Shown here in pieces: positions 1 to 64,000 of a stretch of 64,000 nt of DNA. Position 1 is the first letter of the stretch, and each line of letters opens with the position of its first letter. Made by a program: the position numbers and the translations under genes. The notes below the pieces were generated by a model. That model worked only from the letters and a program-made list of their open reading frames with translations, was not told the DNA's origin and searched no databases. Location of the stretch: NCBI GenBank assembly GCA_964291625.2, contig OZ220089.1:1952001-2016000 (forward strand). Direction: 5' to 3'. The stretch is from Candidatus Latescibacterota bacterium (GTDB taxonomy: Bacteria; Latescibacterota; UBA2968; UBA8231).

Positions 1-1520
<1,520 letters not shown>

Positions 1521-1532
1521 TTACGAGAGTCC

Positions 1533-1559
1533 GTAGCACTCCCGCTACGAGAGTGCTAC
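1533..1559. promoter_or_regulatory. CIRCE operator (HrcA site)
   Basis: GTAGCACTC-N9-GAGTGCTAC is a perfect inverted repeat nearly identical to the consensus TTAGCACTC-N9-GAGTGCTAA. It lies about 50 bp upstream of groEL. Confidence 0.95.
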
Positions 1560-1854
1560 ACGCCTTTTCTCAGTCCGAGAAGTTACCGCGAGAGTGTGGG
1601 GAGCGCAAGCGCCGCTTGGCAGGCGCACTCCCCCCCGGGGCGAGCCCGCCCGGCACTCCCCAACCCCCGGCTCTTCCGGAAGCCCCCGGGCGGCCACGGC
1701 CGGACCGGGCGCCCGGACCCGCCAACGGCCGCATGGCCGCGCGGGCCCCGGCGCGGCGGGCACCCCGGTTGCCGGGAAATCCCGGACCGGCTATCTTCCA
1801 CGGCTGCGAAAATCCCCCATTCCTTCAACGAAAACAACAACTTAGCGGACCCTC

Positions 1855-3225
1855 ATGATCGACCTGCTCGACATCGCCCGCACCGAGGCCGCCGGCGGCG
1901 ACCTCCTCGGCCTCCTCGAGGGGCTCTTCGAGTCCAGCGAGGTACGCCCCGAAGGCTATCCCGACGCCGTCATCTGGCAGGGCGGCAACCACGATGCCGG
2001 GGTGGCCCCCGTGGCCCACTCCCTCACCGACGCCTATGCCCTCCTCGGCACCCTCTCCGCCCTCGACGTCCTTGGACTGCCCTGCTACGGCGTCCCCATG
2101 TGGGCCCAGTACCGCCACGACCTCGATCTGGCCCCGCTCGCCTGGTTCGGGAACATGCCGTGCACGTCGATCAAGTGGTCCACCGCCGGCGACGCCTACG
2201 TCAACGACGGCCGCGGCGGCCGCGTGGTGGTGAAGGGCAAGTCCGGCAACGCCCAGCTGCGGACCCAGGCCGGGGTCTACTGCAACGTGCGCCCCTACGG
2301 GACGATCACCGTGGTGCGCTGCATGCCCTGCCTGCCGTACTCCCAGGACCGGGCCCGTTTCGCCGTCGACGGAGGGACCGGCCACATCCACTCCGAGATG
2401 AACACGCCGGGGATCCAGATGGCCTACGCCAACCGGCGGTTCCTGCAGATGGTGCACGAGACCGGCCGCCTGGGGCGCGTCGCCTTCAAGCCGACCCAGG
2501 CCATGGAGGACGGCATCAACGCCGGCCTGTTGTCGTGGCTGCTGCAGGACACGCGCTTCGAGGTGGGCCGCAAGTACGCCGTCGACGGCTACGTGGAGCA
2601 CCGCGAGCACGTGGACCGCATCATCTCCCTCCTGCCGCCGGACTTCAAGTCCGGCATGGAGAGCTGGGGTGGCCGCATCGAGCAGCACATCGCCGACACC
2701 AGCTACGGCCTGCTGCTCTGGGACCTCATCAACAAGGAGGAGGTCATCGTCCTGGCCACCGACCTCGACGGCGACCGCCTCACCGACCTGCTCGCCGATG
2801 TCTCCGACCCGCTGCGCCACTTCGGGCAGCTCGTCGTCGACCACGTCGGCTCCGGGGCGAGGATGGACGACATCTGGGGCCGCATGGGCTACACCACCGG
2901 CAACGGCCGCGACATGACCTCGGTCATGCACCGCATGGCCGGCCCCCCCATCCACGAGCAGACCCTGGGTTCCGCCGACGCCATGCTCCAGAGGCTCCTC
3001 GACGGCGACGAGTCCATGGGCGGCACCAAGCGGCCCTACGACCCGCGCATCCACTTCGTCCTCATCCGCGACGCCTATCTCGACGCGAACCCCGGCCACA
3101 CCGAGCTGCGCCAGTGGCTCGACCGCTCCCTGGACGCCTTCGACGAGGTCTACGGGGGCACCCGGCCCGGGTTCCTCGAGGGCTACCGCAGCCTGAAAGA
3201 GGCGATCGCCCCCTGGGGGTCCTGA
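1855..3225 (+). CDS. Divergent isocitrate/isopropylmalate dehydrogenase-family protein
   Basis: 456 aa ORF with strong GC3 bias. Motifs in the correct order: [58 protein letters not shown]. Confidence 0.65.
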
Positions 3226-3226
3226 C

Positions 3227-3703
3227 GTGGCCGACTCCGGACGCCTGACCCACCTCGACGAGTCGGGCCGCGTGAAGATGGTGGACATCTCCGGAAAGCC
3301 GGTGAGCGAGCGCCTGGCCCGCGCCGGCGGCCGCATCCGCATGCGCCCGGCCACGGTGCGCCGCATCTCGGAACAGACCGTGGCCAAGGGCAACGTCCTG
3401 GAGACGGCGCGCATCGCCGGGATCCAGGCCGCCAAGAGGACGGCGGACCTCATCCCCCTCTGCCACTCCCTCAACCTGACCGCCGTCGAGGTGGAGTTCA
3501 CCCTCGGCGAGGACCGCGTCGAGGTGGAGACCGCGGCGAGGCTGGCGGACCGCACCGGCGTGGAGATGGAGGCCCTCACGGCCGCCGCCGTGGCCCTGCT
3601 GACGATCTACGACATGTGCAAGGGCGTCGACCGCGAGATGGTGATCGACGAAGTGCGCCTGCTGGAGAAGCGGGGCGGCGCCGGCGGCGACTACGCGCGC
3701 TGA
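3227..3703 (+). CDS. moaC: Cyclic pyranopterin monophosphate synthase MoaC
   Basis: [31 protein letters not shown] and IYDMCK signatures. Confidence 0.97.
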
Positions 3704-3719
3704 CCGCGGTCCCCGGACG

Positions 3720-4646
3720 TCACCCCAGGAGGCCGGCCAGCTTGAGTAGCACCGCCTTCTGGCTGTGCATGCGGTTCTCGGCCTGGTCGAAGACCACCGA
3801 GCGCGGGTCCTCCACCAGCTCCGCCTCGATCTCGTAGCCCCGGTGGGCGGGCAGGCAGTGCATGATCAGCGGGTCGAGGCCGCGGAGCAGGTCGCGGCTC
3901 AACTGATAGGGCCGCAGGGCCCGCAGGCGCCGCTCCTTCTCGGCGGCGAAGGCGGGATCGTCGAAGTACTCCATGTCGAGCCAGGTGTCGGTGTAGACCA
4001 CGTCGCAGCCGGCCACTCCTTCCGCCGGATCGTCGGTCTCCACGTAGCGGCCGGAGGCCCGCGCCTCGGCCAGCAGCCCGTCGTCGACGGCGGCCTCGTT
4101 CACCTCGGGGGCGACGACGGTGACGTGCATGCCGGTCTTGAGGCCGGCGGCGATGAGCGAGTTCGTGACGTTGTTGCGGACACCGATGTAGGTGAGGCGC
4201 ACCCCCTCCAGACGGCCGAGCTTCTCCTGCACCGTCTGCAGGTCGCACAAGGCCTGCAGCGGATGGTAGCGGTCGCAGCAGCCGTTCATCACCGGCGCCT
4301 CGGCGGAGGCCGCCGCCGTGACCACGTCGGCGTGGTCCAGGAAGCGCACCAGGAGGAAGTCGAAGTAGCGCCCCAGGACGCGGATCTCGTCGGCCAGGTG
4401 GGCGAGACCGAAGTTGGTGGCCCGCCAGTCGAGGTAGACCGAGTGTCCGCCGAGCTGCGCCATGCCGACCTCGCCGGAGCAGCGAGTCCGCGTCGAGGTC
4501 TTCTGGAACAGCAGCGCCAGGGAGCGGCCCTTCAGAGCCTCGATGAAGGCCCCGGGGTCCGCCTTCAGGTGCCGGCCGGCGTCGACGACCTGGAGGATCT
4601 CCGCGGCGCTCCAGTCCTTGAGCGTCACCAGGTGGCCGGGGTTCAT
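3720..4646 (-). CDS. argF: Ornithine carbamoyltransferase
   Basis: FQKTSTRTR, HPLQ, MHCLPAHRG and QAENR motifs. Start placed at MNPGHL (4646), overlapping the upstream stop. Confidence 0.88.
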   Translation of the reverse strand: MNPGHLVTLKDWSAAEILQVVDAGRHLKADPGAFIEALKGRSLALLFQKTSTRTRCSGEVGMAQLGGHSVYLDWRATNFGLAHLADEIRVLGRYFDFLLVRFLDHADVVTAAASAEAPVMNGCCDRYHPLQALCDLQTVQEKLGRLEGVRLTYIGVRNNVTNSLIAAGLKTGMHVTVVAPEVNEAAVDDGLLAEARASGRYVETDDPAEGVAGCDVVYTDTWLDMEYFDDPAFAAEKERRLRALRPYQLSRDLLRGLDPLIMHCLPAHRGYEIEAELVEDPRSVVFDQAENRMHSQKAVLLKLAGLLG

Positions 4647-5620
4647 GGCAACATCTCCTCCACCGCGGCCAGCAGGCGCGACCGCACCGCCCCCGCCTGT
4701 CCCTCGATGCGGCAGCCCGAGGCCTGGGGGTGGCCGCCGCCGCCGAAGCGGCGGGCCACGGCGCTCACGTCCATGTCGTCGTCGCGGGACCTCAGGCTGA
4801 CGCGGAACCGGCCCGGCTCCTCCTCCCGGAGCAGGGCGGCCGCCTCCACCCCCCTCACCATCAGGCCGTAGTTGACGATCGCCTCGGGGTCGCCCAGGGC
4901 CAGGTCCCGCCGGCTCAGCCCCAGGAGGGCGACGCGGTCCCCGCAGTGCAGCTCGAGGGAGTCGATGGCCCGCCCGATCAGCTTGACCGAGCCCAGGGTG
5001 GCGTTGCTGTAGAGGCCGTCGGCGACGCGGTCGAGCCGCGCCCCCCGGCGCCGGAGGTCGGCGCCCACCTCCATCGACGTGGGCGTGGTCAGGGAATAGC
5101 GGAAGCAGCAGGTGTCGAAGAGGAGGCCCGCGGCGAGCAGCTCCGACAGGCTCCGGTCGAGCTCCAGGTCCATGTGCACGGCCAGGTGGTAGAGCATCTC
5201 GCAGGTGGAGGAGACGGCGTCGGAGACCAGGTTCGCCGACCCGAAGCGCTGGTTGTCCGCATGGTGGTCGATGTTGAGCACCGATGCGCCGTCGGCCAGG
5301 CACTCCGCCACCGGGCCGGTGCGCGCTAGGCTGGAGCTGTCGAGGACGATGGCCCGCTGGTGGCCGCCGCCCGCGGCGCCGGCCTCGACGATGCCGCCGG
5401 TCCCCGGGAGAAAGGCGTAGGCGTCGCCGGGCCTCTCCTCGAGGACCGCCGTCGAGGCCTTTCCGAGCTGGCCCAGCAGGCCCTCCATGGCCAGGACCGC
5501 GCCGATGGCGTCGCCGTCGGCGTTGACGTGGGAGGTGACCAGGAAGCCGTCGCCTCCGCGCAGGAAGTCGGCGGCGGCATCGAAATCGGAGACCGGGATC
5601 TCTGTGGGCCGGGCGGGCAT
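4643..5620 (-). CDS. nrnA: DHH/DHHA1 phosphoesterase (NrnA-like oligoribonuclease/pAp phosphatase)
   Basis: HVNADGDA, IDHH, DT..F and GGGGHPQASG motifs. Confidence 0.88.
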   Translation of the reverse strand: MPARPTEIPVSDFDAAADFLRGGDGFLVTSHVNADGDAIGAVLAMEGLLGQLGKASTAVLEERPGDAYAFLPGTGGIVEAGAAGGGHQRAIVLDSSSLARTGPVAECLADGASVLNIDHHADNQRFGSANLVSDAVSSTCEMLYHLAVHMDLELDRSLSELLAAGLLFDTCCFRYSLTTPTSMEVGADLRRRGARLDRVADGLYSNATLGSVKLIGRAIDSLELHCGDRVALLGLSRRDLALGDPEAIVNYGLMVRGVEAAALLREEEPGRFRVSLRSRDDDMDVSAVARRFGGGGHPQASGCRIEGQAGAVRSRLLAAVEEMLP

Positions 5621-5627
5621 GGTCGGC

Positions 5628-6389
5628 TCAGCGGCGCAGGACGAAGTGGACGCGGTCGCAGAGGTCGGAGCCCGGCCGCAGGCTGAAGCCGTCGAGAAGC
5701 TCGACGAGGTCGAAGGGGCTGGCGTCGACGGCGGCGGCCAGCTCGCCGCACTCGTAGATGCGCTGCACGTGGGTCTCCCGGACCCGGGATCCGTCCTCGA
5801 AGCAGATGTCGAAGTCGTTGTGCTGGAGGCGTTCGTCGGAGGAGTAGTGGCTGTGCCGGCGAAAGCTGAAGCCGCGGCCGCGCTCGGAGCTGCGCACGTC
5901 CCCGAAGTGACGCACGGAGTTCTGCTCGGTGCAGATGTCGAAGATAAAGACCGCGCCCTCCGGCAGCACGCCGTGCACCTGGGTCAGGGCCTCCCCCACC
6001 TCTTCGAGGGTCAGCAGGTAGTTCAGGCTGTCGTAGAGGCACACGGCGGCCCCGTGCTCCCCGACCCCCGACAGGTCCCGCAGGTCGCGGACACCGAAGC
6101 GCAGGTCCCCCTGCTGACGGGCGGCCTTCTCGCGGGCCACCCGGACCATCTCCTCGGAGGCATCGTACCCGGTGAGGCGGTAACCCGCCGCCGCCAGGGC
6201 GAAGGAGGCGTTGCCGGTGCCGCAGGCCAGGTCCAGAAGACGGCCGGGCTCGCACTCGTGGCGCCGCAGCAGGGAGGCGACATAGTTGGCCCAGGCCGGG
6301 TAGTCGACGTGGCGCATCACGAAGTCGTAGATCGAGGCCAGGCCCTCGTACGGCCGGCGCTCGAGGACGGCGGGCTCAGGGCTCGTCAT
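5628..6389 (-). CDS. Class I SAM-dependent methyltransferase
   Basis: LLDLACGTG motif I; DSLNYL. Confidence 0.9.
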   Translation of the reverse strand: MTSPEPAVLERRPYEGLASIYDFVMRHVDYPAWANYVASLLRRHECEPGRLLDLACGTGNASFALAAAGYRLTGYDASEEMVRVAREKAARQQGDLRFGVRDLRDLSGVGEHGAAVCLYDSLNYLLTLEEVGEALTQVHGVLPEGAVFIFDICTEQNSVRHFGDVRSSERGRGFSFRRHSHYSSDERLQHNDFDICFEDGSRVRETHVQRIYECGELAAAVDASPFDLVELLDGFSLRPGSDLCDRVHFVLRR

Positions 6390-6669
6390 CGAAGGACAGA
6401 ACCTCCGCCGGCAGGGCCTCGCGCCGCAGCTCGCGTACGTAGTGGGAGCGCTGCGAGCGCGCCACCGGCCGCAGCGGCAGGTCGAGGACCTCCACCTCCA
6501 GGCGGTGGCCGCCGGCCTCGACCTCGAGGATCTCGCCGACGCGCACCGCCCGGGAGCCGCGGGCCGGGGTCCCGCCGATGCGCACCCGGCCCTCGTCGCA
6601 GGACCGCCGGGCCCGCGAGCGGGACTTGAAGAGACCCGCGTTCTTCAGGAAGGCGTCGAGGCGCACCAC
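6376..6669 (-). CDS. S4-domain RNA-binding protein (Hsp15/YabO-like)
   Basis: VRLDAFL...SRSRARRSCDEGRVRIGG S4 pattern. Confidence 0.88.
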   Translation of the reverse strand: MVRLDAFLKNAGLFKSRSRARRSCDEGRVRIGGTPARGSRAVRVGEILEVEAGGHRLEVEVLDLPLRPVARSQRSHYVRELRREALPAEVLSFDDEP

Positions 6670-6673
6670 GGGC

Positions 6674-8026
6674 TCAGCGGTCTTCCCCGGGTTCCCGTGC
6701 CGCGGCGGAGTCCTGCCGAGCAGCCGAATCGGCGGCCGCGGCGCCCAGGGGGTCCCAGAGCCACTCGTCGTCGAGGCGCTCCTCCACGTGGATCTCCTGC
6801 CGGTACTCGGCGATGACCTCCTCCATGCGGTGGGCGACCCGCTCTTCGCGGACCAGGGCCTCCAGGGTCGCGAAGTCGTCGTTGATCTTGAAGATGTGGC
6901 CGCCCGTATCGAGGATGACCGGCTCGCTCACGCCGCCGAGACCGAGGTGCCCGATGAAAGGGTCCAGGACGTCGGGAATGGCGGCGCGGTCGAGGATCTG
7001 CCACAGCCCGCCCTGGCGGGCCGAGTGCGGGTCCTCGGAGTGGTCCCGAGCCAGCTGGGCGAAGTCCTCCCCCGCCAGGGCCCGGCGGCGCAGATCCTCG
7101 AGCCGGTCCCGCACCCGCTCCCGGTCGGCCTCGGTGGTCCGCGCCCGCACCAGGATGTGGCTGACGCACATCTCCCCCTCGCGCTTTTCGTGCAGCAGGA
7201 TCAGGTGGAAGCCGAAGCGCGTCAGCACCGGCGCGCTCGTCTCGCCGGGACGCAGGTCGATGGCGGCGCGCTCGAAGTCGGCCGTGAGGGTGCCCGGCGA
7301 GAAGCACCCCAGGTCGCCCCCCGCCGCGGCGGTGCCGGGATCCTCCGACAGCCGGCGGGCGACCTCGGCGAACTCCTCTCCCGAGTCGAGGCGCCCCTGG
7401 ATACGGTCGATCCGCTCCCGGGCGCGCAGACGCACCGAGTCGGCGGGGACGATCTTGAGGTTGATCTGGCTCACCGAGACCTTCGGCGGCGGCGAATCGA
7501 GCCAGGCCTCGCGGAAGGCTTCCACGTCCCGCCGGGTGAGGTACTGCTGGTAGGCCAGCTGCGAGACCATCTGGTCGTAGAGGAGGCGGTTGCGGATGCG
7601 CTTGCGCTCCCGCGCCTTCAACTGGCGTTCGGTCATGCCCGAGTTCTCCAGAAGCTGCTCCAGCTCGCCCGGCCCCATGGAGGCGCGCATGCGTCCGAAC
7701 TCGGCGTTGAGGTATTCCTCGACCTGCACCGGATCGACCTCGATGCTGTCCTTCTGCGCCTTCTTCACCACCACCAGCTCGGCCACCATGTCCTCGAGGA
7801 CGCGGCGGCGCTCCTCGGCCACATCCTCGAGTTCGAGGAAGGCCGGGTTGCGCCCTTGCTGCTGCAGCTGGAGCAGGGTCCGCAACTCCAACTCCGACCA
7901 CAACACCACCTGGTCGTCGACGACGGCGACGATGCGGTCCAGGAGCTCCGGCTCCGCCTGCCCCCGGGAGGGGAAGAGGGCGCAACAGGCCAGGAGGCCG
8001 AGGAACCAGCGCGCCCAGGCCTTCAT
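6674..8026 (-). CDS. surA: SurA-like periplasmic chaperone/parvulin PPIase
   Basis: Signal peptide; LDRIVAVVDDQVVLWSEL SurA N-domain; two parvulin domains (FAEVARRLSEDP..GGDLG, FGFHLI; FAQLARDHSED). Confidence 0.85.
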   Translation of the reverse strand: MKAWARWFLGLLACCALFPSRGQAEPELLDRIVAVVDDQVVLWSELELRTLLQLQQQGRNPAFLELEDVAEERRRVLEDMVAELVVVKKAQKDSIEVDPVQVEEYLNAEFGRMRASMGPGELEQLLENSGMTERQLKARERKRIRNRLLYDQMVSQLAYQQYLTRRDVEAFREAWLDSPPPKVSVSQINLKIVPADSVRLRARERIDRIQGRLDSGEEFAEVARRLSEDPGTAAAGGDLGCFSPGTLTADFERAAIDLRPGETSAPVLTRFGFHLILLHEKREGEMCVSHILVRARTTEADRERVRDRLEDLRRRALAGEDFAQLARDHSEDPHSARQGGLWQILDRAAIPDVLDPFIGHLGLGGVSEPVILDTGGHIFKINDDFATLEALVREERVAHRMEEVIAEYRQEIHVEERLDDEWLWDPLGAAAADSAARQDSAAAREPGEDR

Positions 8027-8853
8027 CGGCCCCTCAACATGGTTTCGTCGATCTCCCAGCTGTGCTCCTCCCGCAGGCTGTCGACGAGGGCGTGAATGCG
8101 CCCCCGGTACCCCTCCCGGACCAGGGCCTCCTCGATGTTCCGCCGCACCCCCGCCTCGTCGAGGGAGCGCAGGCTGCCGGCCCCCTGCCGGTCCCGCAGG
8201 CGCGCGATGTGCCAGCCGCGGCCGGTGGCGACGACGTCCGAGACCTCCCCCGGCTTCAGGTCGGCGCAGGCCTCCCACAGCTCCGGCCTCTCCCGGGCGG
8301 AGAAGTAGCCGAGGTCGCCCGAGGACGCCGCCGTTGCCTCGTCGAGGGAGACCTCGGCCACGCGGCCGTCGAAGCCGCCATCGCTGAGCAGCTCCTGCCG
8401 CAGGCTCTCGGCGGCGCGCCGCGAGTCGAGCAGGATGTGCTGCGCCCGGATCTCGTCCTCCTGGCGCGTGAACTCCCCGGGGTTGCGGTCGTAGTAGCCC
8501 TGCACGTCCCCCGGGTCGATCTCGATCGACCGGCTCTCGAACTCGCTGTCGAGGTAGGCGGCCACGATGACGTCCTCGCGGGACTGCTCGACGAGACGCT
8601 GGATCCTCGGCCTCTCGTGGACCTGCCTCTCCAGGGCCTCCTGGTAGAGCAGCTGCCGGCGGACCCAGTCCCCCACGAACCGCCGCCGCTGCTCCAGCCC
8701 CGCGTCGCCGGGGACCTGGGCCTCCAGCTCGAGCCGGGTGAGGGACGACGCGCCCACGCGGGCCACCTCCTCCTCCCGTTCGGGCGAGGAGCAGCCGGCG
8801 AGGGAGGCGGCGAGGAGGGCCCCCGCCGGGCGGCTACACCAGTTGTTCCACAA
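8023..8853 (-). CDS. PpiC-type peptidyl-prolyl isomerase lipoprotein
   Basis: Lipobox LAGC; IRAQHILL, SGDLGYF and GWHI parvulin motifs. Confidence 0.85.
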   Translation of the reverse strand: MWNNWCSRPAGALLAASLAGCSSPEREEEVARVGASSLTRLELEAQVPGDAGLEQRRRFVGDWVRRQLLYQEALERQVHERPRIQRLVEQSREDVIVAAYLDSEFESRSIEIDPGDVQGYYDRNPGEFTRQEDEIRAQHILLDSRRAAESLRQELLSDGGFDGRVAEVSLDEATAASSGDLGYFSARERPELWEACADLKPGEVSDVVATGRGWHIARLRDRQGAGSLRSLDEAGVRRNIEEALVREGYRGRIHALVDSLREEHSWEIDETMLRGR

Positions 8854-11800
8854 GGTCGCGGGCCTTCGCCAGCCGCTCCTGCTCGTCCGCGGCGCGCAGG
8901 AAGGTCTCGATGGTCAGCCCCTTGCCGACCTTGAACTCCAGCTCGGACGACGACTTCTCCACCAGCCGCTGCAGGTCGGCGGGGGGGACCTGCCGGGTCT
9001 CGGGGAAGCTCATCCGGAACCGGGACTTCTCCAGCTGCACCGACTCCAGCCCGAGCTGCCGCGCCATGACCTTTATCTCCATGATGTGGAGCAGGGACGC
9101 CGCCTGCCACGGCAGGCGTCCGAAGCGGTCCTCCAGCTCCTCGCGGACGGTCAGGAGGTCGACGATGCGCCCCGCCCCGGCCAGGCGCTGGTAGAACTCC
9201 ATCTTGAGGTCGGTGTCGGGCACGTAGTCGTCGGGCAGGTAGGCGGTGACGGCGATCTTGATGTCGGGATCGGCGGCGTGCTCCACCCGCTCCCCCTTCA
9301 GCTCCCGCACCGCTTCGTCGAGGAGCCGCGTGTAGAGGTCGAAGCCGATGGCGGTGATGAACCCGTGCTGCTGCGCCCCCAGGAGGTTGCCGGCGCCGCG
9401 GATCTCCATGTCGCGCATGGCGATGTTGAAGCCCGAGCCGAGGTCGGCGAACTCCTCCACGGCGCGCAGGCGCAGGCGCGACTTGCGGGTCAGCCGCTTG
9501 CCCTTGGGCACCAGGAGGTAGGCGAAGGCGCGCTCCTTCGAGCGTCCTACGCGGCCCCGGATCTGGTAGAGCTGGGAGAGGCCCAGCATGTCGGCGCGGT
9601 TGACCAGGATCGTGTTCACGGAAGGGATGTCGATGCCGGACTCTATGATCATGGTACTGACGAGGCAGTCGTACTTCCGTTCCAGGAAGTCGAGCATGAT
9701 CTTCTCGAGCTGGCGGGCCGGCATCTGGCCGTGGGCCACGGCGAAGCGCACCTGGGGCAGCAACTCGGACAGGTACTGCGCCAGGCTGTGGATCGACTGC
9801 ACGCGGTTGTGGACGAAGTAGACCTGCCCTCCACGTTCGACCTCGCGCTCGATGGCCGCGGAGATACGCCCCTCGTCGAAGGTGATGATCTCGGTGTGGA
9901 TCGGCAGCCGGTCCTGGGGCGGCGTGTTGATCACCGACATGTCGCGGGCCCCCATGAGAGACAGGTGCAGGGTCCGCGGGATCGGCGTCGCCGTGAGGGT
10001 GATGACGTCCACCTGGCGCTTGAGCTGCTTCAGGCGCTCCTTGTGGCGCACGCCGAAGCGCTGCTCCTCGTCGACCACCAGGAGCCCCAGGTCGCGGAAG
10101 CGGATGTCGCGGCCCAGGAGGCGGTGGGTGCCGATGAGGATATCCACCTTGCCCGCCTTCACGTCCTCCACCACCTGCTTCTGCTCCCGCGCCGTGCGAA
10201 ACCGGGAGAGGACCTCCACCCTCACCGGGAAGGGCTCCATGCGCTCGGAGAACACCTGCAGGTGCTGCTGCGCCAGGATCGTCGTCGGCACCAGCACCGC
10301 CACCTGCTTGTGGTCGCACACGGCCTTGAAGGCGGCGCGCACCGCCACCTCCGTCTTGCCGTAACCCACGTCGCCGCAGACCAGGCGGTCCATGGGGTGG
10401 GGCGCCTCCATATCGCGCTTCACCTCCTCCACGGTGCGCAGTTGGTCCGGCGTCTCGGTGAAGGGGAAGGAGGCCTCCAGCTCGCGCAGCATCGGCGAGT
10501 CCCCGGAGAACCCGACCCCCGGCAGGGACTTGCGCTCGGCGTAGAGCTGGATCAGCTCGGCCGCGGCCTTGAAGATCTCCTCCCGGGTGCGCTCCTTGAG
10601 CTTCTCCCAGGCCCCCGAGCCGAGCTTGCTGAGCAGCGGCGGAGCCCCGTCGGCGCCGGTGTAGCGGCGCAGCCGGTCGAGTTGCTCCACGGGCACGAAG
10701 AGCTTGTCCCGGCCCTGGTACGTGACCTCCAGGCAGTCGTGGTCGCGGTTGGTGATCGTCAGCCGCCGCAGCCCGAGGTAGCGGCCGATGCCGTGGTCCA
10801 CGTGGACCACGAAGTCGCCAACACCCAGGGCGTCGAAGGAGGAGATCGGCTTGGCCGCCTTGAAGCGGCGGTAGCGGTGGCGGCTCTTGTTGCGCGAGAA
10901 GATCTCGTGGTCGTTGAGAATCGCCACCTTCGCCTCGGGGTAGACGAAGCCGCGGCTGAGGTTGCCGAGGCCGAAGACGACGTCGTCGCCCCAATCGGCG
11001 AAGATCTCCTGCAGGCGGCTCGACTGGCCCCGGGTCTCGCTGAGGATGTGGACCGCGTAGTTCTCGCGGCCGAGGCGGGCGACCTCCTCGCGGAGGACGT
11101 TCAGGTCGCCCTGGACCAGGCGCGGCTCGGCGGCGCCGAAGCGCACCGCCTCCCCGCCCTCGCCCACGGGAGCGGTCCGGACCCGGGGATGGCGCCCCAC
11201 CTGCCGGTGGAGCCAGGCGGTCTCGCGCACCAGGCGCTCCGGCGGCAGATGGGTGCCGCGGCCGGCGTGGCGCTCGTGATCGCGCCGCGAAGGGGCCTGC
11301 TGCTTCTCCACGTCGGCGTCGATGTCGTCGGTCTCGTCGGCCCAGACCACGGCATCGGCGGGGAGGTACTCGAAGAGGCCGTCGCCCGGGCCGTAGAGCA
11401 CGCCCATCACCGCCTCGATGCCCTCCAAGGTGGCGGTGCCGAGCTCGAGCTGGTCCTTGACCTCGATGAGGTCGACGCCGGTCTCCTTCTCGGCGCTCTC
11501 GAGATTGGGCACGAAATCGTCGAAGAAGGGAGAGTGCAGGACGACCTCGCACACCGGCAGCACGACCGCCTCCGGGCAGGCCTCGAGGGAGCGCTGGGTG
11601 CCCACGTCGAAGGTGCGGATCGACTCGATCTCGTCGTCGAAGAACTCCAGTCGCAGCGGGTGCTCGACGCCGGGGGGATAGATGTCGAGGATGCCGCCGC
11701 GGGAGCTGAACTGGCCGAGGCCGTCGACGATGGGCACGCGCTCGAAGCCGGCGTCGACGAGATGGGAGACCAGGTCGTCGAGGGGCTGGACCTGGCCGCA

Positions 11801-12244
11801 GGCCAGGCGCAGGGTGGCGCGCTCCAGGACGGCGGCCGGGATCAGCGGCGACAGGAGGGCCGCCGCGGGGGCGACGACGATCGTCGGGGAGCCGTCCGCC
11901 AGCCTCGCCGCCGCCTCGATGCGCAGGGCCGAGACCTCCACGTCGGGGGAGCGCCCGTCGTAGAGATCGATGTCCCACATGGGGAAGTAGCGGACCACCT
12001 CCTCACCGGCCACCGCCGTCAGGTCGTCGCGCCAGGCCTCGGCCCGGCTCTCGTCGGCGGCCACCACCAGGATCGACCGCTCCAGCTCGCGCTGGGCCGC
12101 CGTCAGCAGGAAGGCGCCGAGGCTCGCCGGCAGTCCGTGGACCCGCACCTCCTGCCCGCCGGCGAGCCGGTCGAGGACCTGCCGCACGGGGGCGGACTGG
12201 GCGGTCGTTCGGGCGACGGGATCGAGGGCGGGCGCAACGGCCAT
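8834..12244 (-). CDS. mfd: Transcription-repair coupling factor
   Basis: RGGILDIY, CarD-like VVHVDHGIGRY, GDVGYGKTEVA, DEEQRFGV, TATPIPRTL, QIRGRVGRS and TRCF tail. Start taken at MAVAP (12244); exact start uncertain. Confidence 0.97.
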   Translation of the reverse strand: MAVAPALDPVARTTAQSAPVRQVLDRLAGGQEVRVHGLPASLGAFLLTAAQRELERSILVVAADESRAEAWRDDLTAVAGEEVVRYFPMWDIDLYDGRSPDVEVSALRIEAAARLADGSPTIVVAPAAALLSPLIPAAVLERATLRLACGQVQPLDDLVSHLVDAGFERVPIVDGLGQFSSRGGILDIYPPGVEHPLRLEFFDDEIESIRTFDVGTQRSLEACPEAVVLPVCEVVLHSPFFDDFVPNLESAEKETGVDLIEVKDQLELGTATLEGIEAVMGVLYGPGDGLFEYLPADAVVWADETDDIDADVEKQQAPSRRDHERHAGRGTHLPPERLVRETAWLHRQVGRHPRVRTAPVGEGGEAVRFGAAEPRLVQGDLNVLREEVARLGRENYAVHILSETRGQSSRLQEIFADWGDDVVFGLGNLSRGFVYPEAKVAILNDHEIFSRNKSRHRYRRFKAAKPISSFDALGVGDFVVHVDHGIGRYLGLRRLTITNRDHDCLEVTYQGRDKLFVPVEQLDRLRRYTGADGAPPLLSKLGSGAWEKLKERTREEIFKAAAELIQLYAERKSLPGVGFSGDSPMLRELEASFPFTETPDQLRTVEEVKRDMEAPHPMDRLVCGDVGYGKTEVAVRAAFKAVCDHKQVAVLVPTTILAQQHLQVFSERMEPFPVRVEVLSRFRTAREQKQVVEDVKAGKVDILIGTHRLLGRDIRFRDLGLLVVDEEQRFGVRHKERLKQLKRQVDVITLTATPIPRTLHLSLMGARDMSVINTPPQDRLPIHTEIITFDEGRISAAIEREVERGGQVYFVHNRVQSIHSLAQYLSELLPQVRFAVAHGQMPARQLEKIMLDFLERKYDCLVSTMIIESGIDIPSVNTILVNRADMLGLSQLYQIRGRVGRSKERAFAYLLVPKGKRLTRKSRLRLRAVEEFADLGSGFNIAMRDMEIRGAGNLLGAQQHGFITAIGFDLYTRLLDEAVRELKGERVEHAADPDIKIAVTAYLPDDYVPDTDLKMEFYQRLAGAGRIVDLLTVREELEDRFGRLPWQAASLLHIMEIKVMARQLGLESVQLEKSRFRMSFPETRQVPPADLQRLVEKSSSELEFKVGKGLTIETFLRAADEQERLAKARDLVEQLV

Positions 12245-12344
12245 GTCGACGGCAAAGGCCCTTGGAAAGCCTGTATGTAGCTGGGAATGAAGACGTTGCA
12301 GCGGCTTGGAGAGCTGCTTGCCGCGGCGGCGGCAGGAAAGGCGT

Positions 12345-12374
12345 AAAATAACCGGGCCCCGCAAAGACTGTCAA
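12345..12374 (-). promoter_or_regulatory. Putative sigma-70 promoter for mfd
   Basis: Minus strand TTGACA-N18-TATTTT in an AT-richer intergenic patch. Confidence 0.5.
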
Positions 12375-12398
12375 CGCGGGGGAAAGGAGCCGAACCGC

Positions 12399-12983
12399 TT
12401 GCCGGAGCCGAGCCACTTTTTCGCCTACCTGGCGCGCATGAAGTACATCGCCCGCTGGGGGGTCATGCGCAACACGCGGACCGAGAACATCCAGGAGCAC
12501 AGCCTGCAGGCGGCGATGATCGCCCACGGCCTGGCGCTGATCGCGCGGGAGATCTTCGGCCGGCCGGTCGACCCGGAAAGGGTGATGGCTCTGGCCGTCT
12601 TCCACGAGGTGAGCGAGGTGATCACCGGCGACCTGCCGAGCCCGATCAAGTACCACGACCCGGCCCTGCGCTCGGCCTACGGACGCATCGAGGACGCGGC
12701 GAGACGCCGCCTCTTCGAGATGCTGCCCGAAGAGCTGCGCGGCGCCTACCGCCCGCTGATCATGGCCGATGGGGAGGACGGGTCGGCCAGTCTGGTGAAG
12801 GCCGCCGACAAGCTCTGCGCCTACCTCAAGTGCCTGGAGGAGGAGAACAGCGGCAACCAGGAGTTCGCCCGCGCCAGGGCCACCCTCGAGGCCGAGATCG
12901 AGGCCCTCGACCTGCCCGAGGTGGCCTGGTTCATGGAACGCTTCGTGCCCGCCTTCTCCCTCACCCTGGACGAGCTGTCGTGA
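12399..12983 (+). CDS. yfbR: 5'-deoxynucleotidase (HD domain)
   Basis: SHFFAYLARMKYIARWGVMRN..ENIQEHS, GDLPSPIKY, VKAADKLCAYLKCLEE. TTG start follows AAGGAG. Confidence 0.93.
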   Translation: MPEPSHFFAYLARMKYIARWGVMRNTRTENIQEHSLQAAMIAHGLALIAREIFGRPVDPERVMALAVFHEVSEVITGDLPSPIKYHDPALRSAYGRIEDAARRRLFEMLPEELRGAYRPLIMADGEDGSASLVKAADKLCAYLKCLEEENSGNQEFARARATLEAEIEALDLPEVAWFMERFVPAFSLTLDELS

Positions 12984-13735
12984 TGGACGAACGACTGACC
13001 GATCTCGGCCTCGAGCCGGTCGAGCTGAGCCTCGAGCAACGGAAGCGGCTCGACGAGGACGGCTTCCTGATCCTCGAAGGTATCATCGGCGCCGCCTGGC
13101 TCGAGGAACTGCGGCAGGCTTTCGAGGCTGTCTTCGAAGACGAGGGGCGAGACGCCGGCAAGGAGGTCGCCCAGGTCGAAGGGGTGCGCCGGCTGGCCGA
13201 CCTCGTCAACAAGGGCGAGGTCTTCGACGGCGTCTACCTGCATCCGGCCCTTCTCGCCGCCGTGTGGCACGTGCTGCGGCGGCCCCTCAAGCTGCACTCC
13301 CTCAACGGCCACGATCCCCTGCCCGGCCACGGCCAGCAGGAGCTCCACGCCGACTGGGGCGGCGATCGCGGAACCGGCCGCTACCACGTGGTCAACTCCA
13401 TGTGGATGCTCGACGACATGACCGCCGACAACGGCGCCACCCGCATCGTGCCCGGCAGCCACCTCTTCCCCGGCCGCGTGGGCGAGGAGGTCTCCGACCG
13501 CCTGGCGCCCCATCCGGGGGAAGTCCTGCTGGAGGCCCCGGCCGGGTCGGTGGGCGTCTTCAACGGCAGCGCCTGGCACAGCTGCACCCACAACCGCTCC
13601 GGGGCGCAGAGGCGCCTGTTGCACTGCGCCTTCATCGCCCGCGAGCACCGGCAGCAGACCGACCAGCGGGAGCACCTGAGGCCGGAGACGGACCGGCGGC
13701 TGACACCGCTGGCGCGCTACGTGCTGGACGTGTGA
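12983..13735 (+). CDS. Phytanoyl-CoA dioxygenase-family Fe(II)/2OG enzyme
   Basis: QELHAD (HxD), DNGATRIVPGSH and AWH motifs. Confidence 0.9.
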   Translation: MDERLTDLGLEPVELSLEQRKRLDEDGFLILEGIIGAAWLEELRQAFEAVFEDEGRDAGKEVAQVEGVRRLADLVNKGEVFDGVYLHPALLAAVWHVLRRPLKLHSLNGHDPLPGHGQQELHADWGGDRGTGRYHVVNSMWMLDDMTADNGATRIVPGSHLFPGRVGEEVSDRLAPHPGEVLLEAPAGSVGVFNGSAWHSCTHNRSGAQRRLLHCAFIAREHRQQTDQREHLRPETDRRLTPLARYVLDV

Positions 13736-13761
13736 GAGTGGACGATCACCCGGAGGGCCCC

Positions 13762-14148
13762 ATGCGCTTCAATGGAATCTGCATCGTCTCGAAGGATGTC
13801 CGCCGACTTGCCCGGTTCTACATCGAGGTCATCGGCGTCGAGGGCAGTGTGAACAGCACCTTCGTCGGTCTCTCCACCAAGGGGGCCTCCCTCTCGATCT
13901 TCTCCGAGGAGGAGATGGAGCACATGGCAGAGGGGAGCATGGAAGGCGCGGGGCGCGGCGGCTATACGATCGAGTTCGAGGTCGCCGACGTGGACCGACA
14001 GTTCGACCGGCTTCGGGCGATGCGGGTGCCGATCGTGAAGCCACCCACCACCCAACCGTGGGGCCGGCGCTCCGTCTGGTTCCGCGATCCCGACGGCAAC
14101 ATCGTCAACTTCTACGCGGACGTGACGCAGGAGGAGCGGACCGCCTGA
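13762..14148 (+). CDS. VOC/glyoxalase family protein
   Basis: DV..LARFY..V.G, IEFEVADVD and QPWGRRSVWFRDPDGNIVNF. Confidence 0.92.
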   Translation: MRFNGICIVSKDVRRLARFYIEVIGVEGSVNSTFVGLSTKGASLSIFSEEEMEHMAEGSMEGAGRGGYTIEFEVADVDRQFDRLRAMRVPIVKPPTTQPWGRRSVWFRDPDGNIVNFYADVTQEERTA

Positions 14149-14314
14149 GGGCGGCGTCCCTCGACCCTCCTGCACCCTTCGCATCCGCTCCATGCCGCAG
14201 CTCCGGGGCTGCGGTCCTCCGCCTTGCCCGGCTACCCTCTGCAGACGATATTGGCACCCCCGCCGGAGTCAGCAGTTGGTGACCTCAGTCCTTCCCCTGC
14301 TGGAGGCAGGTCCG

Positions 14315-15805
14315 ATGTTCTCCCCACAGGTGCAGTTCAACCCCAGTGTTCCCCGGTTCACCTGGGACGAGGAGACCTTCGCGAGGGCACTGGACACGGA
14401 GAGCAGGGCCAAGGCCGATGGGGCGCACGGCGAACCCCCCGCCGATGCAGGCAACTGCCGGTTCCTGATGGATGTACGCACGGCCACCCGCCAAGTCGCA
14501 AGCGCGGCCCGTACCGAGTTGGAGAAACACCGGGCGATGGTGAACGACTCTCTACGGCTGCCCGACGCGGATGTGGACTTTCTCAGAGAGCAGGACGAGG
14601 CCCTGGCCGACATGCACCAGATCTGCCTCTCCGGCATCGACAGCGCCGAACCGGCGAAGACGAGAGTCAACGAGGTACGCAACGAGTATTCGAGCTTTGC
14701 AGTGGAGAACGGCCTCGCCGGCCGAGCTGCGCAAGCCAGGGACCTGCAGGCGAAATGGGTGATTGCCGCCGTCGCCGGCCTGGAGCTTCTGCTCAACGCC
14801 TGGACCCTTGGCACGGCCCACCCGTCCGGTTTCCTGGGTGTGCTGCCGGAGATGGTTCTCTTCACCGCCTTCAACGTCTTTGCGGGACTTGTCCTCAGCT
14901 TCGCTCTGCGGACGAAGAACCTCCACGAGAGCTTTCGCGGCAAACGTCGTTTCTCCTGGTGCCTCGTGGCCCTGTTGGTCTTTCTCATTCCCCTCTTCAA
15001 TTTCGTATTCGGACACTACCGCGACGCCCTGGTGAGTCTGCAGAGCCAGATTGCAGCCGGCGACTACGAGACCTACGTGACGGTCTGGGCCAGTCTGTTC
15101 CGCACCGCCCTGGCCACGGCCTTCTCCGGCGAGTGGATACCCCAGAGCATGCAGACCGTGGTGCTGATCTTCGGGGGCATGTTCATGTCCAGCCTCGTCG
15201 CGTACAAGCATTACCATGCAGACGATCCCTATCCGGGTTTCGGCGCCCTGTCCCGCAAACGAGACGAGGCCCAGGGGCAGTACAAGACAGAGATCGCCGC
15301 CATCAGCAGCCGCATCGAGGGCAGGGCGGCGGATGCGTCCAAAGCGTTCGCCGGCATCGAAGCCAGAGTCGCATCGGCAGGGGCCGCCGAGGCCCATAGC
15401 CGGATCGAATCCTGGAACTCCGCCTACCGGGGCCTTGTACAGGAGCTGAAGGAGGCGGGCGATCGACAGTTGCGCCTCTACCGGCGGACGAGTGGGGCCG
15501 TCAAGCCGTGGCCGGCGTCGCTCAATGGCCCCTTCGAGGCTTTCGCGGTCGACCCGGAGGTGGCGGATCCGCCGGCGCCCCCTGAGATTCCCGTCCTGAA
15601 GGGACCCATCAGTCGACTGCGAAGAGACTGCGACCGGGTCGTGCTGGAGGGCCGGAGACGCTACAGCTCCGAGGTCTTCGCCCCTTTGCCGGCCCTCGAT
15701 CCCCAGGACGTGAATCACCGTGCCTTTTCCGATCCCCTTGGAAGGCTGGAAGAGATCAGGAGAGATCTCGATGGCCTTCCTGCTGCAGTGGGGACAGAGG
15801 GATAA
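14315..15805 (+). CDS. Hypothetical multi-pass membrane protein with helical N- and C-terminal regions
   Basis: GGAGG RBS before the ATG at 14315. About four hydrophobic segments, followed by DDPYPGFG and a heptad-rich region. Codon usage is visibly less GC3-biased than the flanks. Confidence 0.75.
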   Translation: MFSPQVQFNPSVPRFTWDEETFARALDTESRAKADGAHGEPPADAGNCRFLMDVRTATRQVASAARTELEKHRAMVNDSLRLPDADVDFLREQDEALADMHQICLSGIDSAEPAKTRVNEVRNEYSSFAVENGLAGRAAQARDLQAKWVIAAVAGLELLLNAWTLGTAHPSGFLGVLPEMVLFTAFNVFAGLVLSFALRTKNLHESFRGKRRFSWCLVALLVFLIPLFNFVFGHYRDALVSLQSQIAAGDYETYVTVWASLFRTALATAFSGEWIPQSMQTVVLIFGGMFMSSLVAYKHYHADDPYPGFGALSRKRDEAQGQYKTEIAAISSRIEGRAADASKAFAGIEARVASAGAAEAHSRIESWNSAYRGLVQELKEAGDRQLRLYRRTSGAVKPWPASLNGPFEAFAVDPEVADPPAPPEIPVLKGPISRLRRDCDRVVLEGRRRYSSEVFAPLPALDPQDVNHRAFSDPLGRLEEIRRDLDGLPAAVGTEG

Positions 15806-15806
15806 T

Positions 15807-16619
15807 GTGGGTGCCGCTCACCGGATCTTCAGAGCCTTTGCGCTTGCCGCCGCTGCCTGCCTCCTAGGCTGCGCCCGCAGCCAGGTCGATCCCCACACAC
15901 TCTGCTCTGAAGGGGGCCCCGAGTCCACGACGGCCCTGATCCTGGACACGTCCGATCCCCTCGCATCTCACCAGATCGCCTCCCTGGAGCGCTTCACCGA
16001 GTCCCTCGTGAAGCAGACTCGAAGGCCCGACGGGGAGCTCCGGCCCTCCGAGAACTACGTGGCCAAGGGGCATCTCCTGGTCGTCTACGAGCTGCCCCGC
16101 GCTGGCGATCCGGGCGGGACTCCCCGGCAGGTGTTTCGGATGTGCAATCCCGGCTCCCCCGAGGACAGAGGACCCGTCGCCGGCTTCACGGAGGGGGAAG
16201 TCGCTGTCATGGTGCGGTGGTCGCACTTCACCAAGGCGATGCGCAGTGCCTTCCCGGACTCGGTGACCCGATCGTCGGCGCCGACCTCACCGATCATCGA
16301 GACGATCCGTTACGTGCGCAACAAGGAGTTCCCCGGTCCGGTGGAGATCGCCAGCAGCAAGCGGAGAGGCGACGCCATCATCATCATCTCCGACCTGCTC
16401 CAGAATTCGGATCTCCTCTCCCACTATCGGGGACCCCTGCCGCCGGTCGAGGGACTGCCCCAGTCTCTGGCACTGAACCTCTCCGGCATCGAAATCGGCG
16501 TGCGCTACCTGCGCTCGCAACGTGACCGCCACTTGCAGACCAGCGAGCACTTCGCGTGGTGGCGGAAGTTCCTCGCCGAGGCCGGCGGCCCCATGACCCG
16601 AACGCCAGAGTCCTGGTAG
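15807..16619 (+). CDS. Hypothetical lipoprotein, vWA-like alpha/beta domain
   Basis: Starts 1 nt after the upstream stop. Lipobox-like LLGC; ILDTSD / TSPIIETI / IIISDLLQNS resemble a degenerate MIDAS. Confidence 0.65.
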   Translation: MGAAHRIFRAFALAAAACLLGCARSQVDPHTLCSEGGPESTTALILDTSDPLASHQIASLERFTESLVKQTRRPDGELRPSENYVAKGHLLVVYELPRAGDPGGTPRQVFRMCNPGSPEDRGPVAGFTEGEVAVMVRWSHFTKAMRSAFPDSVTRSSAPTSPIIETIRYVRNKEFPGPVEIASSKRRGDAIIIISDLLQNSDLLSHYRGPLPPVEGLPQSLALNLSGIEIGVRYLRSQRDRHLQTSEHFAWWRKFLAEAGGPMTRTPESW

Positions 16620-17088
16620 CAGCGCCTCGGCTGCGGTCCACTCCAGGCCGTGGAGGACTCTGTCCCTCACCTGCTCCCCCCGTTCCAACCGAAGACCCAT
16701 TTCGAGCAATTCGTGGGAATCGGCGACGAGACATGGTCCTCACTCGCGGGTTTCCAAGTTGGAGATAAACGGAGGGTTGTCCGCTGGGCTCTCTCCAGGC
16801 GCGCAGACACATACCCAATGGGCACTTCCCACTCATGTCTGCACCAACTCCACAAAGCACGGCGAGGTGTTTTTCGCGGTGGGGGTTCACACCTTCCGTG
16901 CCGGGGTAGAAGGGTTTGGGCGGACTGCTACCTTCCCTTCCGGGTATTCACAGTCTTGGATACTGGGATTCGTCGAGAGGCAAGCGAAGGAAGCCTGCCC
17001 AGGAGGAGAAGCACCAAAACGCAATGACGGCTCAGGAGAGAGATTCTCCCAAGCCGTTGTGCGCCACCCCCTATAGACTCCTAACTAG

Positions 17089-17175
17089 TGGTGCCGAAGG
17101 TGGGACTCGAACCCACACGGGGTTGCCCCCACTGGATTTTGAATCCAGCGCGTCTACCAGTTCCGCCACTTCGGC
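17089..17175 (-). tRNA. tRNA-Leu (CAA)
   Basis: GCCGAAGTGGCGGAACTGGTAGACGCG-CTGGA-TTCAAAA-TCCAG, long variable arm, GGGTTCGAGTCCC, ACCTTCGGCACCA with encoded CCA. Confidence 0.98.
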
Positions 17176-17185
17176 CAATCGACCG

Positions 17186-17758
17186 TTACCAGCGCCACTC
17201 CTCGCCCCGGTCGGCCTTGCAGGCCCCCAGGATCTCGGCGTAGACCACCGCCTCGCGGGCCCGGTCCGGCGTCAACCTCCACCGGTTCCGGCCCCGCGGC
17301 CGGTCCGAAGCCGGTCCGGCCGACCCCAGCTCGCGCATCCGCGCCGCCATGCGCTGCCGGGACCGCTGGATCTCCTGGGCCCGCTCGTGGGCCCGCTCCT
17401 CCTCGTCCCGGGCGCGCTGTTCCGCCTCCTGGGCCTGGCGCTCCAACTGGTCCAGCAGCGACTGGCCGTCCGCGGGCGCCGCCGACTCGAGCACGACCAC
17501 CTCGCCCTCGTCGGGTTCGCGCTGGGCCGTGGGGGGAGGAGTGGGTCGGGGCTCAAAGGGATCCCCTCCGGGGAACGGCCACCCGCCCCACTCCTCCTCT
17601 TCCTCCTTCTCCTGCTCCGGCTGAGGAACCGGCGCCCCGTCCTCCGTCTGCTGCTGGCGGCGCTGCTCCTCCTCCATCTGCCGCCGGCGCTTGCGCCGCT
17701 CCAGCAGCGCCGAGATGACGCTGAACAGCAGGAACAGGATGAGTAGCAGTTGCTCCAC
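17186..17758 (-). CDS. Hypothetical membrane-anchored coiled-coil protein (YqfB-position gene of floA operon)
   Basis: N-terminal TM segment, Glu/Arg-rich body, C-terminal AREAVVYAEILG motif; directly after floA. Confidence 0.7.
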   Translation of the reverse strand: MEQLLLILFLLFSVISALLERRKRRRQMEEEQRRQQQTEDGAPVPQPEQEKEEEEEWGGWPFPGGDPFEPRPTPPPTAQREPDEGEVVVLESAAPADGQSLLDQLERQAQEAEQRARDEEERAHERAQEIQRSRQRMAARMRELGSAGPASDRPRGRNRWRLTPDRAREAVVYAEILGACKADRGEEWRW

Positions 17759-17761
17759 GGC

Positions 17762-18766
17762 TCAGGCGCCCGGGTTGCGGTCGTCGCCGCCGGACTCACC
17801 CTCGCCGGTCTCGGAGATCGACGTCCGCATCTCCGTGTCCGACTGGATGTTGCGCATCCGGTAGTAGTCCATGATCCCGAGGTTGCCCGTACGGAAGGCC
17901 TCGGCGATGGCCCGCGGCACCTCGGCCTCGGCCTCCTTCACGCGCGCCGACATCTCCTCCACCAGGGCCCTCATCTCCTGCTCGCGGGCCTGGGCCATGG
18001 CGCGCCGCTCCTCGGCCTTGGCCTGGGCGATCTTGAGATCGGCCTCGGCCTGCTCGGTCTGCAACTTGGCGCCGATGTTGTCGCCCACGTCGACGTCGGC
18101 GATGTCGATGGACAGGATCTCGAAAGCCGTCCCCGAGTCGAGCCCCTTGCCCAGCACCGTCTTGGAGATCGAGTCGGGATTCTCGAGGACCTGCTTGTGG
18201 GTGTCGGCCGAGCCGACGGTGGTCACCACGCCCTCGCCGACGCGGGCGATGATCGTCTCCTCGCCGGCGCCGCCCACGAGTCGGTCGATGTTGGCCCGCA
18301 CCGTCACCCGGGCCGTGGCCTTCACCTGGATACCGTCCTTGGCCACGGCGGCGATCAGGGGCGTGTTGATGACCTTCGGATTGACGCTGACCTTGACCGC
18401 CTCGAGCACGTCGCGGCCAGCCAGGTCGATGGCGGCGGCGCGCTCGAAAGTCAGCTCGATGTTCGCCTTGTCCGCCGAGATCAGGGCCAGGATGACGGCG
18501 TCGACGTTGCCGCCGGCCAGGTAGTGGGCTTCCATCCGTTCCAGCGCCACCTCCAGGCCCGCCTTCTCGGCGCTGATCTTCGGCCGCACGATGGCGCCGG
18601 GCGGCACCTTGCGCAGGCGCATGCCCACCAGGTCGCGGAAGATCCCCACCTTGACCCCCGCGAAGTACGCCGTGATCCAGAGCCCGACGGGCACGAAGTA
18701 GGTGAACAGGCTCAGGAAGATGATGATCGCGAATAGAATCGCGATGTAGAGCAGAGCCTCTGGCAT
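17762..18766 (-). CDS. floA: Flotillin-like protein FloA (YqfA/UPF0365)
   Basis: [56 protein letters not shown]. Confidence 0.95.
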
Positions 18767-18787
18767 TGGTATCTCCTTTGGTTTCCG

Positions 18788-19294
18788 TTACTGTGCGCGT
18801 TCGTGGACGACGACTCGGTTGCCGTGCACCTCCAGCACCGCCACGGCGGCGCCGGATGCGATGAAGGCGCCGTCGGTCACCACGTCCACAATCTGGTCGC
18901 CGAAGCGGGCCCGGCCCGCCGGCCGCAGCGCCGTGAGGGCGACGCCCTCCTGTCCGACCAGTCCCTCCTGCTCGCCCGTGGCCGAGTCGTAGCCCGAGGC
19001 CCGGTCGGTGCGGTCCTCGCGCACCATCCGCTGCCAGGCCCGATTGCGGATCAGCAGCCACACCAAGGCGCCGGTGCCGCTGAAGCCGAGGACGCCGATC
19101 ACGGCGGCCGCCTCGGGCCCGAGACGGTTGTAGGCGAAGAGGACGCCGAGGCAGACGGTGCCGAAGCCCAGGATCCCGAAGATGTTGAACCCCGGGACGA
19201 CGAAGATCTCGAGCAGGACCAGCACCAGGCCGAGCACGAGCAGGCCCACGCTGTAGATCCAGGGAAGCGCCTCGGCGCTGAGCAGTTCTTCCAC
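18788..19294 (-). CDS. Short NfeD family protein
   Basis: TM hairpins with EIFVVPGF..G; C-terminal OB fold G.EG.ALTALRPAG...DVVTDG.FI. Confidence 0.88.
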   Translation of the reverse strand: MEELLSAEALPWIYSVGLLVLGLVLVLLEIFVVPGFNIFGILGFGTVCLGVLFAYNRLGPEAAAVIGVLGFSGTGALVWLLIRNRAWQRMVREDRTDRASGYDSATGEQEGLVGQEGVALTALRPAGRARFGDQIVDVVTDGAFIASGAAVAVLEVHGNRVVVHERAQ

Positions 19295-19306
19295 GTCTCC
19301 TCCGAC

Positions 19307-20725
19307 TCAGATGGCCTGCACCACGACGCGGCTGCCCCGCGCCTGAACGATGCGCACCGTCGTCTGTTCGTCGATGTACTCGCCCTCGGCGATGATGTCC
19401 AGCCGCTTGCCGGCGAACTGGCCGATGCCCACGGGCCGCAGCTCGGTGAGGGTCACGCCCTCCATGCCGACCAGCTCGTGGTCCTGGTCCGTCGAGGCCG
19501 AGACGTAGCCCTCGGAAGCCGAGGTACGCCCGGCCAGGATCAGGTGTCGGAAGGCGGGCACTTTCGGCAGGGATCGGAGCAGGATCAGGGCGGCGGCGAT
19601 GCCGAGGATCATGGAGAGGGCGAACTGACCGACGACACCGCTGATCTGCTCGAGGCTCCAGAACTCGAAGGCGGGGAGACGGGTCAGCAGCACGCTGGCC
19701 AGCATGCACAGGAACCCGGCCACGCCGGCCAGGCCGAAGCCCGGGATGAAGGCGATCTCGGCGAAGAGCAGCCCGAGACCGACGAAGAACAGGAGCAGCT
19801 CCTCCCAGTCGGCCAGGTGGACGATCAGGTGGCTGCCGAAGAACAGGGCCAGGGCCAGCAGCGCCATCGACCCGCCCAGGCCCCACCCGGGGGTGCGCAC
19901 CTCGGCGATGAGTCCGAAGAGGGCCACCGACAGCAGGATCGAGGTGACGATGGGATGGGTGAGCAGGCGCACCACGCGCTCGGCCATGTTGATGTTCACT
20001 TCGACGACCTCGGCCTCGGCCAGGTCGTAGATCGCCAGCAGCTCGGGCAGGGACTGGGCGGTCTCGTCGGCGAGGCCGTACTGCAGGGCCTGGTTGGTGG
20101 TCAGCGTGGCCGGCCTCCCCACCTCGTCGCTGAAGCCGGGGATGTAGATCCGCTCGTCGACCATGGCCTCGGCGATCTCCGGGTCGCGCCCGGTGCGCTC
20201 GGCCGTGGCCCGCATCTCGGCGCTCATGACCGAGACGTACTTGTCGCCCGCCTTCTCCCCCGTGCCGGAGACCGGCGTCGTGGCGCCGATGGTGCCGCCC
20301 CTGACCATGACGATCTTGTCGCAGGCGAGGGAGATCAGGGCACCGGCGGAGATCGCCCGCTTGTCGATGAAGGCGATGGTCAGGGACTCGGCGTCGATGA
20401 TGGCGTCGCGGATCACCGAAGCGGCGTCGACGCGGCCGCCGAAGGTGTCGATCTCGAAGACCAGGGCGTCGACGCCGGCCTCGTCGGCGTCCTCGACGAC
20501 GCGCTCCACGTAGGCGGTGATCCCGGGGTCGATCATGCCGCCCTCGGTGTCCACGGTGCGCAGCCGGAGCAGGTGGATCAGGGGCTGGCGGGCCTCCTCG
20601 GCGGCCGGACCGGACTCGCCGGCCGGGGTCTCCTCACCACCGAGAGGAAAGGCCGCGAGGGCGAGCAGCGCCGCCGCCGGCAGCAGGCGCGTCCAACGTG
20701 GGTTGAGGAGGGGAGTAGGGGGCAT
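19307..20725 (-). CDS. Long NfeD (YqeZ-like, ClpP-class N-domain)
   Basis: EIDTFGGRVDAA, AISAGALISL, IGATTPV; TM bundle; C-terminal TELRPVG OB fold. Confidence 0.9.
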   Translation of the reverse strand: MPPTPLLNPRWTRLLPAAALLALAAFPLGGEETPAGESGPAAEEARQPLIHLLRLRTVDTEGGMIDPGITAYVERVVEDADEAGVDALVFEIDTFGGRVDAASVIRDAIIDAESLTIAFIDKRAISAGALISLACDKIVMVRGGTIGATTPVSGTGEKAGDKYVSVMSAEMRATAERTGRDPEIAEAMVDERIYIPGFSDEVGRPATLTTNQALQYGLADETAQSLPELLAIYDLAEAEVVEVNINMAERVVRLLTHPIVTSILLSVALFGLIAEVRTPGWGLGGSMALLALALFFGSHLIVHLADWEELLLFFVGLGLLFAEIAFIPGFGLAGVAGFLCMLASVLLTRLPAFEFWSLEQISGVVGQFALSMILGIAAALILLRSLPKVPAFRHLILAGRTSASEGYVSASTDQDHELVGMEGVTLTELRPVGIGQFAGKRLDIIAEGEYIDEQTTVRIVQARGSRVVVQAI

Positions 20726-20752
20726 TCTCGGCCGGGGGGGTGAGAGCGCTAG

Positions 20753-20782
20753 ATCTTACCCCAGAGGCTCCGTCCTTGTCAA
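20753..20782 (-). promoter_or_regulatory. Putative sigma-70 promoter for the nfeD-floA operon
   Basis: Minus strand TTGACA-N18-TAAGAT just upstream of the start codon. Confidence 0.5.
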
Positions 20783-20818
20783 TCGACCGAGACCCCCTCT
20801 ACCCTTGGCGCCGGAGGA

Positions 20819-21839
20819 ATGCGAATGAAGATCCACGAGGCCCCGGTGCGCTGGGGCATCATCGGCTGCGGCGACGTGACCGAGGTGAAGTCGGGCCCGG
20901 CGCTGCGCAAGGCGGAGGGCTCCGAGCTGGCCGCCGTGATGCGCCGCGACCGCGACAAGGCCCGGGACTACGCCCGGCGCCACGGGGTGCCGCGCTGGTA
21001 CGACGACGCCGGCGCCCTGATCGAGGACGAGGGCGTCGACGCCGTGTACGTGGCGACGCCGCCGGACTCGCACCCCGAGTACACCCTCCGCGCCGCCGCC
21101 GCGGGCAAGCCGGTCTACGTGGAAAAGCCGATGGCGCGCACCGCCGCCGAGTGCGAGGAGATGGTTGAGGCCTGCCGCCGCGCCGGGGTGCCCCTCTTCG
21201 TCGCCTACTACCGCCGCCGCCTGCCCGTGCACGTGAGGGTCGCCGAGTTGCTCGCCCAGGGCGCCGTGGGCGGCGTCCGCACCGTCACCATCCGGCTGTT
21301 CAAGCCCGCCGGCGGCTCCGAGCGCACCCCGGACCGCCGGCCCTGGCGTGTCGATCCGGTCATCGCCGGCGAGGGCGGCCACTTCCACGACCTCGGCTGC
21401 CACCAACTCGACCTCCTCGACTACCTGCTGGGCCCGATCGAGGCGGCCGCCGGAGTGGCCCTGTGCCAGGGCGGCCTCTACGCCTGCCGCGACACGGTGA
21501 CCGCCTCCTGGCGGCACGAGTCGGGGGCCGCCGGCAGCGGCGCCTGGTGCTTCGTTTCCGACGCGTCGAGCCGCGTCGAGGAGATCGAGATCACCGGCGG
21601 CGATGGCCGCCTGCGTTTCGCCGCCTTCGACCTGGAGCGGCCCGTGCGCCTGGAACGTGGTTCCGAGGTGGAGGAGTTCGCCGTGCCCGCGCCTGCCCAC
21701 GTGCAGCAACCCCTCATCCAGAGCGTCGTCGACGACCTGCTCGGCCGCGGCGCCTGTCCCAGCACCGGCGACAGCGCCCTGCGCACGGCCCGAGTGATGG
21801 ACCGCATCCTGGGGCTGGACCAGGGCGAGCGCCGGAGGC

Positions 21840-21868
<29 letters not shown>
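20819..21868 (+). CDS. Gfo/Idh/MocA family oxidoreductase
   Basis: [35 protein letters not shown]. Confidence 0.93.
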
Positions 21869-23209
<1,341 letters not shown>

Positions 23210-23234
<25 letters not shown>

Positions 23235-24520
23235 GAGTCCTTCCCTGGATGCGCCTGCCTGGGCAGGGCGATGGTGAAGCACGCCCCCTCCCCGGGGGCA
23301 CTGTCCACGGTGAGGCGGCCGCCGTGGGCTTCGACGATCTTGCGGGATGTCACCAACCCCAGGCCGGTGCCGTCCTCCTTGGTGGTGAAGAAGGGGGTGA
23401 AGAGCTTGTCGCGGATGTCGGCGGCGATGCCGGCGCCGGAGTCGCGAACGGAGACCCGGGCCCAGTCACCGTCCTCCCCGCGGACCTCGTCGATTCCCAG
23501 GTCGATGGCGCCGCCTTCCGGCATCGCCTGGGCGGCGTTGAGGAGGAGGTTGAGGACAACCTGGCGGAAACGCTCGACATCGACCTGGCCCATGCAGGCG
23601 CGGCCGGGGAAGTCGCGGCGGATGGTCACTCCGGGGCTGCGGCCCTCGGCGTCGACCTCGAAGAAGGCCGCCGCCTCCTCCACGGCGATCGCCAGATCGA
23701 CAGGCTGCGTGTTCAGGTTGAGGGGGCGGGTATAGCTCAGCATGCTGGAGACGATGCGGTTCAGCCGGGCCACGCCCTCGGTGATCTTGCCCACCAGGCG
23801 CCGGTTGGGGTCGTCCGGCGCGAGGTCCCGCTCCAGCAGGCTGGCGAAGCTGGCGATGCCGCCCAGGGGATTGCGGATCTCGTGGGCCACGGTGGCGGCC
23901 ATCTCCCCGAGGGCGGCCAGGGTGTGCATGCGCCGCACCTGGCTCTCCAGGCGCTTGACCTCGGTCAGATCGGTGAAGAACTCGATGGCGCCCAGGACGT
24001 CGCCGTTGCCGTCGCGCACCACGGAGGTGCTGAAGCCGAGAGGGATCGAGCGGCCGTCGGGGAGGCGCAGGTCCTTCTCCCGGTTCTGCAGGCTTTCGCC
24101 CTTGTCGAGAGTGTGGAGGACCGACTCCTCCCTCTCTTCCGGGCGACCCATGACCTCCTCGTAGGCGCGGCCCAGGACCTCGTCCTGCGACCGGCCCGTG
24201 ATCGTTTCGGCGGTACGGTTGAAGAGGGTGATGCGACGGTCGAGGCCGAGGACGAGCAGGCCTCCGGTCATGCTCTCGAGGATATTGTTCAGGTAGTTGC
24301 TGACCCGGTCCTTCTCCTCGAGGCTGTCCCGCAGCTCCCGGTTGGTCTCCTCCAGGCGGGTGTTGAGGAACTCGAACCGTTCCTCGAGCTGCTTGTAGGC
24401 CTCCACGTAGCGCCGCGCCGTGTCCTCGAAGAGCGAGGACGAGGCCGCGAAGGCCTCCTCGAGTGGCATGTCCGCATGGAGCTGGAGCACGCTCTGGGGG
24501 GCGGGTTCGGACGAGGCCAT
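23210..24520 (-). CDS. Cytoplasmic PAS sensor histidine kinase (FleS-like)
   Basis: Coiled N-terminus, PAS domain, H-box [10 protein letters not shown]-box NLLLNA, DSGAGI, FFTTK..GTGLGL. Confidence 0.92.
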
Positions 24521-24678
24521 CGCGCTCCTTGCCATCCGCCGGCCGGAGGGACCGGCGGCTCGGCTGCTTCTCGCGGCGGCCCGGCGGGCCACCGCAGCGC
24601 CGGTGCAAAGGGGATGGCGGGGCCCGGGGGAGGGGCCCGCTCGTGCAGATGGGAGAGCTTCGGGAAGCTCTCCGGCCT

Positions 24679-24936
24679 TCAGCCCTCGGGGGTGGGGGGC
24701 GGCTGCTCCGCGGGGCCTTCCTCGGTGACGACGATGCGGCCGTCGGAGTAGTCGTTGAGGGCGCCCACGGTCGGGTTCGGCGTATCGATCTCGGAACCTT
24801 CGGGAACTTGTCGGAAGCGGCTGTTGATCTCGCGTGCCCTCTGCGAGAGGGCGCGGCAGGCAGCGTAGGAGTTGTCGGTGCCTTCCAGGCTGAAGTCGAC
24901 TTCGCGGTTGAACATCGTACGCTGCGCGTCGGGCAT
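24679..24936 (-). CDS. rpoZ: RNA polymerase omega subunit (divergent)
   Basis: NSYAACRALSQRAREIN...NPTVGALNDYSDGRI matches the omega N.Y...A.RAR.I / KP...AL.E...G.I pattern. Confidence 0.7.
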   Translation of the reverse strand: MPDAQRTMFNREVDFSLEGTDNSYAACRALSQRAREINSRFRQVPEGSEIDTPNPTVGALNDYSDGRIVVTEEGPAEQPPPTPEG

Positions 24937-24997
24937 GTGAATCTCCCTTGTTTGGGTCAACAAGATGCTTCCACCGTTGAACTTAGGGCCATACGCA

Positions 24998-25612
24998 TCA
25001 CTTAGCAAGATCGCGAACAGCAAGATCGGGACCAGGATTCAGCTCGCCGGCGCGGACGGCGAAGGGCAGCCGGTTCTCCTCCGGCGGCAGGGGGCAGATG
25101 TACTCGGGATTGTAGGCGCAGAACGGGTTGTAGGCGAGGTTGAAGTCCAGCACCCAGGTGCCGTCCCCGTCGGCGGCCACCGGCGCGTAGCGGCCGGCCC
25201 CGTAGGTCTGGCCGCCGTTGGTCTCGTCGGTGAAGAACACGCTGAGTCCGGGGTCCTGATCGCTGCCGTAGACCTCGAGCCGGAACGACCGTCCTCCGCG
25301 CTCGAAGAGGAAGCGCCCGAGGCGCTGCACCACGGTGGTGGCGCCGGCGCTGTCGGGCATCGGCAGCCGGCGCACGCGCCCGTAGCGGTGAAACTCCCCG
25401 GGGATGCGCCACGCCGGGTCCACGGGGAAGTAGCGCAGGCCGGGGAAGCCGGCTGCGACCTCCGGCGGCAGCGGCGATTCGGGCCCGTCGCGGAAGAGGC
25501 TGTCCTTCAGGGCCCGGGTCGCCTCGATCTTCTCGTTGAAGGCCTCTCCGCCCGGGGCCGCGCCGGCCCCGCCGACGCCGGCGAGGAGCAGGGCCAGAAG
25601 GGCGAGAACCAC
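24998..25612 (-). CDS. DUF1684 domain protein, exported
   Basis: SPLP..F.GLRYFPVD, FTDETNG..TYGAGRY, LDFNLAYNPFCAYN..CPLPP.EN.L..V.AGE. Start uncertain. Confidence 0.88.
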   Translation of the reverse strand: MVLALLALLLAGVGGAGAAPGGEAFNEKIEATRALKDSLFRDGPESPLPPEVAAGFPGLRYFPVDPAWRIPGEFHRYGRVRRLPMPDSAGATTVVQRLGRFLFERGGRSFRLEVYGSDQDPGLSVFFTDETNGGQTYGAGRYAPVAADGDGTWVLDFNLAYNPFCAYNPEYICPLPPEENRLPFAVRAGELNPGPDLAVRDLAK

Positions 25613-25685
25613 CCACCGACCCGATTGACGCTCGTGGGACGCGGGGGTTAATTCGCCGCCGCCCGCAGCCGGAAAGGGGATACGC

Positions 25686-26459
25686 ATGAGACTGAAGGAT
25701 CGCGTCGCCATCGTCACCGGAGGCAGCTCCGGCATCGGCCGGGGGGTCTGCCAGGAGTTCGCCCGCGAAGGAGCGCGCGTGGTGGTGTCCGACGTCCGCG
25801 AAGCCCCCAGGAAGGGACGGTACCACGAGCAGGACACCACAACCCCCACGGTGGAGGAGATCGCAAAGATCGGCGGGAGGTCGCATTTCGTCCAGGCGGA
25901 CATGGCCGACGAAGGCGCGGTGCGGAACCTCGTGGACGAGGCGGTGAGCACCTTCGGCGGCCTCGACATCATCGTCAACAACGCCGGCATCCACATCCCC
26001 GGCGACACCCAGGGGCTCAGCACCGCCCAGTGGGACCGGGTGGTGGCCGTCAACCTCCGGGGTCCCTTCCTGTTGACGAAGTACGCCGTGCCCCACCTGG
26101 AGCGGTCGTCCGCCGGCCGCGTCATCAACATCGGGTCGGTCAACTCCTTCGCCGGCGGCGGCGGTCCCGCCTACGCGCCGGCCAAGGCGGGGATCGTCAA
26201 CCTCACCAGGGACACCGCCGTGGAGCTCGCCGGCCGCGGCATCACGGCCAACGCCGTCTGCCCCGGGTACATCGAGACGGCGATCCAGGACTACCTGACC
26301 CCGGAGCAGATCGAGGCCAGCCGGGAGGCCACCCCCCTGCCCCGCTTCGGCCGGCCCCGCGACATCGGCCGTGCCTGCGTGTTCTTCGCCTCCGACGACG
26401 CCGAGTGGATCACCGGCACCGCCCTGCCCGTGGACGGGGGCTGGCTGGCCCCCATCTGA
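25686..26459 (+). CDS. Short-chain dehydrogenase/reductase
   Basis: TGGSSGIG, VNNAG, YAPAK, CPGYIET, VDGG. Confidence 0.95.
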   Translation: MRLKDRVAIVTGGSSGIGRGVCQEFAREGARVVVSDVREAPRKGRYHEQDTTTPTVEEIAKIGGRSHFVQADMADEGAVRNLVDEAVSTFGGLDIIVNNAGIHIPGDTQGLSTAQWDRVVAVNLRGPFLLTKYAVPHLERSSAGRVINIGSVNSFAGGGGPAYAPAKAGIVNLTRDTAVELAGRGITANAVCPGYIETAIQDYLTPEQIEASREATPLPRFGRPRDIGRACVFFASDDAEWITGTALPVDGGWLAPI

Positions 26460-26557
26460 CCTGCGCCCCCGCCGCACAACGCCAGGGAGAGCCTGGACCG
26501 CGGCAGGGCGTCCTCCAAAGGGGGTGTTCATGATGACCTCCCGGTCCGCCCAGCGGA

Positions 26558-26585
26558 TTGACACCGCCGACCCGGGACCTACATT
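26558..26585 (+). promoter_or_regulatory. Putative sigma-70 promoter
   Basis: TTGACA-N16-TACATT upstream of the ATG at 26657. Confidence 0.45.
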
Positions 26586-26656
26586 GGCCTGTCAAGTCGA
26601 AGGGGACCGGCACTCGTCCCCCGCACGGTTTCCGGCGCAAGATCGACGAGCCGCCC

Positions 26657-27754
26657 ATGATTCTGGTGAACCGGCACACGCGGGCCGGTGAAGCCCCCTT
26701 TCAGGCCACCCTGCGCATCGAGCCCTCCTCCCGCGTCGACTTGATCGACGTGCGGGGCAAGCTCCGCGAGGAGTTCGGGTCGGATTTCACCAAGTATCCC
26801 CGGGCCCTGTACATCTCCGATCACACCACGGCCGGCTACCTGGACCAGCGCCTGGCGGAGGTCTTCGACCACGACGGCGCCACCATCCAGGACTACCTCA
26901 AGCTCTTCCAGGAGCTCTTCCCCCCCGACGCGGGCTACGTCCACGACGAGTTGGACCGCCGCACCGAGCTCTCCGACAAGGAGCGCGCCACCGAGCCGCG
27001 CAACGCCGACTCCCACCTGACCTTCATGGGGGGGGGGCTCCACACCTCCACCTCCTACGAGCTTCAAGGCGACGAGCCGGTGTGGTTCGTGGAACTGGAC
27101 GGCGTCCACGTGGGCGGCACCCGGCAGCGCCGCACCACGGTGGTCGCCTACAAGGGCGAGGAGGAGGTGACCCGCATCCAGGTGCCGGTGACGGCCTCGC
27201 CCCACGCCATCGACGCCCAGAACCTGCGCGACCCCGCTCTCGGCTTCATCGGCCAGCTGGAGAGCCTGGCGCGGGAGCACAAGGTCTCCTTCGGCCGCTT
27301 CGACATCTCCCTGCCCCCCGCGGACCGCAACGCGGGTCTCACGGTGAACGAGTACGAGACCCTGCTCATGACCCACGACTTGCGGGAGGTCCTCGCCAAC
27401 CCCTTCCGCTACATGGCGCGCATGGGCCGGGGCGCCCTGCAGGTTCCCCGGAGCATACCGGCAAAAGCCCTCAACTACGCCCAGTACGACGCGGTGCAGA
27501 TCTTCAACACGATCCTCGACCGCGCCGGCATGCGACACTCGATGGTGGAGAGAGTGGTCAACCGGGCGCTGGCGCTCCCGGTCTCCCATTTCCTGCGGAT
27601 GAAGCGGGGGATCAGCCTGCCGGTCCTCGACCGCGAGTCCAACGGCGCCGGCGAGATCGGCTGGGGCACCTACCAGAGCCCGATCCTGGTCCAGTGGAAC
27701 GAGCCCGGCGGCTCCACCCGGGCGCTGGACGTCAGGCTGGTGCGGTTCGTGTAG
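26657..27754 (+). CDS. Tandem YjbQ/UPF0047-like domain protein
   Basis: N-half has HTTAG, YVHD, NADSHL, ELDG..R.R. C-half has AGLTVNEYE..L..DL, ISLPV, GTYQ..I..W...R. Confidence 0.65.
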   Translation: MILVNRHTRAGEAPFQATLRIEPSSRVDLIDVRGKLREEFGSDFTKYPRALYISDHTTAGYLDQRLAEVFDHDGATIQDYLKLFQELFPPDAGYVHDELDRRTELSDKERATEPRNADSHLTFMGGGLHTSTSYELQGDEPVWFVELDGVHVGGTRQRRTTVVAYKGEEEVTRIQVPVTASPHAIDAQNLRDPALGFIGQLESLAREHKVSFGRFDISLPPADRNAGLTVNEYETLLMTHDLREVLANPFRYMARMGRGALQVPRSIPAKALNYAQYDAVQIFNTILDRAGMRHSMVERVVNRALALPVSHFLRMKRGISLPVLDRESNGAGEIGWGTYQSPILVQWNEPGGSTRALDVRLVRFV

Positions 27755-27886
27755 GCCAGACGCAGGCAGGGTCCGGCAGGGGCCCTCCGGCTTCTCGACA
27801 GGTCTCGGTGGTCCTGCGAGGTCGACAGGCCCCGCTGACCAATCCTGTACATCCGTTGAAACCCACAGGGGTGGAGCACGGCCCAA

Positions 27887-30250
27887 GTGCTGAGAACGGC
27901 CATCTCCGCGGTTCTGGGTATCGGCCTGGCGCTGCCGTTGCCGCAGGCATGCGCGCAGAGCGAGAAGAAGATCGATCTCCATGTCGGACTGTTGCTCGAT
28001 GCCCGGCCCCATGAGACCGACTCCGGAAGCGATCTGGAATTCCTCAGGGGGGAGATTCACAGGGTGCTGGGGGCCGAAAGGTCGGTCCACTTCCTCCCGG
28101 AGCACCTGCGCTTCGGCGCGGGGCTGGCGGGCTACCTGTCCCTGGCGAACGATCCCGCCGTCGATCTGATCATCTCCGTGGGGCCGGCGAGCGCGTCGAT
28201 GCTGGCCGCCCAGGGCGGTCTGCCGAAACCGACGATCGCCGTGGGGATCCTCGACGTGGAACTGCAGCGGATGCCGCTGGTCGACCCCGGCGTCTCCGGG
28301 GTCTCCGATTTCACCTATGTCCTCAGCAGCCATGCGATCGAGCAGGACCTGGCGGCGTTCCACCGCATCCATCCTTTCTCTCACCTGGCCGTCATCGTCA
28401 GCGAGAGCCTGAGAGGCCGGCTTGATTTCGAGGGTTTCTTCCAGCGTCTCACCGCCCCCTACGAGGCCGGGGCGGAACTGGTCTTCTGGGGAGCGGACAA
28501 CCCCCTCCCGGTGCTCGGCGGCGCAGTCGACGCGGTCTACCTGACCACTGCATTCGAGAGGCGGCCCGAGGAGATCACCGCCCTGGCCGAGGCCATTGCC
28601 GGGCGCGGGCTGCCTTCCTTCGCCATGAGCCGGGCTTACGTGGATGCGGGCATTATGGGGTGTATCGGCGACCAGAACGCCCGGGACCGGATCGTCCGCA
28701 GCCTGGCCCTGATCGTCGAGGGAGTCGCCCTCGGGGAGGAGCTGGCGTCGATGCCCGTCCAGCAAAACCTCGACGAGCAGTGGGTGCTGAACGCCGCAAC
28801 GGTCCGGCAGATCGGCCTCGACCTCTCTTTCGAAACGCTGTTCTCCGCCCGCTTCCTCAAGGCCGACGAACCGTCCGGGGCTCCGCGCTTCGGTCTGCGG
28901 GAGATCATCGCCGAGGGTTTGCGGAGCAACCTCGACCTGCGCATCGAGAAGAGCCACGTCGATCTGGCCGCGCAGGAGATGCGCAGGGCCAGGTCGTCCC
29001 TGCTGCCCTCCGTGGAGACCTCCGCCACCCTGTTGCAGATCGACCCGGAGGCGGCGGAACGCGCCTTCGGTCAACAGCCGGAGCGCACCGGAAAGGCCAC
29101 CGGTACCGTGCAGCAGGTGCTGTACTCCGAGCCGGCCCTGGCCAACGTGGAGATCCAGCGCTACCTCGCCGAGGCCGCCCGCCATCGAGCCGACCTCGTG
29201 GCCCTGGACGTGGTGCTGAACCTGGCGACGGCCTACTTCGATATCCTGCTGGCCAGGACCGCGGGGCGGATCCAGGACGAGAACCTCGAAGCCTCGCGCC
29301 GCAACCTGAAGATCGCCCGCACCCGCCACGCCGTCGGCTACGCCGGCGTCGCCGACGTGTACCGCTGGGAGAGCGAAGTCGCCCAGGCGACCCAGGCCTC
29401 CATCCAGGCTTTCAATTCCCTGTACCTCGCCAAGGTGCAGCTCAACCGGTTGCTGAACCAGCCCGATATCGGCGAGGAGTTCGAGGTGGAGGATGCCGCG
29501 CTTTCCGACGATCTCTTCAACGGCTTCGACCCGACAGGTATGGGAGATCTGATCCGCCGCGCAGGAGATGTGGAGATCCTGACCGACTTCCTCGTCCAGG
29601 AGGCCCTCGGGAACATGCCTTCGCTGAAACAGCTGGAGGCCAACAGGAAAGCGGCCGAGCGCCGGCAGCGGATGAACTACCGGCAGTACTACCTGCCGTC
29701 GGTGGCCTTGCGGGGGCAGGCCGACTACACCTTCTGGCGCGACGGCCAGGGGATGCCGCAGGCCTCGGCGGCTCCCCTCGATGGGACCTGGAACCTCGCC
29801 CTTCACTTCACCTACCCCCTCTTCCAGGGCAACCAGCGCAAGGTCGCCGTCGACCGGACGGCGGTTCAGCAGCAGCAGCTCCGCCTTCAGGAAGAGAGCT
29901 TGCGGCAACAACTCTCCCAGGCCGTCCGGGTGCGCATGACGAACCTGGTTTCGAGGAGCACCAACATCCACTTTGCCCAGGTGTCCGCCGCCAGCGCCCG
30001 CAAGAGCTTCGAGCTTGTGCAGGATGCCTATGAGAAGGGCCTGCGTGGAATCGCTCCGCTGGTGGATGCCCAGAGAGCCGCCCTCTCCGCCAGCCAGGCC
30101 GAGGCCGGGGCGGTGTACGAGTACCTGGTCAGCTATCTGCAGTTGGAGAACAGTCTGGGAGGTTACACCATGTTCATGACTCCCGATGAGCGGGAAGCCT
30201 TCGTCGGGCGCCTGACGGCGTTCTTCTCCGAGAGAAGAAGGGCCCCATGA
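27887..30250 (+). CDS. TolC-family outer membrane efflux protein with N-terminal substrate-binding-like extension
   Basis: About 330 aa N-terminal alpha/beta region, then OEP repeats (L.E.I..GL..N.DL, LLPSV, AYFDIL, YYLPSV, YPLFQG). Confidence 0.88.
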   Translation: MLRTAISAVLGIGLALPLPQACAQSEKKIDLHVGLLLDARPHETDSGSDLEFLRGEIHRVLGAERSVHFLPEHLRFGAGLAGYLSLANDPAVDLIISVGPASASMLAAQGGLPKPTIAVGILDVELQRMPLVDPGVSGVSDFTYVLSSHAIEQDLAAFHRIHPFSHLAVIVSESLRGRLDFEGFFQRLTAPYEAGAELVFWGADNPLPVLGGAVDAVYLTTAFERRPEEITALAEAIAGRGLPSFAMSRAYVDAGIMGCIGDQNARDRIVRSLALIVEGVALGEELASMPVQQNLDEQWVLNAATVRQIGLDLSFETLFSARFLKADEPSGAPRFGLREIIAEGLRSNLDLRIEKSHVDLAAQEMRRARSSLLPSVETSATLLQIDPEAAERAFGQQPERTGKATGTVQQVLYSEPALANVEIQRYLAEAARHRADLVALDVVLNLATAYFDILLARTAGRIQDENLEASRRNLKIARTRHAVGYAGVADVYRWESEVAQATQASIQAFNSLYLAKVQLNRLLNQPDIGEEFEVEDAALSDDLFNGFDPTGMGDLIRRAGDVEILTDFLVQEALGNMPSLKQLEANRKAAERRQRMNYRQYYLPSVALRGQADYTFWRDGQGMPQASAAPLDGTWNLALHFTYPLFQGNQRKVAVDRTAVQQQQLRLQEESLRQQLSQAVRVRMTNLVSRSTNIHFAQVSAASARKSFELVQDAYEKGLRGIAPLVDAQRAALSASQAEAGAVYEYLVSYLQLENSLGGYTMFMTPDEREAFVGRLTAFFSERRRAP

Positions 30251-31323
30251 AGCGAGGGACGATCAGCACACTTGCCTTCGGTCTGTGGACCGGCTGCGGA
30301 GAGGAGCCGCCGGCCCCCGAACCGGTCCGCCCGGTGAAGTACGCCGAGGTTCGCCCCGCAAGCGCGGTCCTGAGCCAGCGCTTTGCCGGCACCGCCAGGG
30401 CGGGCACCGAAGCCAGGCTCAGCTTCCGGAGCGGAGGGCTCATCGAATCGATCGACGTCAAGGCCGGCGACCGGGTGGAAGCCGGCCAACGTCTCGCCGC
30501 CCTCGACAGCCGGGATGCCGCTCTCGCGTACCAGAAGGCGAGGGCGGCGCTGGAGAACGCCCGGGTGCAGAAAGCCAATGCGCAGTCCAGTCTCACCCGG
30601 GTCCGCCAGCTCTACCAGGCCGACAACGTCTCCCTCGCCGAGTACGAGCAGGCCAAGGCCGGCTATGCCGCCGCCGCGTCCAGCCACGAGTCCGCCGGCA
30701 AGAGCCTGGATCTGCAGGAGCGACAGTTGAAATTCAGCGAGATTCGAGCTCCTGTCGACGGTATCGTGACGGCGGTCCGCTTCGAGGTAAACGAGGTGAT
30801 TCAGGCCGGGGCGCCCCTGGTGGAACTGAGCGCGGGGGAGGATATCGAAATGCAGGTGGGGATTCCCGAGGGCCACATCGCCCGAATCCGGGACGGAGAC
30901 CCCGTGCGCGTGCGTTTCTCGGCCCTTCCCGGGGAGGAGTTCGCCGCCCGGGTGCGGGAACTGTCCTACGCCCTCGATGCATCCAGCACCTATCCCGTCC
31001 GGGTGCGGCTCGACGCCCCCTCCCCGTCCATCCGGCCCGGCATGGCAGGAGATGCGGAGTTTCTGTTCGGCACCGGCGGGCCGGCGGAACCGCTGGTGGT
31101 CCCGATCAAGGCGGTGGGGGAAGACGCCGCCGGGCGGTACGTCTTTGTGATAGGCGGAGTCGACGAGGGCGTGGGGACGGTTCAGCGGCGGACGGTCCGC
31201 GTCGGCAGCCTGGTGGCGGACGGGTTCGTCGTCGAAGGGGGGCTCGCCGAGGGGGAGCTGGTCGCCACGGCAGGCCTCGGGTCCCTGGTGAACGGGATGA
31301 AGGTGCGGCTCCTGCAGGAGTGA
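30247..31323 (+). CDS. RND membrane fusion protein
   Basis: Lipoyl half-motifs SGGLIESIDVKAGDRV..GQ.LA.LD and IRAPVDGIV; RPGM; GL.EGE.V. Confidence 0.95.
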   Translation: MKRGTISTLAFGLWTGCGEEPPAPEPVRPVKYAEVRPASAVLSQRFAGTARAGTEARLSFRSGGLIESIDVKAGDRVEAGQRLAALDSRDAALAYQKARAALENARVQKANAQSSLTRVRQLYQADNVSLAEYEQAKAGYAAAASSHESAGKSLDLQERQLKFSEIRAPVDGIVTAVRFEVNEVIQAGAPLVELSAGEDIEMQVGIPEGHIARIRDGDPVRVRFSALPGEEFAARVRELSYALDASSTYPVRVRLDAPSPSIRPGMAGDAEFLFGTGGPAEPLVVPIKAVGEDAAGRYVFVIGGVDEGVGTVQRRTVRVGSLVADGFVVEGGLAEGELVATAGLGSLVNGMKVRLLQE

Positions 31324-31351
31324 GCAGCCCCCGACCTGACCGCGAGCCACC

Positions 31352-34300
31352 ATGAATCCCACCCGAATCGCCCTGGACAACAGCCGCGCCACCATCGTGG
31401 CCCTGCTCGTCATCGCGGTCCTGGGCCTGGCCGGGTATCGGACCATGCCCCGCGACAGCATGCCTCCTTTCACGATCCGCGCCGCCTCGGTGGTGACCGG
31501 CTTTCCCGGCGCCGCTCCCGAGCGCATCGAGTCCCTGATCACCGCCAGGATCGAGGAAGTCGCGCAGGAGCTGCCCGAACTGCAGACCGTCACCAGTGAG
31601 TCGCGGACCGGCCTGTCGGTCGTGTCGGTGCAGCTCGACCCGGAAACATCGCCGGGAGAGCTCCAGGCTGTATGGGACCGGTTGCGGCGCAAGATCGACA
31701 CCATTCGCCCGGACCTGCCCGAGGGCATCCATGGCCCCGAGGTAAAGGACGATGGGCTCGGGGTGGTGTACGGCATCGTTATCGGCCTGACAGGGGATGG
31801 CTTCACCTTTGCCGAACTCGAGGGATTCGCCAGGAGACTGCGGGACGACCTCATCAAGCTGCCCGGCGCCTCCAGGGTGAGGATCAGCGGAATCCAGGAG
31901 GAGCGGATCTACCTGCAGTTCAACGACGCCCGAATGGCGGAGCTGGGGCTATCCGCCCGGCAGATCAGGAATGACATCGCCGCCACGAACATCCTCTTCC
32001 CCGGCGGCGAGGTCAGCCTCGAGGACGAGCGCCTGGTGCTCGAGCCGACCGGCAGCTACGCCGATCTGGATGACCTGGCGAGGACGCTGATTCCGGTGGG
32101 CCAGGGAGGCCGGGTGTACCTCGGGGACATCACCCGCATCGTCCGGGAGTACGAGGCACCCCCCCGGCGCCTGGTCAGGATCAACGGTCAGCCGGGGCTG
32201 TCGCTCTCGGTGGCTCTGAGCGAAGGGGCCAACATCATCGCCCTGGGAAGGGAGACGGACCGGCTGGTAGCCTTCCACCAGGAGCGGGCCCCCCTGGGGA
32301 TCACCTTCAACAGGGTGGCCTCCCAGGATTTCGAGGTGGAGAAGTCGGTCGCCGACTTCACCAGCAACCTCCTGCAAAGCGTCGCCGTGGTCCTGGTGAC
32401 CATGCTGCTCTTCCTGGGACTGCGCACGGGCCTGGTGGTGGCCAGCCTCATTCCCATGACCATCGTCGCCACCCTCTTCGTCATGGGTCTGTTCGATATC
32501 GGCCTCAACCAGGTGTCGCTGGCGGCGCTGATCATGGCGCTGGGCATGCTGGTGGACAACGCCATTGTCGTGTCGGAAGCGATCTCGGTGAAGACGGAGA
32601 GGGGCACCGGCGCCAGGGAGGCCGCCATCGAATCGGCTCGCGAGCTCGCGGTGCCACTCCTGGTTTCATCGCTCACCACCTCGGCCGCCTTCCTCTCCTT
32701 TTTCCTGGCCCCGTCCATCATGGGGGAGATGATGGCGCCCCTCTTCAGCGTGATCTCCGTAGCCCTGCTCTCGTCCTGGCTGCTCTCCCTGACCATGATC
32801 ACCCTGCTGGCCGTGTTCTTCCTGCGGGTGAAACAGCAGGCCGCCCGGTCGGAAAGAAGCAGCCTCATCGAGCGCTTGAACGGGCTCTACAATGGGTTGC
32901 TGCTCAAAGCCCTTCGGCGCCCCTGGTCGTTCTGCGCAGCCATCGCCGGTCTGTTCCTGCTGTCGCTTCTGGGTTTCGGTCTCCTGCCGTTCATCTTCTT
33001 TCCCGACAGCCAGCGCAACCTGCTGACGCTGAATCTGAGCCTGCCTTTGGGCACCCGCATCGAGACCACGACCTCACGGGTGCAGACGATCGAATCCTAC
33101 ATCGCGGACAGTCTCCTGGTGAGCGACCAGCGAAGCCGGGGAGTAACCGACTGGGCCGCCTTCATCGGCGAGGGACCCCCATCCTACGACCTGGGGTACC
33201 AGCCGGGAGAGGGCAATCCGGGTTCCGCCCACCTGTTGCTGAACACCACTTCGGGCGAGGACAACCAGTGGATCATCGACCGCCTGGACGGCTTCTGCTT
33301 CCGCTCCTTCCCCGATGCCGAGGCAAGGGTTTCCAGGCTGTCCGGGGGCGGCGGCGGCGGAAGTGACGTGGCGGTGCGAATAACCGGGCCGGATCCCGAC
33401 GGACTGTTCGCGATCGCCGGGCGTATCAAGCAACAACTCAACCGGATGCCCGGCACGAAGAACATCGGGGACGACTGGGGGCCGAAGACCAAGAAGGTCG
33501 TCGTCGACATCGACCAGTCCCGGACCCGGAAGGCCGGTCTGACCAACCAGGATATCGCCCTCTCATTGCAGGCCGCGCTCGCGGGGTTCGACGTGGGTGC
33601 TTTCCGCCCGGGCGATCGGAGCATTCCCATCGTCCTGCGCCACGAGGGCAGCCAGGGAGTCGATGTGCGCCAGCTGGAGAGCCTGAACATCTTCGCCCAG
33701 GGATCGGGGAAGAGCGTACCCCTGGGACAGGTGGCGCAGGTCATTCCGGAGTGGCAGCTGCCCCGGATCAAGCGGCGCGACCTGAACCGCACCATGACGG
33801 TGACCTGCGACGCCGGGAGGGGATTCACCGCGACGGAGGTCACCGACGCCCTCGTCCCCTGGCTCGAGGAGGACAGCAGGTCCTGGAAGCGGGGCTACCG
33901 CTACGAGTTGGGAGGGGAATCAGAGGAGAGCGGCGATGCCATGGGCGCCGTCCTTTCGAAGCTGCCTCTCTCCGCCTGCATCATCCTCGGGTTGCTGATC
34001 CTGCAGTTCAACTCCATCCGCAAGACCTTCATCGTGCTGAGCACCATCCCACTGGGTTTGATCGGGGTGGTCGCCGGGTTGCTGATCTTCCGCTCGTTCT
34101 TCGGTTTCTTCGCCTTTCTCGGATTGATCTCGCTGGCGGGCATCGTCATCAACAACGCCATCGTTCTCCTCGACCGCATACAGATCGAACAGGACCGGGC
34201 CGGGCGTCCCACCGTCGAGGCGATCGTCGCCGCGGCCCGGCAGCGTTTCCGCCCCATCCTGCTGACCACCTGCACCACGACCCTGGGGCTGGTCCCCCTC

Positions 34301-34426
34301 TATCTCGGTGGCGGGCTGATGTGGGAGCCGATGGCGGTCTCCATCATGGTGGGCCTGCTCTTTGCCACGGTGATCACCCTGCTGTTCGTGCCGGTGCTGT
34401 ACAAGATCCTCTTTCGCCTGGACTGA
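31352..34426 (+). CDS. RND efflux permease (AcrB family)
   Basis: 1024 aa; FPGAAPE, GMLVDNAIVV, GIVINNAIVL, RFRPILLT. Confidence 0.97.
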   Translation: MNPTRIALDNSRATIVALLVIAVLGLAGYRTMPRDSMPPFTIRAASVVTGFPGAAPERIESLITARIEEVAQELPELQTVTSESRTGLSVVSVQLDPETSPGELQAVWDRLRRKIDTIRPDLPEGIHGPEVKDDGLGVVYGIVIGLTGDGFTFAELEGFARRLRDDLIKLPGASRVRISGIQEERIYLQFNDARMAELGLSARQIRNDIAATNILFPGGEVSLEDERLVLEPTGSYADLDDLARTLIPVGQGGRVYLGDITRIVREYEAPPRRLVRINGQPGLSLSVALSEGANIIALGRETDRLVAFHQERAPLGITFNRVASQDFEVEKSVADFTSNLLQSVAVVLVTMLLFLGLRTGLVVASLIPMTIVATLFVMGLFDIGLNQVSLAALIMALGMLVDNAIVVSEAISVKTERGTGAREAAIESARELAVPLLVSSLTTSAAFLSFFLAPSIMGEMMAPLFSVISVALLSSWLLSLTMITLLAVFFLRVKQQAARSERSSLIERLNGLYNGLLLKALRRPWSFCAAIAGLFLLSLLGFGLLPFIFFPDSQRNLLTLNLSLPLGTRIETTTSRVQTIESYIADSLLVSDQRSRGVTDWAAFIGEGPPSYDLGYQPGEGNPGSAHLLLNTTSGEDNQWIIDRLDGFCFRSFPDAEARVSRLSGGGGGGSDVAVRITGPDPDGLFAIAGRIKQQLNRMPGTKNIGDDWGPKTKKVVVDIDQSRTRKAGLTNQDIALSLQAALAGFDVGAFRPGDRSIPIVLRHEGSQGVDVRQLESLNIFAQGSGKSVPLGQVAQVIPEWQLPRIKRRDLNRTMTVTCDAGRGFTATEVTDALVPWLEEDSRSWKRGYRYELGGESEESGDAMGAVLSKLPLSACIILGLLILQFNSIRKTFIVLSTIPLGLIGVVAGLLIFRSFFGFFAFLGLISLAGIVINNAIVLLDRIQIEQDRAGRPTVEAIVAAARQRFRPILLTTCTTTLGLVPLYLGGGLMWEPMAVSIMVGLLFATVITLLFVPVLYKILFRLD

Positions 34427-34474
34427 CTGGAGTGGCCAGGCACTCCCCGGATGTGGGGTGTCCGACACTCCCTT

Positions 34475-35584
34475 TCAAGGCTTCACCACCGCCCGGGTCA
34501 CCGCCGTCGTGCGGTCCCGCCCGAACCACTCCGCCGTCTCGAAGGCGGCGTTGATCTCCTCCAGGCCGAAGCTGTGGGACATGAGATCGGCCAGGGGATA
34601 CCGGCCGCGGCTGCGCTCCAGCATCTCAAGCGCCGCCGGCAGCAGCCGCGGGCTGTAGAACGAGACAGGAACGATGTACTTGATGCCGTGGAGCACCCTG
34701 TTGATGTCGATCTCCACCATCGATTCCCGGGAGATGTTGCCGATCTCGATGTAGCGGCCACCGGGCCTGAGCATCTCCAGGCCCTCCGGCACGACCCCCG
34801 GGAAGCCCACCACCTCGACCACGGTGTCGGCCCCCGAGCGGCCGCCGCCGACCCACTCCTTCACCTGGGCGATCCGGTCCTCCGGGTCGGGGATCTCGTT
34901 GATGTCGATGGTGTGGTCGGCGCCGCACCGGCGGGCCAGCTCCAATCGCGGTTGCTGCCCGTCGATGGCGATGATCGGGCCCGCGCCCCGCTCCCGCGCA
35001 TAGGCGATCCCGTACAGGCCGAGACCCCCCGCGCCCTGGAAGACGACGGCGTCCCCGGCCCGTGGGTTGGAGCGCTCGATGCCCTCCATCACCGTGGCCG
35101 CGGCGCAGTTGACGGAGGTCAGGGCGTCGTCCGGCAGATCGGAGTCGACGCGGAAGACGAAGGACCCGGGCCTGACGTACCAGTAGTCGGCGAAGCCGCC
35201 GTGGCAGTAGGGCCATTCCTCCACCGGACGAACGATCTCGAAGTTGTGGAGGCAGTCGGTGAACTCGCCGCGGATGCAGTGGTAGCAGCGGTGGCAGGGA
35301 GTGAAGTAGCTGAAGATCACCCGGTCCCCCTCCTTCAGGGGCCGCTCCAGGTGATCGGTGGAGACCCGCGAGCCCAGAGAGTGGACGCGCCCCACCAGCT
35401 CGTGGCCGTGAACGCACCCGTGCATGCGGATGTCCCCGCGCCACAGGTGCAGGTCGGAACCGCACACGCCGCAACCGGTGACCTTCACCAGGATGCCTTC
35501 GGGCTCGATATCCGGAGCCGGCAGCTCCCGAATCTCGAAGCGGTAGTCGTCGACGAGCACCGCCGCCCGGCCGCGCTCAGCCAC
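34475..35584 (-). CDS. Zinc-binding alcohol dehydrogenase family
   Basis: CGVCGSDLH, GHELVG, C.RC..C structural Zn site, GAGGLG. Confidence 0.93.
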   Translation of the reverse strand: MAERGRAAVLVDDYRFEIRELPAPDIEPEGILVKVTGCGVCGSDLHLWRGDIRMHGCVHGHELVGRVHSLGSRVSTDHLERPLKEGDRVIFSYFTPCHRCYHCIRGEFTDCLHNFEIVRPVEEWPYCHGGFADYWYVRPGSFVFRVDSDLPDDALTSVNCAAATVMEGIERSNPRAGDAVVFQGAGGLGLYGIAYARERGAGPIIAIDGQQPRLELARRCGADHTIDINEIPDPEDRIAQVKEWVGGGRSGADTVVEVVGFPGVVPEGLEMLRPGGRYIEIGNISRESMVEIDINRVLHGIKYIVPVSFYSPRLLPAALEMLERSRGRYPLADLMSHSFGLEEINAAFETAEWFGRDRTTAVTRAVVKP

Positions 35585-36260
35585 TGGCCGCCGCCATGAC
35601 CCACGCCTTGACCCAGCCCCAGGAATTGCCCTCGGCAGCCGCCCTGCCAATCGCTTCCCCGCAATCCCTCGACAAGGGATCGCACACCCAGCGCCGGATG
35701 CGCCACATGCCGTCCTCGTCCTGGCGCAGCTTGAAGGTCATCAACTGGTCGACGTAGAACCCTTCGTCCGGCTTTGTCAGCAGCAGCAACTCCACCCGCC
35801 CCCGAAAGACGAGCCAGTCCTCCTCCGGGTGGCCGTCCGGATCCCCCTCGAAGGCCATGGGCGAGTCGGCCCCCGACTCCTCGTACCTCCTCGAGGTCCA
35901 GAAATCGAACTCGATCGTGCGAAAGACGTCGAAGATCCCCCGCGTCGAGTCGCCCCCGCCCATGAGCTCCAGCTCCTCCTCTTTGTCGCTCCAATACATG
36001 AGCTGGCCCAGACAGTTCTCCTCGGTGAACCAGAAGCCGTCGTCCAGCAGGCTCGCGAGGAGGTCCGGGTCGCGCTCCTCGAAGGCGCGATCGAGGCTCT
36101 CCATGGCGTCCTCGGGGGTGCATGCCGGACACTCCTCGCCGTCCAAGCCGGGCAGGGGGGGCGGGCCGGCCCCGCGGTCGGCGCACTGGGCGGACATCAG
36201 GGCCGCGGCCAGGACCGCCGGCAGTGCGCGCTTGAATCCCGCGCCGGGAGGGGCGGTCAC
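35577..36260 (-). CDS. Hypothetical exported (lipo)protein, NTF2/SnoaL-like, with C-terminal SWGWVK tag
   Basis: Signal-like RALPAVLAAALMSAQC; AFEERD..LLASLL...WRIRRW pattern. The GTG start overlaps the tal stop. Confidence 0.65.
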   Translation of the reverse strand: MTAPPGAGFKRALPAVLAAALMSAQCADRGAGPPPLPGLDGEECPACTPEDAMESLDRAFEERDPDLLASLLDDGFWFTEENCLGQLMYWSDKEEELELMGGGDSTRGIFDVFRTIEFDFWTSRRYEESGADSPMAFEGDPDGHPEEDWLVFRGRVELLLLTKPDEGFYVDQLMTFKLRQDEDGMWRIRRWVCDPLSRDCGEAIGRAAAEGNSWGWVKAWVMAAASG

Positions 36261-37393
36261 GCGCGGCGCGGCACAGCCTCGCACTGGCTCTCTATGGCGG
36301 CCAGCAGCTTGTCGAAGGGCTCCACGAAGAGACGCACGCCGTCGTCCAGCAGCTGGTCCGTGGCCTCCTGCATCGAGATGCCGAGCCCCTCGAGGGCGGC
36401 CATCACGTCGCCGGCCTCGTCCGCGCCCTTCTCCAGGGTGGCCTCGACGACCCCGTGATCGCGGAAGGCGTCGAAGGTCGCCTCCGGCAGGGTGTTCACC
36501 GTGTCGGGGCCGATCAGCTCCTCCACGTAGAGCACGTCGCGGTAGGCCGGGTTCTTGACGCTCGTGCTGGCCCACAGCAACCGCTGGGGGTTGGCGCCGG
36601 CGGCGGCGAGGCGGGACCAGCGCTCCCCGGCGACGAGGCCGCGGTAGTGTTGATAGGCGAGCCTCGCGTTGGCGATGGCGGCGCGGCCCTTCAGGGCGCC
36701 GAGGGCGACGCGGCGCACGGCGTCGCCCTCGGCGGCCAGGCGCTCGTCGATCCGCGCGTCGATCAGGGTGTCGATGCGGCTCACGAAGAAGCTGGCGACG
36801 CTGGAGACGGCGGCCACGTCACCGCCCTTCTCGAGCAGGCTCTCCAGGCCCTTGAGCCAGGCCTCGGCGGCGGCGGCGTACCGGTCCCGCGCGAAGAGCA
36901 GGGTGACGTTGACATTGACCCCCTCCCCGATCAGCCGCTCGATGGCGGGCACGCCCGCCGGTGTCCCGGGCACCTTGATCATCAGGTTGCGGCGCCCCAC
37001 ATCGCCGGCCAGCCGCAGAGCTTCGTCGACGGTCTTCCGCGTGTCGTGGGCCAGGTGCGGCGACACCTCGAGAGAGACGAATCCATCACGCCCCTGCGAC
37101 TCCTCGTGCACCGGCAGCAGCGCGTCGGCCGCCCACTGGATGTCCTCCACGGCGATGGCCTCGTAGATCTGCAGGGGCGATAGACCGGCGTCGGCGTGGC
37201 GGCGCAGCACCCCCCGGTAGTCGTCCGACCCGGCGATGGCCTTCTCGAAGATGGCGGGGTTGGAGGTCATCCCCCGCAGGCCGTCCTCGGCGATCAGCCG
37301 CCCCAGCTCGCCGCTGGTGAGGAGACCCCGGCGGATGCTGTCGTACCAGACGCTCTGGCCCTGCCGGCCAAGATCGGAAATCGGATTGGACAT
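36257..37393 (-). CDS. tal: Transaldolase
   Basis: GQSVWYDSI, GMTSNPAIF, VSLEVSP, MIKVPGT, NVNVTLLF, SFFVSRID, LLWAST, TVNT. Confidence 0.96.
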   Translation of the reverse strand: MSNPISDLGRQGQSVWYDSIRRGLLTSGELGRLIAEDGLRGMTSNPAIFEKAIAGSDDYRGVLRRHADAGLSPLQIYEAIAVEDIQWAADALLPVHEESQGRDGFVSLEVSPHLAHDTRKTVDEALRLAGDVGRRNLMIKVPGTPAGVPAIERLIGEGVNVNVTLLFARDRYAAAAEAWLKGLESLLEKGGDVAAVSSVASFFVSRIDTLIDARIDERLAAEGDAVRRVALGALKGRAAIANARLAYQHYRGLVAGERWSRLAAAGANPQRLLWASTSVKNPAYRDVLYVEELIGPDTVNTLPEATFDAFRDHGVVEATLEKGADEAGDVMAALEGLGISMQEATDQLLDDGVRLFVEPFDKLLAAIESQCEAVPRRA

Positions 37394-37503
37394 GACCTGA
37401 CACTCCCATCGAAAGGCAGAGGTTGGAGGGCGGCGGGTAATATACCCCGCCGAGGGCCGCTCGCCTTGCCCCTTCCAGGTGGCCCGGGTAGTTTCTTGCG
37501 CCG

Positions 37504-38664
37504 ATGGCCACCATCGTCGACGGCAAGAAGCGCATCCCCTTCATGCGGGGGATGCTCGTCCACCATCTCCTCCAGCGCGGTTTCGATCACGACGAGGCCT
37601 ACGGCATCGCCGACGAGGTGCGCACCGAGGTGCGCCGGCGCAAGGAGGTGGAACGGGGACAGATCCTCGATCTGATCGCCGACCTCCTCAGGCGCGACCA
37701 TCCCGACCGCCCCCTCGGCAACCTCCTGTTCTGGGAACCGTCGCCGACGACGATCACCGTCGACCGCGACGCCGGCCCCCGTCCCTTCTCGCGCGAGCTG
37801 CTGTCCCACTCGATCCAGGCCGCCGGCCTCTCTCCCGACCGCTCCTACGAGCTCGCCCGCACCGTGGAGGAACACCTCCTCGACAAGCGGACGGGCCGCA
37901 TCGGCCACGACCAACTGGAGAGCCTCGTTCAGGAGGTCATCCTCGAGAGATGCGGCGAGAGCTCCGCCGAGCTCTACCGGACCTGGCGAGCCTGGAGGGA
38001 CCTGGACAAGCCCCTCGTGATTCTCATCGGGGGCGCCACCGGCGTCGGCAAGACGACTCTGGCCGTGAGTCTCGCCAACGTCCTCGACATCCCCCGCGTC
38101 GTGGCCACTGACGACATCCGGCAGATCCTGCGTCTGACCCTGGCCAGGGACTTCATGCCCTCCATCCACGATTCCTCCTACGACGCCGAGGCTGCCGACA
38201 TCCAGGACGGCCTCGACCCGGTGGTAACCGCCTTCCACGAGCAGTCCCGGGTCGTCGGCGTCGGCGTGCGCGCCATCATGTCTCGTTGCATCGAGGAGAA
38301 TGCGAGCGTCATCATCGACGGCGTGCACTTGCTCCCCGGGATCTCGCGGTGGAGAGCCTTCGAGGAGAACGCCATCATCGTGCCCATCTGTCTGGCCCTG
38401 ACCGACCGCGAGGCCTACGAGACTCGCTTCGCCAAGCGGGAGGTGCAGGCCCCGGCCCGGACGCCGCGCAAGTCCCTCTCCAACCTCGATCGCATCCTCC
38501 GGATCCAGGAACACATCCTCAGGGGCTGCGAGGACGAGGACATCCCCGTCATCGAGATGACCGCCGTCGAGGAACCGACGCAGGCCGCCGTGCTCGCCGT
38601 GGTCGAGCGGCTTCGCGCCAACGGCAAGGCCGAGGGCAGGAAAGCCAAAAAAAAGAGGAAATGA
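37504..38664 (+). CDS. ATP-cone + 2-phosphoglycerate kinase-like P-loop protein
   Basis: Two ATP-cone-like units (PFMRGML, PFSRELL); IGGATGVGKT, TDDIRQILR, H.SSY.A, IDGVHLLP. Confidence 0.8.
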   Translation: MATIVDGKKRIPFMRGMLVHHLLQRGFDHDEAYGIADEVRTEVRRRKEVERGQILDLIADLLRRDHPDRPLGNLLFWEPSPTTITVDRDAGPRPFSRELLSHSIQAAGLSPDRSYELARTVEEHLLDKRTGRIGHDQLESLVQEVILERCGESSAELYRTWRAWRDLDKPLVILIGGATGVGKTTLAVSLANVLDIPRVVATDDIRQILRLTLARDFMPSIHDSSYDAEAADIQDGLDPVVTAFHEQSRVVGVGVRAIMSRCIEENASVIIDGVHLLPGISRWRAFEENAIIVPICLALTDREAYETRFAKREVQAPARTPRKSLSNLDRILRIQEHILRGCEDEDIPVIEMTAVEEPTQAAVLAVVERLRANGKAEGRKAKKKRK

Positions 38665-38792
38665 CCGGATTCTTCGCGGCCCTTTTCCCTCCCGCGGCCC
38701 GATCCTATATTGGCCGGTTGATGAACAAAGTGCTCGACAGTTTGGGCGGTTTGCCCGGTTTCACCGGCACCAGCCGGAGGACAGGCAAAGAA

Positions 38793-39245
38793 ATGCTGGG
38801 CAAGAAGGAAGAGAGCGGCGGCGGCGAGACTCTGAACACGATCGTCGGCCGCGGCACCCTCTTCGAGGGAGTCATGAAGGTGGACAACAGCGTTCGCATC
38901 GACGGCACCTTCAAGGGGGAGCTGTCGTGCTCGGGAACGCTCACCATCGGCCAGTCGGGCGAGGCCCATGCCCAGCTCGACGGCCGCGATGTCTACATCA
39001 ACGGGGTCGTGCACGGCAACGTGCGGGGGGACAAGGTCCGCCTCGACAGCCAGGCACGGGTCGTGGGAGACATCAACTCCAACGCCCTGTCCATCTCCGA
39101 GGGCGCCGTGTTCCAGGGCAACTGCTCCATGGACGTCGACGAGAGTGAAGGTGTGGACGCCATGGGGGCGGAGGCGCCCGAGCCCCTCGAGGGCGGGGAT
39201 GAGTCGGTGATCCCCATGGACAGCCGACGCGCCTCCGGCGGCTGA
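38793..39245 (+). CDS. Bactofilin (polymer-forming cytoskeletal protein)
   Basis: TIVGRGTLFEG, VRIDG, V.INGVVHGNV, LSISEGAVFQGNCSM. Confidence 0.92.
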   Translation: MLGKKEESGGGETLNTIVGRGTLFEGVMKVDNSVRIDGTFKGELSCSGTLTIGQSGEAHAQLDGRDVYINGVVHGNVRGDKVRLDSQARVVGDINSNALSISEGAVFQGNCSMDVDESEGVDAMGAEAPEPLEGGDESVIPMDSRRASGG

Positions 39246-39397
39246 AGCACCAACCCCGGGGAAGCCGCCGCTCTCACGCGGTGGATGCCTCCGTACCGCC
39301 GCTCCCCTGGCGGCCCGGACCCGTCCTCCCCGTCCGCAGGAACATCCCAACGGCAAGATGGTCTCTCTTGTCAGGGACCTCTCGACCGCCGCCCATG
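39215..39397 (-). ncRNA. Candidate 6S RNA
   Basis: 183-nt segment that can be drawn as a rod with a central bubble and contains GGCATCCACCGCGTGAGAGCGG. Judged by eye only; see findings. Confidence 0.3.
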
Positions 39398-39426
39398 CAG
39401 ATGCCCCGCCCAACCCCACTCGAACC

Positions 39427-39930
39427 GTGCTTCCCTCTACGGTGACCGCGGATCTGGCCCGCGAGGGTGAGCGCCGCACCCGCTGCGCCTCCGAGACCCG
39501 GCGCTTCGGCCGCCAGCTGGCCGCGGCCCTGATGCCGGGAGACCTGGTGGCCCTCGAAGGCGACCTCGGCACCGGCAAGACCTGCCTCGTGCAGGGAATC
39601 TGCGCCGGTCTGGGTGTCGACGAGGTGGTCAACAGCCCTACTTTCGTATTGCTGAACGTCTACGAGGGCGCGGGGGAGGCGAGCGGATGCCGGGTCTACC
39701 ACTTCGACCTCTACCGCCTCGGGACGGTGGACGAACTGGCGGCGATCGGCGCCGACCAGTTCTTCCACGAGGCCGACGCCGTCACCCTCGTGGAGTGGGC
39801 GGACCGCCTGCCCGAGCTGCTCCCCGAGAAGCGGTGGCGGATCGAGCTCCGGTACGGAGAGCAGGAGCAGGAGCGGCGCATTCGATGGCGGCGGCCCGAC
39901 ACCGGCGCCGCTCCCGGGAGGGACGCTTGA
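39427..39930 (+). CDS. tsaE: tRNA threonylcarbamoyladenosine biosynthesis ATPase
   Basis: LEGDLGTGKT, VNSPTF, YHFDLYRL, VEWA. Start uncertain (39358, 39427 or 39442). Confidence 0.95.
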   Translation: MLPSTVTADLAREGERRTRCASETRRFGRQLAAALMPGDLVALEGDLGTGKTCLVQGICAGLGVDEVVNSPTFVLLNVYEGAGEASGCRVYHFDLYRLGTVDELAAIGADQFFHEADAVTLVEWADRLPELLPEKRWRIELRYGEQEQERRIRWRRPDTGAAPGRDA

Positions 39931-40697
39931 CCTCGTACCGCTCATGGCTTCCGGCGCTGGCGATGCTGGCCGCGGTCCGGGCGGGTCCCGCGGGCGCCCA
40001 GTACGGGCCCCCGGAGCTGGTGCGCCTTGTCGACAGTCCCACCGCCGGCCTCGTCGACAAGGGGCAATACGCCATCGAACTGAGGCTGTTCGCGGGAGGG
40101 GGCCTGATGGGCCAGGTCGACGCCGGACTCCTCCAGCGCCTGGCCATCGGCCTGGCCTTCGGGGGCGAGGGGGTCATCGGCGACGAGAGCGTCGACTGGC
40201 ATCCCGGGGTCGAAGCGGCGGCTCGCTGCCGCCTCGTCGAGGAGAGCACGGGCATGCCCGCCCTGACGGCAGGATACGACACCCAGGGATACGGTGCGCA
40301 CACCCACGGGAGGTACCAGGTCCGCGGCAAGGGGATCTACCTGGCCGCCAGCAAGAACTACGGGACCACCCTCGGCCAGCTCGGCTTCCACGGCGGCCTG
40401 AACTGGTCTCTCGAGGAGGAGGGGGGCGGCCTCTCCGGGTGGCTCGGCGCCGACAAGCGGTTCAGCGACAGACTCATCTTCACCGCCGAGTACGACCTCG
40501 CCCGCGCCGGCGGCGACGACTCCTGGGCCGTGAATCGGGGATACGCCAACGGGGGCGCCCACTGGTCGCCCACCCCGAGCCTGAGGCTCGGCTTCCTGCT
40601 CAAGAACTTCCTCCAGAACGGGGACCGCACGGCGCCCGGCGGACCCTCCGCCGACCTGAGCCGCGAGATCTCCGTTCGCTACAGCGAGAGTTTCTGA
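39927..40697 (+). CDS. Outer-membrane beta-barrel protein (YjbH-like)
   Basis: Signal peptide, LVDSPTAG N-terminal motif, amphipathic strands, C-terminal Phe. Confidence 0.65.
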   Translation: MTSYRSWLPALAMLAAVRAGPAGAQYGPPELVRLVDSPTAGLVDKGQYAIELRLFAGGGLMGQVDAGLLQRLAIGLAFGGEGVIGDESVDWHPGVEAAARCRLVEESTGMPALTAGYDTQGYGAHTHGRYQVRGKGIYLAASKNYGTTLGQLGFHGGLNWSLEEEGGGLSGWLGADKRFSDRLIFTAEYDLARAGGDDSWAVNRGYANGGAHWSPTPSLRLGFLLKNFLQNGDRTAPGGPSADLSREISVRYSESF

Positions 40698-42067
40698 TGC
40701 GCCATTTCCGAGCTCCCCTCGCCCTGCTCGTCCTGGCCACGGCCGCGGCCGGCCAGGAAGAACGGGCCATCGACAACTTCGCCGGCGTCGGCGTCCGCGC
40801 CATGGGGATGGGCGGCGCCTTCGCCGGCCTCGCCGACGACTTCACCGCCGTCTACTGGAACCCGGCCGGTCTGGCGCAGATGCGCCAGCGCGAGATCAGC
40901 GTCGCCTTTCTGCGCAACGCCCGGCAGAACCGGGCCGTCACCGGATTCGGGACCCCGATCGAGAGCAGCGCCATCGCCGACGTGAGCAACACCCGCTTCG
41001 GCAGCCTGGGCTTCGTCTATCCCGTGCCCGTGTACCGCGGCAGCCTCGTGCTGGCGGCGGGCTTCAACCGCGTCAAGGACTTCGACTGGGCCCTCGACTA
41101 CCCCCTGGTGCCGGTGGTGCGGGATGCGGACGGGGCCGTCCTCGGCGACAGCCTCGCCTACGACGACAGCTTCCGCCACGAAGGCGAGCTGGCCATCACC
41201 TCCGTGGCCGGCGCCATCGACGTGAGCCCCTCGGTTTCCGTGGGCGCCACCCTCAGCCTCATCGGCGGCGAGGACGAGTGGACCTCGGAGTTCGTCTCCA
41301 TCGACACGGAGAACTTCTTCTACGAGAGACGCTTCACCGAGCGCGAGGTCTTCGTCGACGACTACGGCACCACCTGGACCGCCACCCTCGGGGCCATGGT
41401 GCGCACCCCCCGGGACGACCCGCGCGTGCGCCTGGGCGTCACCATGGCCACCGGGTCGTCGCACAAGGTCAGCTACACCTGGCGGGCGCCGCCCCAACCA
41501 CACTTCAGCTCCGTCGAGTCCGACGACGGCACCGTGGTCGAGACTCCGAGCGAGGAGTTCAAGAGCAGCTACCGCATCGCCCTGCCCCTCTCCTTCGGGC
41601 TCGGCCTCTCCGGCCGGCCCGTGCCCCAGGTGACGCTGGCCGCCTCGGTCCACGCCACCGAGTGGACCCAGACCGAGTACACCGACGACGACCCCTTCGA
41701 GCTGCGCACCGACACCTCCTTCGAGGACCAGTACGCCGACGTCCTGCGCTGGCACCTCGGGGCCGAGTGGCAGGTGCCGTGGGCCGCCGTCGATCTGCGC
41801 GCCGGGTACTACTCCGACCCCCTGCCCTTCGTCGGGCCCCGGGACCCGACCCGTGCTCCGGACCCGGTCCATAATCCCCTGATCCGGGTGCTCCGGGACC
41901 GGCGGTTCTACACCCTCGGCGCCGGGGTCGCCGTGGAGGAGGCGGTGCGGATCGAGCTGGCCTACACCCGCGGAGACTACGAGCAGGCCGAAGGCCAGAA
42001 CGAGCTGGAGCTTCGGGAAGATGTGGACGTGAACCGCGTCTTCATGGGGGTCCGCTACCACTTCTGA
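40697..42067 (+). CDS. OmpP1/FadL-like (PorV-related) outer-membrane barrel
   Basis: GVRAMGMGGAF..LADD..AVYWNPAGL hatch motif; C-terminal GVRYHF. Confidence 0.85.
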   Translation: MRHFRAPLALLVLATAAAGQEERAIDNFAGVGVRAMGMGGAFAGLADDFTAVYWNPAGLAQMRQREISVAFLRNARQNRAVTGFGTPIESSAIADVSNTRFGSLGFVYPVPVYRGSLVLAAGFNRVKDFDWALDYPLVPVVRDADGAVLGDSLAYDDSFRHEGELAITSVAGAIDVSPSVSVGATLSLIGGEDEWTSEFVSIDTENFFYERRFTEREVFVDDYGTTWTATLGAMVRTPRDDPRVRLGVTMATGSSHKVSYTWRAPPQPHFSSVESDDGTVVETPSEEFKSSYRIALPLSFGLGLSGRPVPQVTLAASVHATEWTQTEYTDDDPFELRTDTSFEDQYADVLRWHLGAEWQVPWAAVDLRAGYYSDPLPFVGPRDPTRAPDPVHNPLIRVLRDRRFYTLGAGVAVEEAVRIELAYTRGDYEQAEGQNELELREDVDVNRVFMGVRYHF

Positions 42068-42106
42068 CCCCGTCCCCGAGGGCCCCCGGGGAGCCCCCGA
42101 GAGCCG

Positions 42107-42134
42107 TTGACCGCGAGGGCTCCCTCCATATATT
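42107..42134 (+). promoter_or_regulatory. Putative sigma-70 promoter
   Basis: TTGACC-N16-TATATT, followed by an AGGAGGT RBS before the ATG at 42183. Confidence 0.45.
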
Positions 42135-42182
42135 GACCCAAGAGCGCCCGGCGAGGGCGCCGCACCGACAGGAGGTGGCGAC

Positions 42183-42905
42183 ATGACCAGATCCCTCACA
42201 GGTCTCTTGCTCGCGCTGGCAGCGGTTTCCGCCACCGGCTGCTACACCGTCCTGCGGGCCCCCGGGGGCTTCACCACCCCCGAGGAACCCGCCTATTCCG
42301 CCACCTGGGAAGAGCCAGCGGACCGCGATCCCCGCATCGGCCGGTTCACCGACGACCGCGGCCTGGACACCCCGGGCTACGGCTCCTACGGCAGCGGCTA
42401 TCCGATCTTCGGCTACGACTCCCGGTACGGCATGTACGGCTTCGGGTCGCCCTTCGCATACGGTCCGGGCTACGGATACGGATACGGCCATCGGTACGGC
42501 GGCTACGGACCCTACGGCTACAGCCCCTACTACGGACCCTACGGCTACGGCTACGACCCCTACTATTCCCGCGGCAGCTACGTGCCCCCGGGGTACGAGC
42601 TGGTGACCACAACCGAGCTGTCCGAGTTGAGGGCCGGACTCACCAGCAGGGGGCCGACCTCGGAGTCCCCCACCGTCGACGAAACCGCCCTTCGGGAGCG
42701 GCAGCGGCAGAGCCAGGAGCGCGCCTGGACGCAGCGGGTCGAGCCGACGGTGCGGCGCTCGACCGTCGGTCAGCGCACCACCCGGTCCCCGGAGAGCCCC
42801 AAGTCCAGCGGCACCGTTTCCTCCTCCAGCTCCCCGAAACCCGCCTCCTCGGAGGAGAAGAGCAGCGGCAGCTCGGCGGCCAAGCGCCGGAAGAAGCGCC
42901 GCTGA
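42183..42905 (+). CDS. Gly/Tyr-rich low-complexity lipoprotein
   Basis: Lipobox-like ATGC followed by YT; GYG/GPYGY repeats; Ser-rich and polybasic tail. Confidence 0.8.
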   Translation: MTRSLTGLLLALAAVSATGCYTVLRAPGGFTTPEEPAYSATWEEPADRDPRIGRFTDDRGLDTPGYGSYGSGYPIFGYDSRYGMYGFGSPFAYGPGYGYGYGHRYGGYGPYGYSPYYGPYGYGYDPYYSRGSYVPPGYELVTTTELSELRAGLTSRGPTSESPTVDETALRERQRQSQERAWTQRVEPTVRRSTVGQRTTRSPESPKSSGTVSSSSSPKPASSEEKSSGSSAAKRRKKRR

Positions 42906-42935
42906 CGGAACCCAACGCCGACAGCGAGGCCCGCA

Positions 42936-42979
42936 GGAAAGAGGGGGCGGCTCCAGGCCGGAGCCGCCCCCTTTCTCTT
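42936..42979. terminator. Intrinsic terminator, probably bidirectional
   Basis: 13-bp stem AGGGGGCGGCTCC/GGAGCCGCCCCCT with a 5-nt loop, a T-rich tail and an A-rich leader, between convergent genes. Confidence 0.85.
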
Positions 42980-43006
42980 GTTCCGGCGCCCGTCCTTCGC
43001 GCCGGC

Positions 43007-43726
43007 TCAGTCCCCGCTGCTATCGAAGCGACGCGTCTGTCGGCTCGGCGGCGGCGCAACCCGCGCCAGGAACTGCCGCAGCGGCGGGGCCAGGGCCGTC
43101 AGCATCTGCCGCTCGGTGCGGTCCCGGCCGCCCCCAAGAAGGTCCAGTTGCACCGGCTGCCAGCTGCTGTGCCGGCCCTCGTGGCTCCAGTGCCCGCCGG
43201 TGGCCAGGTTCACCAGCAGCAGGTGCAGGTTCACCGTGATGTTCACCCTCGGACTGGCGGCCATGCCTCCGTAGGGGGTCGGGGTCATGGGCGACATGCG
43301 CGCGTCCAGGCTGCGGAGGGTGACGAAGACGAGGGCGTCGAGGCCCAGCTCGCTCACCATGGCGCTCTTCAGGCTGTCGCCGAAGACGGCCGCCGAGTCC
43401 AGCTCCACGTCGCGGAAGTGCCAGCGGATCTCGTCCTGGCCGATCACCGTGCGGTCGGACAAGTTCCGGAGACCTCCGGCGGTGGCGTCGGTGAGGCGCC
43501 CCATGACCTTCTCGATGTCCAGGTCCTGCAGCGGCATGATGTCGGTAGCCGAGAGCACGCCGATCGTCTCCACGCCCTCGAGCAGGGGGCGGATCTCGGC
43601 GTCGGGCACGGAGGGCGCCCGGAACTCGACGGCCGTACCCATGCCGGCGCCGCGGCCGCCGCACCCGCACAGGCACAGGAGGGCCATCCAGACCGTTGCC
43701 CGGCGCGCCCAACGCCCGGCCGCCAC
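43007..43726 (-). CDS. Hypothetical lipoprotein (CsgG/LpoB/TolB-N-like fold suspected)
   Basis: Lipobox LCGC; TIGVL, ELGLDALVFVTL, LLLVNLATG..W pattern. Start uncertain. Confidence 0.6.
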   Translation of the reverse strand: MAAGRWARRATVWMALLCLCGCGGRGAGMGTAVEFRAPSVPDAEIRPLLEGVETIGVLSATDIMPLQDLDIEKVMGRLTDATAGGLRNLSDRTVIGQDEIRWHFRDVELDSAAVFGDSLKSAMVSELGLDALVFVTLRSLDARMSPMTPTPYGGMAASPRVNITVNLHLLLVNLATGGHWSHEGRHSSWQPVQLDLLGGGRDRTERQMLTALAPPLRQFLARVAPPPSRQTRRFDSSGD

Positions 43727-43728
43727 TC

Positions 43729-46700
43729 TCAGAAGCTCCGCCCGAAGCTGAAGTGCATGTGCCACCCGGAAATGTCCTTGAAGTCGGTGCGCCGGGCGAA
43801 CTCGAAGTTCAGCGGCGCCAGTAAGTAGACGAGCAGGCCGAAGCCGACGCCTCCCTGGAGGCGTACCCGCTCCGCCGCCGGGTCGATCTCGACGTGGGGA
43901 CTCTGCAGCGGCCACGGGTCGAGGGTCTGGTCCCGCTTCCAGGCGCTCCCCAGGTCGGCGAAGATGGCGCCGTCCACGGCGGGAATGGCGAATGTCCCGG
44001 GCCAGCCGAAGGTGATGTTGCGGATGAAGGGGACGCGGATCTCTCCGTTGGCCAGGGCCACGCGGGTGCCGGTGAACTTCGAGAACGCGTAGCCCCGCAA
44101 GGGCCCCACGTTGAGGTTGTACCCCGGGTAGAAGGGCAGGAACCAGGCCGGCCCGCCGAGGTTGTACTCGAGGCCGTCGCGCCCCAGGGAGCCGATGCCC
44201 GTGCCCCGCAACCCGAGGACCGACCAGCGGCCCAGGCGCAGGTAGTGGCGGTAGTCGATCTCCACGTGGGTGAAGTTGCGGTCCCCTTCCCTCAGGGCCA
44301 GCGTGCGCCCGGCGGAGAGGTAGTAGCGCCGTCCCGCCGTGGGCCCGAGGAGCCCGATATTGAGGGAATCGTGGACGTAGGCGGCCTTGAACAGGTGCGT
44401 GCTGGAGCCGTCGATCGGCTCCTGCACCGGCCACGCGATCTCGCGCTGCTCGTCGACGAAGGAGTACGACAGCTCGACGCGCCGGTACACATCGAGGGGG
44501 TAGCTGATGTCCGCCAGCACCCCGGTCTGGCGGCTGCGCACCAGCCCCCGGGTGAGACGGGCACCGATCCCGTAGTAGCCCCCGAAGGGACCCCGGCCCT
44601 CGTTGTCGTTGAAGTACTGGTTCCAGTTGAAGACCATGGCGCTGTACGTGGGCCGGCGGCCATGGTAGCTGTAGCCGGCGGCGAAGGTGAAATCGTTGTT
44701 GATCTCCTGGGAACCCACGTAGTCGGTGAACAGGGTGAGGTCGTGGTTGCCCAGGAGGTCGCTCATGCTCAACTGGGCCACCCCGGCGAGGAAGCCCGAG
44801 TAGTAGCCCATCTGCAGGGCCACCCCGTCGAACTCCAGCTTGGGCGTGTACCGCCGCCGGGGCAGGCCCTCCAGGGCGCTCTCGGGACCGCCCGGGAGCC
44901 GCGCCGTGTCCCGCCGCAGGGCGTCGCCCAGGTCCTCCAGGCCTCCCCCCGGCGAGGGTGTCCCGCCCTTGCCGGCAGCGACCGCGCCGGCGTCGCCGCC
45001 GGAGGTCTCCGCCAGCTTCATCGCCTGGTTGGTGTCCGCCTTGCGGTCGAGGACGGCCACCGCCTCCTCCAGGCCGAGGCGGGTTGCGCCGGCCAGGGCC
45101 GAGGCCGCAGTGTCGGCCGCGCCCTTCTGCACGAGGAGGATGGGGTCGTGCCCGGACGGCCCTTCACCGGCTTCGGTGGCCTCGGCAGCGACCGGCTCGG
45201 CGCCGACCCGCGCCGCCAGCTCCTCGCTGCGCCGCCGCAGCTCCGGCATGGAGGGCATGTCCATGCGGTACATCTCGCGGCGGCTGTGGTAGTAGGTGTT
45301 GAGCACCAGTTGCTGGCCGTCGGGGGACAGGGAGGGGTTCATGATGCCGGAGAGGGTGCGCGTCAGGCGGTACTCGCGGCCGTCGCCGAGGTCCTGCAGG
45401 AACAGGTCGTTGATGCCGTCGCGGGTGGAGACGAAGAGGACCCTGTCGCCCTCCGGAGTCCACTCCGGCCACAGGTCGTCGCCCGGGGTGGCCACCAGCG
45501 TCGACTGGCTCCCCGTGTCGAGGTCGTAGAGCTTGATGTCGAACTGGCCCTCCACCTTGGCGCTGAAGGCGAGGCTCCTCCCGTCGGGATGGAAGTCGGG
45601 GTGGTCCTCCCGCCGGGATGTCCCGGTCAGCTGGCGGACCTGCTCGGTGGCCACGTCCACCATGTAGAGGTCGCTCTGCCCGTAGCCGGTGCCGACGAAG
45701 GCCAGGCGGCGGCTGTCGGGCGCCCAGTCGAGTCCCTCGACGATCTCGATGTCGTCGAAGGAGAGGGTGCTCACCAGCTTCTTGTCGTACAGGTCCCAGA
45801 GGACGATGGCGTCCTTCGGACCGTCCTTGCCCACCAGGGCGATGGTGCTCCCGTCCGGGGCCCAGGCCACGGTGCCGTCGCCGAAGGTCAGGTCGTCGAA
45901 GACGCGAGTGCGCATGCCGGTGGTGACACGCTGCACCCGGCGGCCGTTGCTGACCCGGATGATGTCGACGTGCTGCTCCACGCCGTCGGTGCTGAGGACG
46001 GCGAGCATGTCGCCTCCCAGGGACCACTCCGGCGACATGTACAGGCCGTGGATCTCGTCGTTGTCGACGACGCGGCTGGCGAACTCGGAGACGTAGTCGC
46101 GGTGCTGCAGCAGCGGCCAGTAGCGCTTGCGCATGTGCGCCTGCCAGCGCTCGTCGAGGGTGCTCATGTCCATGTCGATGAGGCGCTCGAGGAGCCTGTC
46201 CGTGTCGGTCTGCTGGTCCCACACGCGCAGGATGCGGCTCACCTTCTCGGGCCCGAAGTTGGCCGCCAGGTACTCCATCAGGCTGTGGCTCTGCTTGTAG
46301 GCCAGGAAGGGATTCGGCAGGTAGTTCCAACTCGAGTCCATGACCTCGAGGGGGATCAGCCGGTCCGTCAGCACCGCGTCGCGCAGCACCATCTCGTCGA
46401 TGGTGTTCATCTCCTCCGTCGAGTACTCGGCCAGGCCCTCCATGATCCACGTGGGCGGCCGCGCGATGGGGTTGGAGATGCGCCGCACCGGTCCCCGGTT
46501 CACGATGTCGTACTGGAAGATGTGCATCAGCTCGTGAGTGAGGACGTTGCGGAAGTCGTCGAGATCACCGTTGAAGGGGATCACCATGCGGTAGCGCAGG
46601 GGCTCGGCGAAACCCGCCACCCCGGGCGGCAGGAAGGCCTGGATGATGTTCGTCTGCTGGAACTCGTAGTGCGACTTGAAGATGACGATGGGCGGCTTGG

Positions 46701-46998
46701 TCGACAGCTCGTGGCGCATGAGGGCGCTGATGTGGACGTAGGCCTCCTCGAGGTACTCCACGGCCCGGTCGGCGAGATCCTCGAACTCCGGCTCGTAGTG
46801 GAGGAGCAGGTGCTCGCTCTCGACGAAGTGCCAGTCGAAGTCCTTGTAGCGCACCTTGTTCTTGCCGAATCCCTGGCGCAACTGGGAGGACAGGATGTCC
46901 TGGGCCGAGGCGCCGCCGGGCAGCCAGGCCAGGCACGCGGCCAGCAGCAGGGCGCCGGCGCGGATGCGGCGTGTATGAGAGTTCATGGTGGGCATCAC
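43729..46998 (-). CDS. Omp85-family protein with N-terminal MA-clan metallopeptidase and PD40/TolB-like propeller
   Basis: THELMHIFQ plus EGLAEY; WAPD/FHPDG/LSPDG repeats; LRGY barrel loop motif, D.G.AW, C-terminal FGRSF. Confidence 0.88.
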   Translation of the reverse strand: MMPTMNSHTRRIRAGALLLAACLAWLPGGASAQDILSSQLRQGFGKNKVRYKDFDWHFVESEHLLLHYEPEFEDLADRAVEYLEEAYVHISALMRHELSTKPPIVIFKSHYEFQQTNIIQAFLPPGVAGFAEPLRYRMVIPFNGDLDDFRNVLTHELMHIFQYDIVNRGPVRRISNPIARPPTWIMEGLAEYSTEEMNTIDEMVLRDAVLTDRLIPLEVMDSSWNYLPNPFLAYKQSHSLMEYLAANFGPEKVSRILRVWDQQTDTDRLLERLIDMDMSTLDERWQAHMRKRYWPLLQHRDYVSEFASRVVDNDEIHGLYMSPEWSLGGDMLAVLSTDGVEQHVDIIRVSNGRRVQRVTTGMRTRVFDDLTFGDGTVAWAPDGSTIALVGKDGPKDAIVLWDLYDKKLVSTLSFDDIEIVEGLDWAPDSRRLAFVGTGYGQSDLYMVDVATEQVRQLTGTSRREDHPDFHPDGRSLAFSAKVEGQFDIKLYDLDTGSQSTLVATPGDDLWPEWTPEGDRVLFVSTRDGINDLFLQDLGDGREYRLTRTLSGIMNPSLSPDGQQLVLNTYYHSRREMYRMDMPSMPELRRRSEELAARVGAEPVAAEATEAGEGPSGHDPILLVQKGAADTAASALAGATRLGLEEAVAVLDRKADTNQAMKLAETSGGDAGAVAAGKGGTPSPGGGLEDLGDALRRDTARLPGGPESALEGLPRRRYTPKLEFDGVALQMGYYSGFLAGVAQLSMSDLLGNHDLTLFTDYVGSQEINNDFTFAAGYSYHGRRPTYSAMVFNWNQYFNDNEGRGPFGGYYGIGARLTRGLVRSRQTGVLADISYPLDVYRRVELSYSFVDEQREIAWPVQEPIDGSSTHLFKAAYVHDSLNIGLLGPTAGRRYYLSAGRTLALREGDRNFTHVEIDYRHYLRLGRWSVLGLRGTGIGSLGRDGLEYNLGGPAWFLPFYPGYNLNVGPLRGYAFSKFTGTRVALANGEIRVPFIRNITFGWPGTFAIPAVDGAIFADLGSAWKRDQTLDPWPLQSPHVEIDPAAERVRLQGGVGFGLLVYLLAPLNFEFARRTDFKDISGWHMHFSFGRSF

Positions 46999-47762
46999 CC
47001 TTCCTCCGGCGTTTCCCGAGCCGGGGCGCTCCCTCGGCGGCGTTCCCTGGCCCGCGGCAGTCCGTCGATGTCGACGCTGTCCTCCGGTACCCCGCGCGCC
47101 TCCGCGGCCTTGCGGAGGTAGCTCAGATTGGCCTGGTACAACCGCTTGCCGGGGGCCAGCCGGGCGGCGAACTCATACGCCGCCCGCGCCTTCTCCCGCT
47201 CTCCGAGCCGTTCGTAGAGGATCCCGAGGTTGTTGTGCAGGCTCGCCGACAGGCTGTCCACGGCGACGGCCTGCTCGAGGTGGATCCGCGCCTCTTCCCA
47301 GAGGCCCCGCTCGATGCACCAGAGAGCGTATTCGTTCACCCGCTCGACCCGCTCCCGGTCTTCCCCCGTGCGCGACTCGTAGGCCCGCCGCTGCGCCTGC
47401 ACCACCTCCGGGGACGTTGCGGGCCTCTCCGGGGGACGGGCAGCTTCGACCTCCGGCGGCGGCTCGGTACCGGCCGGAGCCGGTCTGGCCGGCGGTGCAG
47501 CGGCCGCCAGGGAGTCCGGACCCTCCACGGCCTCCGGCGGGTGAGCTCTCCCCGCGGCGGCGCCGAGGGAGTCGGGCGGCGGCGCGTCTTCCAGCGCCGA
47601 CACCGTGTCCTGTTGGACCTCCTCCGCCCCGGGGGGGTTCCCCTCCGCCTCCCACCAGGGCACGGCACTCTGCCGCGGCTGGCGGGCGACCTGGGTGCAG
47701 GCGGCCGCGGCCAGTGCGAGCAGGCACAGGGACAGCTTCCAGTTGGGGGTACCGGAACTCAC
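46995..47762 (-). CDS. TPR lipoprotein
   Basis: Lipobox AAAC; Pro/Ala linker; TPR helices (NNLGILYERLG...A..AYE.A). Confidence 0.8.
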   Translation of the reverse strand: MSSGTPNWKLSLCLLALAAAACTQVARQPRQSAVPWWEAEGNPPGAEEVQQDTVSALEDAPPPDSLGAAAGRAHPPEAVEGPDSLAAAAPPARPAPAGTEPPPEVEAARPPERPATSPEVVQAQRRAYESRTGEDRERVERVNEYALWCIERGLWEEARIHLEQAVAVDSLSASLHNNLGILYERLGEREKARAAYEFAARLAPGKRLYQANLSYLRKAAEARGVPEDSVDIDGLPRARERRRGSAPARETPEEG

Positions 47763-47838
47763 GACGAGACCTGGATCGGGAAGGAGGAGACGTCGGCGAG
47801 GATGAAGAGGTTGAATATACGCACCGGTACCGGCGGCT

Positions 47839-49224
47839 TCATGCCCGTTCGGAGACCGTCTCTCCGCTCACGGCGCCGCGTCGAGCGGCGGCCCACCGGA
47901 CCAGGCACCAGCCGAGCAGCAGGTATACCGGGCCGTACTCGACCCAGGCCACCCACTCCGAGGACTGCCACGTCCCCGTCCCGCGGTAGGGCATGAGCGC
48001 CTCGTAGCCGAGGAAGGCGAGCCAGCTGAAAGCCATCCACGGCAGGGCCGGGTGCATGGGCAGGAAGGCCAGGATCCAGAGCAGGTACCAGGGATGCACG
48101 ACGGGGGACAGCAGCAGCAGGGCCCCCATGGAGGCCGAAACGGCGCGCACCGGGTCCCGCCAGCCGGCGGCCGCCCAGGCGGTCACCGCCGCCAGCGCCG
48201 CCAGGCAGATCCAGCGGGCCGTCATCAGGGCGCCGTCGTCCCACTCCCAGCCGGGCTTCGGGTCGGAGAGCAGGGAGTAGACCAGGCCGTAGAGGCTGTC
48301 GTTATGACGCCACTTCACGGCGAAGGTCCGCAGCCCCGACCACATGGCGCCGCCGGCGTCGGCGTACGCGAGCCAGGCGGCGGCCATGCCGAGAGGCACC
48401 CACACCAGGGGCCGGCGCGGCATCGGATCGAGCCACCGTCGCCAGCCCCGCGAGTCCGCCGGCGCCCAGGATCGCCAGAAGACGGCCAGACACAGCACGG
48501 GGACCACCTTGGACAGGATCGCCGCCGTCAGGGCCAGGGCCGCCCCGTGCCGGCGGCCCGACGCCAGGAACAGCAGACCCACCATCATCAGGGTCACCCC
48601 GAGGACGTCGACGTGGCCGTTGCCGGCGATCTCGATGACGGGCAGCGGATGCCAGGCATAGAGCAGCAACCGCAGCGGATTCTGCCCGCGGTGCTTCAGC
48701 AGGCACCAGAGCACGGCCATCAGGAGCAGGTCGCAGAGGACGAGGGCCGCCTTCAGCCCGGTGGCCCCCGGCCACGCCGCGTGGGCGCCCCGGAAGAGCC
48801 ACTGCGCCACCGGCGGATAGATGGTGACGAGCTCGGGATGGTTGATCCGCCCCCAGTCGTGGTCCCGCAGCGGCGCGAGGGAGGCGTCGTCCGGCGCCTG
48901 AGCATATGGATTCCCGCCGGCGGCCTGCACCCGCGCGTCCCACAGGTAGCGGTAGATGTCGTCCGACAGGGAAGGCGGAGTGTCGAGCAGCAGCAGCCGG
49001 AAGAGGACGGCGAAGCCGGCCACGACGGCGGCGGTGCCGGGCGCCGCGCAGGGGGCGCGCAGCACCAGCCAGGCGGCGTACGCCCAGGCGGCCAGGGCCG
49101 GCAGCAGGGCCAGCCACATCCCCGGCACGTCCTCGCCGAGATCGCCTGTCGCCCGGAGCCACACGAAGCCGCCGGTCAGCACCCCCCCGGCGGCCAGCAG
49201 ACTTGCGCGGGGGTATCTCAGCAT
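47839..49224 (-). CDS. GT-C membrane glycosyltransferase (GT87-like)
   Basis: LSDDIYRYLWD, NPY..AP, TIYPP, YAWHPL, GNGHVD, VHPWYLLW. Confidence 0.85.
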   Translation of the reverse strand: MLRYPRASLLAAGGVLTGGFVWLRATGDLGEDVPGMWLALLPALAAWAYAAWLVLRAPCAAPGTAAVVAGFAVLFRLLLLDTPPSLSDDIYRYLWDARVQAAGGNPYAQAPDDASLAPLRDHDWGRINHPELVTIYPPVAQWLFRGAHAAWPGATGLKAALVLCDLLLMAVLWCLLKHRGQNPLRLLLYAWHPLPVIEIAGNGHVDVLGVTLMMVGLLFLASGRRHGAALALTAAILSKVVPVLCLAVFWRSWAPADSRGWRRWLDPMPRRPLVWVPLGMAAAWLAYADAGGAMWSGLRTFAVKWRHNDSLYGLVYSLLSDPKPGWEWDDGALMTARWICLAALAAVTAWAAAGWRDPVRAVSASMGALLLLSPVVHPWYLLWILAFLPMHPALPWMAFSWLAFLGYEALMPYRGTGTWQSSEWVAWVEYGPVYLLLGWCLVRWAAARRGAVSGETVSERA

Positions 49225-49306
49225 GGCGCCCGACCTCGCAGGGCACCTCCCGGGGCGGGTGCGCCCTCCCTCGCCCGGGAGAACGGGGGCCTGGGAGGCG
49301 GATGTC

Positions 49307-50161
49307 TCAATAGCTGAAGAACCCGCGCCCCGTCTTGCGCCCCAGCCGGCCTTCCGCGACCAGCCGGCGGAGGCTCGCCGGCGGCGCGTACCGCGGGCCG
49401 AGGCGCGCCTCGAGGGATTCGAGGATGTCCAGGCAGACATCGAGACCGACGAAATCGGCCAGCGCCAGGGGGCCGATGGGATGGCCGGCGCCCAGGCGCA
49501 CGGCGCGGTCCAGGTCCTCCGCTGACGCGACCCCCTCCTCCAGGGCCCGGACCGCCTCGGCGACCATGGCGAAGAGCAGCCGGTTGACGGCGAAGCCCGG
49601 CCGGTTGCCGACCTCGATCGGGGTCTTGCCGCAGCGGCGCGCCAGCTCGGCCACGGCCGTCACCACCTCCGGGGACGTCTGCGGCGCGGCGACGATCTCC
49701 ACCAGGGGCATGGCCGGCGGCGGGTTGAAGAAGTGCAGGCCCACGACCCGATGAGGGTGGGCCGCGGCGCCCGCCAGGGCCTCCAGGTCCAGGCCCGAGG
49801 TGTTGGTGGCGATCACCGCCCCCGGCGGCAGCACGCCATCGAGCCGGGCCAGAACCCGCTGCTTCAGATCCAGGCGCTCGGGAACCGCTTCGATCGCGAG
49901 GTCGGTGCCGGCCAGGTCCGACAGTTCCGCGAGAGCGCGCAGCCGCCCGGCGATCTCATCTGCATCGCCGCGGACCTCGCCGCGCTCGCGGCGGCGGCGC
50001 AAGCGCTCCCGCACCGAATCGACGGCCGCCTCCAGGACTCCGGCGGAGGCGTCGTGCAGCCCCACCCGGAGTCCGGCCTCGACCAGCACCTGGGCGATGC
50101 CGCGGCCCATGGTGCCCGCGCCGACGACCACGGCGCTCTGGAAGTTCAGGTCTGCCCCCAT
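49307..50161 (-). CDS. 3-hydroxyacyl-CoA dehydrogenase
   Basis: VVGAGTMG, EAVPE..LK, TNTS, GLHFFNP, PGFAVNR, GRKTGRGFFSY. Confidence 0.95.
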   Translation of the reverse strand: MGADLNFQSAVVVGAGTMGRGIAQVLVEAGLRVGLHDASAGVLEAAVDSVRERLRRRRERGEVRGDADEIAGRLRALAELSDLAGTDLAIEAVPERLDLKQRVLARLDGVLPPGAVIATNTSGLDLEALAGAAAHPHRVVGLHFFNPPPAMPLVEIVAAPQTSPEVVTAVAELARRCGKTPIEVGNRPGFAVNRLLFAMVAEAVRALEEGVASAEDLDRAVRLGAGHPIGPLALADFVGLDVCLDILESLEARLGPRYAPPASLRRLVAEGRLGRKTGRGFFSY

Positions 50162-50274
50162 GAGATTCCGGCCCCCGGCTCAAGGTAACCGGCAGCGCCC
50201 GGCCGCCGCCAGCCGCTTGACCACGGGCGCCGCGGCCTTTGGTTCACTGACTCCATCCTCTCCGGAGACCACCC

Positions 50275-51294
50275 TTGGACGACGTGCGAATCGCCTTCAT
50301 CGGCTTCCGCCATGCCCACATCCACAGCCTCTACGAGCGCGCCCTCGCCACGCCCGGCGTGCGCGTGACCGGGGCCTGCGAGGAGCACGAGGAGACCCGC
50401 CGGGCCCTGGCCGGATCGAGCATCGAGATCACCCACCACGAAGCGGACCGCCTGCTCGACGAGGTCGAGTGCGACGCCGTGGCCGTGGGCGACGTGTACG
50501 CCCTCCGCGGCGCCCGGCTCATCGCCGCCCTGGAGCGGGGCCGCCACGTGATCGCCGACAAGCCCTTGTGCACCCGCCTGGAGGAGGTGGAGGCCATCCG
50601 CGCCCTCTCCGCCGCCGGCGGCCAGGAGGTCGGATGCATGCTCACCATGCGGGATGCCGCCGGCCCCCGCGCGGTGCGCGAGCTTATCCGGGAGGGCGCC
50701 ATCGGCGAGGTCCACGCCGTGCAGTTCGGCGGCCAGCACCCCCTCATGCTCGGCTCCCGCCCGGCCTGGTACTTCGAGCCCGGACAGCACGGCGGCACGA
50801 TCAACGACATCGGCATCCACGCCATCGACGGGATCCCCTTCATCACCGGCCTGCGCTTCACGCGGCTGGAGGCGGCGCGCTGCTGGAACGCCTTCGCCCC
50901 CGAAACCCCACATTTCCACGACGGCGCCCAGATGCTGCTCACCATGGACAACGGCTGCGGCGTCGTGGGCGACGTCTCCTACTTCGCCCCCGACGGACCG
51001 GGCTACGGCCTGCCCTACTACTGGCGGATGACGTTCTGGGGGCGCGAAGGCGTCCTCGAGACCGCCACCAACGACGATCACCTGGAGCTGGCCCCGGCAA
51101 AGGGCCGCAAGGTCGAGCGGCGTCCCCTGCCCCCCGGCAACAGCGGCGGATACCTGGACGCCTTCCTCAAGGGGATCCGCGGCGATTCCCGCCAGGAGGG
51201 GGAACTGACAACGGAACAAGTCCTCGCTTCTTCCGAGATGGCCCTGCGGGTGCAGGCGGCGGCCGACGCGGGGGAGCGGGGCGTGGGGTTGTGA
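50275..51294 (+). CDS. Gfo/Idh/MocA family oxidoreductase
   Basis: IAFIG..H.H, HVIADKPL, GGTINDIGIHAID. Confidence 0.9.
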   Translation: MDDVRIAFIGFRHAHIHSLYERALATPGVRVTGACEEHEETRRALAGSSIEITHHEADRLLDEVECDAVAVGDVYALRGARLIAALERGRHVIADKPLCTRLEEVEAIRALSAAGGQEVGCMLTMRDAAGPRAVRELIREGAIGEVHAVQFGGQHPLMLGSRPAWYFEPGQHGGTINDIGIHAIDGIPFITGLRFTRLEAARCWNAFAPETPHFHDGAQMLLTMDNGCGVVGDVSYFAPDGPGYGLPYYWRMTFWGREGVLETATNDDHLELAPAKGRKVERRPLPPGNSGGYLDAFLKGIRGDSRQEGELTTEQVLASSEMALRVQAAADAGERGVGL

Positions 51295-51344
51295 GGGCGA
51301 GGGCAGGAAATCTGCAGAGGCGACAGGTAGCCAAGGCCGGTACA

Positions 51345-51718
51345 TGCCCACTTGATCCGCTCGCACTGGCCATCGCGTTCTGCATGGTCGCGGTCGGACC
51401 TGACCCTCCACTGTGGGCCCAGGCTTTGGACTCTGCTCCTCCCAAGCCGGATGGCCCCGCGAAGATACAGAGTTCCCAGTGGGAGTTGGCGGCGGCTGAC
51501 CCGAGGCGGCTGAGGAGTGGGATACATCGGGGACCATACGGAGTCAGGAAAGGCTCCGTATCTCTCTGCTCAACCTGGCAGGACAGCGGGTCCGCCTCTT
51601 GCACGATGGTGGAATGGCCGCACCGACTCGGGAACCGACGCCGGATCGGGCGTATACTTGGTAGTTCTTCCGGACACCCGACCTCGCCCAGTCCGCCAGG
51701 CTGGTGCTGATCCGATAG
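51345..51718 (+). pseudogene. Degraded remnant of a secreted protein with a FlgD-Ig/T9SS-type C-terminal domain
   Basis: Three frames give LRISLLNLAGQRVRLLHDG / WNGRTDSGTDAGSGVYLVVL / SARLVLIR*. A signal-peptide-like LALAIAFCMVAVG..LWAQ lies upstream. Confidence 0.65.
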
Positions 51719-51731
51719 GGAGACCGCCACC

Positions 51732-52118
51732 ATGGGCGCGACCTATGTCGACGTGACCGTCCGCAACCCGGCAGACCCGCACCGCAGCTGGACCGGGAAG
51801 TTCCTGGTGGATACGGGCGCCTTCGACTCGCTCGTTCCGAGGGAGCATCTCGAAGGCATCGGACTCGAACCGAGGGGCAGCCGCGAGTACGTGCTCGCCG
51901 ACGGAAAGCCCATCACCCTGGAGATAACCATCGCCGAGATCGAGTTCGAGGGAGAGGTCGTCGGCGGCACCATCGTGTACGGAGAAGAGGGGAGCGAGCC
52001 GCTGCTCGGCGTCACCGCCCTGGAATCAGGTGGGTTCGAGGTCGATCCGCGCAACGAAAGGTTGAAGCGCCTGCCGGCCGTACTGCTGAAACCCATCCAC
52101 CGAAAGAGACTCTCATGA
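51732..52118 (+). CDS. Clan AA (retropepsin-like) aspartic protease
   Basis: FLVDTGA catalytic motif, LADG flap, PLLGVTALE..G..VDP. Confidence 0.9.
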   Translation: MGATYVDVTVRNPADPHRSWTGKFLVDTGAFDSLVPREHLEGIGLEPRGSREYVLADGKPITLEITIAEIEFEGEVVGGTIVYGEEGSEPLLGVTALESGGFEVDPRNERLKRLPAVLLKPIHRKRLS

Positions 52119-53029
52119 CCGGGCCTGAGCGACCCAAGTCCTTCCACTCCCTGGTCCCGTGGATCCCGCTGGCCGCCCTGCTGCTGGCGGCGGCCCCCGG
52201 CCAACTGCACGCCGGCGCCTGGACCCAGCCCAAGGGCGGGTTCTACTCCAAGCTGGCCGGCCTCTCCTTCAGCTCCGTCGCCTACCTGGATCTCGACGGC
52301 GAGCGCCGGGACCGGGCGAAGGACCCCCAGGAGAAGCTGAGCGACCGGGGCGGATCCGCCTACCTGGAGTACGGCCTGCTGGACCACCTTACCCTGGTGG
52401 CCTCCCTGCCGTACAAGAGCCTGGAGTTCAGGAATCCGACAGAGGCCAGGTACTTCGCGGCCCTCGACAGCACCATCCTCCGCCAGCATCCCGACCAGTC
52501 CAGCTCCGGTCTCGCCGACCTGGAGCTGCGCCTGCGCTGGCGGCTGCTGGCCGACCCGGCCGTCGTCTCGCTGGCGGCGGGCGGCAAGATCCCCCTGGGC
52601 TACGAGGTGCCCACGGAAATCCCGGAGAGCTACGTCCCCCTGGGCACGGGCGAGACCGACGCCGAGGTGCGCCTGCTGGTGGGCACATCGCTCTACCCGG
52701 TGCCGGGGTACGTGACCGGCACCCTCGGCTACCGCCGCCGCGGCGGGGAGTACGGCGACGAGCTGTTCCACGGCCTGGAGGGCGGCTACTCCTTCAACCG
52801 TCTGCTGGTCAAAGGCGTGATCGAGGGCATCCAGACCCTGGGGGACTGCGGGGCCACCGGCGAGGGCGGCGGGCTCGTGGGCGACCAGAACAACCTCAAG
52901 CTGTCTCCGGGGCTGATCTGGTCCCTCAGCGACCGGGTGGAGATCAGCGCCGATCTCTTCCACATCGTCTCGGGCTGCAACACGGCGGCGGGCACGACCT
53001 ATGCCCTGGGGCTGGCCTTCAAGGGCTAG
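52115..53029 (+). CDS. Hypothetical outer-membrane beta-barrel protein
   Basis: Signal peptide then AGAWTQPKG; YLEYGL, GLADLEL.LR, PLGTGETD, amphipathic strands. Confidence 0.65.
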   Translation: MTGPERPKSFHSLVPWIPLAALLLAAAPGQLHAGAWTQPKGGFYSKLAGLSFSSVAYLDLDGERRDRAKDPQEKLSDRGGSAYLEYGLLDHLTLVASLPYKSLEFRNPTEARYFAALDSTILRQHPDQSSSGLADLELRLRWRLLADPAVVSLAAGGKIPLGYEVPTEIPESYVPLGTGETDAEVRLLVGTSLYPVPGYVTGTLGYRRRGGEYGDELFHGLEGGYSFNRLLVKGVIEGIQTLGDCGATGEGGGLVGDQNNLKLSPGLIWSLSDRVEISADLFHIVSGCNTAAGTTYALGLAFKG

Positions 53030-53089
53030 GCGCCGCGACGCGGGCAGACGAGTATATTCTCTCTGCCACTTTGGGAAAGGAGGCCGTCA

Positions 53090-54082
53090 ATGCCGCGCAG
53101 GAAATGGGAGATCCCCGAGCGGGAGGCCACCGACGAGGCCGCCTATCTGAACCGCCGCAAGTTCCTCCGCGGCGCCGGCCTGGGCACCATCGGCCTGATC
53201 TCGGGCTGCATCCCCGACCGGCTCCTGCAGCCCACCGACCTCCTCGATCCCAGGCCCTTCCTGGGGATCGAGGACCGCGAGCCGATCCCCCCGGACCAGT
53301 GGTACCCGGCACCGGTGAACCCGGACTTCGCCACCCTCGACCGGCCCCTCACCGACGAGGAGATCGCCGGTCTCTACAACAACTTCTACGAGTTCACCAC
53401 CACCAAGCAGGTCTGGAAGTACATCGACAAGTTCGAGTCTTCCCCGTGGACGGTGGAGATCGCCGGCCTGGTGAACGAGCCCAGGACCTGGGACATCGAC
53501 GACCTCGTGGGCCGCATGGACCTGGAGGAGCGTCTCTACCGCCACCGCTGCGTCGAGGCGTGGTCCATGGCCATCCCCTGGACCGGCTTTCCCATGAAGG
53601 CCCTGATCGACCTGGTGCAGCCCCTGTCGTCGGCCCGCTTCGTGCGCATGACCTCCTTCTTCAACCCCTCGGTCGCGCCGGGGCAGTGGGACCGGCCCGA
53701 TTTCCCCTGGCCCTACGTGGAGGGTCTGAGCATGGCCGAGGCGACCAATGAGCTGACCCTGCTGGTGACGGGCATCTACGGCCACGCCCTGCCCACCCAG
53801 CACGGCGCCCCGCTGCGCCTGGTGACGCCCTGGAAGTACGGCTTCAAGGGCCTCAAGTCGATCGTCCGGATCGAGTTCGTCGAGGAACAGCCGGCCACCT
53901 TCTGGAACACCGAGGCGCCCCACGAGTACGGCTTCCTCTCCAACGTCGAGCCCGAGGTCCCCCATCCCCGGTGGTCCCAGGCCAGCGAGCGCTTCATCTC
54001 CACGAGCCTGTCGAGCTTCGAGCGGCGCGACACCCTGCTCTACAACGGCTACGAGGAGTACGTCGCCCACCTGTACGCGTGA
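53090..54082 (+). CDS. msrP: Protein-methionine-sulfoxide reductase catalytic subunit (Mo)
   Basis: Tat motif NRRKFL; YNNFYEF, RHRCVEAWS, GAPLRL..PWKYGFK, HPRWSQASER. Confidence 0.95.
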   Translation: MPRRKWEIPEREATDEAAYLNRRKFLRGAGLGTIGLISGCIPDRLLQPTDLLDPRPFLGIEDREPIPPDQWYPAPVNPDFATLDRPLTDEEIAGLYNNFYEFTTTKQVWKYIDKFESSPWTVEIAGLVNEPRTWDIDDLVGRMDLEERLYRHRCVEAWSMAIPWTGFPMKALIDLVQPLSSARFVRMTSFFNPSVAPGQWDRPDFPWPYVEGLSMAEATNELTLLVTGIYGHALPTQHGAPLRLVTPWKYGFKGLKSIVRIEFVEEQPATFWNTEAPHEYGFLSNVEPEVPHPRWSQASERFISTSLSSFERRDTLLYNGYEEYVAHLYA

Positions 54083-54099
54083 CCTTCGAAGGAGACTGC

Positions 54100-54738
54100 A
54101 TGCGCCGGCTGCTGGCCTCTCTCCTCCCCCTCTTCCTGCTCCTGCCTCCCCTGTCGGCCGAGGAGGACCTCCACGGCACCTGGGAGGGGGCCTTCGTCGA
54201 CGACCGCGTCGGCGAGATCACCACCCGCCTGATCTTCGACGACGACGGCAGCTTCGAGATCGACCAGGTCATCGAGGTGAAGAACGACTTCCTGGCCGGC
54301 GTCGATCTCGCCGCCGCGCCGGCGATCGGCCAGATCACGGCAAGCGGCAGCGGCACCTACGAAGTCGAGGATGACCGGCTCTCGGTGGAGATCGTCGACC
54401 TGGACCTGCGCGTCGACGGCGAGGATCTCACCGGGTTCTTCACCCGCCTCGCCCGCGATCTGGCCCGCCAGGCGGCGGACTCCCACGGCGTCCCCGACGA
54501 CAACTACCCGGGCTTCGAGGAGGCCTACGTGGAGGAGTTCCTCGTCGTCCTCGACGATGTCGAGTTCCTCGCCGTCTTCGGCGAGCAAGGGGGGACCCGC
54601 ACCTGGTCGATCGACAACCACCTCCTCACCCTGACGGCCGATGCCGACGGCGGCGCGTGGGAGTTCGACCGCCTCGACGGTGCCATGACCGCCGTCGCCC
54701 GGGCCACCTGGGGCGCCGTGAAAGCCGCCGGCGGCTGA
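54100..54738 (+). CDS. Hypothetical acidic secreted protein with C-terminal TWGAVK tag
   Basis: AAGGAG RBS; signal peptide; lipocalin-like LHGTW start; ends TAVARATWGAVKAAGG. Confidence 0.75.
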   Translation: MRRLLASLLPLFLLLPPLSAEEDLHGTWEGAFVDDRVGEITTRLIFDDDGSFEIDQVIEVKNDFLAGVDLAAAPAIGQITASGSGTYEVEDDRLSVEIVDLDLRVDGEDLTGFFTRLARDLARQAADSHGVPDDNYPGFEEAYVEEFLVVLDDVEFLAVFGEQGGTRTWSIDNHLLTLTADADGGAWEFDRLDGAMTAVARATWGAVKAAGG

Positions 54739-54807
54739 GTCTCCGTCAATCCGCCGGCCGCGGCCCCTCCGGCCCTCGGCTGGCTGCCAGCGTTGTGCCG
54801 AGGGGAG

Positions 54808-56106
54808 ATGGAGATCGAGGTGAGCAAGACGATCGACGAGCTGCAGCATGAGATCCGGCTCATGAAGGCCATCTTCGACAGCATCAGCGACGGCGTCATC
54901 GTCGCCGACGAGAGCGGCGGCCTCACCTTCAATCCCAGTGCCCGGCGCATCATCGGCACGACTGTGGAAGCGGTCCCCGACCGCTGGACGGAGGAGTACA
55001 GCATCTTCTGCTCCGACAAGGTCACCCCCTTCCCGACGGACGAGCTGCCCCTCGTGCGCGCCCTGCGCGGCGAGGCGACGGACGAGGTGGAGATGTTGAT
55101 CCGCACCGCCGCCAAGCCGGAGGGTGTCCATATCAGCTCCAGCGGCAGGCCCATCACGTTGCCGGGCGGCACACGAGGCGGGGTCACCGTCTTCCGCGAC
55201 GTGACGGAGAGAGTGCAGGCCGAGGAGGCCCGGGCCCAGGCCTTCGCCCAGGGGCGCCTGGAGGTCATGGACACCATCCTTCACAACATCGGGAACGCCG
55301 TCAACAGCGCCGCCATCGCTATCGGGACCCTGCAGGAACAATTGCGCAACGATCCGCTCATCGAGCGCCTCTCGGCCCTGGCCGAGGCCGCCGGAGCGCA
55401 CCCGGAGGACTGGGCCGACTACGTCCGCCAGGACCCGCAAGGCCGGCAGGTCCGGCCCTTCCTGATGGCCCTCGCCGAGGACTTCGTCGACCAGAACCGC
55501 CAGTTGCGGCAGACGGTGGAGCGGGTAAGCAGCCAGACGAGCCACATCGTGGACATCGTCCGCGCTCAGCGGGGCTTCGACAGCAACGCCATGACCTGCA
55601 AGGACGTCAATCTGCGTCAGGCCATCGCCGCCGCCGTGAGGATCTTCCAGGAGTCGTTGGCCGCCAGGGGGATCCGGACGCACGTGGACTGCGGCAACGC
55701 CCCCGAGGAGATCCGCATCCCGGAGACTCAGTTCAACCAGATGCTGGTCAACCTGCTCAAGAATGCGATGGAAGCGATCGATGAGCTCCAGCAGGCCGGC
55801 GGCCTCGGCGGCCCTCCCCGCATAGAGGTCAGGGCCCGAGTCCGGGGGGATCTCCTGGCCCTTGACGTGGAGGACAACGGCATCGGAATCGCGGCGGAAG
55901 AACTCGAGGCGATCTTCAGGCCCGGGTATACGACCAAGCGGGAAGGGACGGGGCTGGGCCTTCACTCGGCGGCCAACTTCATCACCGGCTCCGGGGGGAA
56001 GATCCAACCGTCGAGCGGCGGCCATGGGGCAGGCACCACCATGCGCGTCACGCTGCCCATCCCTCCCTCTCCCACGAATCGAGGCGGGCAAGATGACGGT
56101 GGATGA
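54808..56106 (+). CDS. Cytoplasmic PAS histidine kinase
   Basis: PAS domain ([13 protein letters not shown]), H-box ILHNIGN, NLLKNA, DNGIGI, YTTK..GTGLGLH. Confidence 0.9.
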
Positions 56107-58012
56107 TGCCTGGAACGGCCGCGTCCTGATCGTCGATGACCAGGAAGCCATTCACAAGGACTTCGAGGAGATGCTGGCTCCGGGCAGACCCGCCCGGGCC
56201 ACCGATGCGCTGGCGGGTGCCTTTGTCCCGGAGGCCGACAGAGCCTTCCTGCCGCGCATTGAGCTTTCCCATGCCACGAGCGGGGAGCAGGCCTGCGGGT
56301 TGATCGAGGAGGCACGGGAGTCGGGGCGCCCCTTTGCCCTGGCGTACATAGACGTCCGAATGCCTCCCGGTACCGATGGCATCGAGACGGTACGCCGGAT
56401 ACGGGAGTTCGAGCGGCAGATCGAGGTCGTGATCATGACCGCCTACTCCGACAAGACGCTGCCCGACATCGTCGAGGACATGGAAGCGGTCCACAAGCTG
56501 CTCTACATCCGAAAGCCCTTCTCCCGGGAGGAGATCCAGCAGCTCACCCTCTCTCTCGTCGGCAAGTGGAACGTCGAGCAGGAGCTGGTCAGGCACCAGC
56601 GGGACCTGGAGACCAGCAACCGCCGCCTGGAAGCCGGCAACGAGAGGCTGCGCGCCGTCCTCGACGCCACGGGAGATGCCATCGGCATGTTCGACGCCGA
56701 GGGGCGCCTGCGTCTTGCGAATCAGGGGTACGAGGAGCTGCTGGACGCCACCGAGGACGAGCTGAGGCAGATGTCCCCGGAAGACCTGGCAGCCCGCATC
56801 GAGGCCCGCCTCCGGCCGCCCCTCCTGCCCGAACCGGGACGCAGCCTGTTCCTCGAAGACGCCGCCAACCTCGCCGAAGAGGTCATCGATGCCGGGGATG
56901 ACAACCCGCGTCTGTTCCACCGGTCCACGGCGCCCGTCCGTGACCATCATCAGGATCTCATGGGCCATATCACCGTGTACCGCGATGTCTCCAAGGAGGT
57001 GGAGAGCGAGCAGATGAAGGCCGAGGTCCTGCGCCTGCGCAGCGAGCTCCGGACGACCTGCGGATTCGACGGCATCGTCGGCAGGAGCAAGAGCATGCAG
57101 GAGGTCTATGCCCTGATGGAGCGGGCGGCCGAGAGCGACATCACGGTCCTCGTCGAGGGCGAGAGCGGCACCGGCAAGGAGCTCGTGGCCCGGCTGATTC
57201 ACCTCAACGGCCCGAGAGGGGCGGGACCCTTCGTGGCCGTCAATTGCGCCGCCATTCCCGAAACCCTCATAGAGAGCGAACTCTTCGGGCACGAGCGCGG
57301 CGCCTTCACGGGAGCGGCGGCGCGGCGCATCGGGCAGTTCGAGCGGGCCCAGGGCGGGACCATCCTGCTCGACGAGATCGGCGACATGCCCCTCCCCCTT
57401 CAGGCCAACCTTCTGCGTGTCCTGGAGGAGCGCGAGATCCGCCGGGTTGGCGGAGCCGACCCGATCCCGATCGACATCCGCGTCATCGCGGCCACCAACA
57501 GGGATCTGGAAGCCGCCGCCAGGGACGGCGCCTTCCGCGCCGACCTCTACTACCGCCTGGCGGCCTTTCCCCTCACCCTCCCACCCCTCCGCGACCATCG
57601 CGAGGACATCCCCATGCTGGCGGCCCACTTCCTGCAAGAGCATGCCGAGAAGGCCGACAAGACTCTGCGCGGCTTTTCACCCGCCGCCCTTCAGGGACTG
57701 CTCGCCCACGACTGGCCGGGGAACGTGCGCGAGCTCCGCAACGCCATCGAGCGCGCCGTCCTGCTGGAGCCCTCGGACCGGCTGCAGCTCGCCAGCTTCC
57801 CACCCCGGCTCTCGGCCGCGGCACCATCTCCGGGCGATCCTGGGGAGCCTGTCGAACGGATCCTCTCGTTCCAGGAAGCCGAGCGGCAGGCCCTGGTCCG
57901 GGCCTTCGAGGCCTCGGACCGGAACATCTCCAGGGCCGCCCAGGTGCTGGATGTCAATCGCACGACCCTGTACCGCAAGTTGAGGAAGTACGGCCTTCTG
58001 GAAGAGAAGTGA
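56093..58012 (+). CDS. Sigma-54 activator REC-PAS-AAA+-HTH
   Basis: [53 protein letters not shown]. Confidence 0.93.
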
Positions 58013-58254
58013 CGGGGCGTCGTCGGCGCCGCTGCTGCAGAACGCCACACTGGTGTAGATCGAACACCTCTTCCCCGGGCTGCCCGCACCACCCGCAAGT
58101 GGCCTGATTCCATGGGGATAGCTCCCTCACCGGGATTCCCCTCCGACGGCTGGGCCGATGCGTTCCGCATCCTTCGCCCGGGGGCCGCCCGCCTCCCGTC
58201 GATCCACCCGACATCCTTGAGACACAAGGACTTATCACTCTCTTCCGGGACCCC

Positions 58255-58269
58255 TGGCACGGTTTGTGC
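58255..58269 (+). promoter_or_regulatory. Sigma-54 (-24/-12) promoter
   Basis: TGGCACGGTTTGTGC has GG-N10-GC spacing and lies about 65 bp upstream of the autotransporter start. Confidence 0.75.
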
Positions 58270-58334
58270 CCAGGTACCTGGCGCGCGAGAAAGCGCTCCC
58301 TGGCCGAATCCAGGAGAACGGAAGGAGGTGGATC

Positions 58335-61300
58335 ATGGAGAGCCTGCTCTTCGGCAACCCCGACGCGGCGGTGGGGTCGGACCCCGCGCGGGCATGGCTG
58401 ACCAACCGGACAGGTCCGATCACTGGTTCGGACCAGCAGAGAGGGGTTGGGACAGACGACGGCGGAGGGACCTCGCAGCCGCGGGCGACAGGCCATCGCC
58501 GCCCCAGGGGGTTGGACTTCCGGCGCCGGGCTCGACTATGGCAACGGCAAGACCATGTGCCTGCGGTGTTTGTGGCCGTGGCCGCCGCCCTTGCCATCGC
58601 CGCGGCTGCCCCCGCTCAGGAGTATGACCCGCCGATCAGAACGCTGGTGAAGAATGCCGACGCCCCGTCAGAGAGGGTCGTACTGCTGAATGCGAATCAG
58701 GACGGACTGAATCAGGCATTCAGAACCGGCCCCAACACCGGGGGGTATGAACTGACAAGCATTGTGCTGCATGTGCACGATACGCACGAGAGCCGGTACA
58801 TGACGCTGGACGCGGGCATCTATCTCTGGGATGAGTCCGGCTTCACCCCCGTCGCCGAGCTCACCGGAGGCCGGTTGAACGACTATGCGGCCAATGAGTG
58901 GCGGGCACCTGCGAACACCTATCTCGAGCCGGACACGGAGTACTACTTCCTGCTCGATTGCACGGCGGGTTGCGCAAATGACAACATGGCCCAGTTCCTC
59001 ACGACCTACAGCGGGGAGGAGGACCCCGGGGCCGAAGAAGGATGGGATATCCACGATCATCTCGGCTTTCGGACCGCGGGCGATCCCTCCTGGAAATGGG
59101 ACGCTCGCTTGATTCTCAGGATAGAGGTCAAGGGACGTCCCAGTTACCACCGTGCCTACAGGACGGAGATCGCATCGACGCCGGCCAGCGGCGACACCTA
59201 TCTGGTAGGTGAGAACATCGATATCGCCCTGACGTTCAACACGCCCGTGTACGTGCCCGAGGGCCAATCGCGCTCGTCCATTGGCATTCAGGTCGGCAAT
59301 GTCGCCCGCCAGGCAGCCTACCTCTCCGGCACCTTCACGACTCGGTTGATCTACCGCTATGAGGTGAGGCTGGACGATGTCGACGCAAACGGCATCAGCG
59401 TCGACGAGGGCGGACCGGATACCGGATTCGTCGGGTTCGTGCCCACCCTGGTCGCCAGTCTGGGCTTGTGGCCCGTGGATCGCTATTACCCCGGCGTGGC
59501 CGACGACCCTGGTCACAAGGTGGACGGGTCGGTCAACTGCACCGTCCTGGAGGACGGGTCGGTCCACTGCGTCCCCGGATCGACGGCCAGGCTGTCGGTG
59601 GCCGATGCGCGGACGACGGAGGGGGCGGACGCCACGCTCGAGTTCGCGGTGACCCTGGACCGGGCGTCCTCGCAGACGGTGACGGTGGATTATGCCACTG
59701 CGGACGGCTCGGCACAGGCGGGCCAGGACTACACGGCGGCGACCGGAACGCTGACCTTCGCACCCGGTGAGACGGAGAAGACGGTTTCGGTGGGAGTTCT
59801 CGACGACGCCCATGACGAGGGGGAGGAGACCCTGACGCTGACCCTGAGCAACGCCTCGGGGGCGCGCATCGCCGACGACGTGGGGACCGGGACGATCGAG
59901 AACGCCGATCCATTGCAGCGGGCCTGGCTGGCGCGCTTCGGACGCACCGCCGCCCAGCGCATCCTCGACGGCGTGCAGGCCCGTCTTGAGGCGCCCCGGG
60001 AAGCGGGGGTGAGGGCCACGTTTGCGGGCCACTCCCTCGGCGGCCCGGGCGAGGAAGCCGCGTTCAGAGCCGGGGGCGCCGGCATGGCGGCCCGGGATCG
60101 CTTCGCAGCGGTTCCCGGCCGGTTCTCCCCCGCTGCGGCCGAGGGGCGGGTGCGGCCACGCCAGCCGGCGCTGCGCGACTTGGCCACGGGAAGCGGCTTC
60201 ACACTGAGCGGGCCGACCGGCGGCGGCCTGGGCACTCTCTGGGGTCGCGGCTCCTACTCGGCCTTCCGCGGGAGCGCCGAGGCCCTGGCCCTCGACGGCG
60301 GGGTGGCCACCGGGATGGTCGGCGCCGATTACGCCATTGGCGGCTGGGTCCTGGGACTGCCCCTGGCGGTCAGTCTGGGCGACGGCCACTGGCAATCACC
60401 GGGCCGCGAAGGCCGCATGGCCTCGTCGCTGTCCGGGCTCTATCCCTACGCCGGCTATCGTCTCAGCCAGCGTCTGTCCCTCTGGGGCACCGCCGGCTAC
60501 GGCCAGGGCGACCTGACGCTGACCATGAAGGACGGGGAGTCCTACCGCACCGGCCTGGACCTGAGGATGGCTGCCGCCGGTCTGCGGGGCGACCTGTTGT
60601 CGGTGGGTCCAGAGGGAGGACCCTCCCTGGCGGTCGAGTCGGACGCGTTGTTCCTGCGCACGGCCTCCGATGCGGCGTCGGGACCGTCGGGCCTCCTGGC
60701 GGCAGCGGCGGCGGACGTGAGCCGCCTGCGCATCGGCCTCGAGGGATCCCTGGAGCTGGCCCTGGACGGCGGCCAGTCCTTGAGGCCGGCCGTCGAGCTG
60801 GGTCTGCGCCATGACGGCGGCGACGCCGAGACCGGCCTCGGGCTTGAGATCGGAGGCGGTTCGGGATTCACCGACGCGGCGCGGGGCCTGACGGCCCGGG
60901 TGGCGGTGCGGGGCCTGGTGGCCCACCAGACATCCGGCTTCCGCGACTGGGGGATCTCGGGGTTCCTGCGGTTCGACCCGAGACCATCGTCGGACCTCGG
61001 CCCGTCGGTGGCCCTGACGCCGTCCTGGGGGGCGCCGTCCACGGGCGGCGTGGAGGCGCTCTTCCGGCGCGAGACCCTGTCGGGGCTCGCCGTGACCGAA
61101 TCGGCTTCGCCCGGCGGGCGTCTCGACGCGGAGACCGCGTACGGGTTCGCGGTCCTCGACGGCCGGGCCACGGGGACCCCCTACCTGGGGGTGGGTCGAT
61201 CAGAGGCGTTGCACGAGGTGCGTGTTGGCTGTCGCCTGGAGCGGCCCCGCCGGCAGGGGCTGGCGCTCAACCTCGAGGGGACCCGGCTCGCCAGCGGCGA

Positions 61301-61346
61301 CGCAGCCCCGGAGCACGGTGTCACGGTGCGCCTGGCTCTCCGCTGA
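58335..61346 (+). CDS. Autotransporter-like adhesin with Calx-beta domain
   Basis: GGAGGTG RBS; extended signal region; beta-rich passenger; Calx-beta (TVDYATADGSA.AG.DY.A..GTLTFAPGET); WLARFGRT linker; C-terminal barrel. Confidence 0.85.
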   Translation: MESLLFGNPDAAVGSDPARAWLTNRTGPITGSDQQRGVGTDDGGGTSQPRATGHRRPRGLDFRRRARLWQRQDHVPAVFVAVAAALAIAAAAPAQEYDPPIRTLVKNADAPSERVVLLNANQDGLNQAFRTGPNTGGYELTSIVLHVHDTHESRYMTLDAGIYLWDESGFTPVAELTGGRLNDYAANEWRAPANTYLEPDTEYYFLLDCTAGCANDNMAQFLTTYSGEEDPGAEEGWDIHDHLGFRTAGDPSWKWDARLILRIEVKGRPSYHRAYRTEIASTPASGDTYLVGENIDIALTFNTPVYVPEGQSRSSIGIQVGNVARQAAYLSGTFTTRLIYRYEVRLDDVDANGISVDEGGPDTGFVGFVPTLVASLGLWPVDRYYPGVADDPGHKVDGSVNCTVLEDGSVHCVPGSTARLSVADARTTEGADATLEFAVTLDRASSQTVTVDYATADGSAQAGQDYTAATGTLTFAPGETEKTVSVGVLDDAHDEGEETLTLTLSNASGARIADDVGTGTIENADPLQRAWLARFGRTAAQRILDGVQARLEAPREAGVRATFAGHSLGGPGEEAAFRAGGAGMAARDRFAAVPGRFSPAAAEGRVRPRQPALRDLATGSGFTLSGPTGGGLGTLWGRGSYSAFRGSAEALALDGGVATGMVGADYAIGGWVLGLPLAVSLGDGHWQSPGREGRMASSLSGLYPYAGYRLSQRLSLWGTAGYGQGDLTLTMKDGESYRTGLDLRMAAAGLRGDLLSVGPEGGPSLAVESDALFLRTASDAASGPSGLLAAAAADVSRLRIGLEGSLELALDGGQSLRPAVELGLRHDGGDAETGLGLEIGGGSGFTDAARGLTARVAVRGLVAHQTSGFRDWGISGFLRFDPRPSSDLGPSVALTPSWGAPSTGGVEALFRRETLSGLAVTESASPGGRLDAETAYGFAVLDGRATGTPYLGVGRSEALHEVRVGCRLERPRRQGLALNLEGTRLASGDAAPEHGVTVRLALR

Positions 61347-62322
61347 GAGGTTCCGAGGCCCCCTGCAGGGTCCGGGCCATGTCCCCGGGCAGGGGGCTCT
61401 CGAACCTCAGTCCCTCCCCCGAGAGGGGATGCATGAACCCCAGCGAAGCGGCGTGCAGCGCCTGGCGGTCGAGGCCCTCGAGCAGGCGCCCGGCCAAAGG
61501 GCGGTGGCGCGGGTCGATGCCGCGCACGCGTGTGCGCCCTCCGTACACCGGATCGCCGAAGACCGGGTACCCAAGGTGCTGCATGTGCACGCGGATCTGG
61601 TGGGTGCGACCCGTCTCCAGGCGCAGCTCCAGCAGGCTGAACAAGCCCAGCTCCCGCAGCCGCCGGAAGCGGGTCACCGCCCGGCGGCCGCCCTCGGCCA
61701 CAGCCATGCGCTTGCGGTCGGCGGGGCTGCGGTCCAGGGGCGCGTCGACCACGCCCTCCTCGGGGGGCCTTCCCCACACGAGAGCCATGTAGCCGCGTTC
61801 GACGCTGCGCTCCTCCAGCTGTGCCGCCAGGCCGCGGTGGGCGGTGTCGCTCTTGGCCACCATCAGCAGCCCGGTGGTGTCCCGGTCGAGGCGGTGGACG
61901 ATGCCGGGCCGCAGCACGCCGTTGATGCCGGACAGGTCGCGGCAGTGGTGCAGCAAGGCGTTCACCAGCGTTCCCGCGGGGCTGCCCGGCGCCGGGTGGA
62001 CGGCCATGCCGGCGGGCTTGTCCACCACCAGCAGGTCGGCGTCCTCGTACATCACGCTGAGCGGCAGGTCCTCCGGGTGGGCCGCCAACTCCTCCGGTTC
62101 CGGCACCTCGACGGTGACCCGATCGCCGATGCGGAGGCGGTAGCCTGGACGTTTTGCGGCGTCGTTGACGAGGACCGCGCCCTCGGCCACCAGACCCTGC
62201 ACGCGGCTCCGGGACAACTCCTCGAGGACGCGGGGAACGAAGCGGTCGAGGCGTTCTCCCTCGTCCTCCTCCTGGATCCGGAAGCCGCGGACGCCGGCCG
62301 CCCGGGCGGGAGGCCCGGTCAC
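61321..62322 (-). CDS. rluD: RluA/RluD family pseudouridine synthase
   Basis: S4 domain (RLDRF...SRS), DKPAGMAVHP, HRLDRDTTG, TGRTHQIRVH, RQALHA. Confidence 0.93.
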   Translation of the reverse strand: MTGPPARAAGVRGFRIQEEDEGERLDRFVPRVLEELSRSRVQGLVAEGAVLVNDAAKRPGYRLRIGDRVTVEVPEPEELAAHPEDLPLSVMYEDADLLVVDKPAGMAVHPAPGSPAGTLVNALLHHCRDLSGINGVLRPGIVHRLDRDTTGLLMVAKSDTAHRGLAAQLEERSVERGYMALVWGRPPEEGVVDAPLDRSPADRKRMAVAEGGRRAVTRFRRLRELGLFSLLELRLETGRTHQIRVHMQHLGYPVFGDPVYGGRTRVRGIDPRHRPLAGRLLEGLDRQALHAASLGFMHPLSGEGLRFESPLPGDMARTLQGASEPLSGEPGAP

Positions 62323-62326
62323 CTCG

Positions 62327-62851
62327 CTACCCCCCCGGGGCGGGCTCGTCGGCGGTGACCGCGCCGGGCGCCGCCGGCTTCTGCTGCCGCGAGTAGGAGA
62401 CGACCAGGAGCAGGACGCCGACGGTGACGCACGAGTCGGCCACGTTGAAGACCGGCCACCGCCAGCCGTCGGCGGAGAGGCCCACATCGACGAAGTCGAC
62501 GACTTCGTGCAGGCGCACCCGGTCGACGATGTTCCCGAGGGCGCCGCCCAGGACCAGGGCCAGGGCGCCGCGCTGCAGCCGCGCCTCCGCCGGGAGGCCG
62601 CGGTACATCCAGGCCAGCAGCGCCAGGGCGCCTACGGCGACCGCCGTGTGTACCAGGGGCCCCCCGATGGTGAGGCCGAAGGCGGCGCCGCGGTTGTGGA
62701 TCAGGGTAAGGCGAAGGAAGTCCCCCAGGACGGGGACCGGGGACTGCGGGGGCAGGGCGTGGAGGGCGATCTGCTTCGTCGCCTGGTCGAGGAGCAGGGC
62801 GGCGGGCACGATCCACAGGACCGAGGCACCGCGCCCCCCGGCGGGGCTCAC
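62327..62851 (-). CDS. lspA: Lipoprotein signal peptidase II
   Basis: DQATK, NRGAAFG, GGALGNIVDR, VVDF, WPVFNVADS. Confidence 0.96.
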   Translation of the reverse strand: MSPAGGRGASVLWIVPAALLLDQATKQIALHALPPQSPVPVLGDFLRLTLIHNRGAAFGLTIGGPLVHTAVAVGALALLAWMYRGLPAEARLQRGALALVLGGALGNIVDRVRLHEVVDFVDVGLSADGWRWPVFNVADSCVTVGVLLLVVSYSRQQKPAAPGAVTADEPAPGG

Positions 62852-63225
62852 TCCTTCCTCTGGTCGGTCCCGCTCTTGCACTGGATGCACTGGGTCGCCG
62901 TCGGCACCGCCTCCAGGCGGGGGCGGCCGATCTCGCCTCCGCACACGCGGCAGACGCCGAAGGTCCCGTCCTCGATCCGCTGCAGGGCCTCCTGCACGTA
63001 GTCGAGGTAGCTGCCCTCGCGCTGGGCGAAGAGCAGGTTCTTCTCCCGCTCCATGGCGTCGGTGCCGCGGTCGGCCATGTGCAGCGAGTAGGCGGATCTC
63101 TCCTCGGACGACTCCTGGGCCACATCCGACCGGGAGACGCGCTCGAACTCCTCCAGATCGGAGCTGGCCTGCTCGTGCTTGGTCTGCAACAGCTTCTTGA
63201 AGTGTGCCAGGTCTTCCTGATTCAT
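62848..63225 (-). CDS. TraR/DksA C4 zinc-finger protein
   Basis: HMADRGTD coiled-coil tip; ALQRIEDGTFGVCRVCG..I...RLEAVP....CIQC. Confidence 0.9.
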   Translation of the reverse strand: MNQEDLAHFKKLLQTKHEQASSDLEEFERVSRSDVAQESSEERSAYSLHMADRGTDAMEREKNLLFAQREGSYLDYVQEALQRIEDGTFGVCRVCGGEIGRPRLEAVPTATQCIQCKSGTDQRKE

Positions 63226-63238
63226 CTCTCCCGCCTCC

Positions 63239-64000
63239 CTAGGCGCCCGGCCCGAGGCTGACGAGCGCAATCCTGCAGGGTTCGGTGTTGACTTCCCACT
63301 CCTTGGCCATCGACGCCTCTCCGCCGGCGGGCGTCTCCCCCACCGAGATCTCCCGGGCCAGGGTCTCGTCGGCCACGTAGCCGCGGAAAGCCCCGACCCA
63401 TGACTCCAGGGCCTCACTCCCCTGCACCCACAGCCGGATGCGGTCGGTCACGTCGAGGCCCGCCTCCTTGCGCATGTTCTGCACGCGGTTGACGACCTCC
63501 CGGGCGCCGCACTCGGCGATGAGATCCTCCGTAAGGTGGATGTCCAGGCCGACGGCGAGGTTCTCCTCCACCGCCACCACCACGTCCTGGCGCTCGCGCC
63601 GCTGCACCTCGACGTCGTCCATGCCGATAGAGCCGCCCGCCGCGCCGAGGGTCCCGCCCTCCTGCAGCAGCCGCACCTGGTCGGTGGTCAGGGCGCTGAT
63701 GAAGTCCGCCGCCTCGCGCGTGCGCTTGCCGAAGCGCGGGCCGAGGGCCCGGTAGTTCGGCTTGTAGGAGACCTCGCTGATCTGAGCCTCGTCCTCCACG
63801 AGGACGACCTCCTTGACGTTGAGCTCGTCGGCGATCAGGTCGGCCACGTCTTCCAGCAGGGCGCGGCCCTTCTCGTCCGGAGGCAGCAGCAGCAGGCGCT
63901 GCAGTGGTTGGCGGACCTTCAGGCCGTGGCGGCTGCGCAGCATGCGGCCGAGGGCGCAGGCGCGCATGGCCAGGCCCATCTGCGCCTCCAGCTCGGGGTC
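63239..64000 (-). CDS. ileS: Isoleucyl-tRNA synthetase, C-terminal part (type 2)
   Basis: GR.LRS..GLKVRQPL, ELNVKEV, KPNY.ALGPRFGK, AREVVNRVQNMRKEAGLDVTDRI; sits upstream of dksA-lspA. Confidence 0.93.
   Translation of the reverse strand, partial: DPELEAQMGLAMRACALGRMLRSRHGLKVRQPLQRLLLLPPDEKGRALLEDVADLIADELNVKEVVLVEDEAQISEVSYKPNYRALGPRFGKRTREAADFISALTTDQVRLLQEGGTLGAAGGSIGMDDVEVQRRERQDVVVAVEENLAVGLDIHLTEDLIAECGAREVVNRVQNMRKEAGLDVTDRIRLWVQGSEALESWVGAFRGYVADETLAREISVGETPAGGEASMAKEWEVNTEPCRIALVSLGPGA

Follow-up and report, generated by a model that had tools for sequence, protein, structure and literature searches.

Isocitrate dehydrogenase (IDH, EC 1.1.1.41/42) ranks among the textbook enzymes of central metabolism. 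Type I NADP-dependent enzymes (TIGR00183/NF005425) are those of the E. coli Icd type, and type II enzymes (TIGR00127) include human IDH1 and IDH2 as well as the Desulfotalea, Sinorhizobium, Thermotoga and M. tuberculosis ICDH-1 structures. Type III enzymes, which are monomers of about 740 residues, are divergent enough to form a family of their own (PF03971). IDH dimers have been solved structurally, and in canonical IDHs one of the metal-binding Asp residues comes from the partner subunit. The 3-isopropylmalate, homoisocitrate and tartrate dehydrogenases (PF00180, LeuB-like) form a further group of comparison. Here we analyse a gene within a 64,000-nt stretch of DNA (the window) whose product is recognised by none of the corresponding sequence models. 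We judge, with a probability of roughly 85%, that it is the organism's isocitrate dehydrogenase and that it represents a class of the beta-decarboxylating dehydrogenase superfamily which is cryptic in sequence and has so far gone unrecognised.

The open reading frame runs from an ATG at position 1855 to a TGA at 3223-3225 and encodes 456 residues; base 3226 alone lies between its stop codon and the GTG at 3227 with which moaC begins (Table 1), just as a sequence-only reading of this DNA had described. This is the true coding frame, since conservation begins at residue 1 across over 2000 database proteins and 80 genomic loci. Long open reading frames that overlap the gene in other frames are by-products of the 70% G+C content.

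Table 1. Positions in the window of the focal gene, its putative functional elements and the neighbouring genes.
Feature	Position	Strand	Basis
Focal gene, divergent isocitrate-dehydrogenase-fold protein, 456 aa	1855..3225 (including stop)	+	ORF, conservation, model, icd slot
N-terminal extension, ~46 residues, two helices	1855..1992	+	Counterpart missing in type II IDH structures
Substrate motif S130-x-N132-x3-R136-x9-R146	2242..2292	+	N132, R136, R146 invariant
R155-x6-Y162, third Arg and putative catalytic Tyr	2317..2340	+	Both invariant; 160-162 in predicted interface
K212-P-T214, putative catalytic Lys	2488..2496	+	K212 invariant; T214 at least 90% conserved; 215-219 in predicted interface
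D281, putative metal-binding Asp	2695..2697	+	Invariant; 280-282 in predicted interface
D303-L-D305-G-D307-x2-T310-D311, putative metal-binding Asp motif	2761..2787	+	D303, D307, T310, D311 invariant
Remodelled cofactor loop E368-Q-T-L-G372-S-A-D375-A-M	2956..2985	+	G372 invariant, E368 at least 90% conserved
moaC, cyclic pyranopterin monophosphate synthase	3227..3703	+	Pfam MoaC 2.9e-55; NF006870 218.6 bits, cut-off 162
groEL, runs off window start, divergent upstream synteny anchor	3..1484	-	ORF translation
Carbamoyltransferase-like, downstream anchor	3759-4646	-	Name read from translation
DHH/nrnA-like, downstream anchor	4643-5620	-	Name read from translation
Methyltransferase-like, downstream anchor	5628-6389	-	Name read from translation

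Sequence searches and predicted fold

Searches at the level of sequence left the protein without a family. It matched no Pfam or NCBIfam family at E ≤ 10, being missed by PF00180 and by every NCBIfam IDH model, and eight divergent relatives likewise gave no meaningful Pfam family. With phmmer, only two chance matches were obtained among PDB sequences (E 0.24 and 1.1), and an ESM Atlas search returned no usable match. A profile HMM built from the family found a single PDB match (E 1.6), a homoisocitrate dehydrogenase aligned over a stretch of the pattern S-x-N...R...R; when the family was compared by hhalign with a 14-sequence Iso_dh alignment, the same stretch alone was aligned, over 27 columns and with a probability of 13.7%. 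Homology to Iso_dh is not established from sequence alone, and the comparison with PF00180 put forward in the sequence-only reading thus yielded a low-probability profile alignment and no Pfam match. That reading's proposal of a new subfamily, by contrast, agrees with the failure of the IDH models to detect the protein. We found no description of the family in open-access PMC and bioRxiv literature, though it may be described elsewhere. The published account of the Dehalococcoides IDH (PMC4720418) deals with a gene annotated as IDH beforehand. The named members of the present family are all labelled "hypothetical".

The AF2 model of the protein (pLDDT 89.8, pTM 0.89) has, along the whole chain, the two-domain IDH/IPMDH fold of the beta-decarboxylating dehydrogenase superfamily; a predicted fold unrelated to Iso_dh would have refuted the earlier reading. 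The best Foldseek matches are all IDHs or IPMDHs (E 2.1e-12, probability 1.00, TM 0.5-0.6, 10-14% identity), with the LeuB-like dehydrogenases at E ~1e-10. In VIA structural alignments the best 50 rows are all isocitrate dehydrogenases, mostly of type II, and the LeuB-like enzymes are placed below the IDHs. The type II enzymes are the best structural matches, with Z of 24-27.6 over 304-323 residues, covering residues 45-456 of the model and nearly the whole chain of the match; against 8vhb_C, for instance, Z is 27.6 and the rmsd 3.2 Å over 316 residues, with model residues 47-456 laid on 4-409 of the chain. Identity to type II IDHs in these alignments is 13-16%, and no HMM match accompanies it. 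The alignments begin at model residues 45-50, and the 46 additional N-terminal residues that set the protein apart from type II IDHs are modelled with helices at 4-13 and 17-22 (pLDDT 92-95).

The protein is probably a homodimer. Its predicted homodimer scored 0.78, the best of three controls scoring 0.00, although this pass may only mirror likeness to solved IDH dimers. Of 30 proteins solved as pairs of one chain, 20 reached that mark, as did 1 of 23 whose structures are single chains. The prediction runs agreed in at least 93% of contacts, with a partner pLDDT of at least 90. The predicted interface includes residues 160-162, 215-219, 280-282, 307-308 and 311-312 and so adjoins Y162, K212, D281, D307 and D311, which is a point of likeness to type II IDHs.

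Active-site residues and cofactor loops

The sequence-only reading had listed, in order, counterparts of the E. coli Icd active site, and all ten are present: S130, N132, R136, R146, R155, Y162, K212, D281, D307 and D311. We aligned 25 family members with identities down to 27% and found 25 invariant columns, among them N132, R136, R146, R155, Y162, K212, D281, D303, D307, T310 and D311. Nine of the ten listed residues fall in such columns, against a chance expectation of about 0.55 (hypergeometric p 9e-12), and the motifs are therefore not a product of chance. The exception is position 130, with S or T in 24 of the 25 rows and A in one; the Ser/Asn pair that had been reported as retained is thus kept, N132 without exception.

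The Tyr/Lys pair, the three substrate Arg residues and the three metal-binding Asp residues appear to be kept in their canonical order, the equivalence outside the S-x-N...R...R stretch resting on motif order and spacing matched by eye. Together with type II IDHs, the protein has the motif order K..T, S-x-N-x3-R, R-x6-Y, K-x-T, D, D-G-D-x2-(S/T)-D and E-x3-G-(S/T). The R-to-Y spacing of 7 is that of a type II IDH gene at another locus (L067:7439-8641), K-x-T stands where the compared type II rows have K-N-T, and the D303-D311 motif aligns by eye with N-Y-D-G-D-x2-S-D of these enzymes. Several spacings differ between the focal protein and the compared type II IDHs: 10 against 9 between the Arg residues of the first motif, 50 against 72 from Y to K, 69 against 40 from K to D, and 61 against 31 from D to the cofactor-loop G. 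The R-x9-R spacing instead equals that of the type I and IPMDH rows. Type I enzymes have in common with the focal protein the superfamily fold and the listed catalytic residues, and LeuB-like dehydrogenases share the framework R..R..R-Y..K..D..D-x3-D and a cofactor loop of the G-S-A-(P)-D type with an Asp. The S-x-N pattern is present in the compared IDH rows and absent from the LeuB, tartrate-dehydrogenase and LEU3-like rows, unlike in the focal protein, where it is kept.

The nucleotide pocket had been described as changed, which holds in that it is remodelled, but it is not lost. Canonical NAD(P)-dependent IDHs have a cofactor loop of the pattern E-x2-H-G-T/S-x-P/T and an N-terminal G-D-G/E loop. 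In the focal protein the first N-terminal loop reads G-G-N-H-D in place of a G-D-G-I-G type, and Leu replaces the canonical His of the cofactor loop, so that both the G-D-E/G-type first loop and the H-G-T-V-T-R-H cofactor loop of type II IDHs are altered. E368 and G372 are retained (near-invariant and invariant, respectively), and a canonical-like G-T-A-P(-D) loop persists in the most divergent members of the family. Since the first loop and the cofactor-loop His are both altered, cofactor use is uncertain. D375 and the lack of basic residues resemble the situation in NAD-specific type II IDHs (PMC4360740) and hint that NAD+ may be the likelier cofactor.

These changes bear on one alternative, in which isocitrate is the substrate but the chemistry or the redox partner differs from the usual, for example in a non-decarboxylating, carboxylation-biased or non-NAD(P)+-linked enzyme. 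The remodelled N-terminal nucleotide loop and cofactor-loop His would suit it, as would the 46-residue N-terminal extension that has no counterpart, and the unusual spread of the gene across phyla (see below) suggests a property absent from canonical IDHs. Against it, invariance extends to the Tyr/Lys pair and to every metal ligand that the standard reaction requires, E368 and G372 are retained together with the canonical-looking loop of divergent members, and standard NADP-type icd genes have been directly replaced. We regard such altered chemistry as improbable.

Distribution and genomic slots

The family is tight, with 71-98% identity across at least six phyla. All 80 loci come from uncultured organisms, and the gene is intact in every one of them (76 full-length matches and four ended by a contig end). 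Roughly 241 species genomes carry the gene. Among the carriers are SAR202 and other Chloroflexota, SAR116, a Thioglobus of the SUP05 clade, Myxococcota, Binatia and bins labelled Gemmatimonadota or Latescibacterota, and the window's own sequence is found mainly in sponge metagenomes. In the family tree, two rows (L036 and L038) lie on very long branches and probably represent a wrong ORF variant. A non-catalytic relic or a regulatory protein with an IDH fold would account for the failure of all sequence models to recognise the protein. It sits badly with the identity across phyla, the invariance of the catalytic residues, the 80 intact loci and the replacement of an essential gene of central metabolism (described below), and we consider it very improbable, the least likely of the alternatives weighed here.

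Near-identical sponge metatranscriptome contigs span 1763-2357, 2769-2913 and 3048-3614, which hints that the gene is transcribed, although DNA carry-over could produce the same contigs. Positions 1500-1762 and 2388-2609 lack RNA-library cover, and gaps of this kind carry no weight. A scan of 1400-3900 gave no promoter or terminator, and an Rfam search of 1400-3800 gave no Moco riboswitch, its sole match being miRNA-like and at chance level (E 0.16).

In the window and three related loci (L004, L005 and L007), groEL on the minus strand is followed by the focal gene and moaC and then by three minus-strand genes. In all five relatives of the window's family that lack the focal gene (L136-L140), the arrangement is groEL on the minus strand, type I icd and moaC, and the same trio follows moaC in the same order in L004, L005 and L007 and in four of the five relatives (L137-L140, tblastn). 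The groEL gene is thus the upstream neighbour of either icd or the focal gene in nine of nine sequences (the window, L004, L005, L007 and L136-L140), and the focal gene sits in the icd slot of this family, in place of type I icd. The coupling to moaC that had been proposed did not survive this comparison: moaC directly follows the focal gene in only 4 of the 80 loci, all within the window's family. Because moaC trails type I icd in five of five relatives, its adjacency is synteny inherited from the displaced icd and carries no functional link; a link to molybdenum cofactor synthesis was rejected on the same counts. No universally conserved neighbour of the focal gene was found, and neighbours vary by lineage: one Chloroflexota group has aconitase, for example, Gammaproteobacteria have proA/proB-like genes, and SAR116 has genes for a LOG-family protein and an aminotransferase.

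A second slot was found in the Chloroflexota. In 15 Chloroflexota loci, aconitase (PF00330, 7.6e-166) lies directly upstream on the same strand, with a median gap of 43 nt, and in six of six fetched Chloroflexota relatives without the focal gene, acnA is followed by type II icd. In a Chloroflexota order, the focal gene replaces type II icd in place after acnA.

Focal gene and canonical IDHs are mutually exclusive, though imperfectly. Among 46 genomes of the Chloroflexota order, TIGR00127 is found in 31 of 32 without the focal gene and in 0 of 14 carriers. Among 28 genomes of the window's family, TIGR00183 exceeds its cut-off in 12 of 20 without the focal gene and in 0 of 8 carriers; the monomeric PF03971 occurs in six others of those 20 and in none of the 8 carriers, alternating with type I among these relatives. 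Over 42 distinct carrier genomes, type I IDH was found in none, type II in two and the monomeric enzyme in none. The compared genomes are related, not independent, and the replacements may be as few as two events. In one alphaproteobacterial chromosome a type II IDH begins 73 nt downstream of the focal gene, and a small IDH-like gene with S-x-N (NF006529, 401-418 bits, below the 510 cut-off) occurs in 6 of the 31 carriers screened for it. In carriers with a type II IDH or this small gene, the focal gene need not be the sole IDH. Three genomes without the focal gene (family members G043 and G081, 86% complete, and the Chloroflexota genome G169) show no IDH of any type, so such bins can lack an IDH.

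The window's genome (95% complete, two contigs) contains aconitase, four citrate-synthase matches and 2-oxoglutarate dehydrogenase E1 (1076 bits). Profile searches with PF00180 and PF03971 found no canonical icd in it, the outcome of another check that the sequence-only reading had suggested. PF00180 matches only two genes, LeuB (NF002898, 517.6 bits) and a LEU3_arch-like paralogue, the focal gene not among them, and PF03971 matches none. The paralogue (L001) was considered and rejected as the real IDH: it lacks S-x-N, and similar genes occur in relatives that have canonical icd.

An enzyme for homoisocitrate, 3-isopropylmalate, tartrate or D-malate, in carriers that have simply lost IDH, would fit the fold and catalytic residues, which are common to the whole superfamily, as well as the homoisocitrate dehydrogenase found as the sole PDB match of the family HMM and the other IDH-like gene retained in some carriers. 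Yet the protein keeps the Ser/Asn pair that the sequence-only reading cited as binding the isocitrate gamma-carboxylate and that distinguishes the compared IDH rows from the other dehydrogenases; it occupies the exact icd slot in two phyla, citrate synthase, aconitase and 2-oxoglutarate dehydrogenase are all retained in its carriers, a separate LeuB is present, and the best 50 VIA rows are all IDHs. This alternative appears marginally less probable than altered chemistry on isocitrate.

Proposed function and significance

We favour the focal gene as the organism's isocitrate dehydrogenase. The earlier description of a cryptic, highly divergent IDH-like enzyme finds support in the predicted fold, the residues, the icd slot and the lack of a canonical icd. 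The substrate, chemistry and cofactor that we infer would be those of a homodimer whose active sites lie where the two subunits meet. R136, R146 and R155 would hold isocitrate, and the S130/N132 pair its gamma-carboxylate; D281 (from the partner subunit), D307 and D311 would bind a divalent metal. Y162 and K212 would serve in acid-base catalysis, with hydride passing to NAD(P)+ and the resulting oxalosuccinate being decarboxylated to 2-oxoglutarate. In this account, horizontal transfer between phyla spread the gene, and in-place displacement of canonical icd happened at least twice, striking type I icd in the window's family and type II icd in the Chloroflexota order.

More speculatively, a fourth structural class of IDH, invisible to current sequence models, might have swept at least six marine and sponge phyla by horizontal transfer, repeatedly evicting canonical icd, with the driver a property arising from the remodelled nucleotide pocket and N-terminal extension. 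That property could be the cofactor or redox partner, metal economy or the mode of regulation. We consider this account rather unlikely.

If the focal family is an isocitrate dehydrogenase, it would add a fourth IDH class, undetected by Pfam or NCBIfam models, and annotation based on those models would leave the IDH step without a candidate in genomes that have the focal gene alone. It could explain the apparent absence of IDH in many uncultured marine and sponge-associated bacteria. It would also be an unusually clean case in which a very distant homologue has taken over the place of another gene, on two occasions and with a different incumbent each time. The focal gene offers a directly testable target.

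The open reading frame and the reach of sequence models

We judged the 456-aa ORF between groEL and moaC (hereafter the focal gene) to be a real gene. Its product matches more than 2000 database proteins at E ≤ 0.001; the best 120 of these align over the full length at 79-98% identity, nearly all with 454-461 residues (one has 484). The 80 genomic loci fetched carry the gene at 71-98% identity, with the match beginning at residue 1 in 76 and interrupted by a contig end in the remaining four. Its stop codon lies one base before the start of moaC, itself firmly assigned (Pfam MoaC, 2.9e-55; NF006870, 218.6 bits against a cut-off of 162). Because the G+C content of the window is ~70%, long ORFs occur in many frames; two very long ones overlapping the focal gene were rejected as artefacts of this composition, and the minus-strand one recurs in 61 loci because the DNA beneath it is conserved.

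Coordinates of the focal gene, neighboring features and loci discussed in the text
Feature	Sequence	Position	Strand	Remarks
Other-frame ORF	window	3-3248	+	1081 aa; Arg/Gly/Pro-rich
Inverted repeat	window	1534-1558		perfect; TAGCACTC-N9-GAGTGCTA; groEL/focal intergenic region
Metatranscriptome contigs	window	1763-2357, 2769-2913, 3048-3256, 3233-3614		0-3 mismatches
Other-frame ORF	window	1825-3579	-	584 aa; Arg/Gly/Pro-rich
Focal gene	window	1855-3225	+	456 aa
Focal gene stop	window	3223-3225	+	TGA
moaC start	window	3227	+	GTG
Downstream region	window	6674-12364	-	translations resemble SurA/PpiC-type chaperones and Mfd (transcription-repair coupling factor)
LEU3_arch-like paralogue (L001)	G000:C1	661213-662268
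Focal gene	L067	6001-7365
Type II IDH	L067	7439-8641		same strand as focal gene
Small IDH-like gene	L115	1501-2517	-	~335-aa class
Conserved ~89-aa ORF	L056	5398-5667		same strand as focal gene
Truncated small IDH-like ORF and type II IDH (L120)	G143:C4	389640-391888

A sequence-only reading had taken the product for a cryptic, divergent isocitrate dehydrogenase (IDH)-like enzyme, and every active-site residue that it listed was found in the protein. The protein matches no Pfam or NCBIfam family at E ≤ 10, PF00180 included, an outcome that fits a cryptic subfamily, and has no significant match among PDB sequences. When 1.84 billion cluster representatives were searched exhaustively with phmmer, 209 proteins passed E ≤ 0.001. 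The 150 of these that were listed consist mostly of fragments from the same family, along with eight more divergent relatives (27-58% identity) of full or nearly full length; no meaningful Pfam domain was found in any of the eight, and those with a name are "hypothetical". A family HMM searched against PDB gave a single non-significant match (E 1.6), to homoisocitrate dehydrogenase along an L-R...N-V-R-P stretch, and hhalign, run between the family and a 14-sequence Iso_dh alignment, reached a probability of just 13.7%, again over the S-x-N...R...R-P stretch. The protein lies outside the sequence-defined families PF00180, TIGR00127 and TIGR00183.

Predicted fold, active site and dimer

Structure searches recovered the fold instead. 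AlphaFold2 gave a confident model (pLDDT 89.8, pTM 0.89) from a 25-sequence alignment, and the model's top Foldseek matches in PDB are isocitrate and isopropylmalate dehydrogenases only (E 2.1e-12, probability 1.00; TM 0.5-0.6, 10-14% identity). VIA-align superposed model residues 47-456 on residues 4-409 of 8vhb_C (Z 27.6, rmsd 3.2 Å over 316 residues), and the 50 rows shown consist entirely of isocitrate dehydrogenases, type II homodimeric enzymes in nearly every case, which bears out the IDH fold expected from sequence. The N-terminal ~46 residues form two confident helices without counterpart in the matched structures.

The family alignment, whose 25 sequences reach down to 27% identity, has 25 invariant columns, among them N132, R136, R146, R155, Y162, K212, D281, D303, D307, T310 and D311. 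Nine of the ten residues proposed from sequence are thus invariant, against 0.55 expected by chance (p 9e-12); at the tenth, S130, 24 of 25 rows have S or T. The same motifs occur in the same order in the type II IDH of the alphaproteobacterial locus L067 (686 bits on TIGR00127), namely K..T, S-x-N-x3-R...R-x-P, R-x6-Y, K-x-T, D, D-G-D-x2-(S/T)-D and E-x3-G-(S/T), the S-x-N...R...R stretch being aligned by hhalign and the remainder by eye. The linkers differ, with 50 residues in the focal family versus 72 in the type II enzyme from Y to K, 69 versus 40 from K to D, and 61 versus 31 from D to G.

The protein is also predicted to form a homodimer, with a score of 0.78 (best of three controls, 0.00), a mark that 20 of 30 one-chain pairs and 1 of 23 single chains with solved structures also reach; contact agreement is ≥93% and partner pLDDT ≥90. 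The predicted interface (including 160-162, 215-219, 280-282, 307-308 and 311-312) adjoins Y162, K212, D281, D307 and D311, as would be expected for a shared active site. Because IDH dimers have already been solved, this result may merely mirror likeness to them.

Genomic context at the icd position

The genomic context is the decisive evidence. The window's genome (95% complete, two contigs) encodes aconitase, four citrate-synthase matches and a 2-oxoglutarate dehydrogenase E1 (1076 bits against a cut-off of 770). A whole-genome PF00180 scan missed the focal gene and picked up two others, the only PF00180 genes present: LeuB (NF002898, 517.6 bits) and a LEU3_arch/homoisocitrate-dehydrogenase-like paralogue that is without S-x-N and below every NCBIfam cut-off. 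Genes like this paralogue are present in relatives both with and without the focal gene. Monomeric IDH (PF03971) was not found either, so that the search for a canonical icd suggested by the earlier reading turned up none in these classes.

Among 121 genomes sampled from the phylum, eight carry the focal gene, all in three genera of one family. We compared these eight with 20 members of the family lacking it (21 more such members of the sample lie outside these counts). Type I NADP-IDH (TIGR00183 over cut-off) is present in 12 of the 20 and monomeric IDH in six others, with neither in any carrier; the remaining two (G043 and G081) are 86% complete. In all five relatives without the focal gene that were picked for contiguous assemblies, type I icd lies directly upstream of moaC, and tblastn recovered groEL on the minus strand followed by icd and moaC in each, with the window's three minus-strand genes coming next in four. 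The window and three further loci (L004, L005 and L007) share this groEL, moaC and minus-strand trio around the focal gene, which therefore occupies the icd slot. The proposed coupling to moaC does not hold in this light, since the adjacency is inherited synteny.

The groEL/focal intergenic region contains a perfect inverted repeat, 50-74 nt upstream of the groEL start, which we take to resemble a CIRCE/HrcA operator; no groES gene lies between repeat and groEL. The downstream minus-strand region looks like ordinary housekeeping context.

A second replacement is seen in an order of Chloroflexota, where 14 of 46 sampled genomes carry the focal gene. Type II IDH (TIGR00127) is found in 31 of the 32 non-carriers (30 over cut-off, one a contig-end fragment; G169 has none) and in none of the carriers. 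TIGR00183 exceeds its cut-off in none of the 46, and PF03971 is absent from the 16 genomes tested (the carriers, G169 and G158). In 15 Chloroflexota loci the gene just before the focal gene, on the same strand, encodes aconitase (901 aa; PF00330, 7.6e-166; median gap 43 nt), an arrangement confirmed by tblastn in four, and acnA precedes type II icd at equal distance in 6/6 non-carriers fetched, selected for long contigs from the 31 with a type II match.

Exclusion between the focal gene and canonical IDHs is imperfect. Of 23 further distinct carriers in other phyla (from the 80 loci, selected for assembly contiguity), none has type I or monomeric IDH and two (G137 and G143) have type II; the corresponding counts for all 42 distinct carriers are zero, zero and two. 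A 24th pick was set aside because it duplicated G034. Screening 31 carriers with NF006529 (cut-off 510) also turned up, in six of them, a small IDH-like gene (~335 aa, 401-418 bits) that has S-x-N. Such co-occurrence, which could reflect different cofactor preferences, means that some carriers have another IDH candidate besides the focal gene. Related genomes among the exclusion counts are not independent, and the data speak for two or more displacement events rather than dozens.

The small genes lie at loci L113-L118; in the window's family they were seen only in carriers (four of eight, judged by the 996-nt length class). In L067, which comes from one of the two carriers with type II IDH, the gene for that enzyme follows the focal gene by 73 nt; the two may form a pair that differs in cofactor use, or the tandem may record a displacement still in progress. 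In the deltaproteobacterial carrier locus L120, type II IDH is directly preceded by a small IDH-like ORF that is truncated (profile positions 5-277, 320 bits). Fourteen gammaproteobacterial loci, L056 among them, have a conserved ~89-aa ORF, without a Pfam match, a median of 93 nt upstream of the focal gene.

Spread, cofactor and proposed standing among isocitrate dehydrogenases

The 81 main-clade proteins gave a shallow tree by quick maximum likelihood, with phyla interleaved; it needs six changes for Pseudomonadota and four for Chloroflexota, and well-supported branches force at least two each for Chloroflexota, Myxococcota and Gemmatimonadota. Together with the patchy presence in its own phylum (3 of 37 sampled genera) and 241 matched stretches encoding a relative among 185,579 species genomes (in a search restricted to six peptide patterns), these data point to spread by horizontal transfer.

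The cofactor loop keeps E368 and G372. Its sequence in the main clade is G-S-A-D-A-M, whereas the most divergent members have G-T-A-P-D or G-T-A-P. According to PMC4360740, NAD-specific type II IDHs have Asp and Met (or Leu) where NADP-specific ones have Arg and His, and exchanging these residues reverses specificity. From this rule and a by-eye alignment, we lean to NAD+ as the likelier cofactor of the focal enzyme.

The window stretch occurs mainly in sponge metagenomes. Contigs of one sponge metatranscriptome cover parts of the focal gene and moaC, one of them (3048-3256) spanning their junction; this support for expression is weak because RNA libraries can contain DNA and a contig is no proof of a single transcript.

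Fold, invariant site residues and replacement in the icd slot uphold the main interpretation of the sequence-only reading. By fold, site and genomic role, the protein would work like a homodimeric isocitrate dehydrogenase, nearest to type II, and we consider it very probable (roughly 0.85) that it is a functional one. Three IDH subfamilies are described in PMC4360740 and PMC8287583, and we found no description of the focal family in full-text searches of open-access PMC and bioRxiv. We rate the family as a putative fourth, cryptic class of isocitrate dehydrogenase whose members all come from uncultured organisms.
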